Shown here: positions 1-24,000 of the stretch, piece by piece
Numbering within the stretch: position 1 is the first letter of the stretch
How the letters are laid out: each line of letters starts with the position of its first letter
Assembly (NCBI GenBank): GCA_934778205.1
Contig: CAKVOD010000004.1
Coordinates: 40,219 to 64,218, forward strand
DNA from: an uncultured Clostridia bacterium
GTDB taxonomy: Bacteria; Bacillota; Clostridia; Christensenellales; UBA1242
Direction of reading: 5' to 3'
Length of the DNA stretch: 24,000 bases
Position numbers and translations under genes: made by a program
Notes under the pieces: generated by a model
What the model saw: only the letters and a program-made list of their open reading frames with translations
Databases searched by the model: none
Told to the model about the DNA's origin: nothing

Positions 1-497
1 ATTATTTCATTTTGATACTTTGCCAAAAATCCTATTGCATTCTCTCCAAACTGCTCTATCAACCTATTTGTAAATTTATTATATACATCTTCTGGTCCAA
101 TTCTATTAGCAGATATATAAAATAAATTATTTTCTTCTATTAATCGAAATTGAGATGATAAGTCTTTACACATTATAGTCTTCCCATTGGGATTCGAACA
201 TAAAATCATTTTGCATGTTTCTTTTTTTTCATTAATTAGCTCTATTATTACATCTTTATCGGAAGAAATTGCAGCGTTCTTAATTTCTGTAAAATCATCA
301 AAATGCACAAATTTACCATTACTTATAAATTTTTCTTTATCAAGTTGATTGTTTTGTAAATGTATTAATATTGCTTGATTTACTGTTGATTTTCCTGATG
401 AATTAGGCCCACAAATAACATTAAAGTTTTTTAACACGATAGGAGGTGTTTTTTCATCAAAACATTTAAAATTTTTAATTATTATCTTACTTATCAT
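1..497 (-). CDS. P-loop ATPase (AAA_15/AAA_21-like), N-terminal ~165 aa only; the gene runs off the left edge
   Basis: My reverse-complement translation from the ATG at 497-495 gives MISKIIIKNFKCFDEKTPPIVLKNFNVICGPNSSGKSTVNQAILIH..., with Walker A GPNSSGKST and later ...LFYISANRIGPEDVY.... The frame stays open to position 1. It starts 10 nt after the stop of the DUF262 gene. It is absent from the ORF track because it is truncated. Confidence 0.75.
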   Translation of the reverse strand, partial: MISKIIIKNFKCFDEKTPPIVLKNFNVICGPNSSGKSTVNQAILIHLQNNQLDKEKFISNGKFVHFDDFTEIKNAAISSDKDVIIELINEKKETCKMILCSNPNGKTIMCKDLSSQFRLIEENNLFYISANRIGPEDVYNKFTNRLIEQFGENAIGFLAKYQNEI

Positions 498-506
498 AAT
501 CGTATC

Positions 507-2000
507 TTACCCTTTGTATTTGACAATGATTGTTTTAATCCACTTAATTCTTTGCTCAAAATTATCCCTTGAATCTCTATGATATTTAATATTTTGGAAG
601 AAAGGTGTATTTCCTTCTTTATCCACCTTTTCTTTTTCAAAATTGCGAAAATCTTCTAACATATTATTTAAATTTTCCAAACCAATCAAATTCTTTCTTG
701 CTAAACTAACAAATGTTAGTGATACCTCAAACAAAATCATATTTATTGGCGAATTATTCTCTAATCTGAATGCGTTTTGCCCCAAATATTTTAATGCGTC
801 TGAATATGATTGTAAAAAATCTTTTTCAATTTCATCAATCTGTTCGTCAGAAAAGGTATTAATTGCATCCATTGCTTCTGATAAAAAAGTATTTATTTCA
901 TTATACTCCACATTATGAGTAATTAATTTGCCATCATAATGTTTTAATTTGCCCTCAATATATAAACGCATTGCTATATATCTAAGCATTAAATACCTAT
1001 CTTTCATTCTATTTTTAGCGCTCAATGATAGAACATCTAATTCCTCAGATAATTTTTTCAACATATCCGTAATAGGTCCTTGATGCAAAGCGTGTCTAAG
1101 TTCTTGATTATTGAGTTTTATTCCCCCTTGATTTACTCTTTTGAATATTTGCAATTTGAATATTTCAGAAGTTTCAAATCCAACCCTAATAATATGCAAA
1201 TGAGCATCTTCTAATTTTGCTTTGTATTTTTCTAAATCTTCTGTTGAATTATTTGTCAAATCTCTACATTTTTTACCATTTAAATTCGTTAAAAATTCTA
1301 ATCCTCTTAGAGGATATTTATTATTTAAAAACTCAAATATAGCGGATAATCTTTGTCTCCCATCAATAACAATCAAGCTATTATTCTTGCCTTCATATAC
1401 GTAAATATATGGTATAGGAATTCCCAATAAAAGACTTTCTATTAATTGGCTTTTTTTCACGGAATTCCAAATGTTGTTTCGTTGAAATGTTTCATTAAGT
1501 ATAATTGCTCCAGAGCTACTACCAGAAAGAGTTCTATCATATCTTCTTTTTAACTCATAAACAGAATAATTCACTGGCTCACATTCAACATATTTCTTCT
1601 GTATATCATCAAAATTATTATCGTCATAATCATCACAAGACAAATCTTCATCTATCGTAGCTTCAGTATATGTATCAGACAACTTATTTTGATTGTATAA
1701 ATAGTATTCTGATGCAAATAAGCGTTGTTCACCCTCATTATTAATTGTCATAGTTGATAGATTTGAATCATAATCAACAAATCGTGGGTAGATTTTTTTG
1801 TGAGAAATTAAATTCCTTACTTTTTGACTAAATCTAGTATCTTTTCTTCCAAACAATATTTCAGCATCTTCACCTTGTGGATCTAAAACTTTTATCAATG
1901 ATTTTACTAAATCACTTGTCGTGATTGTACCTCCAACTCTATAAATTTCAAACAAAGCTGGATCTATCAATTCTTCTTCACAATATCTTTTTTCTTCCAT
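507..2000 (-). CDS. DUF262 (ParB/Srx-fold, GmrSD N-terminal-half-like) protein with an extra ~140-aa N-terminal region
   Basis: 497-aa ORF. DUF262 signatures are ETFQRNNIWNSVKKSQLIESLLLGIPIP and VIDGRQRLSAIFEFL, then NQGGIKLNNQELRHA. I saw no DUF1524/His-Me nuclease motif in the C-terminal half. Strong RBS AAGGAG 6 nt upstream of the ATG at 2000. Confidence 0.8.
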   Translation of the reverse strand: MEEKRYCEEELIDPALFEIYRVGGTITTSDLVKSLIKVLDPQGEDAEILFGRKDTRFSQKVRNLISHKKIYPRFVDYDSNLSTMTINNEGEQRLFASEYYLYNQNKLSDTYTEATIDEDLSCDDYDDNNFDDIQKKYVECEPVNYSVYELKRRYDRTLSGSSSGAIILNETFQRNNIWNSVKKSQLIESLLLGIPIPYIYVYEGKNNSLIVIDGRQRLSAIFEFLNNKYPLRGLEFLTNLNGKKCRDLTNNSTEDLEKYKAKLEDAHLHIIRVGFETSEIFKLQIFKRVNQGGIKLNNQELRHALHQGPITDMLKKLSEELDVLSLSAKNRMKDRYLMLRYIAMRLYIEGKLKHYDGKLITHNVEYNEINTFLSEAMDAINTFSDEQIDEIEKDFLQSYSDALKYLGQNAFRLENNSPINMILFEVSLTFVSLARKNLIGLENLNNMLEDFRNFEKEKVDKEGNTPFFQNIKYHRDSRDNFEQRIKWIKTIIVKYKG

Positions 2001-2010
2001 AAAAAACTCC

Positions 2011-3132
2011 TTAATAATTCATAATAATTAAATGCTTTACTTCTTTTTTGTTCCTATTTTTAAAACTTACAAAATAAGATTTGTTCTCTTCTATTATTCT
2101 TAATCCCTTATTTATATACAAACTTTTAATGAAATCTGTCTCTTTTATAACCAGCATAAAACGACATTTGCATTCATTTGTTAAATAATTAGCCAGTCTT
2201 ATTTGATCTTCCATCCCAAACGCATTCTTATCATATTCACTAAATGTAGTATCATATGGCGGATCTAAGAACATAAAGTCATTAGAATTAATTTCTATAT
2301 TATTTACGAAATCATAGAAATCATTTGTAGATAACGCGGTATTGTTTAATAATTCTCGCAAACTTTTTAATTTATAATAGGCTAATTTTGTCTTTAAAGT
2401 TTTTTTGTTATAAGAAACTCCTCCATATGGCACATTGAATCCTCCATTACTATTAAATCTAAACATAGAAGAATAACAATACTCCCTTATAAATAAATAA
2501 ACTGCAACCTTCCTTTTATTATCCAATCCTGCATACTCTTTAGGATTATTATAAGCATCTCTTAAATAAGTATAATATGCTGATTTAATACCTGCCTCTA
2601 AGTTGTTTTTTAACTCTTCACCTTCCAATTTTCTTTCTTTTTTTATCTCATTCTTTTTGATTAAGTTTATCCTTCTCAAAAGGCATTCTGATAAATATTT
2701 CTCAAACTTCACATTATTTCTTAAATTGAACATTGGTATATCATCAATCTTTTCATTTATAATTAAGCTTAAATCACTGGATATTTCTAAATTCTCATTT
2801 TCTCTAAATCTTAAATATAAGTTCATTAATCTTACATCATTTGCTAATTCTGTAAGCTTATCCCAATTTTGTATAATGTTTGTCAATTCATCAAAAAACG
2901 GTTTGCTATGGCTCTTTACATATTCGTATAAAAGCATTAACTCTTCTGATTTGTCATTTATATAATTTTTATTGTTGTTCGCCAAAGCGAAATAAACCGC
3001 TCCCCCGCCTACAAACGGCTCTATGTAATTATTAATCCCTTGTGGTAAATTATCAAGTATAATATTCAACTCAGATGTTTTCCCCCCAGGATACTTTAAT
3101 AACGGTTTTAAATTTTTATCTATATACATCAA
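2011..3132 (-). CDS. D12-class (Dam-like, alpha-type) N6-adenine DNA methyltransferase
   Basis: 373-aa ORF. N-terminal LKYPGGKTSEL and IEPFVGGGAVYF (AdoMet motif I), C-terminal FLDPPYDTT (catalytic motif IV). The track start at 3132 is TTG; the next codon (3129) is ATG, and either could be the real start. Confidence 0.9.
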   Translation of the reverse strand: MMYIDKNLKPLLKYPGGKTSELNIILDNLPQGINNYIEPFVGGGAVYFALANNNKNYINDKSEELMLLYEYVKSHSKPFFDELTNIIQNWDKLTELANDVRLMNLYLRFRENENLEISSDLSLIINEKIDDIPMFNLRNNVKFEKYLSECLLRRINLIKKNEIKKERKLEGEELKNNLEAGIKSAYYTYLRDAYNNPKEYAGLDNKRKVAVYLFIREYCYSSMFRFNSNGGFNVPYGGVSYNKKTLKTKLAYYKLKSLRELLNNTALSTNDFYDFVNNIEINSNDFMFLDPPYDTTFSEYDKNAFGMEDQIRLANYLTNECKCRFMLVIKETDFIKSLYINKGLRIIEENKSYFVSFKNRNKKEVKHLIIMNY

Positions 3133-3161
3133 TTAATTATAATCTCCTCTTTATATACTAT

Positions 3162-3170
3162 ATTATAGCA
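3162..3170 (-). promoter_or_regulatory. Possible extended -10 promoter (TGCTATAAT) for the methyltransferase operon
   Basis: The minus strand reads ...TTTATGCTATAATATAGTATATAAAGAGGAG..., about 30 nt upstream of the start codon. No good -35 element was seen. Confidence 0.35.
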
Positions 3171-3430
3171 TAAATATTTTTTATTTGCTTTGTTTTTATC
3201 ATTTTTTTTTATTGTATCATAATTTTTTATTTAAAGTCAGTTTTCAGCAATAACTTCATAGCAATATTAATTTTGTAGATGGTTTTAATGGTCTCAAAAT
3301 GGATGAAAATATTTACGTATATATTGCACACTTTTTACAAGCAAAAAATCATTATTGTTTTGCTTAAGCATCAAACTTACAATGCCACAACGAAATTTTG
3401 TAACTAAAATATTGATTAATTATTTCTGCA

Positions 3431-3676
3431 ATGCTCACGCATAAATGCTTGAAAAAATCAAATACTATTTGTATGAAAGAAATCGAAACAATTGAAAAAA
3501 CAAATTTTGAACTGAGTGAACTAGAAAAGCAAATTTTAGATGAACACACCGAAAAGACTGCTCAACAACTGGCTCATTACATTGAATTAAAACGCAAAAA
3601 ATTGTATCTAAAGAAAAAACTCAGCGACCAACGCGTTGAGTCTATTAAATCGGAACTCAAAGATTCCCTAAAATAG
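3431..3676 (+). CDS. Small hypothetical charged/coiled-coil protein (81 aa, or 67 aa from the internal MKEIETIEK)
   Basis: It is the only plus-strand ORF in an otherwise empty gap and is convergent with tatD. The sequence is Lys/Glu-rich. I found no convincing Shine-Dalgarno for either ATG. Confidence 0.3.
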   Translation: MLTHKCLKKSNTICMKEIETIEKTNFELSELEKQILDEHTEKTAQQLAHYIELKRKKLYLKKKLSDQRVESIKSELKDSLK

Positions 3677-3690
3677 TATTGTTATTATAC

Positions 3691-4482
3691 TTAATCAATC
3701 TTGAAAAACAATTGTTCAGTGTTTTGCTTCGTAATTTCAAACACGCGTTCAATGTCCACGCCTTTGATTTGCGAAATACATTCGGCAACATAATACACGT
3801 TTTTCGGCTCATTAGGCTTATCGCGCATTGTGCGTGGTGACATATACGGACTATCCGTTTCAATCAAAAGCCTATCAAGCGGAATATAGGCGAGCGCTTC
3901 ACGCAGATGCTCGTTTGTTTTGTATGTGACGTTACACGTGAACGAAATGTTAAACCCCAAATCAAGCGCCCTTCGCGCTTTGTCCTTGTTCCCGCCAAAA
4001 CAGTGCATAACTCCGCCACGTTTTGGATAAATATTATTTACTGCTTCAAAAAAGTCACTATATGAATCCCAATGCGATGAAAAATCAACGCCATCACGTA
4101 TGTGAAATATAGCAGGTAAATCAACTTCATTACACAAACTCAGTTGTCTTTCAAGCACTTCTATTTGTTCTTTTACTGGCGAAAGATTGTAGAAATAATC
4201 CAATCCAAATTCGCCAAGCGCAACAACTTTATGATTGCCTGCATTTTGCAAAATGAACTTTTCACAATTAGCGTCAAAATTCTTTGCATCGTGCGGGTGT
4301 ACCGCAAGTGCTGAATACACCTTTTCATTCTTTTGACTTAAATCAAATGCTTTTTGCATACTTTCATAGTCACAACTAGGAATGATGACATAATCAATGT
4401 TGTCATTTGCAAAATTTGCGATTATTTCATCACATCGACTGCTAATTTTTTCGTCATATAAATGACAATGGCTATCAACCAT
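3691..4482 (-). CDS. tatD: TatD-family metal-dependent hydrolase/DNase
   Basis: [10 protein letters not shown]... N-terminus, ...GEFGLDY..., ...HCFGG..., ...LLIETDSPYM. The track start (4488) is TTG. The ATG at 4482 follows AGAGG and overlaps the upstream stop as TAATG. Confidence 0.9.
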   Translation of the reverse strand: MVDSHCHLYDEKISSRCDEIIANFANDNIDYVIIPSCDYESMQKAFDLSQKNEKVYSALAVHPHDAKNFDANCEKFILQNAGNHKVVALGEFGLDYFYNLSPVKEQIEVLERQLSLCNEVDLPAIFHIRDGVDFSSHWDSYSDFFEAVNNIYPKRGGVMHCFGGNKDKARRALDLGFNISFTCNVTYKTNEHLREALAYIPLDRLLIETDSPYMSPRTMRDKPNEPKNVYYVAECISQIKGVDIERVFEITKQNTEQLFFKID

Positions 4483-4904
4483 TAACAAACCTCTGAACCA
4501 CTTGCAATTTCACCCTCAGGGCTAACAATCTTAAGTTCATCGTCATTTGACGCGCAAAGAATCATTCCTTCGCTGACAATTCCACGCATTTTTCGCGGTT
4601 GCAAGTTTGCAACAACAACGACGTTTTTGCCGACCATTTCTTCTGGCGTATAAAACTTTGCAATCCCACTAACGATTGTGCGAACTTCGTCGCCGATTTG
4701 AATTCTCGATTTCAATAATTTGTCCGCATTTTCAACCTTTTCACATTCCAAAACCTTGCCGACGCGCAATTCAACTTTGAAAAAGTCGTCAATTGAAATT
4801 CGAGGCATCTTTTCTTCTTCTACTTCATTGTTTTCGGTTGCTAGCTTTGCTTCCATCTCTTTTTTTGCACATTCAGCGCAACAACATTTCTTTTCTTCTT
4901 CCAT
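4482..4904 (-). CDS. Stand-alone tRNA-binding (EMAP/Trbp111/CsaA/MetRS C-terminal-like) domain protein
   Basis: 140 aa. [80 protein letters not shown] matches the OB-fold tRNA-binding domain. RBS GGTAAGGAGA lies upstream of the ATG at 4904. Confidence 0.85.
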
Positions 4905-4924
4905 AATAATCTCCTTACCCGCAT

Positions 4925-4953
4925 AGTATACACTTATTTACTTAATAAGTCAA
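4925..4953 (-). promoter_or_regulatory. Sigma-A-type promoter for the tRNA-binding-protein/tatD operon
   Basis: Minus strand: TTGACT (4953-4948), 17 nt, TATACT (4930-4925), about 20 nt upstream of the RBS. Confidence 0.5.
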
Positions 4954-5041
4954 GCGGACTTTGACATCATAGCGTGCTACTTTGGTGTAGCGCGATAATT
5001 TCGCTTGCTATTATAAACGTTATTCACATTGTATTCACAAT

Positions 5042-5075
5042 CAAAAAACAAGCCGTGTTTTTATGGCTTGTTTTG
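5042..5075 (-). terminator. Rho-independent terminator after the CotF-like gene pair
   Basis: Minus strand: AAAACAAGCC-ATAAAAACAC-GGCTTGTTTTTTGATTG. A 10-bp stem runs into a T tract, about 60 nt after the stop at 5134. Confidence 0.6.
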
Positions 5076-5133
5076 CTCTTTGCTATAGATTAAGCAATTA
5101 TTGTAGATTATGCAATTATTATTGTTTACTTGA

Positions 5134-5418
5134 TTATTCTTCGTTTAGTTTTGTTTCAAGTTCTGATTGCATTTGCGTGTGCATTTTGATTGCTTGGTTT
5201 ACATCTTTTGTTTGTGCGACCGTTGTTGGATAGAACCCCTTGTCGTTCATAATCTTGAACACCTTGAAATCCTGTTCCGACGATGCTTTTGAAAGGTCGC
5301 TAAATAGATTTCTTAGTGTGGGATTGCTACATTCAAGCCCAAACTGACAGTACATATGCAACATAAATTTTTGTGCGATTAGCACATCTTGCAAAATTTC
5401 TTGTTCAGTTAATTCCAT
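5134..5418 (-). CDS. Spore coat protein F (Coat_F domain) family protein
   Basis: LTEQEILQDVLIAQKFMLHMYCQFGLECSNPTLRNLFSDLSKASSEQDFKVFKIMNDKGFYP fits the Coat_F pattern. The start is re-set to the ATG at 5418, which is preceded by GGGGGA. The track start at 5442 overlaps the upstream gene. Confidence 0.75.
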   Translation of the reverse strand: MELTEQEILQDVLIAQKFMLHMYCQFGLECSNPTLRNLFSDLSKASSEQDFKVFKIMNDKGFYPTTVAQTKDVNQAIKMHTQMQSELETKLNEE

Positions 5419-5419
5419 A

Positions 5420-5632
5420 TTACTTTCCCCCTTCCTGCGCATTTGATTTTACATACGAAAGCAACTTTGCGTGATTGTCGTAATGCACTTGTGCCATTGA
5501 TTTAAACAGATTTGCGGTGCTTTTTTCAACTGCCATCACGCTATAATTTTTCAATTTGACAGCCAGCCAGTTCTCAAATGTCATCAACTCATTGAGCGCC
5601 ATTAGGTCTTTTGTGGTAATTTCTTTTTTCAT
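5420..5632 (-). CDS. Small Coat_F-like partner protein (70 aa)
   Basis: Helical protein ...LMALNELMTFENWLAVKLKNYSVMAVEKSTANLFKSMAQVHYDNHAKLL..., 1 nt upstream of the CotF-like gene. The ATG at 5632 is preceded by GGAGG; the track start at 5644 is GTG. Confidence 0.6.
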   Translation of the reverse strand: MKKEITTKDLMALNELMTFENWLAVKLKNYSVMAVEKSTANLFKSMAQVHYDNHAKLLSYVKSNAQEGGK

Positions 5633-5679
5633 AATAACCTCCACAAAAAGTTTTGACTTATTTACTAAATATATTCACG

Positions 5680-5718
5680 CAAAAAACAAGGACACAGAAT
5701 AATTTGCTTTGTGTCCTC
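5680..5718 (-). terminator. Rho-independent terminator after the 96-aa gene
   Basis: Minus strand: AGGACACA-AAGCAAATTATTC-TGTGTCCT followed by TGTTTTTTGCG. Confidence 0.65.
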
Positions 5719-5732
5719 AAAATTATATACAA

Positions 5733-7609
<1,877 letters not shown>

Positions 7610-7676
7610 TTTCTACCTCCGTTAGTTATATTATACCCTATTCTATTTTTTTTTCAAAGCGTTTTGCAAACTATAT

Positions 7677-7706
7677 CAAAATAAGGACAGAATTCCACCG
7701 TCCTTA
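7677..7706 (-). terminator. Rho-independent terminator after the GLUG surface-protein gene
   Basis: Minus strand: TAAGGAC-GGTGGAATTCT-GTCCTTA followed by TTTTGATAT, about 15 nt after the stop at 7722. Confidence 0.6.
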
Positions 7707-7721
7707 TGCTATTTTTTCATA

Positions 7722-10289
7722 TTAAATCACTATCCAATTGTTGACATTTCCAGCGCCAGAAATAGTTATCGTGATATTTGTATCGGCAGTAACACCGTTC
7801 TCATATATTTTCTTGCGCGTTGTTTCCGTTACGCCAGCGGTTGCGTCATTGAACGTGCAAACCGAATACAATGTCTCATATACCATTATTGAAAACTTGG
7901 TACTTACTTCGATTTGAAAGGAATAACTTTTGCCATTTTGTGCAACAACTTGCCTTGTCGGATTGTTGTCCGCATCCAAAATGTACACAATAAAATCTCT
8001 ATCAATTTTTATATCAAAAGTGATTTGTACATATTTTGTTGTTGAAGGCGTTGTACTTTCTTCCCAGTTAGCGGTGTACAATTTATTTCCATATCCTGAA
8101 ACACGCATATTTAGTCTCTTAGTACTACTTGTTGGACTAGTCCACCCCGTGAAAGTATAGCCTGATTTCACAGGTGTTCCTAAGTAAAATCCACTTGTAC
8201 TATTAGTATATGATGTCACCTTATTAGAAAGTATACCGCCGTCTAGATTGTAGGCAATTATATACTCAATATCTCCAAATCCAACATCTTTGACATAAAT
8301 CGTAGCATCACTATCCCCCGCAGTATAATATGTGATAGGGTTAGTGCCATCTTCGTTGAGCGAAAAAGTTGCAGAGATGGTCTTTTTCCCTATCTTACTA
8401 TATAGGTTTATCTTTGATAAATTAATCAACATTCCTTTTTTCAAAGATATACAACTAATAGTATTAGAAGATGATGCACTAGATTCATACTTAAATGACA
8501 ACGTAACTGTATCAAATTTCAAATAAGGGGCACCATGCCCGTTACCATACTCATCACCATCACTTCCGTCATTTTGAAAATCCCAAACCGTATCAAAATT
8601 CCACGAATAATTTGCATCCCAATGTGTGGATGCCGAAAATTGCGACTTATTGTGCGCTAAGGCATCTAGCTCTGTTTTGCTTTTTCTAACAACATTATTA
8701 AACGTATTGGCGTCACCCGCTGATATCCTTCCACCACTTGAATCATCTAAGCATATGCCACTAATGTTATCCCCATAAGATGTTGTTCCTGCCATATATC
8801 CCCAAAATTGAGTACCTATAAAAGCTGTCCCATTACCATTCCATGGTATAAAATCAACAGCATTCAAGCATTGCTGAATTTTCGCACCTAAAGATAAATA
8901 TCCCGCAATTCCACCCATATATACGGACACTGTCATATTTGATGGGGGTTCACATAGTCTTATATAATTGACACAATTTACGATAATTCCATTATCAATA
9001 TATCCTACAATCCCACCTATACTAGATCCATTTGACCCCTTAAAATACTCCGACACGCTCACTATGGTGCCATCGCCGACACAATTGCTCACGATAGAAG
9101 ATTCAGTTGTCACTTTTCCGACAATACCCCCCACAAAAAGCCCATCACCATTACTGCGACCACTCAAATTCATATTGACCCATCCTCTACTATTAGACAC
9201 TTTGCCTCCTTCCGATAGTCCGACTACGCCACCTATATAAGTCATATCTCCATAATAGATGCCATCAGCGCTACATGAACCACTAGACTTTTCAACGGTA
9301 ACACCACTTCCAATTTTACCGGCGATACCACCTAAATAACCGTCTTTACATCTATCTACACTTGGCGAATTATTGCTAAAGCAGCCGCTTATAGTCCCTT
9401 TGATCATTTGCCCGATAATACCACCGCTATAAATATCATATCGATCCACTATCCGATTCACCTCAATCGTAGCACAGTTAAAACAATTAGTGATATTTAA
9501 TGTTCCGCCTCCGCCTTGAGAACCAACTATTCCGCCGACATATTCGGCCTGTTGTCCAGAATCGTAAAAATAAATCGTTCCATAATTGTGACAATTTTCT
9601 ATATTAACACTTCCACTACTACCAATTTGTTGTACTGCTCCAACTATTCCGCCTGCTTGCGAACCCCCTGAAATTATAATTTCAGCCGTGTTATAACAAT
9701 TTTTTATTGTTACTGTTGAAGAATTAGGCCGCAAAAAAACTTGCTTCGCAATTGCTCCAATAACAGCAGTTGAAGTAGGGCTAATTGTCCCTCCTATTCC
9801 TACATTCAAAATCTGCGCACCAGAATTCAGTCTAACAAATAATCCATTATAAGCACTATCAAAAGTGATTACTTTGTTATTGCCATCAAAAATGCCATTA
9901 AAGCTTGAAATCCCGTCCCAATGCATCTCTTCCCCAACAACTATATATGTTGCAGGAACGCTAATGTCGGCAGTCAATTTGTATGATTTATCTAAAAGCG
10001 TATTTCCGCTCGCATCGGCACCTCCCTTCAAATATAGCAATTGCTCAAAGGTTGCAATTTGATATGGGTTTGATTCCGTACCGTCGCCAGCGGCAAAACT
10101 CGTTGCGACATTGACAGTGTTTGCACTATCCACTGAGATTGTTTTCTGTGGATTTTTTGCTGTGTTCAAAGTGATTGCAAGCACCAAGCCGACACACGAC
10201 AAAACCAACAAAAGCCACAGCACGATTTGAACTGGAGCGAATAGGTGTTTATTCAGTTTTACATTGTTGTTTTTGTTGAGGTTTTTCAT
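7722..10289 (-). CDS. Large signal-anchored surface protein with GLUG-type repeats and a Listeria-Bacteroides (Flg_new) repeat
   Basis: 855 aa. The N-terminus is basic then hydrophobic (LFAPVQIVLWLLLVLSCVGLVLAITL). At least 8 G-G-I/V-V/A-G motifs are present (AGGIVGAV, VGGIVGSQ, SGGIIGQM, LGGIAGKI, IGGVVGLS, VGGIVGKV, IGGIVGYI, MGGIAGYL). YNLDGG...GYTFTGWTS is typical of the Flg_new repeat. RBS GGAGGTG lies upstream of the ATG at 10289. Confidence 0.85.
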   Translation of the reverse strand: MKNLNKNNNVKLNKHLFAPVQIVLWLLLVLSCVGLVLAITLNTAKNPQKTISVDSANTVNVATSFAAGDGTESNPYQIATFEQLLYLKGGADASGNTLLDKSYKLTADISVPATYIVVGEEMHWDGISSFNGIFDGNNKVITFDSAYNGLFVRLNSGAQILNVGIGGTISPTSTAVIGAIAKQVFLRPNSSTVTIKNCYNTAEIIISGGSQAGGIVGAVQQIGSSGSVNIENCHNYGTIYFYDSGQQAEYVGGIVGSQGGGGTLNITNCFNCATIEVNRIVDRYDIYSGGIIGQMIKGTISGCFSNNSPSVDRCKDGYLGGIAGKIGSGVTVEKSSGSCSADGIYYGDMTYIGGVVGLSEGGKVSNSRGWVNMNLSGRSNGDGLFVGGIVGKVTTESSIVSNCVGDGTIVSVSEYFKGSNGSSIGGIVGYIDNGIIVNCVNYIRLCEPPSNMTVSVYMGGIAGYLSLGAKIQQCLNAVDFIPWNGNGTAFIGTQFWGYMAGTTSYGDNISGICLDDSSGGRISAGDANTFNNVVRKSKTELDALAHNKSQFSASTHWDANYSWNFDTVWDFQNDGSDGDEYGNGHGAPYLKFDTVTLSFKYESSASSSNTISCISLKKGMLINLSKINLYSKIGKKTISATFSLNEDGTNPITYYTAGDSDATIYVKDVGFGDIEYIIAYNLDGGILSNKVTSYTNSTSGFYLGTPVKSGYTFTGWTSPTSSTKRLNMRVSGYGNKLYTANWEESTTPSTTKYVQITFDIKIDRDFIVYILDADNNPTRQVVAQNGKSYSFQIEVSTKFSIMVYETLYSVCTFNDATAGVTETTRKKIYENGVTADTNITITISGAGNVNNWIVI

Positions 10290-10373
10290 TACATCACCTC
10301 CACAACGCGGGCGTTGTTTACGACAATGCTGAAAGGACTCAAATTGAGGCTTTTATGGCTTTTGGTGGATAGA

Positions 10374-10433
10374 CCCCTTCCGGGAGATTTCTCCGCTGCA
10401 GCGAACAAGTTCGCTTTCGGTCGAAATGACAAA
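10374..10433 (-). repeat. Interspersed three-hairpin element, copy A (in the 5' leader of the GLUG gene)
   Basis: The plus strand reads CCCCTTCCGGGAGATTTCTCC-GCTGCA-GCGAACAAGTTCGC-TTTCGGTCGAAATGACAAA. The conserved flanks are identical to copy B at 22466-22529. Confidence 0.6.
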
Positions 10434-10584
10434 AAGAATGTACGCTGTCCGTCCTCCATTGTTTGGCACTCAAGTTCAATATCAGTGCAAGAGTCGTTTT
10501 CAATTGCTTGCGAGTCTTGTAAATATTGCAAGTTCTTGCAGAAATGTTGTTGTTTTTCGCAGTTTAACCTATCAAAATAATAGG

Positions 10585-10638
10585 TTAAACTACATACCCC
10601 CCCCCCCCCATTCGTGGAGCATTTGTTCTATTATTCAT
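10585..10638 (-). promoter_or_regulatory. 17-codon leader ORF containing the G13 tract (MNNRTNAPRMGGGGYVV*)
   Basis: RBS GAGGTG, 6 nt, ATG at 10638. The G tract begins inside codon 10. With 13 G the frame stops at TAA 10587-10585. Confidence 0.45.
10597..10609 (-). repeat. Homopolymeric tract, 13 G on the coding strand (13 C on plus)
   Basis: Counted directly from the sequence: ...tacata CCCCCCCCCCCCC attcgtgg.... Confidence 0.95.
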
Positions 10639-10670
10639 TTGTTTCACCTCACTTAATGAATTATAAATTT

Positions 10671-10699
10671 AGTTTACCACAATTATGAAAAAATATCAA
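10671..10699 (-). promoter_or_regulatory. Promoter of the GLUG-gene leader (TTGATA-17-TGGTAAACT, extended -10)
   Basis: Minus strand: TTGATA (10699-10694), 17 nt, TGG TAAACT (-10 at 10676-10671). Two TGCAAAA direct repeats 11 bp apart lie just upstream (plus strand 10703-10720). Confidence 0.55.
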
Positions 10700-10814
10700 A
10701 TGTTTTGCAGTATTTTTGCACTTTTTGTGAAAATGTTAATTCCCTGTTAATTCTCTATTGATTCTCAACGTGCTATTTTGATAGTTGCAAGCACGTGATT
10801 TTATCTAGACATCA

Positions 10815-10847
10815 ACAAAAAACACTCAAATGGTTTTGTTTGAGTGC
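10815..10847 (-). terminator. Rho-independent terminator after the CNNM transporter gene
   Basis: Minus strand: CACTCAAA-CAAAACCA-TTTGAGTG followed by TTTTTTG. Confidence 0.65.
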
Positions 10848-10947
10848 TTTTATAAAGCAATTTAGATGCTTATATATTGATCTTAAATATTCATTTATAT
10901 ATTTATTGATTAATCCTATTCCGTTACAGCCCGCACTGAAACTGCCG

Positions 10948-12336
10948 TTATTGCTGTTCAGAGGCGCTGGCGTCGCGCGTCAACTTTTCTTCATTGTTCA
11001 AAATTTCAGTTGTAATCAAAACGCGACGAATACGATTATTTTCGACCTTTATCAACTTAAAATGCAATGCGATTGCAACTTCATAATAGTTGGCATCATC
11101 ATCGACGCGCTCGTCGATTGTGACAAAGTCCAAAACTTGGTCTTGCTTTGGCAAACTTTTTTCGGCAAGTTCAAAAAGGAACGCGCCGAGGCTTGAATAG
11201 TTGTTGCTTGGTAAGTGTTCTATGCCCAAATTCTTAAAAAGTTCTTCAACTTCTATTTCAGCATCAACAACATATTTATTGTCGTCAATTTTTTCAAATT
11301 CTGTCGACTTCACTTCGTCGTGTTCGTCGTAGATTTCGCCCCAAACTTCCTCAATCGCATCTTCAAGCGTGATGATACCATTCGTTCCGCCGTGTTCATC
11401 GACGACAATTGCCATATGCTTCTTCTCTTTTTGCATTTGACGAATCATATCATCTAGTTTCATATTTTCATTGACAAACATTGGTTTTGAGATGCACGCG
11501 GAAATGTCAACTTGTTGCTCCAAAAATATTTGCGACGCCAAATCTTTTTCACTCAAAATGCCGATGATATGATCCATATCCTCATCATATACTGGCAATC
11601 TTGAAAACTTTGTACTTACAAACACATTCTTTATGTTCTCAATACTCTCGTTCTTTTCAACAGCCGTAACGTCAACGCGTGGCGTCATTGCGTTGTAAAC
11701 AATTTTTTGGTCTAGGTCAAGAACCCCTTGAATCAAATCGGCGTTCACGCTGTCAATGACCCCTTCTTCCTCCATTGTGTCGATGATGCTTTCAAGTTCT
11801 TCTTCAGTAACAGTTGGCGTTTGCGCGCCTTTGTTCTTTCTCAAGAGCGCCTTTTGTAACTTGTTAAACAAATATGTTATTGGCATCAAAATTTTTATGA
11901 CGACAAACAGTGCGCCCGAATATCGTAACGCAACTTTTTCAGCATTTTGTTTTGCAAGCGCCTTTGGCGTGATTTCGCCACAAATAAGCAAAACAATTGT
12001 CATTACAACGGTGTTAAGAATGTTTGACAACGTTGGATTTGCAATTGCTGACGAAATCAAGAATGCACAAATGGTTGTCGCGCCGATGTTGACAAGGTTG
12101 TTGCCAACCAAAATCGTCGACAGTGCTATGTCATAGTGGTCACAAATCCACACGGCTTTACGCGCGCCTTTGACCTTTTCATCCGCATAGTGCTTCATCC
12201 GCATACTATTGACCGATGTGAACGCCGTTTCGCACCCACTAAAAAATGCTGAACACAAAATTAATAATACAATGACTCCACTGAGTATTGTGTTTACTTC
12301 CCACGATAAGCATAAACAACTGGGGGGAACTGTCAT
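10948..12336 (-). CDS. CNNM/HlyC/CorC-family transporter (DUF21 + CBS pair + CorC_HlyC)
   Basis: 462 aa. FFSGCETAFTSVN and GNNLVNI in the membrane DUF21 part, a CBS region (MTPRVDV..., RLPVY...IIGIL), and the CorC-type C-terminus ...KKHMAIVVDEHGGTNGIITLEDAIEEVWGEI.... Confidence 0.9.
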   Translation of the reverse strand: MTVPPSCLCLSWEVNTILSGVIVLLILCSAFFSGCETAFTSVNSMRMKHYADEKVKGARKAVWICDHYDIALSTILVGNNLVNIGATTICAFLISSAIANPTLSNILNTVVMTIVLLICGEITPKALAKQNAEKVALRYSGALFVVIKILMPITYLFNKLQKALLRKNKGAQTPTVTEEELESIIDTMEEEGVIDSVNADLIQGVLDLDQKIVYNAMTPRVDVTAVEKNESIENIKNVFVSTKFSRLPVYDEDMDHIIGILSEKDLASQIFLEQQVDISACISKPMFVNENMKLDDMIRQMQKEKKHMAIVVDEHGGTNGIITLEDAIEEVWGEIYDEHDEVKSTEFEKIDDNKYVVDAEIEVEELFKNLGIEHLPSNNYSSLGAFLFELAEKSLPKQDQVLDFVTIDERVDDDANYYEVAIALHFKLIKVENNRIRRVLITTEILNNEEKLTRDASASEQQ

Positions 12337-12378
12337 AAAAATTCAATCTCCTTACCTTATTTTATTACTATAATATGT

Positions 12379-12407
12379 ATTATATCATATATTTTTTATT
12401 TTGTAAA
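12379..12407 (-). promoter_or_regulatory. Promoter of the CNNM gene (TTTACA-17-TGATATAAT)
   Basis: Minus strand: TTTACA (12407-12402), 17 nt, TGA TATAAT (12384-12379), about 25 nt upstream of AAGGAGA. Confidence 0.55.
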
Positions 12408-12561
12408 GGCAATATGCCCCCTCCACCGCTTGACATTTTCAAAACCCCAACACACAAAGGAATACACGCTTAAACACAACTTCCAAAAAATATAAAAAAA
12501 CTAAGTTTTGACAATAAGTTCATTCAAAAAGAATATATCTCAAAACTAAGTTTTTTCATTT

Positions 12562-15500
12562 CTAACCGAGATAATAATCGGTCATTTTGTTTATTAAACA
12601 ATTTGTAATCAAGCCCATTCCATCTGCATTAGGATGCACTCTATCTATTGTATAGGTGCTTGCCGTTTCAATATTTATTCCGCTATCAGCATAAACATCT
12701 ACAACAGGGCAACCATAGTGCGTCGCGATTGCTTTTATGATATCATTAAATTCATTGATAACTGCAGTTGGATTTACATTGCCGTTGTAATCTTTGTAAT
12801 TTGCATTATTATCCACAAATCCCGCATAATGAATTGTCATACAAAATACGTCTGCGCTACTATATTTTTGCGTCATTTTATAAATCATTAGAGCGTACGC
12901 TTCGTCAAATGACGACGGCACTGTCAGTGTTCCGTTTTCGATTTTCGTAAATAGGTCATCCGTCACAACTTTGTGCGCAACTGGACTACCTAATTGACAA
13001 AAGTCGTTCGTACCCATAAATACAGCGATTACGTCAGGCTGTTTCCCTGTGTTGTCATTGTGAAGATTTACTGAACGCGTATTCCACGCCGAACTAGCAT
13101 CGGTATTGCCCGACCCTGACAAATAAGTATGCGAACCAGACCACGAATTGTTAACGCAAAGATTCATTCCAAGTTGATTTATCGTTCGCATCCACCATGT
13201 GTCATTGACTGAAAGTGTTTTCAAAATACCAGGATACGCTACAGCATTTCCACCAATTGTTGAGTTATACTTTGTGATGTTGTTGTATCCCGAATATGTG
13301 CTAATACTATCGCCCAAAATTGATAAACTTTTCCCTTTCAATACGCTTTTCACTGATTTAGTACCATAAAAACCAATCGGCAAATTAATTATATTAGTAA
13401 AATTTGTTTTTCCATTTATAGTTTTTATTCCTAAATTGCTTGAAATGACATCAAAATAATATACCAAAACAATTGTGTCTGTCGCTGAGCCAAAAGCCAA
13501 TGTTTGCCCTGACTTTACGCGAATATCAAGATTGTCAAACGTGACCCAACCACCTGTCGTGCTATAATTTTGCGTAAAAGCAGTAATTTGCGTGGCATTC
13601 ATTGTCAATTTTTGCGAACTAATTATTGTGTGCGAACCGTCCGTTTCGGCTTCAGCACCTACTATGTGCAAAGTAAATTCCGCTGAAGATGTTGAATTTA
13701 TTTTCTTTACTGGTAGTACAATTCTGTTTATAATCGTTTTTTCAAACATACTTGTGCCATACATCCAAATGAACTCATTATTAACAGTTAATTCCTTCCA
13801 TTTACTATCAGCTGAAACATCTAAATTAAACAATTGTTGCTCATTGACGCCAGTCAATGAATCAAGTGGCGTAACATCGTATTGCGTGTAGCCATATATA
13901 TCAATAACTAAACTATAATTTTGATATTTTTGCCCACTTGCCCACGAAGTAAAGGCACGGTCGGTGTTTGTATTCTTTGTCGAGTACAACAAAGTTATCG
14001 TGTCGTCACTCGCGCAAAATGCTATTGTTTGCTGGACGCCGACATCAATGTTTAACTCATCAAATGTCAGCCACACAGCGCATTTATCACTTGAAGTATC
14101 CGCCGTCTGTAGCGCTTTCCACTTCGCAATTTCACTTGCCGTAAGTATTAGGTTATAACTGCGCGCGACTTCTCCATTTGTGGTGTTGACAACACTGACA
14201 GTCAAAAAGGCGTTCAGATCATTTATTATATTATAAACAGGCACAACAAATTTTGTAATTGTTTTATTTTCAAACACCTTGCTATTTGAGTACGCAAATA
14301 ACCCGCTTGAGGAAAGATTGTTTAGTACGGCAAATTCTTGCGAATCAAGAGATAGTTTTGAACTTACAATTTCTTTCGCTGAGTTGCTTTGCAATAAGTT
14401 TGAGTATCTATCCCCTCTTTGAACATAGACATCAATAGGCAGTATACCACCTGACCACCCCAACCACGTTGGCGAAATCATTATTCGCTCAGTATCCTCT
14501 GTTCCGCTAAAAAATAGAATACCCATTGTTCCGCTATTCCAGCAACCAAAGGCGATTGTTTCGTCTTTTCCTACGTCAATGTTGAGATTGTCAAATGTTA
14601 TCCACGATTGTCGCTGAAAATTTTTGAACTGCGCTTCTGTAAGTGACAATTTGTGCGTCGAACGCAAGTAATCACTTTGAAACTCCGCTTGCTGCACGCC
14701 ATTTTCATATTCTTCGCCCTTGCTTCTATCAATTTTTTTGTTGATTACAAACAAGTTTATATAAGCGCCGCTTGCATTTGTGACTGATGCGTCGATTTGA
14801 TATATAGGTACAGTGAGTTTAGTTATTACCCTGCCCGAAATTCGATTCGTTATATCTTCATTGAAGCGCCAAATGTAATTGGGATTTAATGTTGCTGTAT
14901 CAGCAAATGTTTCATACTTCATAGCAATAGAATTTTGCATCAACAAATAGTCATTGCCCGACCGTCCATATATATCCAAAAGAAGCGAAGAACTTGTTAC
15001 CACCTCCCATGTTGTTTGAGATTCTGTATTTGTTTTACAAACATAATACGCATGAGATGAGTTCTCGTCTGCTATGCCATTTGCATAGCCTATTGATACT
15101 GTGTCCGCGCTATCCGTAAAGGCAAGTGTTTCATCGTTGCCAACAAGTATATTTAGATTACTGAACATTACCCACTTATTTTTGTCGTCCGCATTCCAAT
15201 CAATTATTTGTTCTTCACTCATTTCTAAGCGGTAAGTTCGCACAACGTCAAATTTTCCGCGAGTGGCTTTTATTACTTTAACCGTCCAAAACTTCACACC
15301 TGCCGATTCATTGATTGAATACACAGGCGCAACGATTTTTGTTATTAGTTTATCTTTGAATAAATCGGTATTTTTATAAACATATCCATTGACAGAAGAT
15401 GTCACGTTATCTAATTTTGTGGTCGCACTTTCGCCCAAAATATTGCTAGAAAGCCCAGTTGTTAATCTATCACTATAAGCAAAAACATCGAACATTAGCG

Positions 15501-16149
15501 AAAACATTGTTATGTCCCACCACTGTCCTTTTTGGACATAATCTTTACCACACCCATAAAACCCACGTCCACCTATCTTTTGTTTGCTATAACAAACTCC
15601 GAGTGAGTCATTATAACTTACAAAGGCGAGGGTTTCACCATCTAAAACTTTAATATTCAAATCTTTAAATGTCACCCACGCCCCGATAATAGGATTAAAT
15701 GAATCAATAAATTCTTGAGACACGTATAACTTATGCGTTTGATGTACCTCGAATGCCCCTTTTTTATTTGAAATTACAAAAACCGTCATAAAAACATTGC
15801 TAGTTGCTTTGATTTGATAAACAGGTGCAACAATTTTTGTTATTGTTTTGTTTTCAAACATATTTAGATTTTCAAAACAATATGGACCAAATTTATTTTC
15901 ACCATTACCCGCATTTAAATTTAAATAATTTTGATCAGCGCCAAAACCAATATTACCTTCGCCAGTCAATGCGGGGAATAAATCAAAACTATCTCCTGCA
16001 ACACAGTTCGTAAGTTCTACAGGCGTCGGCTGTTTAAATCTAATTACACCCCACGCACTTTTGCTGGAACTCAACGCCGACAAAGTTGTGGCGCAAACAA
16101 TCATCAAAAAAACTACTAGCACCCAAGTCAAGAACGCAACATTTTGCAA
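12562..16149 (-). CDS. Large signal-anchored surface protein: five copies of an unassigned ~175-aa domain plus a C-terminal SGNH/GDSL hydrolase. The 5' end is apparently frameshifted by the G13 tract.
   Basis: 1195-aa ORF whose track start is a TTG with no RBS. The hydrophobic anchor is LTWVLVVFLMIVCATTLSAL. The SGNH blocks are LSILGDSIS (G at 13314-13312), FMGTNDF and DRVHPNADG. An ATG at 16246 with RBS AGGAG joins this frame if the tract has 12 or 15 G. Confidence 0.85.
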   Translation of the reverse strand: MQNVAFLTWVLVVFLMIVCATTLSALSSSKSAWGVIRFKQPTPVELTNCVAGDSFDLFPALTGEGNIGFGADQNYLNLNAGNGENKFGPYCFENLNMFENKTITKIVAPVYQIKATSNVFMTVFVISNKKGAFEVHQTHKLYVSQEFIDSFNPIIGAWVTFKDLNIKVLDGETLAFVSYNDSLGVCYSKQKIGGRGFYGCGKDYVQKGQWWDITMFSLMFDVFAYSDRLTTGLSSNILGESATTKLDNVTSSVNGYVYKNTDLFKDKLITKIVAPVYSINESAGVKFWTVKVIKATRGKFDVVRTYRLEMSEEQIIDWNADDKNKWVMFSNLNILVGNDETLAFTDSADTVSIGYANGIADENSSHAYYVCKTNTESQTTWEVVTSSSLLLDIYGRSGNDYLLMQNSIAMKYETFADTATLNPNYIWRFNEDITNRISGRVITKLTVPIYQIDASVTNASGAYINLFVINKKIDRSKGEEYENGVQQAEFQSDYLRSTHKLSLTEAQFKNFQRQSWITFDNLNIDVGKDETIAFGCWNSGTMGILFFSGTEDTERIMISPTWLGWSGGILPIDVYVQRGDRYSNLLQSNSAKEIVSSKLSLDSQEFAVLNNLSSSGLFAYSNSKVFENKTITKFVVPVYNIINDLNAFLTVSVVNTTNGEVARSYNLILTASEIAKWKALQTADTSSDKCAVWLTFDELNIDVGVQQTIAFCASDDTITLLYSTKNTNTDRAFTSWASGQKYQNYSLVIDIYGYTQYDVTPLDSLTGVNEQQLFNLDVSADSKWKELTVNNEFIWMYGTSMFEKTIINRIVLPVKKINSTSSAEFTLHIVGAEAETDGSHTIISSQKLTMNATQITAFTQNYSTTGGWVTFDNLDIRVKSGQTLAFGSATDTIVLVYYFDVISSNLGIKTINGKTNFTNIINLPIGFYGTKSVKSVLKGKSLSILGDSISTYSGYNNITKYNSTIGGNAVAYPGILKTLSVNDTWWMRTINQLGMNLCVNNSWSGSHTYLSGSGNTDASSAWNTRSVNLHNDNTGKQPDVIAVFMGTNDFCQLGSPVAHKVVTDDLFTKIENGTLTVPSSFDEAYALMIYKMTQKYSSADVFCMTIHYAGFVDNNANYKDYNGNVNPTAVINEFNDIIKAIATHYGCPVVDVYADSGINIETASTYTIDRVHPNADGMGLITNCLINKMTDYYLG

Positions 16150-16201
16150 AATTTTGCAGGATACCCGCTGTTTTATGCAAGTATCTTGCTCATTTTGACA
16201 C

Positions 16202-16246
16202 CTATGCCCCCCCCCCCCCGTTTATGTTCTTGTTTTTAAAAATCAT
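16202..16246 (-). promoter_or_regulatory. 14-codon leader ORF containing the G13 tract (MIFKNKNINGGGGA*); probably the true 5' end of the SGNH-protein CDS in the ON phase
   Basis: RBS TAGGAGC, 7 nt, ATG at 16246. Reading ATG ATT TTT AAA AAC AAG AAC ATA AAC then G13 gives GCA TAG. I checked that removing one G puts this ATG in frame with TTG CAA AAT GTT GCG at 16149. Confidence 0.6.
16207..16219 (-). repeat. Homopolymeric tract, 13 G on the coding strand (13 C on plus)
   Basis: Counted directly from the sequence: ...cctatg CCCCCCCCCCCCC gtttatg.... Confidence 0.95.
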
Positions 16247-16282
16247 AATTTTTGCTCCTAATACTAAATTTTAATCACTATT

Positions 16283-16311
16283 ATTTTAACACAATCAAAA
16301 AAAAATATCAA
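16283..16311 (-). promoter_or_regulatory. Promoter of the SGNH surface-protein gene (TTGATA-17-TGTTAAAAT, extended -10)
   Basis: Minus strand: TTGATA (16311-16306), 17 nt, TGT TAAAAT (-10 at 16288-16283). Two TGACAAA direct repeats 10 bp apart lie just upstream (plus strand 16317-16333). Confidence 0.55.
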
Positions 16312-16383
16312 ATAAATTTGTCACATTTTGTCAAAAAATTAAAAAAGCACACAGAAAATTAACTATGTACTCTTTTAGATAGT

Positions 16384-16422
16384 TTCACACACCAAACCTA
16401 TAGCCGTGCGCTTTCGCACCCC
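16384..16422 (-). repeat. Solo copy of the structured 'GTG-stem-CAC GGCTnnAGGT' element, immediately after the nrdG stop
   Basis: Minus strand: TAA CG GGGTGCGAAAGCGCACGGCTATAGGTTTGGTGTGTGAA. The hairpin is GTGCG-AAAG-CGCAC. Related copies lie at 22574-22900. Confidence 0.55.
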
Positions 16423-16423
16423 G

Positions 16424-16939
16424 TTAGAGCCATTTGGGGGAGGTGACGAGAACAGTTTGCGACAATCGCAAACTCTCCTGCACATCAATAACCCGCTGAT
16501 TGCTTGACCCACGAAACTTGAGCGTGTAATCACGCAAACTTTCAATAAATTCGCCGTCAATCAAAACGTCCGCATACGCTAGCAATTCTTTTATGCACGT
16601 TGCATCTTTTGCACACAAGTCCTCAAAGGTATAACCCGTGTAAATTGCTAAATGAAGTCCACGTTCTTTTATCATCTTAGCAAGTGGCACAAGCGATTCA
16701 ACTTGACACATAGGTTCGCCACCAGAAAATGTCACACCGTCTAAAAGCGGATTGGAATCAATCTGTTCCATTATTTCAGCGGGCGTCATCAATGTTTTTT
16801 CAACAAAAGGTTGCGTGGCCGAATTGTGACAGCCCTTGCACTTGCGCGGACAGCCTTGCACAAATAATACGTAGCGCAATCCTACACCATCAACGATTGA
16901 ATCATTGACTGTGCCCGCTACATTAATAAGATTTTCCAT
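16424..16939 (-). CDS. nrdG: Anaerobic ribonucleoside-triphosphate reductase activating protein (radical SAM)
   Basis: 171 aa. ...GVGLRYVLFVQGCPRKCKGCHN... cluster and ...GVTFSGGEP.... It lies directly downstream of nrdD. Confidence 0.9.
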   Translation of the reverse strand: MENLINVAGTVNDSIVDGVGLRYVLFVQGCPRKCKGCHNSATQPFVEKTLMTPAEIMEQIDSNPLLDGVTFSGGEPMCQVESLVPLAKMIKERGLHLAIYTGYTFEDLCAKDATCIKELLAYADVLIDGEFIESLRDYTLKFRGSSNQRVIDVQESLRLSQTVLVTSPKWL

Positions 16940-16953
16940 ATGTAATTCCTATT

Positions 16954-19272
16954 TTATTTCAGTCCGTGCTTAACCCTGTCGTGTTCCTCAGCGCGCTTTG
17001 CGTTATTGAAGCGGTCAAGTGTTCCAACAAGATACCCTGTAATGCGTCTTATTCTTTCAAACTTGACGCCGTTGTCGCCGTCGTGACGCCCACATTTTGG
17101 ACAAGTTGCACCAATTATTCCCGTATAGCCACAAACAGGGTCGCGATCGACTGGGTGATTGATTGAACCATAGCCTATGCCACACTCTTTCATATGTTTG
17201 ATAACTTTCATAAACGCGTCAACATTGTTTGTTGTGTCACCGTCAAGTTCGACATATGTGATGTGTCCCGCATTTGTCAAGTTATGATAAGGGGCTTCAA
17301 TTTCAATCTTCTTGAACGCTGAAATCGGATAGTATACAGGTACGTGGAATGAGTTTGTGTAGTATTCTCTATCAGTAACCCCTTTTATGATTCCATACTT
17401 TTTCTTGTCAATATTCACAAATCTGCCCGACAAACTTTCGGCAGGCGTTGCAAGTAATGTGAAATTGAGTTTGTATTTTTCGCTCATTTTATCCGTGAAA
17501 TTGCGCATATATCCGACAATTTCAAGCCCTAATTTTTGTGCTTCCTCACTTTCGCCGTGATGTTTACCAATCAATGCAACAAGTGTTTCGGCAAGCCCGA
17601 TAAACCCGATTGACAATGTTCCGTGCTTCAAAATCTCTGCCACGCTGTCATTTGGCGACAATTTGTCACTGCCAATCCACACGCCTTGCCCCATAAGGAA
17701 CGGATAGTTTTTGACGTGCTTTTGACACTGAATTGCAAAACGATCAAGCAATTGTTGCGCGACAAGTTCTAGTTTGCCTTGCAAAAGTTGATAAAATTTA
17801 TCAATATCTCCGTGCGCTTGAATGCCGATGCGTGGTAAGTTGATTGAAGTAAAACTCAAATTCCCGCGACCAAATGTAATCTCATTGTTTTTGTCGTAAA
17901 CATTGCCCATAACGCGTGTGCGACAACCCATATACGCGACTTCAGTTTCTGGATGCCCTGCTTTGTAGTACTTCAAATTGAATGGCGCATCAATGAATGA
18001 AAAGTTTGGAAACAAACGTTTTGCACTAACACGGCACGCAAGTTCAAACAAATCATAGTTAGGGTCGCCCTCTTTATAGTTAATTCCGTCTTTTATTCTA
18101 AAAATACTAATTGGGAAAATCGGCGTTTCGCCTTGTCCTAACCCTTTTTCAACGCTCAAAAGTAAATTTTTGGTAACCATTCGCCCTTCAAGTGAAGTGT
18201 CAAGTCCTAAGTTGATTGATGAAAACGGCACTTGCGCTCCTGCACGACTGTGCATAGTGTTTAAATTATGCACGAGCGCTTCCATTGCTTGAAATGTCTC
18301 CTCATCGGTTTCTTTTTCCGCGTGTTCTTCAGCAAATGCGCTCATCTTCATAAACTCGTCATCGGTCAATTCCTTGAACTCATCTCTTAGCGCTGAAATG
18401 AATGCGATATCCTTTTTGAGCGCTGGCTTCAAGCCAAAATTTGCCTCTACATTTGCAAATCTATTTTTGATTTCAGCAACATCAATTGCGCCTTTCAAAA
18501 GTTCGTAAGCGCTTGCAAAATTGTTAATAAAACTTCTTTTATAAGTTTTTGCAACGCCCTCCGCAAGTCCATAATCAAAGTTTGGAATGCTCTGCCCGCC
18601 GTGCTGGTCGTTTTGATTGGCTTGAATCGCTATGCACGCAAGCGCTGCATATGTTCTAATGCTGTTTGGCTCACGCAAAAAGCCGTGACCTGTGCCAAAA
18701 CCACCCGAAAACAACTTGCTGATGTCAATTTGACAACAAGTTTCAGTGAGTGTGTAAAAATCAAAGTCGTGAATATGTATGTCCCCGCTTTTATATGCCT
18801 CTGCTTGTTCGGGCGTTAGAACACTCTTTGTAAAGTAGTCCTTTGCACCCTCTGAGCCAAATTTCAGCATCATACCCATTGCCGTATTGCCGTCAATGTT
18901 AGCGTTATCACGCTTCAAGTCACTGCTGAGCGCATCTACGTTGTTGATTTCATCATAGATTTTCATCAAATTTGTGTTCATTTCACGAACACGATTGCGT
19001 TTTGCGCGGTACACAATGTATTCCTTTGCTATATCCGTGTAGCCATTTTCCATAAGTATGGACTCAACTGCATCTTGAATATCCTCGACCATTGGAACGC
19101 CGTCTTTAAACTTGATTAAAATCAAATCTTCCGCCTTTTTCGACAAATCTTTTGCCTCGCCAATCAAGTCGTTGCGCCCAATAGCGTTCATTGCCTTTAT
19201 GATGGCATTTTCTATCTTTGCGACATCGTATTCAACCAATCTACCATCTCGTTTCAGTATATTGACAATCAT
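16954..19272 (-). CDS. nrdD: Anaerobic ribonucleoside-triphosphate reductase (class III) with an N-terminal ATP-cone
   Basis: 772 aa. ATP-cone start MIVNILKRDGRLVEYDVAKIENAI, a C-terminal Zn ribbon CPKCG, and the glycyl-radical motif RRITGYLVG. RBS AAGGAAGGGAG lies upstream of the ATG at 19272. Confidence 0.95.
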   Translation of the reverse strand: MIVNILKRDGRLVEYDVAKIENAIIKAMNAIGRNDLIGEAKDLSKKAEDLILIKFKDGVPMVEDIQDAVESILMENGYTDIAKEYIVYRAKRNRVREMNTNLMKIYDEINNVDALSSDLKRDNANIDGNTAMGMMLKFGSEGAKDYFTKSVLTPEQAEAYKSGDIHIHDFDFYTLTETCCQIDISKLFSGGFGTGHGFLREPNSIRTYAALACIAIQANQNDQHGGQSIPNFDYGLAEGVAKTYKRSFINNFASAYELLKGAIDVAEIKNRFANVEANFGLKPALKKDIAFISALRDEFKELTDDEFMKMSAFAEEHAEKETDEETFQAMEALVHNLNTMHSRAGAQVPFSSINLGLDTSLEGRMVTKNLLLSVEKGLGQGETPIFPISIFRIKDGINYKEGDPNYDLFELACRVSAKRLFPNFSFIDAPFNLKYYKAGHPETEVAYMGCRTRVMGNVYDKNNEITFGRGNLSFTSINLPRIGIQAHGDIDKFYQLLQGKLELVAQQLLDRFAIQCQKHVKNYPFLMGQGVWIGSDKLSPNDSVAEILKHGTLSIGFIGLAETLVALIGKHHGESEEAQKLGLEIVGYMRNFTDKMSEKYKLNFTLLATPAESLSGRFVNIDKKKYGIIKGVTDREYYTNSFHVPVYYPISAFKKIEIEAPYHNLTNAGHITYVELDGDTTNNVDAFMKVIKHMKECGIGYGSINHPVDRDPVCGYTGIIGATCPKCGRHDGDNGVKFERIRRITGYLVGTLDRFNNAKRAEEHDRVKHGLK

Positions 19273-19300
19273 AGTATTCTCCCTTCCTTATTCACTCAAA

Positions 19301-19347
19301 ACACAATATATGGTATAGTACTAAACTTTTTTATCAACATATTGTGC
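19301..19347. promoter_or_regulatory. Two NrdR-box-like palindromes upstream of nrdD
   Basis: ACACAATATATGGTAT (19301-19316) matches the published NrdR consensus acaCwAtATaTwGtgt at 14/16 positions. TATCAACATATTGTGC (19332-19347) matches at 11/16. The starts are 31 bp apart (three helical turns). Confidence 0.5.
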
Positions 19348-19360
19348 TTTAACTCCAAAA

Positions 19361-19389
19361 AGTCTACCATATTCAAAATAGATAGTCAA
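19361..19389 (-). promoter_or_regulatory. Possible nrdDG promoter (TTGACT-17-TAGACT)
   Basis: Minus strand: TTGACT (19389-19384), 17 nt, TAGACT (19366-19361), immediately upstream of the NrdR-like boxes. Confidence 0.4.
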
Positions 19390-19756
19390 GCAAAAATAAC
19401 GCAGAATTTATAATTTATTAAAAACATTTTTTCCCCCGCCTTTTTTTGTGCGTCGTCCACAAAATTTGCAAAAAAATACAATGCCTTTACAAAATCGCTT
19501 GACAATTTTCGACAATAGTACTTTATCTAGTTTAATATTCTAAATAACGTATCAACTATAATCATTTCTTATTTGCTCACAAATATTTCAACATAAACGC
19601 TAATAGCATAGAAAAAACCTTATAAAAAAAGCTGAAAAATTATATTTTTCAACTTAAATTTCATTTACCTAAATTTATTTTGAGAATTAAATTTTGCCAA
19701 ATAAATTACACTGACAAACAATTATTTAAAAAATAGTAGATTTTTACCACAAACTA

Positions 19757-19765
19757 TGTTATAAT
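19757..19765 (+). promoter_or_regulatory. Extended -10 promoter (TGTTATAAT) for the tRNA gene
   Basis: TG-T-TATAAT at 19757-19765, 20 nt upstream of the mature tRNA 5' end. Confidence 0.5.
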
Positions 19766-19785
19766 ATACGAGTAACGAACAAAAA

Positions 19786-19862
19786 GTTCCAATAGCTCAG
19801 CTGGATAGAGCGTCCCCCTCCTAAGGGGAAGGTCAGGGGTTCAAATCCCTTTTGGAACACCA
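19786..19862 (+). tRNA. tRNA-Arg (anticodon CCU), CCA-encoded
   Basis: I folded it by hand. Acceptor GTTCCAA/TTGGAAC; D arm GCTC-AGCTGGATA-GAGC; anticodon arm TCCCC-CTCCTAA-GGGGA (anticodon CCT); variable loop AGGTC; T arm AGGGG-TTCAAAT-CCCTT; discriminator A plus CCA. Confidence 0.93.
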
Positions 19863-19876
19863 AATTGAATTGATTT

Positions 19877-19908
19877 AGTAGATATTTTTTTATATCTACT
19901 ATTTTTAT
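19877..19908 (+). terminator. Rho-independent terminator after the tRNA
   Basis: AGTAGATAT-TTTTTT-ATATCTACT followed by ATTTTTATTT. Confidence 0.65.
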
Positions 19909-20051
19909 TTAGAAGTTTAACATTTTTTTACAAAGGTTTCATTTTTTTTAAGTTTCATTAATTTAAAAAAATGTTTCACCTCAAATTACGCAAAAATTAA
20001 TGCTTAGAGTACCAGCATTCAAAAGTTCTACTGAAAGTAGAGTTTTGGGGG

Positions 20052-20080
20052 TTGACAAGTGAGAGTTTTGGATATATAAT
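20052..20080 (+). promoter_or_regulatory. Consensus sigma-A promoter for the HTH-ATPase-CYTH gene
   Basis: TTGACA (20052-20057), exactly 17 nt, TATAAT (20075-20080). About 65 nt of relatively GC-rich leader follows before the RBS GAGGTG. Confidence 0.7.
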
Positions 20081-20152
20081 AAGACTGCAAGGAAAGAGAG
20101 GCGGACGGAGCGGTAAGCGCGAGGCTCAAGGCTCACTTGCATGAGGTGAATT

Positions 20153-21475
20153 ATGAATGATTATGAATTTGGCAAAAAGATTTATGAATTAAGAAAAAGT
20201 GCTAACCTTTCTCAAAAAGAACTTGGCAAGGAGTTGGGCGTTTCGGACAAAGCCGTTTCTAAGTGGGAAAATGGCGAGGGCTATCCTTCTCCTTTCCAAC
20301 TGGTAAATATTTCCGAACTTTTTGACGTCAGCATTGACAGTTTGCTAAAACTAAAGTCAAGCAAAGACAAAGTCGTTCACAAAATTGTTTTAACAGGCGG
20401 TCCGTGCGCGGGCAAGTCGACGGCGCTTAGTTGGATACAGTCAGAGTTTACCAAACGCGGTTACTGCGTTTTGATTGTGCCTGAAACGGCTACTGAATTG
20501 ATACTCGCGGGGCTTGCGCCTCAGGCTTATGACTCAATGATTAGTTTTGAAAAGAATATTCTTTCCCTACAACTTGAAAAGGAAAAAATATTTGAAGATG
20601 CTGTCAAACATATGCCAAAATACAATAAATTTCTCATTGTTTGCGACAGAGGAACAATGGATTGCAAGGCGTATATGTCCGATTTGCAGTTCAAAAAATG
20701 CTTGAATACTTTGGGCACAAATGAAGTTTCGCTTCGCGATGATTACGATGCGGTGTTTCACCTAGTTTCAGCAGCAATTGGCGCTGAAGAACACTACAAT
20801 CTTGACAATGCGGCACGTCAAGAAACAAAAGAACAGGCAATCGAACAAGATAAAAAGACTCTCAATTCGTGGATTGGGCACCCTCACTTACGCGTGATTG
20901 ACAATTCGTCGGACTTCAAAGAAAAGATATTGCGCTTGCTCAAAGAAATCTCACTGTTTCTCGGCGAACCTGACCCTTATGAAATCGAACGCAAATTCTT
21001 GATTGAAATGCCAAATGTTGACAAACTAAATAAAATGGAAAACTGTTCCAAAGTTGACATTGTCCAAACATATTTAAAAGTTGGGCAAGATGAAGAAATG
21101 CGCGTGCGTCAACGCGGTCAAAATGGGCAATTTACATACACCAAAACCACCAAACGCAAAGTCAGTGACACAAAACGTATTGAAACTGAAACACGCATTA
21201 CTGCTGAAGAATACATAAATTCACTGCTTGAGTCAAATGGTAGCCACTATCAAATTACAAAAACAAGATACTGCTTGATGTATAAGAACCAATATTTTGA
21301 AATTGACATTTATCCATTTATGAAAGATAAAGCGATTATGGAAATTGAACTAAATGATGAAAACCAAAAAATTGATTTCCCTAGATTTATTAAGATTGTC
21401 GAAGAAGTCACAGGTAAAAAAGAGTTTAGCAACTGCGAACTCGCTCAAAAACAAACACTCCAACTTGAAAAGTAA
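20153..21475 (+). CDS. Fusion protein: XRE-type HTH + P-loop kinase-like ATPase (AAA_28/NadR-C-like) + CYTH (triphosphate tunnel) domain
   Basis: 440 aa. The HTH is IYELRKSANLSQKELGKELGVSDKAVSKWENGEGYPS. Walker A LTGGPCAGKST lies at 20396-20422, followed by ...VPETATE... and ...VCDRGTMDCKAY.... The CYTH ExExK signature YEIERKFLI lies at 20981-20995. Confidence 0.85.
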   Translation: MNDYEFGKKIYELRKSANLSQKELGKELGVSDKAVSKWENGEGYPSPFQLVNISELFDVSIDSLLKLKSSKDKVVHKIVLTGGPCAGKSTALSWIQSEFTKRGYCVLIVPETATELILAGLAPQAYDSMISFEKNILSLQLEKEKIFEDAVKHMPKYNKFLIVCDRGTMDCKAYMSDLQFKKCLNTLGTNEVSLRDDYDAVFHLVSAAIGAEEHYNLDNAARQETKEQAIEQDKKTLNSWIGHPHLRVIDNSSDFKEKILRLLKEISLFLGEPDPYEIERKFLIEMPNVDKLNKMENCSKVDIVQTYLKVGQDEEMRVRQRGQNGQFTYTKTTKRKVSDTKRIETETRITAEEYINSLLESNGSHYQITKTRYCLMYKNQYFEIDIYPFMKDKAIMEIELNDENQKIDFPRFIKIVEEVTGKKEFSNCELAQKQTLQLEK

Positions 21476-21490
21476 ATTAAAAATGCATTA

Positions 21491-21534
21491 AACAAAACTG
21501 CTAGCAACTCACAATCGGTGCTAGCAGTTTTGTT
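21491..21534. terminator. Bidirectional hairpin terminator between convergent genes
   Basis: A 16-bp perfect stem AACAAAACTGCTAGCA / TGCTAGCAGTTTTGTT with a 12-nt loop and T-rich stem ends on both strands. Confidence 0.7.
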
Positions 21535-21606
21535 TAAACATTGTATATATTGATATTTAATTTTAAAATTTTATCATTTTAGATTAACCACATTAATTAT
21601 CGTATA

Positions 21607-22371
21607 TTATAAATCAATTTCCATTTTTACTGGATAGTGGTCGCTGTACATTGCGTCGTGCAAAATCTCGCAGGTGCGGACTTTGTCAAGTAGGTTTTCT
21701 GTGACAAAAATATAGTCAAAGGTGTAAAGATTGCCAAAATTGTCGCTTGCACGCTTGCTAGCATACGAACTCCACGTATGCCTTTTTTTAGTTGGATGCA
21801 ATTCGCGAAATACATCAAACATCCCGATTGACAAAAATTTATCAAAAATTTCTCGCTCTTGTGGCAAAAAACCTGTTATGCTTGCACATTCTTCGGGATT
21901 CGACAAGTCAAGTTCAGTATGTGCAATGTTGAAATCGGTGCATAAAATCACATCTTTGCCATCTGCAATCAACATATCTAGTGCTTGAATCAAATCATCG
22001 ATAAACTGCATCTTGTATTCTAACCGCGTACCACCATTTGGCGTATATAAATTGATTAAAAAGAAATTCTCATATTCCAAAACCTGCAGACGCCCTTCGG
22101 TATCATAATTCAAATCAAACAGTTTGTTTTCATAAGAAATCGGTTTCACTTTTGCTAAAACCGCCGTTCCGCTATAACCTTTTCGTTCGCTTTCGTTGAT
22201 TACGAACTGATATTTTCCCTCTAATGGCGCAAGTTCTTCACAAATCTGTTGCGCCGTTGCGCGCGTTTCTTGCAAACAATAAAAATCGGCATTTGCACGA
22301 TTCAAAAAATCACAAACGCCTTTTTTATTTGCGCTACGTACACCATTTAGATTGTATGTCATAATACGCAT
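21607..22371 (-). CDS. xth: Exodeoxyribonuclease III / AP endonuclease (ExoIII family)
   Basis: MRIMTYNLNGVRS..., ...DFYCLQETR..., ...CTDFNIAHTELD..., ...SDHYPVKMEIDL. The start is set at the ATG at 22371, which is preceded by GAGGTG. The track start at 22395 has no RBS. Confidence 0.9.
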   Translation of the reverse strand: MRIMTYNLNGVRSANKKGVCDFLNRANADFYCLQETRATAQQICEELAPLEGKYQFVINESERKGYSGTAVLAKVKPISYENKLFDLNYDTEGRLQVLEYENFFLINLYTPNGGTRLEYKMQFIDDLIQALDMLIADGKDVILCTDFNIAHTELDLSNPEECASITGFLPQEREIFDKFLSIGMFDVFRELHPTKKRHTWSSYASKRASDNFGNLYTFDYIFVTENLLDKVRTCEILHDAMYSDHYPVKMEIDL

Positions 22372-22465
22372 ATTGCACCTCTTTAAGTTGTTCATTTATA
22401 ATGAAAATATCTTTTATTAATCGCTAGCGCTGTCAATGAAATTATTTACCCATATATTAATTGTT

Positions 22466-22529
22466 CCCCTTCCGGGAGATTTCTCCACTACAAAGGCTTT
22501 GACAAGCCTTTTTCGGTCGAAATGACAAA
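22466..22529 (-). repeat. Interspersed three-hairpin element, copy B (between dnaB and xth)
   Basis: The plus strand reads CCCCTTCCGGGAGATTTCTCC-ACTACA-AAGGCTTTGACAAGCCTT-TTTCGGTCGAAATGACAAA. The flanks are the same as copy A, but the middle hairpin has a different sequence. Confidence 0.6.
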
Positions 22530-22573
22530 TAGCCTATGTCCCTTACGACAACTCCAATATGCAAAGTACATCG

Positions 22574-22900
22574 TTCACACACACCAAACCTGCACCTGTG
22601 GTGTATGCCACCGAGAACTAAAACTAATTTGAAATGCAAAGCTGCGCCACACACACAAACAACTTGCACGTAGAAAAGTACCTGCAGCCGTGAGGCTTTC
22701 CCCACACGAAAGTAAGAGTATATAAAATATACGTAAGCGTGCCGGATTCAAAACTAAATTACTTGTAGGAATAGTACCTGCAGCCGTGAGGCTTTCCCCA
22801 CACGAAAGTAAGAGTATATAAAATATACGTAAGCGTGCCGGATTCAAAACTAAATTACTTGTAGGAATAGTACCTGCAGCCGTGCGCTATCGCACCCACC
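22574..22900 (-). repeat. Tandem array of a ~96-bp structured unit: one diverged copy, two identical copies, and a terminal partial copy abutting the dnaB stop
   Basis: GTACCTGCAGCCGTG recurs at 22678, 22774 and 22870 (period 96). Units 22678-22773 and 22774-22869 are identical base for base. 22574-22677 is a diverged relative. Confidence 0.85.
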
Positions 22901-22901
22901 C

Positions 22902-24000
22902 TTAGAAAATATCGGAAAGTGAAGGGTCAGTGATAGGAACAATCTCATCAGGCGCATTGCAATTTTCAATATCAAGTTCCGCGTCCTGATAATCATCAAG
23001 TGACATCGCACTAGAAGTCTCATTGGGATAGCCCGCCTCAGGTGGAATCTCCACTACCCCACTTGAAGGCGCACAAAAGTTCTCAGGCATAGACTTTTCA
23101 AGTTCCGCCATATCAGAGTCTTTATCCATATTGCGAAAACTTGCATTTTCGCCAACCCACTTCAGTTTGATAGTATCAAGCGCGCCGTTTCTGTGCTTTG
23201 CAACAATAAGTTCCGCCACGCTCTTTTCCGCCTCACTAACCTGCGTGTCGTTGTACATAAACGGCTTGTGCAAGAACATAACAATATCCGCGTCTTGCTC
23301 AATCGCACCACTTTCACGCAAATCGGACAAAATCGGGCGGTGGTCAGTACGTTTGTCAACCGCACGCGACAACTGCGAAAGCACTAGCACTGGGATATTC
23401 AGTTCGCGCGCCATAACCTTGAGTTTACGCGACATCTCACTGACTTCGTTTTGACGTCCATCTTTTGCGTTTCCAGTCGACATAAGTTGCAAGTAGTCAA
23501 TCATTACAAGGTCAAGTCCTTGTTCACGTTTCAATCTTCGACATTTCCCCAAAATATCCATAGGTGTATTAAGCGAGGAATCATCAATGAAAATATCGCT
23601 TTCTTGCAACAAGTTTTTTGATGCCCAAATCGCTTTCCACTCTCCCGAATTCATTTCGCCTTTTATTGCTTTTTCCATACTAACTTTTGCAAGTGAACAC
23701 AAACTTCTTTGCGCTAATTGCTCCTTGCCCATTTCAAGTGAGAAAACCGCGACTTTCTTTTTTTCAAGTGACGCCACGTGCTGAACAATGTTCATCGCAA
23801 ACGCCGTTTTACCAACACTTGGACGCGCCGCAAGCAAAATAAGGTCACTATTTTGTAGCCCGTTGGTCAATCTATCAAGCGCATAAAAACCTGTTTTGAT
23901 ACCCGAAAACGCCGATTTGTCGCGCGCAATTTTGTCGAATCTTTCGACAACTGCAGGCAAAACATCTTTTATGTGTGCAAGAGATGACGTGCTTTTTCTT
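22902..24000 (-). CDS. dnaB: Replicative DNA helicase DnaB, C-terminal RecA-like part (the N-terminus lies beyond the right edge), with an unusual 74-aa acidic tail
   Basis: Walker A ARPSVGKTAFAMN, Walker B LVMIDYLQLM, ...LSQLSR..., ...SDLRESGAIEQDADIVMFL..., ...AKHRNGA.... The frame stays open upstream of the track start to position 24000. Confidence 0.93.
   Translation of the reverse strand, partial: RKSTSSLAHIKDVLPAVVERFDKIARDKSAFSGIKTGFYALDRLTNGLQNSDLILLAARPSVGKTAFAMNIVQHVASLEKKKVAVFSLEMGKEQLAQRSLCSLAKVSMEKAIKGEMNSGEWKAIWASKNLLQESDIFIDDSSLNTPMDILGKCRRLKREQGLDLVMIDYLQLMSTGNAKDGRQNEVSEMSRKLKVMARELNIPVLVLSQLSRAVDKRTDHRPILSDLRESGAIEQDADIVMFLHKPFMYNDTQVSEAEKSVAELIVAKHRNGALDTIKLKWVGENASFRNMDKDSDMAELEKSMPENFCAPSSGVVEIPPEAGYPNETSSAMSLDDYQDAELDIENCNAPDEIVPITDPSLSDIF

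Follow-up and report, generated by a model that had tools for sequence, protein, structure and literature searches.

A methylase-linked Menshen-type gene trio in a low-GC island of a Clostridia bacterium, with an unmatched C-terminal domain on its ATPase

The closest described system is Menshen (NsnA-NsnB-NsnC; Millman et al., 2022, as cited in PMC12065111), which was dissected by Li et al. (2025, NAR gkaf357; PMC12065111). These authors propose that NsnA is the sensor, NsnB the transducer and NsnC the effector; anti-phage testing covers the Solibacillus silvestris system only (Li et al., 2025, PMC12065111). [quoted passage not shown] Methylases adjoining Menshen include solitary ones, and whether these serve Menshen is asked explicitly and left open (Li et al., 2025, PMC12065111); at issue is whether ParB-DUF262 then targets non-modified DNA. 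The trio of genes described here, from a 24,000-nucleotide stretch of an uncultured Clostridia bacterium (the window), is a recognisable member of this named family belonging to a less ordinary sub-lineage. A reading made from the sequence alone could name no described system with exactly this trio, and had listed assignment of the DUF262-ATPase pair to a named system as an outcome that would refute its proposal. PADLOC profiles identify the two proteins as NsnA and NsnB of Menshen, so that this outcome has occurred and the pair is a described one. The sub-lineage stands out by an obligate methylase and by an extra NsnB domain that takes the place of the usual third, effector gene.

The three genes are co-directional on the minus strand in the order methylase, NsnA, NsnB, separated by 10 nt (methylase to DUF262 gene) and 9 nt (DUF262 gene to ATPase gene), with Shine-Dalgarno-like sequences ahead of the methylase and DUF262 genes. 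This tight packing had been seen from the sequence alone, with the strand left unstated. The AT-rich island reported there is also real, with a GC content of 25–29% over positions 1–3500 and 31–48% across nearly all of the remaining window. A second low-GC stretch (25%), bearing tRNA, lies at 19501–20000. Chance open reading frames of 372 and 497 aa in DNA of 27% GC, with HMM E-values of 1e-22 to 1e-79, are far from plausible. The region upstream of the operon (3133..3430) accounts for the right-hand portion of the AT-rich island, as judged from sequence and GC profile, and contains the ribosome-binding sequence AGGAG; a consensus promoter scan of this region did not exceed shuffled background, so we claim no promoter there. 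Only housekeeping genes occupy the remainder of the window (TatD, enolase, NrdD/NrdG and, at its distal end, a DnaB-like gene), which bears out the earlier statement that restriction endonucleases, S subunits and defence helicases are absent from the 24,000 nucleotides. Positions 1–3170 probably represent the first three genes, counted from the promoter, of a methylase-coupled anti-phage module of the Menshen type that was acquired horizontally.

The first gene (2011..3129, minus strand) encodes a Dam-family (D12 class) N6-adenine DNA methyltransferase of 372 aa, starting at an ATG at 3129, with a TTG present at 3132. It matches Pfam MethyltransfD12 (PF02086) at 2e-34 (119.8 bits; cut-off 22), NCBIfam TIGR00571 “dam” at 162.7 bits (cut-off 114.85) and the PADLOC MTase_II profile at 1e-57. 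Both expected motifs are present: EPFVGGGAVYF, which contains an AdoMet motif of the FxGxG type (FVGGGAV), and FLDPPY, with the catalytic DPPY. Among solved structures it is closest to DpnM (6e-22) and E. coli Dam, relative to which it has ∼95 extra residues between the matched motif blocks. GATC avoidance on the host side is unspecific, four other palindromes being avoided equally.

The second gene (507..2000, minus strand) encodes a 497-aa NsnA-like Menshen sensor of the “Type II” kind, comprising an N-terminal sensor region, a ParB-DUF262 domain and a C-terminal helical domain. Positions 28–381 of the 385 in the PADLOC NsnA profile align to aa 114–494 at 1e-79. An AlphaFold2 model of the protein has a mean pLDDT of 84, and Foldseek searches with it return BrxU/GmrSD on top, followed by ParB, Noc and Srx. 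Residues 9–86 (1743..1976, minus strand) are predicted to form a winged-helix domain, with a DSSP order of H-E-H-H-E-E at pLDDT ∼85–90 and local Foldseek matches to the winged-helix proteins MarR, PadR, F93 and FOXN1 (probability ∼0.9). Loci sharing this domain form the clade considered below. The third predicted helix, FSQKVRNLISH (aa 57–67), sits in the usual recognition-helix position and is almost invariant in the clade (invariant alignment columns F57, S58, Q59, K60, V61, R62, N63, S66 and H67). The N-terminal domain overall is no more conserved than the core (50.6% vs 52.4%), a point against the methylation-gated reading given below. The sequence-only reading had proposed an Mrr-N-like winged helix in this region. 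The fold is upheld by the model, but the family is not, as aa 1–100 have no Pfam match to Mrr_N (PF14338) at E ≤ 5 and none of the 120 homologues listed carries that annotation; each of the 120 is annotated with PF03235 alone.

A disordered acidic linker (aa 109–135; 1596..1676, minus strand; pLDDT <50), variable in length and sequence across the alignment, separates the winged helix from the ParB-DUF262 NTPase-like domain (1083..1517, minus strand), which Pfam recognises as GmrSD_N (1e-22 at aa 162–306). Its motifs I (FQRNNIW, 172–178), II (DGRQR, 213–217) and III (FKRVN, 286–290) are invariant in 26 homologues. The C-terminal domain (510..1076, minus strand) lies inside the PADLOC NsnA profile and is helical in the AlphaFold2 model over aa 309–496 (pLDDT ∼85–95). 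From this coverage and the predicted helical fold, it appears to correspond to the ParBDB domain of Menshen, whose name and proposed DNA-binding role are due to Li et al. (2025, PMC12065111). A YHRDS motif is conserved at aa 473–477, of which H474, R475 and D476 are invariant.

GmrSD_N is the sole Pfam match in NsnA, which confirms that the protein has no DUF1524 nuclease half, as already remarked from the sequence. This bears on the possibility that the locus is a GmrSD-like type IV restriction system, in which the DUF262 protein attacks modified phage DNA with help from the ATPase. The DUF262 domain itself, the top structural match to BrxU/GmrSD and the sensing of modified DNA by DUF262 in GmrSD and SspE (PMC12065111) all speak for it. 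We nevertheless consider it very improbable: the protein has neither DUF1524 nor another nuclease, its best profile match is NsnA and not GmrSD, and, with m6A as the signal, a cell carrying the conserved co-operonic methylase would expose its own DNA to attack.

The third gene is cut by the window edge, as had been recognised, leaving the 5′ part of an NsnB-like ABC ATPase (1..497, minus strand; aa 1–165 of 458). This fragment matches PADLOC NsnB at 2.5e-30 and Pfam AAA_15 at 5e-12, so that the three domain assignments made from the sequence all agree with Pfam. It contains a Walker A motif (GPNSSGKST, nt 384–410) and an arginine replacing the Q-loop glutamine (ANRIGP, aa 130–135). Two metagenome contigs (L001 and L002), 100% identical to window positions 1–12000, extend the locus, and the full 458-aa NsnB read from L001 matches the PADLOC profile at 1.2e-66. 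Beyond the window, it carries further motifs of the NsnB type, namely NTGSG, ETHSDH and a Walker B with EN (IIIENPE).

This long NsnB aligns with positions 1–307 only of the 345 in the NsnB profile. Short NsnB proteins of 350–361 aa match the whole profile (positions 1–344 for the copy in locus L010). A DUF3696, Toprim or OLD C terminus had been anticipated for the ATPase; the full protein has none of these, with no match to DUF3696 (PF12476), and the position of the DUF3696 tail is occupied instead by a conserved ∼135-aa domain. Within this C-domain E333, D367, R412, H417 and P418 are invariant and H347 is nearly so. Long form and R[NH]x[IV][DH]HP motif coincide across 110 homologues, the motif being found in 44/44 long and 0/66 short proteins. 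The predicted fold of the domain is confident (pLDDT 87, pTM 0.82). No relatives were found in Pfam, PADLOC, PDB sequences (profile search) or by Foldseek against PDB and BFVD, and R412-x4-H417, invariant in the domain, returned no HEPN match in Pfam or PADLOC.

On the extended contig, NsnB is followed, after a 212-nt gap, by a 233-aa ORF for which no family match was found. Just upstream of this ORF, which is restricted to its own strain group and absent from related loci, lies the strongest promoter-like site in the region. No NsnC (an inactive-PIN N-terminal domain plus a nuclease C-terminal domain) was recognised directly after NsnB on this contig, and no conserved third gene follows long NsnB across related loci. 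Although NsnC is highly polymorphic, it is unlikely that the 233-aa ORF is a cryptic NsnC. A transposase fragment lies 1.3 kb downstream. Some 1.9 kb beyond the trio is a separate R-M pair, a convergent DUF262-HNH enzyme with its own EcoRI-like methylase, followed by integrases. The operon itself consists of methylase, NsnA and NsnB only, with no recognisable restriction endonuclease, S or helicase subunit, unlike a classical type I, II or III R-M system.

The absence of NsnC from the extended contig, together with the transposase fragment, a relative (L007) in which NsnB is truncated N-terminally and the sporadic domain loss mentioned by Li et al. (2025), would fit a decaying Menshen remnant, inactive after loss of NsnC and with the long C terminus of NsnB a meaningless read-through. 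This is improbable. The long NsnB is a deep family of 44 clusters reaching down to 31% identity, and this three-gene arrangement is found in no fewer than six independent contexts; the ATPase motifs are intact, the C-domain motif is invariant and its fold is confidently predicted.

The C-domain extends well beyond this clade. It occurs in 919 clusters at 50% identity, nearly always at the C terminus of ABC ATPases, whose ATPase parts in the wider family are PtuA- or AriA-like. One explanation is that the effector is encoded elsewhere and the C-domain is its docking or oligomerisation module, as the C-terminal domain of PtuA binds PtuB, without being an effector itself. The resemblance of the wider family to PtuA and AriA agrees with this, as do AlphaFold3 models in which the C-terminal tail of short NsnB docks NsnC, and no catalytic family can be assigned to the domain. 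We think this explanation unlikely, because long NsnB has no conserved partner gene alongside, no neighbour recurs beside the 49 ABC ATPases with the domain in metagenome loci, and the invariant polar residues (E, D, R and H, with a second H nearly invariant) resemble an active site more than an interface. An effector role for the C-domain may be suggested only as conjecture, as may any HEPN-like reading of its R-x4-H motif. If the domain is an effector, it would be a new one, common on ABC ATPases and unmatched in the families searched.

We compared the clade with other NsnA-NsnB loci. A D12 methylase is part of the operon in 10/10 independent clade loci vs 1/47 of the comparison set (Fisher p = 2.5e-10, not corrected for phylogeny), which answers positively the earlier suggestion that the trio be sought in other genomes. 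The methylase gap is 2–14 nt in nine of the ten, and flanks are unrelated between loci; one trio (L088) is flanked solely by housekeeping genes, and in another locus (L087) the methylase lies at the opposite end of the operon, still within it. Linkage of the methylase is therefore strict in this clade. Two architectures alternate within it: either short NsnB with an NsnC-like gene, or, as here, long NsnB with the extra domain. In the former, a gene of 292–294 aa follows short NsnB at −4 to +7 nt; the copies in L010, L087 and L013 are mutually homologous, with a weak Gp49/ParE match for L010 (E 0.02), a faint precomputed Gp49 match for L087 and none for L013.

A different account of the linkage is that an ordinary Menshen stands beside an unrelated orphan or mobile-element methylase with an anti-restriction, epigenetic or replication role, and that NsnA and NsnB sense phage DNA independently of methylation. 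Mean pairwise identity is 59% for the methylase, 52% for NsnA and 43% for NsnB, so the methylase diverges slowest, and its divergence correlates weakly with that of NsnA and NsnB (r = 0.4–0.5), the two Nsn proteins correlating with each other at r = 0.84. The mobile elements of L007 and L011 share a backbone (83–89% identical) and methylase (74%), but identity falls to 40% for NsnA and 34% for NsnB, so that the methylase may be a component of the element backbone. Both also hold a second D12-like methylase upstream, and methylases are among the neighbours that make up the 27.9% reported by Li et al. (2025). Against this account stand the linkage in every clade locus, at close spacing in nine of the ten and amid unrelated flanks that include housekeeping genes, the retention of the methylase inside the operon despite changed gene order, and its rarity in other NsnA-NsnB loci. 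It is a lesser possibility, but one that we take seriously.

The best reading of the trio is a methylation-gated Menshen variant without NsnC, and the R-M-like logic first suggested from the sequence survives as the leading hypothesis. Host DNA would be marked by the methylase at the target site of the enzyme, and NsnA, scanning DNA with its winged-helix and ParB-type domains, would respond to unmarked incoming DNA. An NTP-dependent switch of NsnA would then activate an NsnB ATPase oligomer, whose own C-terminal domain would act as the effector, probably a nuclease, instead of a separate NsnC RNase. In its full form, we put this forward tentatively, as possible but doubtful in every part at once: a self-contained three-gene module derived from Menshen, in which the winged helix reads the unmethylated methylase site and NsnC has been replaced by an undescribed NsnB-fused effector domain that also arms hundreds of lone ABC ATPases. 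If true, single-gene ATPase defences would possess a new effector domain of wide distribution, represented by the 919 clusters of the C-domain. Gating by the methylase, if real, would place Menshen beside BREX, DISARM and MADS among R-M-like systems whose restriction side is non-classical, and would show that DUF262 proteins can respond to a missing mark and not only to one that is present. For the question posed by Li et al., the clade offers a clean minimal test case, with three genes, an obligate methylase, no other nuclease and one member between housekeeping genes.

Compared with Type II Menshen, the trio shares an NsnA in which ParB-DUF262 (QRxxxW, DGxQR, FxxxN) is preceded by an additional winged helix and followed by a helical C-terminal domain; an NsnB ABC ATPase with odd motifs (Walker B EN, Q-loop Gln to Arg, GxG); the gene order A then B with translational coupling; a defence-island setting; and the neighbouring methylase known from the literature. 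It differs in having no NsnC gene, in bearing a ∼135-aa unmatched domain where NsnB would carry its DUF3696 NsnC-docking tail, and in the status of the methylase, which is an obligate operon member in this clade instead of a neighbour met with now and then. Such trios would presumably go unreported by rule-based callers in which all three Nsn genes are required. PrrC, RloC and Gabija GajA are ABC ATPases with an ATPase-controlled C-terminal nuclease domain, the gene for PrrC lying within a type I R-M locus. NsnB resembles them as a single polypeptide that joins an ABC ATPase to a C-terminal candidate effector and is genetically tied to DNA modification, an analogy also drawn for NsnB by Li et al. 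(2025, PMC12065111); its C-domain differs in having no demonstrable sequence or fold kinship to their nucleases, and a separate DUF262 sensor is encoded upstream.

GmrSD, BrxU and SspE share with NsnA a DUF262 NTPase-like sensor followed by a helical DNA-binding domain, BrxU being the top structural match. The present locus lacks the DUF1524 His-Me nuclease and pairs its sensor with an ATPase, and the linked methylase argues against modification-dependent attack. PD-T4-2, reportedly a DUF262-containing system from the work of Vassallo and colleagues in 2022, provides the second-best PADLOC match to the DUF262 protein (PD-T4-2_A, 5e-32), far weaker than that of NsnA, and the partner ATPase matches NsnB and no PD-T4-2 component. 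With classical type II R-M, the trio has in common the Dam/DpnM-like methylase family, the self-marking logic and the upstream placement of the methylase; it differs in that the operon has no recognisable restriction endonuclease, and the candidate restriction side is the sensor-ATPase pair.

The AT-rich end of the window carries an operon of three genes on the minus strand: a methyltransferase (3129..2011; 372 aa, with EPFVGGGAVYF and FLDPPY motifs), a DUF262 protein (2000..507; 497 aa, with FQRNNIW and DGRQR) and an ATPase cut by the window edge (497..1; 165 aa, with GPNSSGKST and ANRIGP), separated by gaps of 10 and 9 nt. The domains named in the sequence-only reading of this DNA were all borne out by Pfam, which assigns the proteins to MethyltransfD12 (2e-34), GmrSD_N/DUF262 (1e-22, aa 162-306; no DUF1524 was found in this protein) and AAA_15 (5e-12). 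The methylase also scores over the curated cut-off for the Dam family in NCBIfam, and its nearest solved relatives are DpnM and E. coli Dam. The PADLOC profiles identify the DUF262 protein as NsnA (E = 1e-79, aa 114-494 against profile positions 28-381 of 385) and the ATPase fragment as NsnB (2.5e-30), the first two components of the anti-phage system Menshen. The sequence-only reading could name no described system with exactly this trio, but by these matches the core pair has a name; the locus is very probably a Menshen-family module.

In the description of Menshen by Li et al. (2025, PMC12065111), NsnA combines ParB-DUF262 with a DNA-binding “ParBDB” domain, the ABC ATPase NsnB carries a DUF3696 tail, and NsnC joins an inactive-PIN domain to a nuclease; in “Type II” systems (23%), NsnA has at its N terminus an additional sensor domain, which in most cases is a winged helix. 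The association with a methylase is likewise already in the literature: 27.9% of Menshen operons have as neighbours BREX systems, R-M systems of Types I and III, or methylase genes, with solitary methylases among the latter, and the authors ask whether such enzymes work with Menshen (Li et al., 2025, PMC12065111). Our literature search found no experimental paper on the mechanism.

The AlphaFold2 model of NsnA (mean pLDDT 84, with 26 homologues as input) comprises a canonical winged helix (aa 9-86), two more helices, a disordered acidic linker (aa 109-135), the ParB-DUF262 domain and a helical C-terminal domain. The winged helix proposed for the extra N-terminal region is therefore present in the model, but its proposed likeness to the Mrr_N family found no support. 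The top Foldseek match is BrxU, of the GmrSD family, with ParB, Noc and sulfiredoxin next; local matches of ∼100 residues go to winged-helix proteins, and all E-values are weak, as expected with a multi-domain query. The third helix, FSQKVRNLISH (aa 57-67), which occupies the usual recognition-helix position, is almost invariant, and the three DUF262 motifs are invariant, in both cases down to 40% identity. The idea that co-evolution with the methylase has made the winged helix more conserved than the rest of NsnA found no overall support (50.6% versus 52.4%).

The NsnA alignment retrieved 80 genome loci, which we compared, together with four extra contexts, by ORF calling and phmmer. Ordinary Menshen loci encode an NsnA of ∼370–400 aa, an NsnB of ∼335–375 aa and a third protein of 230–330 aa, mostly with gaps or overlaps of a few nucleotides between the genes. 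A D12 methylase lies in the operon at 1 of 47 such loci, versus all 10 independent loci of the clade defined by an NsnA with the same N-terminal winged helix as that of the window (Fisher p = 2.5e-10, not phylogeny-corrected), so that the co-occurrence of the trio, suggested earlier as a check, holds throughout these clade loci. The methylase gene is directly upstream in nine of the ten, with gaps of 2–14 nt; in an Erysipelothrix locus (L087) it is the last gene of the operon, and another locus (L088) is a bare trio flanked by a tRNA synthetase gene and transporter genes.

A caveat to this linkage is that the methylase changes at a slower pace than NsnA or NsnB, and in part independently. Between two related mobile elements (L007 6786-10857 and L011 6877-10737), the flanking genes are 83–89% identical and the methylases 74%, whereas NsnA is only 40% and NsnB only 34% identical; the sensor-ATPase pair has either been exchanged or diversified much faster than the methylase. 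NsnB of L007 lacks its Walker A end and follows a 256-nt gap, and is therefore probably a pseudogene. The L007 record is labelled Alistipes finegoldii, and most other taxon-labelled clade members are Bacillota.

The exact NsnA protein is encoded by 16 metagenome contigs, most of which come from human gut samples. Two contigs (L001 and L002) match window 1-12000 at 100% identity and so show the DNA to its left. The rest of the ATPase is recovered there, giving a full NsnB of 458 aa that matches the PADLOC profile (1.2e-66) over only positions 1-307 of 345. Past NsnB lie, in order, a 212-nt gap, a 233-aa ORF, a transposase fragment, a convergent R-M pair, and integrases with a KilA-N gene. With this R-M pair, the integrases and a low GC of 26–30% over ∼9.5 kb of L001, the AT-rich region noted at the window start forms the border of a larger defence island or mobile element. 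A search for attachment-site direct repeats in the near part of the island, its far end lying outside the sequence, returned chance-level short repeats only. Leftward extension had been expected to show whether a standard restriction system was present: an R-M pair does occur (L001 14793-16980), but it is convergent, on the strand opposite to the operon, and separate from it. One partner is an EcoRI-like adenine methylase (Pfam 5e-129) and the other a DUF262-HNH protein of 360 aa that PADLOC assigns as a type II restriction enzyme (REase_II, 6e-137), so that the island has two different DUF262 proteins within 5 kb of each other.

Within the window, GC is 25–29% over 1-3500 and 31–48% over nearly all the remainder, the exception outside the island being the tRNA-bearing 19501-20000 (also 25%). 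A scan for promoters and terminators to delimit the transcription unit gave a match frequency not above that of shuffled sequence. An 81-aa ORF rich in lysine and glutamate (3431-3676, plus strand) lies at the GC transition between TatD and the operon, on the strand opposite to the latter; gene callers predict it in every contig covering that position, and it has no family match beyond a weak PHROG hit (0.004). The remaining window is housekeeping DNA, encoding TatD, a tRNA-binding protein, enolase, CNNM/CorC, NrdD/NrdG, an ExoIII-like protein and, at the far end, a DnaB-like gene. Window 7898-10423 varies between strains: an 855-aa Flg_new-repeat ORF (7722..10289) is swapped for other genes, of 130 aa and 647–661 aa, in two contigs (L003 and L004) otherwise 97.5–98.8% identical over aligned segments. 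The tRNA-Arg(CCT) gene (19786-19862, plus strand) sits between genes in DNA of 25% GC, at a point where the coding strand and the GC skew both switch; an HTH and AAA_28 (NadR-like) gene comes after it, and the tRNA gene has no connection to the island at 1-3500.

Host core DNA (window 3701-24000) strongly avoids five 4-bp palindromes, GGCC (O/E 0.11), CATG (0.12), GATC (0.18), AGCT (0.24) and CCGG (0.24), the other eleven having O/E of 0.75–1.13 under a second-order Markov model. In the island, represented by window 1-3500 and L001 8501-18000, CATG and GATC are avoided, and GGCC and AGCT less so. From composition, the host lineage looks to be under heavy type II restriction pressure. The depletion of GATC is uninformative as a clue to the specificity of the methylase, since the four other palindromes are also depleted.

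The methylase-linked operons have two effector layouts. In three loci (L010, L013 and L087), NsnB is short (350–361 aa; the L010 protein, when scanned, fits the NsnB profile end to end, 5.5e-89) and is followed by a tightly coupled gene of 292–294 aa, the three copies of which are mutually homologous. A Gp49/ParE-toxin match is weak at the C terminus of the L010 copy (E 0.02), faint in L087 (a precomputed Gp49 match) and absent from the L013 copy. This gene is NsnC-like, of the kind described by Li et al. In L001, L008, L009 (the L090 locus), L011/L012, L088 and L089, NsnB is long (437–458 aa) and no conserved gene lies downstream; L007, with its truncated NsnB, is also of this type. Here NsnC is lost, and a C-terminal domain of ∼135 aa (the C-domain) has been swapped in for the DUF3696 tail. 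Among 110 NsnB homologues, exactly those of 425 aa or more carry the motif R[NH]x[IV][DH]HP (44/44 long versus 0/66 short). In a tree of the ATPase core, long NsnB falls into two clades, one of which has as its sister group the short 350-aa forms of the methylase-linked clade; this suggests that the effector end of NsnB has been exchanged.

The 233-aa ORF just after NsnB (L001 13093-13794) was considered as a cryptic NsnC. This was rejected: searches of Pfam, PADLOC, PHROGs and PDB sequences gave no match for the ORF, which is set off by the 212-nt gap, has its own promoter-like site (L001 13002-13030, 11/12 matches plus TG, in a scan that overall equalled shuffled background) and is confined, among the loci compared, to the window's strain group. 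A putative nucleotidyltransferase-like motif GS...DxD (“GSAGKRH...FDLDYN”) can be seen in it by eye.

The AlphaFold2 model of the C-domain is confident (pLDDT 87, pTM 0.82) and mostly helical, with a β-hairpin. Invariant residues in its alignment (n = 22) are E16, L33, D50, L90, R95, H100 and P101, including E333, D367, R412, H417 and P418 in full-length NsnB numbering; H347 is nearly invariant. No relatives were found in Pfam, PADLOC, PDB sequences (profile search), or by Foldseek against PDB and BFVD. The domain resembles HEPN RNases at the level of the R-x4-H motif only, and its identification as a HEPN nuclease is still a speculation from that motif, sequence searches and Foldseek having come back empty.

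A profile search of a 5.8-billion-protein collection returned a single fragment, and an exhaustive HMM search of representatives placed the C-domain in 919 50%-identity clusters (492 at E ≤ 1e-10). The domain nearly always forms the C terminus of proteins of 430–520 aa with ABC ATPase motifs, and their ATPase parts are similar to PtuA and AriA. In 49 metagenome loci of such proteins, no neighbouring gene recurred, and neither NsnA nor a D12 methylase was present; these stand-alone ATPases may form a family of single-gene defences or toxins. The loci L091–L170 and proteins P0242–P0385 represent a big family of them, ∼450–500 aa long, with GENGxGKT, LSSGEKQ and a C-terminal “TLPTYIRNxIDHP” domain. 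An effector role is the simplest reading of the C-domain, since it rides on otherwise solitary ATPases and replaces the DUF3696 tail and NsnC in orthologous operons; we offer this assignment tentatively.

In the mechanism that we envisage, the methylase would protect self DNA, and NsnA, by means of its winged helix, ParB-DUF262 and ParBDB domains, would sense incoming DNA that is unmethylated. NsnA would then switch on an NsnB oligomer, by the ParB-to-ATPase analogy of Li et al., and the C-domain would carry out the response. We lean, with some reserve, toward methylation gating the module.

The published survey defined Menshen systems by three components and does not describe a sub-lineage of this kind (Li et al., 2025, PMC12065111). 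Relative to that survey, the new element is a coherent sub-lineage that combines an obligate Dam-like methylase, the absence of NsnC and an NsnB with a C-terminal domain outside the searched families, useful mainly as a minimal system in which to test whether Menshen reads DNA methylation.

Follow-up and report, generated by a model that had tools for sequence, protein, structure and literature searches.

Organization of the locus

The DNA analysed here, referred to below as the window, is a stretch of 24,000 nucleotides from an uncultured Clostridia bacterium (contig CAKVOD010000004.1); all coordinates refer to it and, unless stated otherwise, to features on its minus strand. An ORF at 7722–10289 encodes a protein of 855 amino acids featuring an N-terminal membrane anchor, a GLUG motif, a Listeria-Bacteroides repeat and a family-specific C-terminus that ends in ...NVNNWIVI. 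Further upstream, a terminator-like hairpin with a T run lies at the end of a CNNM/CorC gene (10816–10846; CACTCAAAC...GTTTGAGTG, then TTTTTTG); the terminator scan also found this stem and reported it on the plus strand. Judging from its sequence, this element probably isolates the leader transcript of the 855-aa gene from upstream transcription.

The leader is headed by a sigma-70-type promoter with an extended −10 element (10671–10699; TTGATA, 17 nt, TG-n-TAAACT), in which TTGATA occupies 10699–10694 and the −10 hexamer ends at 10671; transcription is predicted to start near 10664. A Shine-Dalgarno sequence, GAGGTG (10645–10650), stands 6 nt 5′ of an ATG at 10638. These signals had been pointed out in an earlier note on the same DNA; our own reading agreed, and a consensus scan also detected the promoter. 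The ORF starting at this ATG reads MNNRTNAPRM and then enters, as the note had said and the minus-strand reading confirmed, exactly 13 consecutive G residues (10609–10597), the first of which is the third base of the last methionine codon. This homopolymer, which begins ten codons into the leader ORF, is a predicted slippage-prone switch. G13 occurs twice in the window and in none of 100 dinucleotide shuffles.

Four nucleotides past the tract begins a conserved RNA hairpin (10559–10593). Its perfect core of 12 bp (arms 10561–10572 and 10580–10591), slightly larger than the 11-bp hairpin described earlier, is lengthened by G-U pairs to a 16-bp stem (10593–10559; −19.7 kcal/mol, z = −7 against shuffles). 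There is no T run behind the hairpin (the next bases are GCGAAAAACAAC), and the terminator scan made no call there. The fold of the whole leader reached only z = −1.9, and we saw no striking Rho-type, C-rich and G-poor stretch in the leader. An Rfam search with positions 10200–10760 (E up to 10) returned no match except two chance-level small-RNA matches, and no curated family of known structured RNA leaders (riboswitch, T-box or similar) matched at the leader.

Reading frames set by the tract length

As sequenced, with 13 G, the leader ORF (10585–10638) encodes MNNRTNAPRMGGGGYVV and ends after 17 codons at a TAA (10587–10585). With 12 G, it stops after 15 codons, ending in GGT ATG TAG. In the G12, G13 and G15 frames, a stop is reached 2–4 codons past the tract, and both off-frame stop codons fall within the 5′ arm of the hairpin. 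Only with G11, G14 or G17 is the frame open through the leader, giving a potential upstream ORF (10289–10638) of 115 codons with G11 and 116 codons with G14, which in both cases ends GTG GAG GTG ATG TAA TG. The TAA of this ORF (10291–10289) shares one base with the ATG of the main ORF (10289–10287), and the Shine-Dalgarno sequence of the main ORF, GGAGG (10297–10301; 7 nt 5′ of the ATG), lies within its last codons. A one-unit change of the tract thus shifts the translated frame, the G12, G13 and G14 forms having 15, 17 and 116 codons, respectively. The early stops with G12 and G13, and the passage to the main start with G11 and G14, had been described in the earlier note and were reproduced by our frame translations. 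A stop-free frame over the 307-nt leader has a probability of ~0.001 in shuffles, and the other two frames hold 5 and 8 stops. In other assemblies, ORFs homologous to the long upstream ORF are annotated as the proteins P0001, P0002, P0003 and P0043.

A family of poly-G cassettes in uncultured Clostridia

The window contains a second G13 cassette, which the earlier note overlooked. Its promoter (16283–16311; TTGATA, 17 nt, TG-n-TAAAAT) and its post-tract motif are homologous to those of the first, and the cassette (16202–16246) consists of an ATG at 16246, MIFKNKNIN, G13 (16219–16207) and GCA TAG. In the sequenced state it is off; a tract of G12 or G15 would create an in-frame fusion encoding a 1227-aa protein, the body of which, a GDSL-lipase-like surface protein, is called as 1195 aa from an internal TTG (12562–16149). 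The tract at this locus was G13 in 3 contigs.

We examined about 24 copies of the cassette, drawn from the window, its related assemblies and several MAGs of uncultured Clostridia. All 24 featured TTGATA-17-TG-TAnAnT, a Shine-Dalgarno sequence, an ATG, 6–12 codons and then G10–G16. The search pattern included the −35 hexamer but not the extended −10 element, and unrelated matches to it lacked the cassette features. In the 12 evaluable copies, one tract length joins the leader to an ORF of 324–1227 aa (or more, in copies cut off by a contig end), and both remaining frames meet a stop within 1–9 codons; as assembled, five were on and seven were off. Tracts of the paralogous cassettes range from G10 to G16, with both on and off frames represented. 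On this evidence, the cassette is a conserved, putative expression unit of ~120 nt that heads many genes for membrane-anchored, hypervariable surface proteins in a clade of uncultured spore-forming gut Clostridia. In most copies it has what appears to be the usual form, with the tract forming part of the gene's own 5′ end and the full protein predicted from one length in three.

The upstream ORF of the 855-aa locus aligns to the N-terminal tails of the fused paralogues through a CK.LQY motif. Because the fused paralogues have no Shine-Dalgarno-preceded ATG 5′ of the membrane segment, we regard the 855-aa locus as a derived split form, in which the ancestral N-terminal tail has become a separate upstream ORF of 116 codons and the main ORF has gained a Shine-Dalgarno sequence. 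The Clostridia that carry these cassettes were seen mainly in Hadza metagenomes. Both the family membership of the cassette and the origin of the upstream ORF from the tail of fused paralogues had escaped the earlier note.

Split-type lineages and tract lengths between strains

Split-type loci were compared in three lineages: A (the window, L013 and L014), B (L015) and C (L059, L060 and L061). The upstream ORF has 116 codons in the window and L013, 135 in L014, 74 in lineage B and 103 in lineage C, and its peptide sequences are unrelated between the lineages. In all three, the upstream-ORF frame holds no stops, as against 5–13 in the other frames; the chance probabilities of the open frame are ~0.001 for the window, ~0.0003 for L014, whose leader carries a 57-nt insertion that is in frame and without stops, and ~0.01 for L015. 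The upstream ORF ends on the main start in lineages A (TAATG), B and C (ATGA), an overlap that L061 retains despite substitutions in the last codons, and the GGAGG-7 nt-ATG layout of the main start is also found in lineages B and C. Because three diverged lineages hold the frame stop-free and ending on the main start, these sequences indicate that the long upstream ORF is under selection, both for its open frame and for the stop/start overlap.

The hairpin is kept in lineages B and C as well: 3 pairs show compensatory changes in both partners, and 89.6% of cells are paired, as against 25–46% with a slid partner, both figures coming from only 3 sequences. In the window, the long upstream ORF crosses in frame a dispersed repeat of ~60 nt embedded in the leader (10374–10434; TGTCATTTCGACCGAA ... 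GGAGAAATCTCCCGGAAGGGG). Further copies of the repeat lie in the window at 22466–22532 and in L015 at 9420–9480, and it is absent from the leaders of lineages B and C.

Tabulated across related strains and metagenomes, the tract of orthologous loci was G13 (5 contigs, 4 samples) or G15 (2 contigs, 2 samples). Among the split-type loci, it was G13 or G15 in lineage A, G13 in lineage B, which there is the long-ORF state, and G14 in lineage C. The leader is 96–98% identical between strains whose main proteins share ~30% identity centrally. No cleanly assembled orthologue of the 855-aa locus among the contigs compared was in the long-ORF frame; the sole orthologue in that frame, P0043 on L062 (G16), comes from a contig that is a hybrid and may be a chimera. 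The tract did not vary within one strain lineage (locus 1, G13 in 5/5 contigs from 4 samples). Given this invariance, slippage within populations is something we only infer, and its rate may be modest. Breaks of contigs at the tracts would be in keeping with length heterogeneity inside a population, though such breaks are not specific to it.

Proposed mechanism and alternatives

We propose, with a probability of roughly 0.6, that the G13 tract is a simple-sequence-repeat contingency switch within a split cassette, the long frame of which couples to the main gene. Replication slippage would alter the length of the tract. With G11, G14 or G17, ribosomes from the leader start would translate all 307 nt and terminate on TAATG, and this termination would supply the main start by termination-reinitiation; the translated leader would stay covered with ribosomes, guarding against polarity or RNA decay. 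With other lengths, G13 included, ribosomes would halt 2–4 codons past the tract, in the 5′ arm of the hairpin, and the main gene would have to rely on initiation without such help at its own ribosome-binding site. The expected output would be heritable and reversible, with high versus basal expression instead of a strict on/off. Ribosomal or transcriptional slippage on the 13-G run could blur the frames.

The earlier note had suggested that slipped-strand changes of the tract gate downstream expression. The length polymorphism is there, between strains and between loci (G13/G15; G10–G16), and the effect on the 855-aa output, in both direction and size, is presumed. Termination-reinitiation, one of the mechanisms that the note put forward, fits the conserved stop/start overlap (TAATG or ATGA), and the main gene would depend on the tract through it. 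The other, a structured leader that hides the main ribosome-binding site until ribosomes unfold it, fared poorly. The predicted occlusion is weak and inconsistent between lineages, the main Shine-Dalgarno sequence being partly paired in the window, unpaired in L015, and paired in a different way in L013 and in L014; no consistent occlusion by folding was found among these four. The note's caveat of a possibly modulatory effect still holds: the GGAGG of the main gene is a strong ribosome-binding site of its own and is not hidden by folding, so that a modulatory effect on the 855-aa gene is predicted as the most likely outcome.

The strength of this ribosome-binding site, ideally spaced at 7 nt 5′ of the main ATG, its unreliable occlusion in the folds and the short-ORF frames of all the clean orthologous assemblies would suit a relic, in which the upstream ORF is a leftover N-terminal tail, the 855-aa gene is constitutive from its own Shine-Dalgarno sequence and the tract has no effect. 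A relic should gain stops, however, and three lineages with unrelated sequences and different lengths still keep the frame open; the stop on the main start is retained in 3/3 lineages, the 57-nt insertion was tolerated in frame, and conservation is far higher in the leader than in the gene that follows. We therefore consider a relic unlikely. Attenuation of the kind described for Streptococcus gallolyticus pil1, with the post-tract hairpin as a premature terminator that only the ribosome on the long peptide melts, finds some resemblance in the repeat within a leader-peptide ORF and the conserved stem-loop behind it (−19.7 kcal/mol; −18.7 kcal/mol in pil1, PMC3894217). Yet pil1 requires its 6 T (PMC3894217), whereas the stem here lacks a T run and is not called by the terminator scan. 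Moreover, the short-frame stops lie within the 5′ arm, so that a terminating ribosome would melt the stem in every frame, which corresponds to the pil1 high state. Such attenuation thus seems quite improbable.

We judge as very improbable a length-graded control at the RNA level, independent of frame, exerted by a RepG-like, C/U-rich small RNA on the G run or by a G-quadruplex. The G run does lie within the transcribed leader, and RepG is an earlier example in which the length of a G repeat in a leader tunes expression gradually. In every cassette, however, the tract lies 6–12 codons into a Shine-Dalgarno-bearing ORF and is followed by immediate stops in two frames, the hallmark of switching by reading frame; the window yielded no candidate small RNA, Rfam being without a match there. 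Hardly any weight attaches to the notion that G13 is a sequencing or assembly error (a two-colour poly-G artefact or homopolymer collapse) and that the frame pattern arose by accident. Although many contigs break at or beside the tracts, and an unrelated G49 at the end of contig L040 resembles a true artefact, the internal G13 was recovered with identical flanks in SPAdes, MEGAHIT and Logan assemblies from several samples, its position is fixed in a conserved cassette across several MAGs, and the shuffles never produced it. It is scarcely credible, too, that the open frame reflects an antisense gene, a 111-aa ORF at 10245–10580 on the plus strand. Long stop-free stretches on that strand (111 and 102 codons for the window, lineage A; 99 for L015, lineage B) are offset by lineage C, where the frame is closed and the longest stretch is 48 codons. 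The 111-aa ORF has no Pfam match, its promoter would have to sit inside the main ORF, and the sense frame is open in all lineages, ending on the main start.

Comparison with known systems

The contingency switch proposed here appears closest to the leader-peptide phase variation, with attenuation, of S. gallolyticus pil1 and pil3 (Danne et al. 2014, PMC3894217), pil1 being the closest known case. In both, a slippage-prone repeat lies in a short leader-peptide ORF with its own ribosome-binding site, 5′ of a gene for a surface structure; frameshifts determine the distance that ribosomes cover on the leader, the repeat is followed by a stable stem-loop, several loci occur per genome, and the output is high versus basal, not strictly on/off (for our locus, a prediction). 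The repeat unit is (GCAGA)n in pil1/pil3 and a homopolymer here. The pil leaders act through an intrinsic terminator, a stem with 6 T located 3′ of the leader stop and 5′ of the gene, whereas our hairpin has no T run. Particular to the present locus is a long ORF of ~100 codons whose overlap with the main start suggests translational coupling, as is the origin of this upstream ORF, which demonstrably goes back to the N-terminal tail of paralogues fused in frame.

The poly-G/C contingency loci of Campylobacter jejuni, Helicobacter pylori, Neisseria and Haemophilus represent classical translational phase variation, for which PMC3711429 cites reviews. Loci of the Campylobacter type share with ours G tracts of ~8–16 nt in the 5′ coding region of surface-related genes, many loci per genome, lengths that differ between loci and strains, and a mixture of on and off frames in one genome; the second cassette of the window (tract 16207–16219) has exactly this arrangement. 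Unlike in those loci, the host here belongs to spore-forming Clostridia, one promoter-leader cassette is common to all copies, and at the 855-aa locus the tract lies in a separate upstream ORF, not in the gene. In Neisseria, the poly-G tract of hpuA affects hpuB, an instance of polarity of a phase-variable upstream gene.

Conservation of a stop/start overlap among homologues is a criterion for inferring translational coupling (PMC3711429). As in coupled gene pairs (ATGA, TAATG), the upstream stop here overlaps the downstream start, and does so across homologues. Unlike in such pairs, the upstream partner is not a functional protein gene: it is poorly conserved and variable in length, its sole conserved properties being its openness and the position of its end. 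In H. pylori tlpB, a leader G repeat is targeted by the small RNA RepG (PMC8295292) and tlpB expression is set gradually; there too, a variable G repeat lies in the mRNA leader of a surface-related gene. The tlpB repeat, however, is an untranslated target of the small RNA, whereas the G residues here are Gly codons in an ORF with frame-specific stops. Haemophilus influenzae hmw1A has a 5′-UTR heptamer repeat and a hairpin processed by RNase III (PMC12721329). Its repeat, like ours, is transcribed in a long 5′ leader and accompanied by a conserved RNA hairpin, which in hmw1A matters for expression; unlike here, the hmw1A repeat itself forms a hairpin arm and there is no leader ORF. Any involvement of RNase III at the leader of the 855-aa locus would be pure speculation.

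Possible recombination at the cassettes and wider implications

In two contigs, the 5′ half of one cassette is joined to the 3′ half of a different one, with the junction exactly at the tract (DivIVA side to locus A in L003, TruA side to locus A in L062), and at the syntenic site the gene body is swapped between strains with the leader still 96–98% identical. These observations might mean that the cassettes are also sites of frequent recombination, through which hypervariable surface-protein genes pass from one expression site to another, an idea we regard as doubtful. If true, it would, along with the coupled upstream-ORF variant, amount to antigenic variation in two layers, slippage and cassette recombination, in uncultured gut Clostridia.

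Abundant uncultured spore-forming gut Clostridia appear to run a set of Campylobacter-style poly-G contingency loci, in which one shared cassette would vary large hypervariable surface proteins, likely targets of IgA and phages. Our search of the literature on phase variation in gut Firmicutes yielded mainly DNA inversions and methylation, and no comparable poly-G cassette family. The split locus offers a clean natural system for how much coupling adds beyond a strong ribosome-binding site. The poly-G tracts also have consequences for metagenomics: they break contigs, may generate chimeric joins and mislead gene callers, as in the call of 1195 aa for the 1227-aa protein and the calling of upstream ORFs from an internal ATG.

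Reading frames of the poly-G leader

The leader of the 855-aa GLUG surface-protein gene (7722-10289, minus strand, hereafter locus A) was dissected on that same strand by sequence reading. The upstream CNNM/CorC gene ends with a terminator-like hairpin and T run (10846-10816), after which a promoter, TTGATA-17-TG-n-TAAACT (10699-10671; also found by consensus scan), precedes a Shine-Dalgarno sequence, GAGGTG (10650-10645), and an ATG (10638). The ORF opened by this ATG encodes MNNRTNAPRM and then enters 13 consecutive G (10609-10597). With the tract as sequenced, the leader ORF has 17 codons and stops at a TAA (10587-10585); with G12 it is 15 codons long. At G14 or G11 its length is 116 or 115 codons, respectively, and it ends GTG ATG TAA TG, its stop overlapping the ATG of the 855-aa ORF (10289) by one base. 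These values match exactly the frame behaviour claimed in an earlier note, which had proposed that the length of the G tract could gate the 855-aa gene via this upstream ORF. The hairpin that it described after the tract is also present, with perfect arms of 12 nt rather than 11 bp. A run of 13 G is present at two sites in the window but in none of 100 shuffles, and a stop-free frame over the 307-nt leader has P ~0.001 by shuffling, the remaining two frames containing 5 and 8 stops. The poly-G leader feature is real, non-random and was correctly read.

Two additional ATGs stand ahead of the tract. The one at 10622 (minus strand) lies in the +1 frame and, at a tract length of G12 or G15, opens the long ORF; it lacks a Shine-Dalgarno sequence and is not kept in lineage B, one of three diverged groups of related loci (see below). 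The one at 10611 (minus strand) shares the frame of the main leader start. This arrangement is reminiscent of the Haemophilus lic loci, whose switches have multiple starts and three levels.

A cassette family with poly-G tracts in Clostridia

A second promoter-leader-G13 cassette, also identified by sequence reading (16202-16311, minus strand; G13 at 16219-16207), heads a 1195-aa GDSL-lipase-like ORF. Its promoter, TTGATA-17-TG-n-TAAAAT, is nearly identical to that of locus A and is followed by AGGAG, an ATG (16246) and the leader MIFKNKNIN, which runs into the tract. The two cassettes align across the promoter, and the post-tract motif C.KQ...CK.LQ is common to both. G13 leads to an immediate stop (GCA TAG), whereas G12 or G15 brings the leader in frame with the large ORF, giving a 1227-aa protein; the second cassette is a classical within-gene switch, off as sequenced. 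Gene callers give the lipase-like gene 1180-1216 aa, from internal starts or contig ends, and its 90% cluster contained no 1227-aa form, the members being 1180-1197 aa only.

The pattern TTTGATATTTTT-N(68-95)-G9 was searched for in one genome per GTDB species. The cassette accounted for 18 of the 35 matches, all from four MAGs whose titles read uncultured Clostridia or Lachnospiraceae (CALDMJ01 with six copies, CAZSGM01 and JBNMHN01 with five each, CAZAYL01 with two). The two window copies and those in related assemblies (contigs L003 and L013-L015) were added, and 24 copies in all were examined. Every one has an extended -10 at 17-nt spacing, a Shine-Dalgarno sequence, an ATG and 6-12 codons followed by G10-G16, a combination that the unrelated matches lack; the -35 hexamer was fixed by the search pattern, but no other cassette feature was. 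Twelve copies, including the second window cassette, could be evaluated downstream. In all 12, one tract length joins the leader to an ORF of 324-1227 aa (or longer, if cut off by the contig end), and the remaining two frames end after 1-9 codons. As assembled, five are on and seven are off. Proteins of this fused form, in which the leader is in frame with the gene body, have an N-terminal cytoplasmic tail, a single membrane segment and a common C-terminus (...N.W[IL]V[IV]). The second cassette and most family members are poly-G contingency genes of the ordinary type found in Campylobacter, Helicobacter and Neisseria. In the open-access subset of the literature, we found nothing specific on such a cassette family or on poly-G phase variation in gut Clostridia.

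Metagenome contigs very often begin or end in or beside poly-G tracts (L004, L007, L008, L010 and L019-L043), and seven or eight of the 18 GTDB copies sit about 100 nt or less from a contig end. Because contigs break at these tracts, the family is systematically fragmented and under-annotated in MAGs. A scan of JGI metagenomes with the post-tract pattern GGGGGGGGGTATGTNNTTTAAC returned a single unrelated contig and no added orthologues. By-catch of the GTDB scan included genes of Mycoplasmopsis bovis and M. agalactiae (L022 and L048, with lipoprotein-like N-termini) and Helicobacter anseris (L045), in which G10-G11 lies 8-10 codons into the gene behind a similar -35 box; this is the classical arrangement, and its logic, which the cassette shares, is well established in these organisms.

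Locus A as a split form of the cassette

The upstream ORF of locus A aligns with the N-terminal tails of the fused paralogues over the Gly run and about 25 residues onward to CK.LQY. A frame change then parts it from the gene body, which has its own GGAGG-7 nt-ATG; in the fused paralogues, no ATG preceded by a Shine-Dalgarno sequence lies ahead of the membrane segment. Locus A is thus a derived, split form of the cassette. Split loci fall into three diverged lineages. Lineage A (the window, L013 and L014) lies between the CNNM and enolase genes, with upstream ORFs of 116, 116 and 135 codons, respectively, and a TAATG overlap. Lineage B (L015) follows FloA, with 74 codons and ATGA, and lineage C (L059, L060 and L061) lies between TruA and rplM, with 103 codons and ATGA. 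A homologue search with the 855-aa protein retrieved mainly GLUG proteins of remote similarity; the sole informative matches, P0005 and P0006, led to lineage C.

In all three lineages the frame of the upstream ORF contains no stop, as compared with 5-13 in the other frames, and the encoded peptides are unrelated past the first ~25 residues after the Gly run. L014 carries a 57-nt insertion that the upstream ORF keeps in frame, the copy of a dispersed ~60-nt repeat in the lineage A leader is likewise read in frame, and L061 differs from L059 in the last two codons with the ATGA overlap retained. The conserved, selected property is translatability up to the main start rather than the peptide.

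Variation in tract length

Among locus A orthologues, the tract is G13 in five contigs from four samples (SPAdes and MEGAHIT assemblies) and G15 in L013 and L014, from two samples. At G15, the callers start the long frame at an internal ATG without a Shine-Dalgarno sequence (MLHEW...; P0001 and P0002). In lineage B, G13 is the long-ORF state, because the codon before the tract is ATA; the G14 of lineage C is a short-ORF state. Two lengths occur in the same sample (G15 in L013, G14 in L059). Tract length differs among loci and among strains, but within the strain lineage of the 855-aa protein it is constant at both cassettes. Any slippage within populations may be less frequent than in bacteria without mismatch repair. 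Extra contigs reached via neighbouring genes yielded only more G13 copies or ended inside the leader, with no new lengths. Many contigs terminate at or beside the tracts, which fits heterogeneity and also poor poly-G sequencing.

How the tract may act on the main gene

On a direct reading of the sequence, how far ribosomes travel along the leader would depend on the frame. The stop/start overlap is conserved, with GGAGG within the last codons of the upstream ORF, which together form the signature from which termination-reinitiation coupling is usually deduced. A programmed frameshift joining the two ORFs was rejected: relative to the upstream ORF the main ORF is in the -1 frame, no slippery site is present, and the main frame contains a TGA 6 nt upstream. 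The post-tract hairpin forms, with G-U pairs, a 16-bp stem (-19.7 kcal/mol, z = -7). Paired cells make up 89.6% across lineages A, B and C versus 25-46% with the partner slid (three sequences, shuffle control not significant), three pairs have changes in both partners, and the pattern of G-U pairs is consistent with the sense strand; the hairpin thus appears to be conserved. As no T run lies 3′ of the stem and a terminator scan does not call it, the hairpin was rejected as an intrinsic terminator. The closest known system is S. gallolyticus pil1/pil3, where a (GCAGA)n repeat within the leader-peptide ORF determines if ribosomes get as far as a terminator and melt it (PMC3894217). Locus A has the leader-ORF logic in common with it, but differs in its non-terminator hairpin, homopolymeric tract and overlap with the main start. 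A pil1-type attenuator does not fit, since both short-frame stops sit in the 5′ arm of the hairpin. The hairpin could serve for pausing or processing, or could block reinitiation when translation has ended early. Further precedents for leader repeats are RepG/tlpB (PMC8295292) and hmw1A with RNase III (PMC12721329).

The earlier note had also invoked a structured leader, and the minimum-energy fold of the whole leader does pair a CUCCAC just ahead of the tract with the main GUGGAG. Its z is only -1.9, the anti-Shine-Dalgarno sequence is missing in L015 (lineage B), and local base-pair probabilities vary from lineage to lineage; we therefore rejected sequestration of the main ribosome-binding site as a conserved mechanism. 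Rfam searches of the whole window at the gathering score, and of the leader at E up to 10, gave only a tRNA and chance-level matches; the leader is therefore neither a known riboswitch nor a known small RNA. There was no clear Rho-utilisation signature, the C/G ratio being at most 1.7 in the window and unremarkable in L015.

Control of the main gene by the tract is plausible in the light of this comparative evidence. Most likely, we infer, the switch selects between high and basal expression, in line with the earlier caveat that the effect may be modulatory. The description that fits locus A best is that of a poly-G contingency switch from a newly recognised cassette family of Clostridia, whose derived form here would act via a translationally coupled upstream ORF.

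Hybrid contigs and a hypervariable gene body

At the syntenic site, the main protein has 855 aa in the window (7722-10289) and 675 or 647 aa in L013 (6336-8363) and L014, the central parts being ~30% identical. Between strains, the N-terminal anchor and the last ~100 residues are conserved, and the leader is 96-98% identical. The main-protein locus is hypervariable between strains, and a conserved leader with a divergent protein would fit cassette-anchored gene replacement. On two contigs, L003 (2589-2693) and L062 (600-733), the upstream half of a different cassette is joined to the leader and gene of lineage A precisely at the tract. The upstream part of L003 is DivIVA-side sequence, whose promoter and leader start are ~88% identical, with 100% identity from the tract on. 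L062 has TruA-side (lineage C) upstream sequence and G16, followed by an L013-type leader and gene; its long upstream ORF is the only one of locus A read from the proper ATG (P0043, 117 aa). These joins may be assembly chimeras over a shared ~47-nt stretch containing the homopolymer, or may reflect real recombination between paralogous cassettes.

Other features of the window

The dispersed, structured ~60-nt repeat occurs at 10374-10434 and 22466-22532 (minus strand) and in L015 (9420-9480). It consists of TGTCATTTCGACCGAA, a variable hairpin and then GGAGAAATCTCCCGGAAGGGG; the central hairpin varies by copy with self-complementarity kept. The leader copy is in frame, and the remaining copies are intergenic. 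It has no Rfam match. A 96-nt tandem repeat (22673-22884; 2.2 copies, 99% identity), each unit of which contains a hairpin followed by GGCTGCAGGT, lies upstream of an exonuclease III-like gene, and similar hairpins with GGCT(G/A)(C/T)AGGT motifs are found at ~16385-16425 and 22590-22625. At 507-3132 (minus strand), a D12-class adenine methyltransferase (373 aa) adjoins a GmrSD_N/DUF262 protein (497 aa), which is likely a defence or restriction-modification cluster; an AAA_15/AAA_21 ATPase lies just past the window end (Pfam marks on L052).

Follow-up and report, generated by a model that had tools for sequence, protein, structure and literature searches.

A G13 tract as a putative slipped-strand switch in front of an SGNH surface-protein gene of an uncultured gut Clostridia bacterium

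The gene encoding a large SGNH surface protein in an uncultured Clostridia bacterium is probably a contingency locus, in which slipped-strand mispairing within a G13 homopolymeric tract near the start of the coding sequence would cause translational phase variation, and it appears to have been captured in the OFF state. Very probably, several accessory surface-protein genes of this organism carry such slippage-driven switches, the tract at this gene being one of them. The window analysed is a stretch of 24,000 nucleotides (contig CAKVOD010000004.1, assembly GCA_934778205.1), and the poly-G elements are referred to as E1 (the SGNH-gene cassette), E2 (the cassette of an 855-aa gene, also in the window), E3 (the poly-G leader of locus L005) and E4 (the cassette of a 1024-aa gene). 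The features of the window are collected in Table 1.

The E1 tract was found on the minus strand at 16219–16207, where an earlier note on this DNA had placed it. The nine MIFKNKNIN codons are followed, on this strand, by 13 G residues, GCA and TAG, and the leader ORF as sequenced encodes MIFKNKNINGGGGA before the stop codon. The ATG upstream of the tract, described as well placed, is indeed preceded by AGGAG at a spacing of 8 nt, and its frame ends just past the G run as claimed, at TAG 16204 after 14 codons. The frame of the long ORF is open from 16221, with a TAA codon (16224–16222) immediately upstream, and its first canonical start is TTG 16149, 97 nt downstream of ATG 16246. This 1195-codon ORF was said to have neither an ATG nor a ribosome-binding site at its TTG, and none was found: there is no ATG, and a Shine-Dalgarno (SD) sequence was sought in vain in the 20 nt before the TTG (cagcgggtatcctgcaaaatt). 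In the whole interval between the tract and the transmembrane (TM) helix, where TTG 16149 lies in frame, a search for an SD or an ATG found neither. In simulations of tract length, G9, G12 and G15 gave products of 1226, 1227 and 1228 aa, in which the tract encodes Gly3–5, and G10, G11, G13, G14, G16 and G17 gave products of only 13–25 aa; the prediction that 12 or 15 G residues would turn the gene ON thus holds, and extends to G9. The in-frame product is predicted to begin with the peptide MIFKNKNINGGGG... (as written for detection, MIFKNKNINGGGGHR...) and, in agreement with the membrane anchor previously proposed, to run into the hydrophobic helix AFLTWVLVVFLMIVCATTLSAL (16072–16137). A C/G run of at least 13 nt would be expected about 4e-5 times per 24 kb at the composition of the window, and the two G/C runs of more than 6 nt in these 24 kb are both G13, both on the minus strand. 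Related loci totalling about 260 kb, with some redundancy among them, contained no further run of at least 8 nt.

Table 1. Positions of the E1 and E2 elements and of the genes behind them (numbering of the window)
Feature	Coordinates	Strand	Basis
Terminator-like hairpin and T-run after nrdG	16340..16377	-	terminator scan
Direct repeat of TGACAAA (two boxes, spacing 10 nt) shortly before -35	16317..16333	-	read from sequence
Sigma-70-type promoter TTGATA-N17-TAAAAT with TG extension (E1)	16283..16311	-	promoter scan, 10/12 match
Shine-Dalgarno AGGAG, 8-nt spacer to ATG	16255..16259	-	sequence
ATG start (16246-16244) and 9-codon leader MIFKNKNIN	16220..16246	-	sequence, translation
G13 homopolymeric tract (E1), proposed slipped-strand switch	16207..16219	-	sequence
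TAG at which the 14-codon ORF ends with G13	16202..16204	-	translation
Segment coding only when in frame, HRCQNEQDTCIKQRVSCKI	16150..16206	-	translation, alignment
Hydrophobic helix AFLTWVLVVFLMIVCATTLSAL, membrane anchor or signal-peptide core	16072..16137	-	Kyte-Doolittle >2, 19-residue windows
SGNH gene body, 1195 codons from TTG 16149 as called by ORF finders	12562..16149	-	ORF call
E2 promoter TTGATA-N17-TAAACT (10699-10671), SD GAGGTG (10650-10645), ATG (10638-10636)	10636..10699	-	promoter scan, alignment
Second G13 tract (E2), in leader ORF MNNRTNAPRM-Gly4-YVV-stop	10597..10609	-	sequence, run scan
E2 post-tract ORF, 102 codons, G14 frame	10289..10596	-	translation
855-aa GLUG / Listeria-Bacteroides-repeat surface protein, own SD GGAGGTG and ATG	7722..10289	-	profile search, translation

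Judging from the terminator-like hairpin behind nrdG, the SGNH gene is set apart as a transcription unit of its own. A T9 run (16305–16297) occupies half of the spacer of its predicted promoter, homologues of which precede E2 (10699–10671) and E4 in alignments, with two copies of TGCAAAA at E2 in place of the TGACAAA boxes of E1. The post-tract segment HRCQNEQDTCIKQRVSCKI shares homology with the cytoplasmic module N.EKQQDT found in a family of poly-Gly surface proteins, and it holds a 13-bp hairpin (arms 16189–16177 and 16168–16156; RNA fold z = -3.5), a copy of which in L005 shows compensatory changes. The hairpins behind the poly-G tracts were considered as intrinsic terminators and rejected, because no U-tract lies behind any of the three. 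A 96-bp tandem repeat at 22673–22884 gave no structural signal (z = -0.4). The helix AFLTWVLVVFLMIVCATTLSAL aligns with the TM helices of orthologues, and the body of the protein consists of five β-sandwich repeats of about 175 aa followed by a C-terminal SGNH/GDSL hydrolase domain (about 12598–13332). This domain matches the Pfam families PF13472 (51.7 bits, cut-off 32.9), PF16255 (41.8 bits, cut-off 29.2) and PF00657 (34.1 bits, cut-off 23.6), and its translation contains the motifs 'SILGDSIS' (block I GDS) and 'DRVHPNADG' (block V DxxH). A structure model of one of the five repeats (pLDDT 73) had no significant match in the PDB (best E = 0.1), and the modelled β-sandwich fold gives no functional clue. 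An NCBIfam search with three large proteins yielded nothing but a Listeria-Bacteroides repeat.

The G13 tract of E1 was also read in four other assemblies (L003/L009, L004, L014), and a second strain, about 94% identical, carries G6TG6 at this position (L007, L008), likewise 13 nt long and in the same OFF frame. All seven complete assemblies have 13 nt at E1 (five G13, the window included, and two G6TG6), a count in which several samples come from one Hadza data set with a common host label and may not be independent; one other contig ends within the tract. The comparison of tract lengths in other assemblies, suggested earlier as a check, reproduced the tract, and no length variation was found at E1 among the complete assemblies, which are consensus sequences only. 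Both tracts of the window are exactly 13 nt long in all assemblies, a constancy not expected of a hypermutable tract that drifts freely. Contig ends or scaffold gaps fall at poly-G tracts in L011, L016, L018 and L020. Between the two strains, the SGNH ORF has accumulated 201 substitutions with no stop codon or frameshift (dN/dS 0.177, dS 0.17), and the gene is under purifying selection. In and near the tract, the strains differ at 16213 (G>T) and 16201 (G>A), both changes being synonymous in the frame of the long ORF, and the promoter, SD and leader of E1 are almost invariant. A homologue search of about 15 billion proteins found no product read from ATG 16246, the members of the cluster being 1180–1197 aa long, and the predicted ON products of E1 (1227 aa) and E2 were absent from an exact look-up in about 15 billion proteins. 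A scan of GTDB genomes with the SGNH protein returned only distant SGNH domains (29–32% identity) and no orthologous locus. The single match in a scan of JGI metagenomes for the G run and post-tract motif (L015) was an unrelated G22 sequence and was discarded; the organism is absent from that collection.

Related elements precede other surface-protein genes. The E2 tract is G13 in L009, L010 and L011, and its leader ORF lengthens to 115–117 aa in simulations with G11, G14 or G17. At TAATG, the stop codon of the E2 post-tract ORF and the ATG of the 855-aa gene overlap, and the peptide encoded by this ORF, YYFDRLNCEKQQ, aligns with the family module. The 855-aa protein is a paralogue of the 1024-aa protein, which is preceded by E4 outside the window; E2 and the 855-aa gene are absent from the second strain, and E4 and the 1024-aa gene are absent in related species. 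The poly-G leaders of E2 and E3 (L005) are 300–550 nt upstream of genes with their own SD and ATG. E4 was found in two states within the species of the window: its tract is G12 in L030, where P0036 is read in frame from the leader ATG (MKNRTNAPRMGGGGVYK...), and G13 in L031, where it is out of frame (P0037, P0038). This contrast between alleles of a paralogous cassette supports the proposal of the earlier note that the SGNH gene is phase-variable and was caught OFF. The promoter, SD and leader align at the DNA level across the cassette copies, and the N-termini of P0031, P0032, P0039, P0040, P0041 and P0042 follow the pattern M-x(0-9)-Gly4-5 ... N.EKQQDT ... TM. The in-frame E1 peptide (HRCQNEQDTC...) aligns with the module of P0036, P0031, P0032, P0039 and P0040. 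In SGNH orthologues from other species (L005, L006), the SD and ATG lie 2–8 codons before the TM helix and there is no tract. As judged from these alignments, three or more accessory surface-protein genes in the species carry the cassette, which at the SGNH gene appears to have taken the place of the ordinary SD and ATG found in orthologues elsewhere.

The view that ATG 16246 is the genuine start of the SGNH gene is supported by the alignment of the in-frame post-tract segment with the N-terminal module of the family, by the lack of any SD or ATG between the tract and the TM helix, and by the position of the SD and ATG in the orthologues. The alternative that fares best, although improbable, is expression independent of the tract, in which translation would begin inside the long ORF, at TTG 16149 or at a TTG, GTG or ATG close to it, and the ATG–poly-G ORF would not belong to the protein but would encode a leader peptide of its own or act in regulation. 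Gene callers do choose TTG 16149 or the ATG of 'MIVCATT' as the start, the G6TG6 strain retains an intact and selected ORF despite its OFF frame, and the leaders of E2 and E3 stand well before genes that have starts of their own. However, no in-frame start is preceded by an SD, the TTG would leave the protein with no charged n-region, the ATG would cut the TM helix in half, and the sequence upstream of TTG 16149 encodes the family module in the frame of the long ORF; moreover, E4, which has the same continuous architecture, is read from its leader ATG at G12. The G6TG6 allele with its intact ORF fits a recent lock and also fits tract-independent expression; it is presumably much more stable than G13.

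Slightly less probable still is a fixed G13 tract, itself the functional state, that is bypassed by recoding in a fraction of ribosomes (a +1/-2 frameshift on GGG-G) or of transcripts (RNA polymerase slippage), resulting in constitutive low-level expression. The invariance of the 13 nt at both window tracts, G6TG6 included, the synonymous nature of the G>T (16213) and G>A (16201) changes in the long-ORF frame and the hairpin behind each tract would suit this explanation, and the hairpin 6 nt behind the E2 tract led to -1 programmed frameshifting being considered. It was dropped, because a +1 shift would be required at E1 but a -1 shift at E2, and no single mechanism fits both, because the E1 hairpin starts 17 nt past the tract, too distant for a classic stimulator (5–9 nt), and because E4 and other family members carry in-frame tracts, which makes recoding unnecessary. 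The A-site codon at the shift point is GCA, neither a slow codon nor a stop, and an Rfam search at gathering and permissive thresholds found no riboswitch, leader or frameshift element, its sole match being a tRNA (19786–19859).

A decaying, frameshifted pseudogene, in which a once in-frame gene was inactivated and the tract switches nothing, would account for the OFF frame in 7/7 complete assemblies from two strains, but is very unlikely given the intact 1195-codon ORF in both strains (dN/dS 0.18, dS 0.17), the near-invariance of the promoter, SD and leader, and the occurrence of the same cassette in the ON state at E4 in L030. An error of sequencing or assembly that hides a true G12 and a gene plainly in frame is the least credible reading: Illumina sequencing struggles with long G runs and contigs do break at these tracts, but the 1-nt assembly error raised as an alternative in the earlier note is refuted by the recurrence of G13 in four further assemblies, across samples and assemblers (SPAdes-style NODE contigs, k141 contigs, Logan), and by the unambiguous G6TG6, which is not error-prone and gives the same length and frame in two assemblies.

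Slipped-strand phase variation, the preferred explanation, would operate as follows. Transcription would start from the promoter of the SGNH gene itself (16311–16283), and ribosomes would load at AGGAG/ATG 16246 and translate the nine leader codons into the poly-G tract. With G12 (or G9 or G15), the tract would be read as Gly3–5, followed by a short cytoplasmic segment (HRCQNEQDTC...) and the membrane helix, and in-frame translation would continue through the five β-sandwich repeats and the C-terminal SGNH esterase, giving a membrane-anchored or secreted enzyme of 1227 aa. With G13, the ribosome would halt at TAG 16204 after 14 codons, and the body, before which neither an SD nor an ATG was found, would not be made. 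Slipped-strand mispairing during replication would add or remove one G and so toggle the state. Since E1 showed neither length variation nor an ON product, and the G6TG6 allele is also OFF, we infer the reversible, high-rate switching of this tract from its sequence and its relatives.

More tentatively, the poly-G switch may be a portable cassette made up of the promoter with its TG(A)CAAA boxes, the SD, the ATG, at most about nine leader codons, a G12–16 tract and the N.EKQQDT module, which recombination would graft onto unrelated accessory surface-protein genes, in the case of the SGNH gene replacing the native start. If this were true, an uncultured, spore-forming gut commensal would possess a multi-locus phasome, the E2 variant would be a switchable upstream ORF of 116 codons, coupled through TAATG to a gene with its own start, and the L010/L017 contig, in which the promoter and leader of E4 are joined to the downstream part of E2, would reflect a genuine exchange of cassettes and not an assembly artefact.

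Switches of this type are familiar from pathogens. In pilC of Neisseria, the tract is located in the signal-peptide-coding region, and the opa genes of Neisseria, a paralogous family, carry CTCTT repeats in the leader-peptide-coding region. The entry for pilC of N. gonorrhoeae and N. meningitidis in one paper gives a genic G(9–20) tract, credited to Jonsson et al. (1991), and the opa repeat is listed there as genic CTTCT(7–21) (PMC5953494). As in pilC, a run of about 9–20 G residues lies a few codons past the start and before the export signal of a surface protein, one G toggles the frame, and paralogous copies would switch independently. Unlike pilC, for which switching has been demonstrated and not just deduced as at E1, the tract belongs to a larger shared cassette (promoter, leader and cytoplasmic module), the protein is unrelated and the host is an uncultured, low-GC, spore-forming gut Firmicute. 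The likeness to opa lies in a surface-protein family with a common repeat switch in the N-terminal leader, each copy being independently ON or OFF; however, the opa switch is a pentamer rather than a homopolymer, and the opa bodies are paralogous, whereas here one cassette fronts unrelated bodies (an SGNH esterase and GLUG/Flg_new-repeat proteins). Campylobacter jejuni NCTC11168 has 29 loci with tracts of at least 7 nt (PMC4965091) and shares with the present organism the gut habitat and several intragenic poly-G tracts per genome, in surface-related genes with frame-dependent ON and OFF states. Its tracts are mostly G8–G11, in genes for glycan-modifying enzymes and at varied positions in the coding sequence, whereas those described here are G12–G16, invariably found around codon 10 in genes for large membrane-anchored proteins and embedded in 5' cassettes homologous to one another. 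Phase-locking by interruption of the tract has been engineered in C. jejuni (PMC8437040); G6-T-G6 resembles these designed locks in interrupting the run with its length unchanged, the GGG>GGT change being synonymous in the long-ORF frame, but it is natural and putatively locks the OFF frame. In Clostridioides difficile, another organism of the class Clostridia with phase-variable surface and signalling genes, cwpV, pdcB and cmrRST vary through invertible promoters (PMC11868660), that is, by site-specific DNA inversion and not by repeat slippage as proposed here, where neither inverted repeats nor a recombinase take part.

In a 2025 review, the phase variation described for Clostridia takes the form of DNA inversion, and it was asked there whether the restriction to pathogens is real or reflects a database bias (PMC11868660). 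A full-text literature search found no poly-G phase variation for Clostridia or other gut Firmicute commensals. To our knowledge, multi-locus phase variation by repeat slippage has been documented almost entirely in pathogens (Neisseria, Haemophilus, Campylobacter, Helicobacter). On this reading, gene callers systematically mis-start poly-G genes (at TTG 16149, 'MIVCATT' or 'MLHEW...'), and because assemblies break at the tracts, metagenome catalogues under-report such genes. With the locus described here, an uncultured Firmicute of the human gut would have three or more surface-protein genes that vary between strains and are switched by poly-G tracts, and such genes would point to bet-hedging against immunity or phage in a commensal.

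The frame of the 1195-codon ORF of the SGNH surface-protein gene is open from 16221 onwards (TAA at 16224-16222) and has no canonical start upstream of TTG 16149; this TTG has no Shine-Dalgarno (SD) sequence and would yield a protein (MQNVAFLTW...) without a charged n-region. The layout described in the earlier note (no ATG or ribosome-binding site at the TTG, an ATG at 16246, a poly-G tract and a TAG after it) was found correct in every detail, and its elements, together with those of a second cassette in the window (E2), are listed below. As sequenced, the ORF opened by the ATG of the SGNH cassette (E1) encodes MIFKNKNINGGGGA and stops. With the tract replaced in silico by G9 to G17, G9 encodes 1226 aa, G12 1227 aa and G15 1228 aa, and every other length 13–25 aa; deletion of a single G does, as proposed, join the ATG to the long ORF. 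At the G+C content of the window (about 37%), about 4e-5 G or C runs of at least 13 nt are expected; two are observed, each a G13 on the minus strand, and all remaining G/C runs in the window are at most 6 nt long. A T9 run (minus strand, 16297-16305) occupies half of the 17-nt SGNH promoter spacer. All strains seen have T9 at E1; E2 has T6, and T5 or T6 occurs in E4, a third cassette located next to divIVA, outside the window. Slippage in the SGNH spacer could constitute a second, transcriptional switch of the SGNH gene.

Elements of the two poly-G cassettes of the window
Cassette	Element	Position	Strand	Remarks
E1	terminator-like hairpin	16377-16340	minus	after nrdG
E1	sigma-70-like promoter, TTGATA-N17-TAAAAT + TG extension	16311-16283	minus	
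E1	Shine-Dalgarno AGGAG	16259-16255	minus	8 nt ahead of ATG
E1	start codon ATG	16246-16244	minus	opens nine leader codons before tract
E1	G13 tract	16219-16207	minus	followed by GCA TAG
E2	promoter, TTGATA-N17-TAAACT	10699-10671	minus	homologous to E1 setting
E2	SD GAGGTG, then ATG, nine codons + ATG, then G13	10638 (ATG)	minus	homologous to E1
E2	second G13 tract	10609-10597	minus	about 300 nt upstream of 855-aa surface-protein gene

Only two further SGNH homologues, P0002 (49% identity) and P0003 (43%), were found in 5.8 billion clusters. Their loci (L005 and L006) have a plain SD and ATG, 2–8 codons ahead of the TM helix (AAGAGGTGAAAATATG...MQKIKMGIAFFLW and TATAGGAGAAAATATG...MKITRNNLIMYICW), and no poly-G tract in the SGNH coding sequence, so the lineage of the window appears to have lost this ordinary start and to carry an ATG-leader-polyG segment in its place. 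The peptide encoded in frame by 16206-16150 (HRCQNEQDTCIKQR) aligns onto the EKQQDT block of a poly-Gly protein family, which shows this stretch to be coding in the frame of the long ORF and places the real start ahead of the tract. Internal initiation of the SGNH protein is unlikely, given the missing SD at in-frame starts, the missing n-region and the homology of the segment upstream of TTG 16149 to the family module. In L005 (1-270), a G14 tract (E3) lies at the extreme contig end, about 550 nt upstream of the SGNH gene, with a 78-codon Cys-rich ORF downstream of the tract; the gene has its own promoter-like site, SD and ATG.

With G13, as sequenced, the E2 leader ORF encodes MNNRTNAPRMGGGGYVV and stops; it is extended to 115–117 aa with G11, G14 or G17 (116 codons for G14). 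Its post-tract stretch covers 10289-10596, and the stop of the extended ORF overlaps the ATG of the 855-aa gene (TAATG), which has its own SD (GGAGGTG) and ATG and encodes a GLUG/Listeria-Bacteroides-repeat protein. E2 may mediate phase-variable translational coupling or polarity, or be the remnant of a fused N-terminus. TGACAAA/TGCAAAA direct repeats with a 10-11-nt spacing lie immediately upstream of the -35 hexamers (16317-16333, 10703-10726), and a conserved YTGCRWAAAA-N11-CTGCAA motif lies downstream of the tracts in E1, E2 and E3 (16147-16180; L005 54-80); both may be regulator binding sites or reflect shared ancestry. An 11-13-bp hairpin is found behind each tract (window 16156-16189 and 10567-10595; L005 38-71), with compensatory changes between the arms in E1 (GCAAGATACTTGC/GCGGGTATCCTGC) and E3 (GCAGTTATCCTGC/GCAGGATAACTGC), no U-tail and no Rfam match.

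E4 was found because a contig, L010, joins a divIVA-side promoter and leader (about 85% identical) to E2 downstream sequence. In its usual context, reached via DivIVA homologues (L016), the cassette is continuous with the TM helix of a protein of 1024-1031 aa, with no internal start between the two. Assemblies fail at this tract (N-gap in L016; L018 stops at G7, and L020 and L021 stop within the leader). Within the E4 protein cluster, P0036 (1031 aa, four contigs in NCBI and ENA) begins MKNRTNAPRMGGGGVYKSSH..., P0030 begins MLHEGGGGGVYK..., and P0037 and P0038 (MLHEWGGGGVYK...) were called from an out-of-frame ATG within the leader. The DNA of L030 (ERZ28613859) reads ...CGAAT-G12-CGTATATAAG, with the leader ATG in frame, and that of L031 (ERZ4561326, a sample that also contains the interrupted G6TG6 form of E1) has G13, out of frame. 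These alleles are direct evidence of such a tract toggling, and the ON length, G12, is that computed for the SGNH gene. Distant family members also read through poly-Gly (P0031, MYKMGGGGGKRK...; P0032, MKFAQKSGGGGGYNRS...; P0039, MKFAQKSGGGGYKRN...; P0040, MNKNGGGGGYKRN...; P0041, MLQMGGGGAC...; P0042, MGGGGYNSY...), and the family alignment has a common order of Met-leader, Gly4-5, ...[HY]YF..N.EKQQDT... and TM helix. Recoding at a fixed G13 is marginally less probable even than internal initiation: the shifts required in E1 and E2 would be opposite, 17 nt separate the tract from the E1 hairpin, and in-frame alleles occur. In a 325-kb MEGAHIT contig (L010/L017, 6600-6700), the E4 promoter/leader is followed by the sequence from downstream of E2, including the 855-aa gene; the two sides have only some 36 nt of leader and the G13 in common (compared with window 10597-10760 and L016/L030), and the junction reflects either cassette recombination or a chimera formed at the repeat.

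A second strain (94% amino-acid identity, P0005/P0006) has been assembled twice, as L007 (ERZ27286984) and L008 (ERZ4561326). Between the two strains, the SGNH gene has a dN of 0.030, a dS of 0.171 and a dN/dS of 0.177 (117.5 synonymous and 83.5 non-synonymous differences; nrdD 0.034 and the CNNM gene 0.022 in the same strains), with no stop or frameshift in the ORF, so it is under selection and not decayed; the dN/dS weakens the case for a pseudogene, which is quite improbable. Only six positions of the 274-nt leader region differ. Two of these, 16213 G>T (GGG>GGT) and 16201 G>A (AGG>AGA), lie within the tract or close to it; read by hand, both are synonymous in the long-ORF frame, and the T at 16213 gives Trp in the ATG frame. 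In the leader and the 5' 200 codons, dS is as low as about 0.01-0.02, suggesting that this block recombined recently. The product consists of a cytoplasmic module, one TM/signal helix, five repeats of about 175 aa (residues ~63-947; gene 12562-16149; mutual identity 26-35%) and, at the C-terminus, an SGNH hydrolase carrying GDS and DxxH motifs; it is most likely a cell-surface carbohydrate or lipid esterase. Neither Pfam nor NCBIfam has a match for the repeats, and their AF2 model (beta-sandwich, pLDDT 73) has no significant PDB neighbour, so they may represent an undescribed extracellular domain family.

A protein identical to the SGNH product (P0001) is present on other assemblies, and G13 recurs at E1 in L003/L009 (ENA ERZ4567976), L004 (Logan ERR7745859) and L014 (ERZ27286952); L011 (ERZ4561613) terminates within the tract. 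In the second strain, the tract is GGGGGGTGGGGGG (G6-T-G6; L007/L008 6931-6943, window 16207-16219), again 13 nt and OFF. Interrupted runs are not subject to length error, and the 1-nt homopolymer assembly error that the earlier note offered as an alternative, the least probable explanation, is refuted by this allele and the replicated G13. E1 and E2 tracts are exactly 13 nt in all assemblies, no in-frame E1 product was present in the protein collection searched, and the OFF-frame G6TG6 precedes an intact ORF. To explain this, the samples may be related, several sharing the same Hadza host label, gut selection may oppose expression, or the lock may be recent, as the low dS of the leader and 5' codons would suggest. 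In the second strain, E1 (G6-T-G6) and E4 (G13) are OFF and E2 and its 855-aa gene are missing, which leaves none of the three switches in an ON state.

E4 and its gene are absent from relatives with 93% and 85% identical DivIVA, in which cvpA directly follows divIVA, and the roughly 260 kb of fetched loci of the lineage contain no further G/C run of at least 8. E2 is likewise absent from the second strain. Tracts thus occur only at the 5' ends of accessory genes for large membrane-anchored surface proteins that vary between strains. Located between dnaB and the gene for exonuclease III, a 96-bp unit (2.2 copies, 99% identity, 22673-22884) is missing from L007 and has no Rfam match and no fold signal (z = -0.4). 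At the left end of the window (507-3132), a Dam-family methyltransferase adjoins a GmrSD_N-type protein, and an HTH-AAA_28 (RstR/DicA-like) regulator (20153-21475) adjoins a tRNA (19786-19859); these are possibly defence or mobile-element genes flanking the region.

The SGNH gene is thus probably subject to classical slipped-strand translational phase variation and was caught OFF: changes in G-tract length would toggle its reading frame. At E1, the repeat is present within the reading frame, its length sets the frame, and the gene is under selection; of the earlier claim of a phase-variable gene in an OFF state, the OFF frame at G13 stands, and length variation is seen at the paralogous E4 (G12 and G13), not at E1 itself. 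We infer that the switch works as in pilC, opa and Campylobacter poly-G genes (PMC5953494, PMC4965091), and the natural G6TG6 allele resembles engineered phase locks (PMC8437040). The SGNH locus would be of a known repeat-slippage kind, found in a host group for which descriptions of phase variation have so far concerned DNA inversion (PMC11868660).
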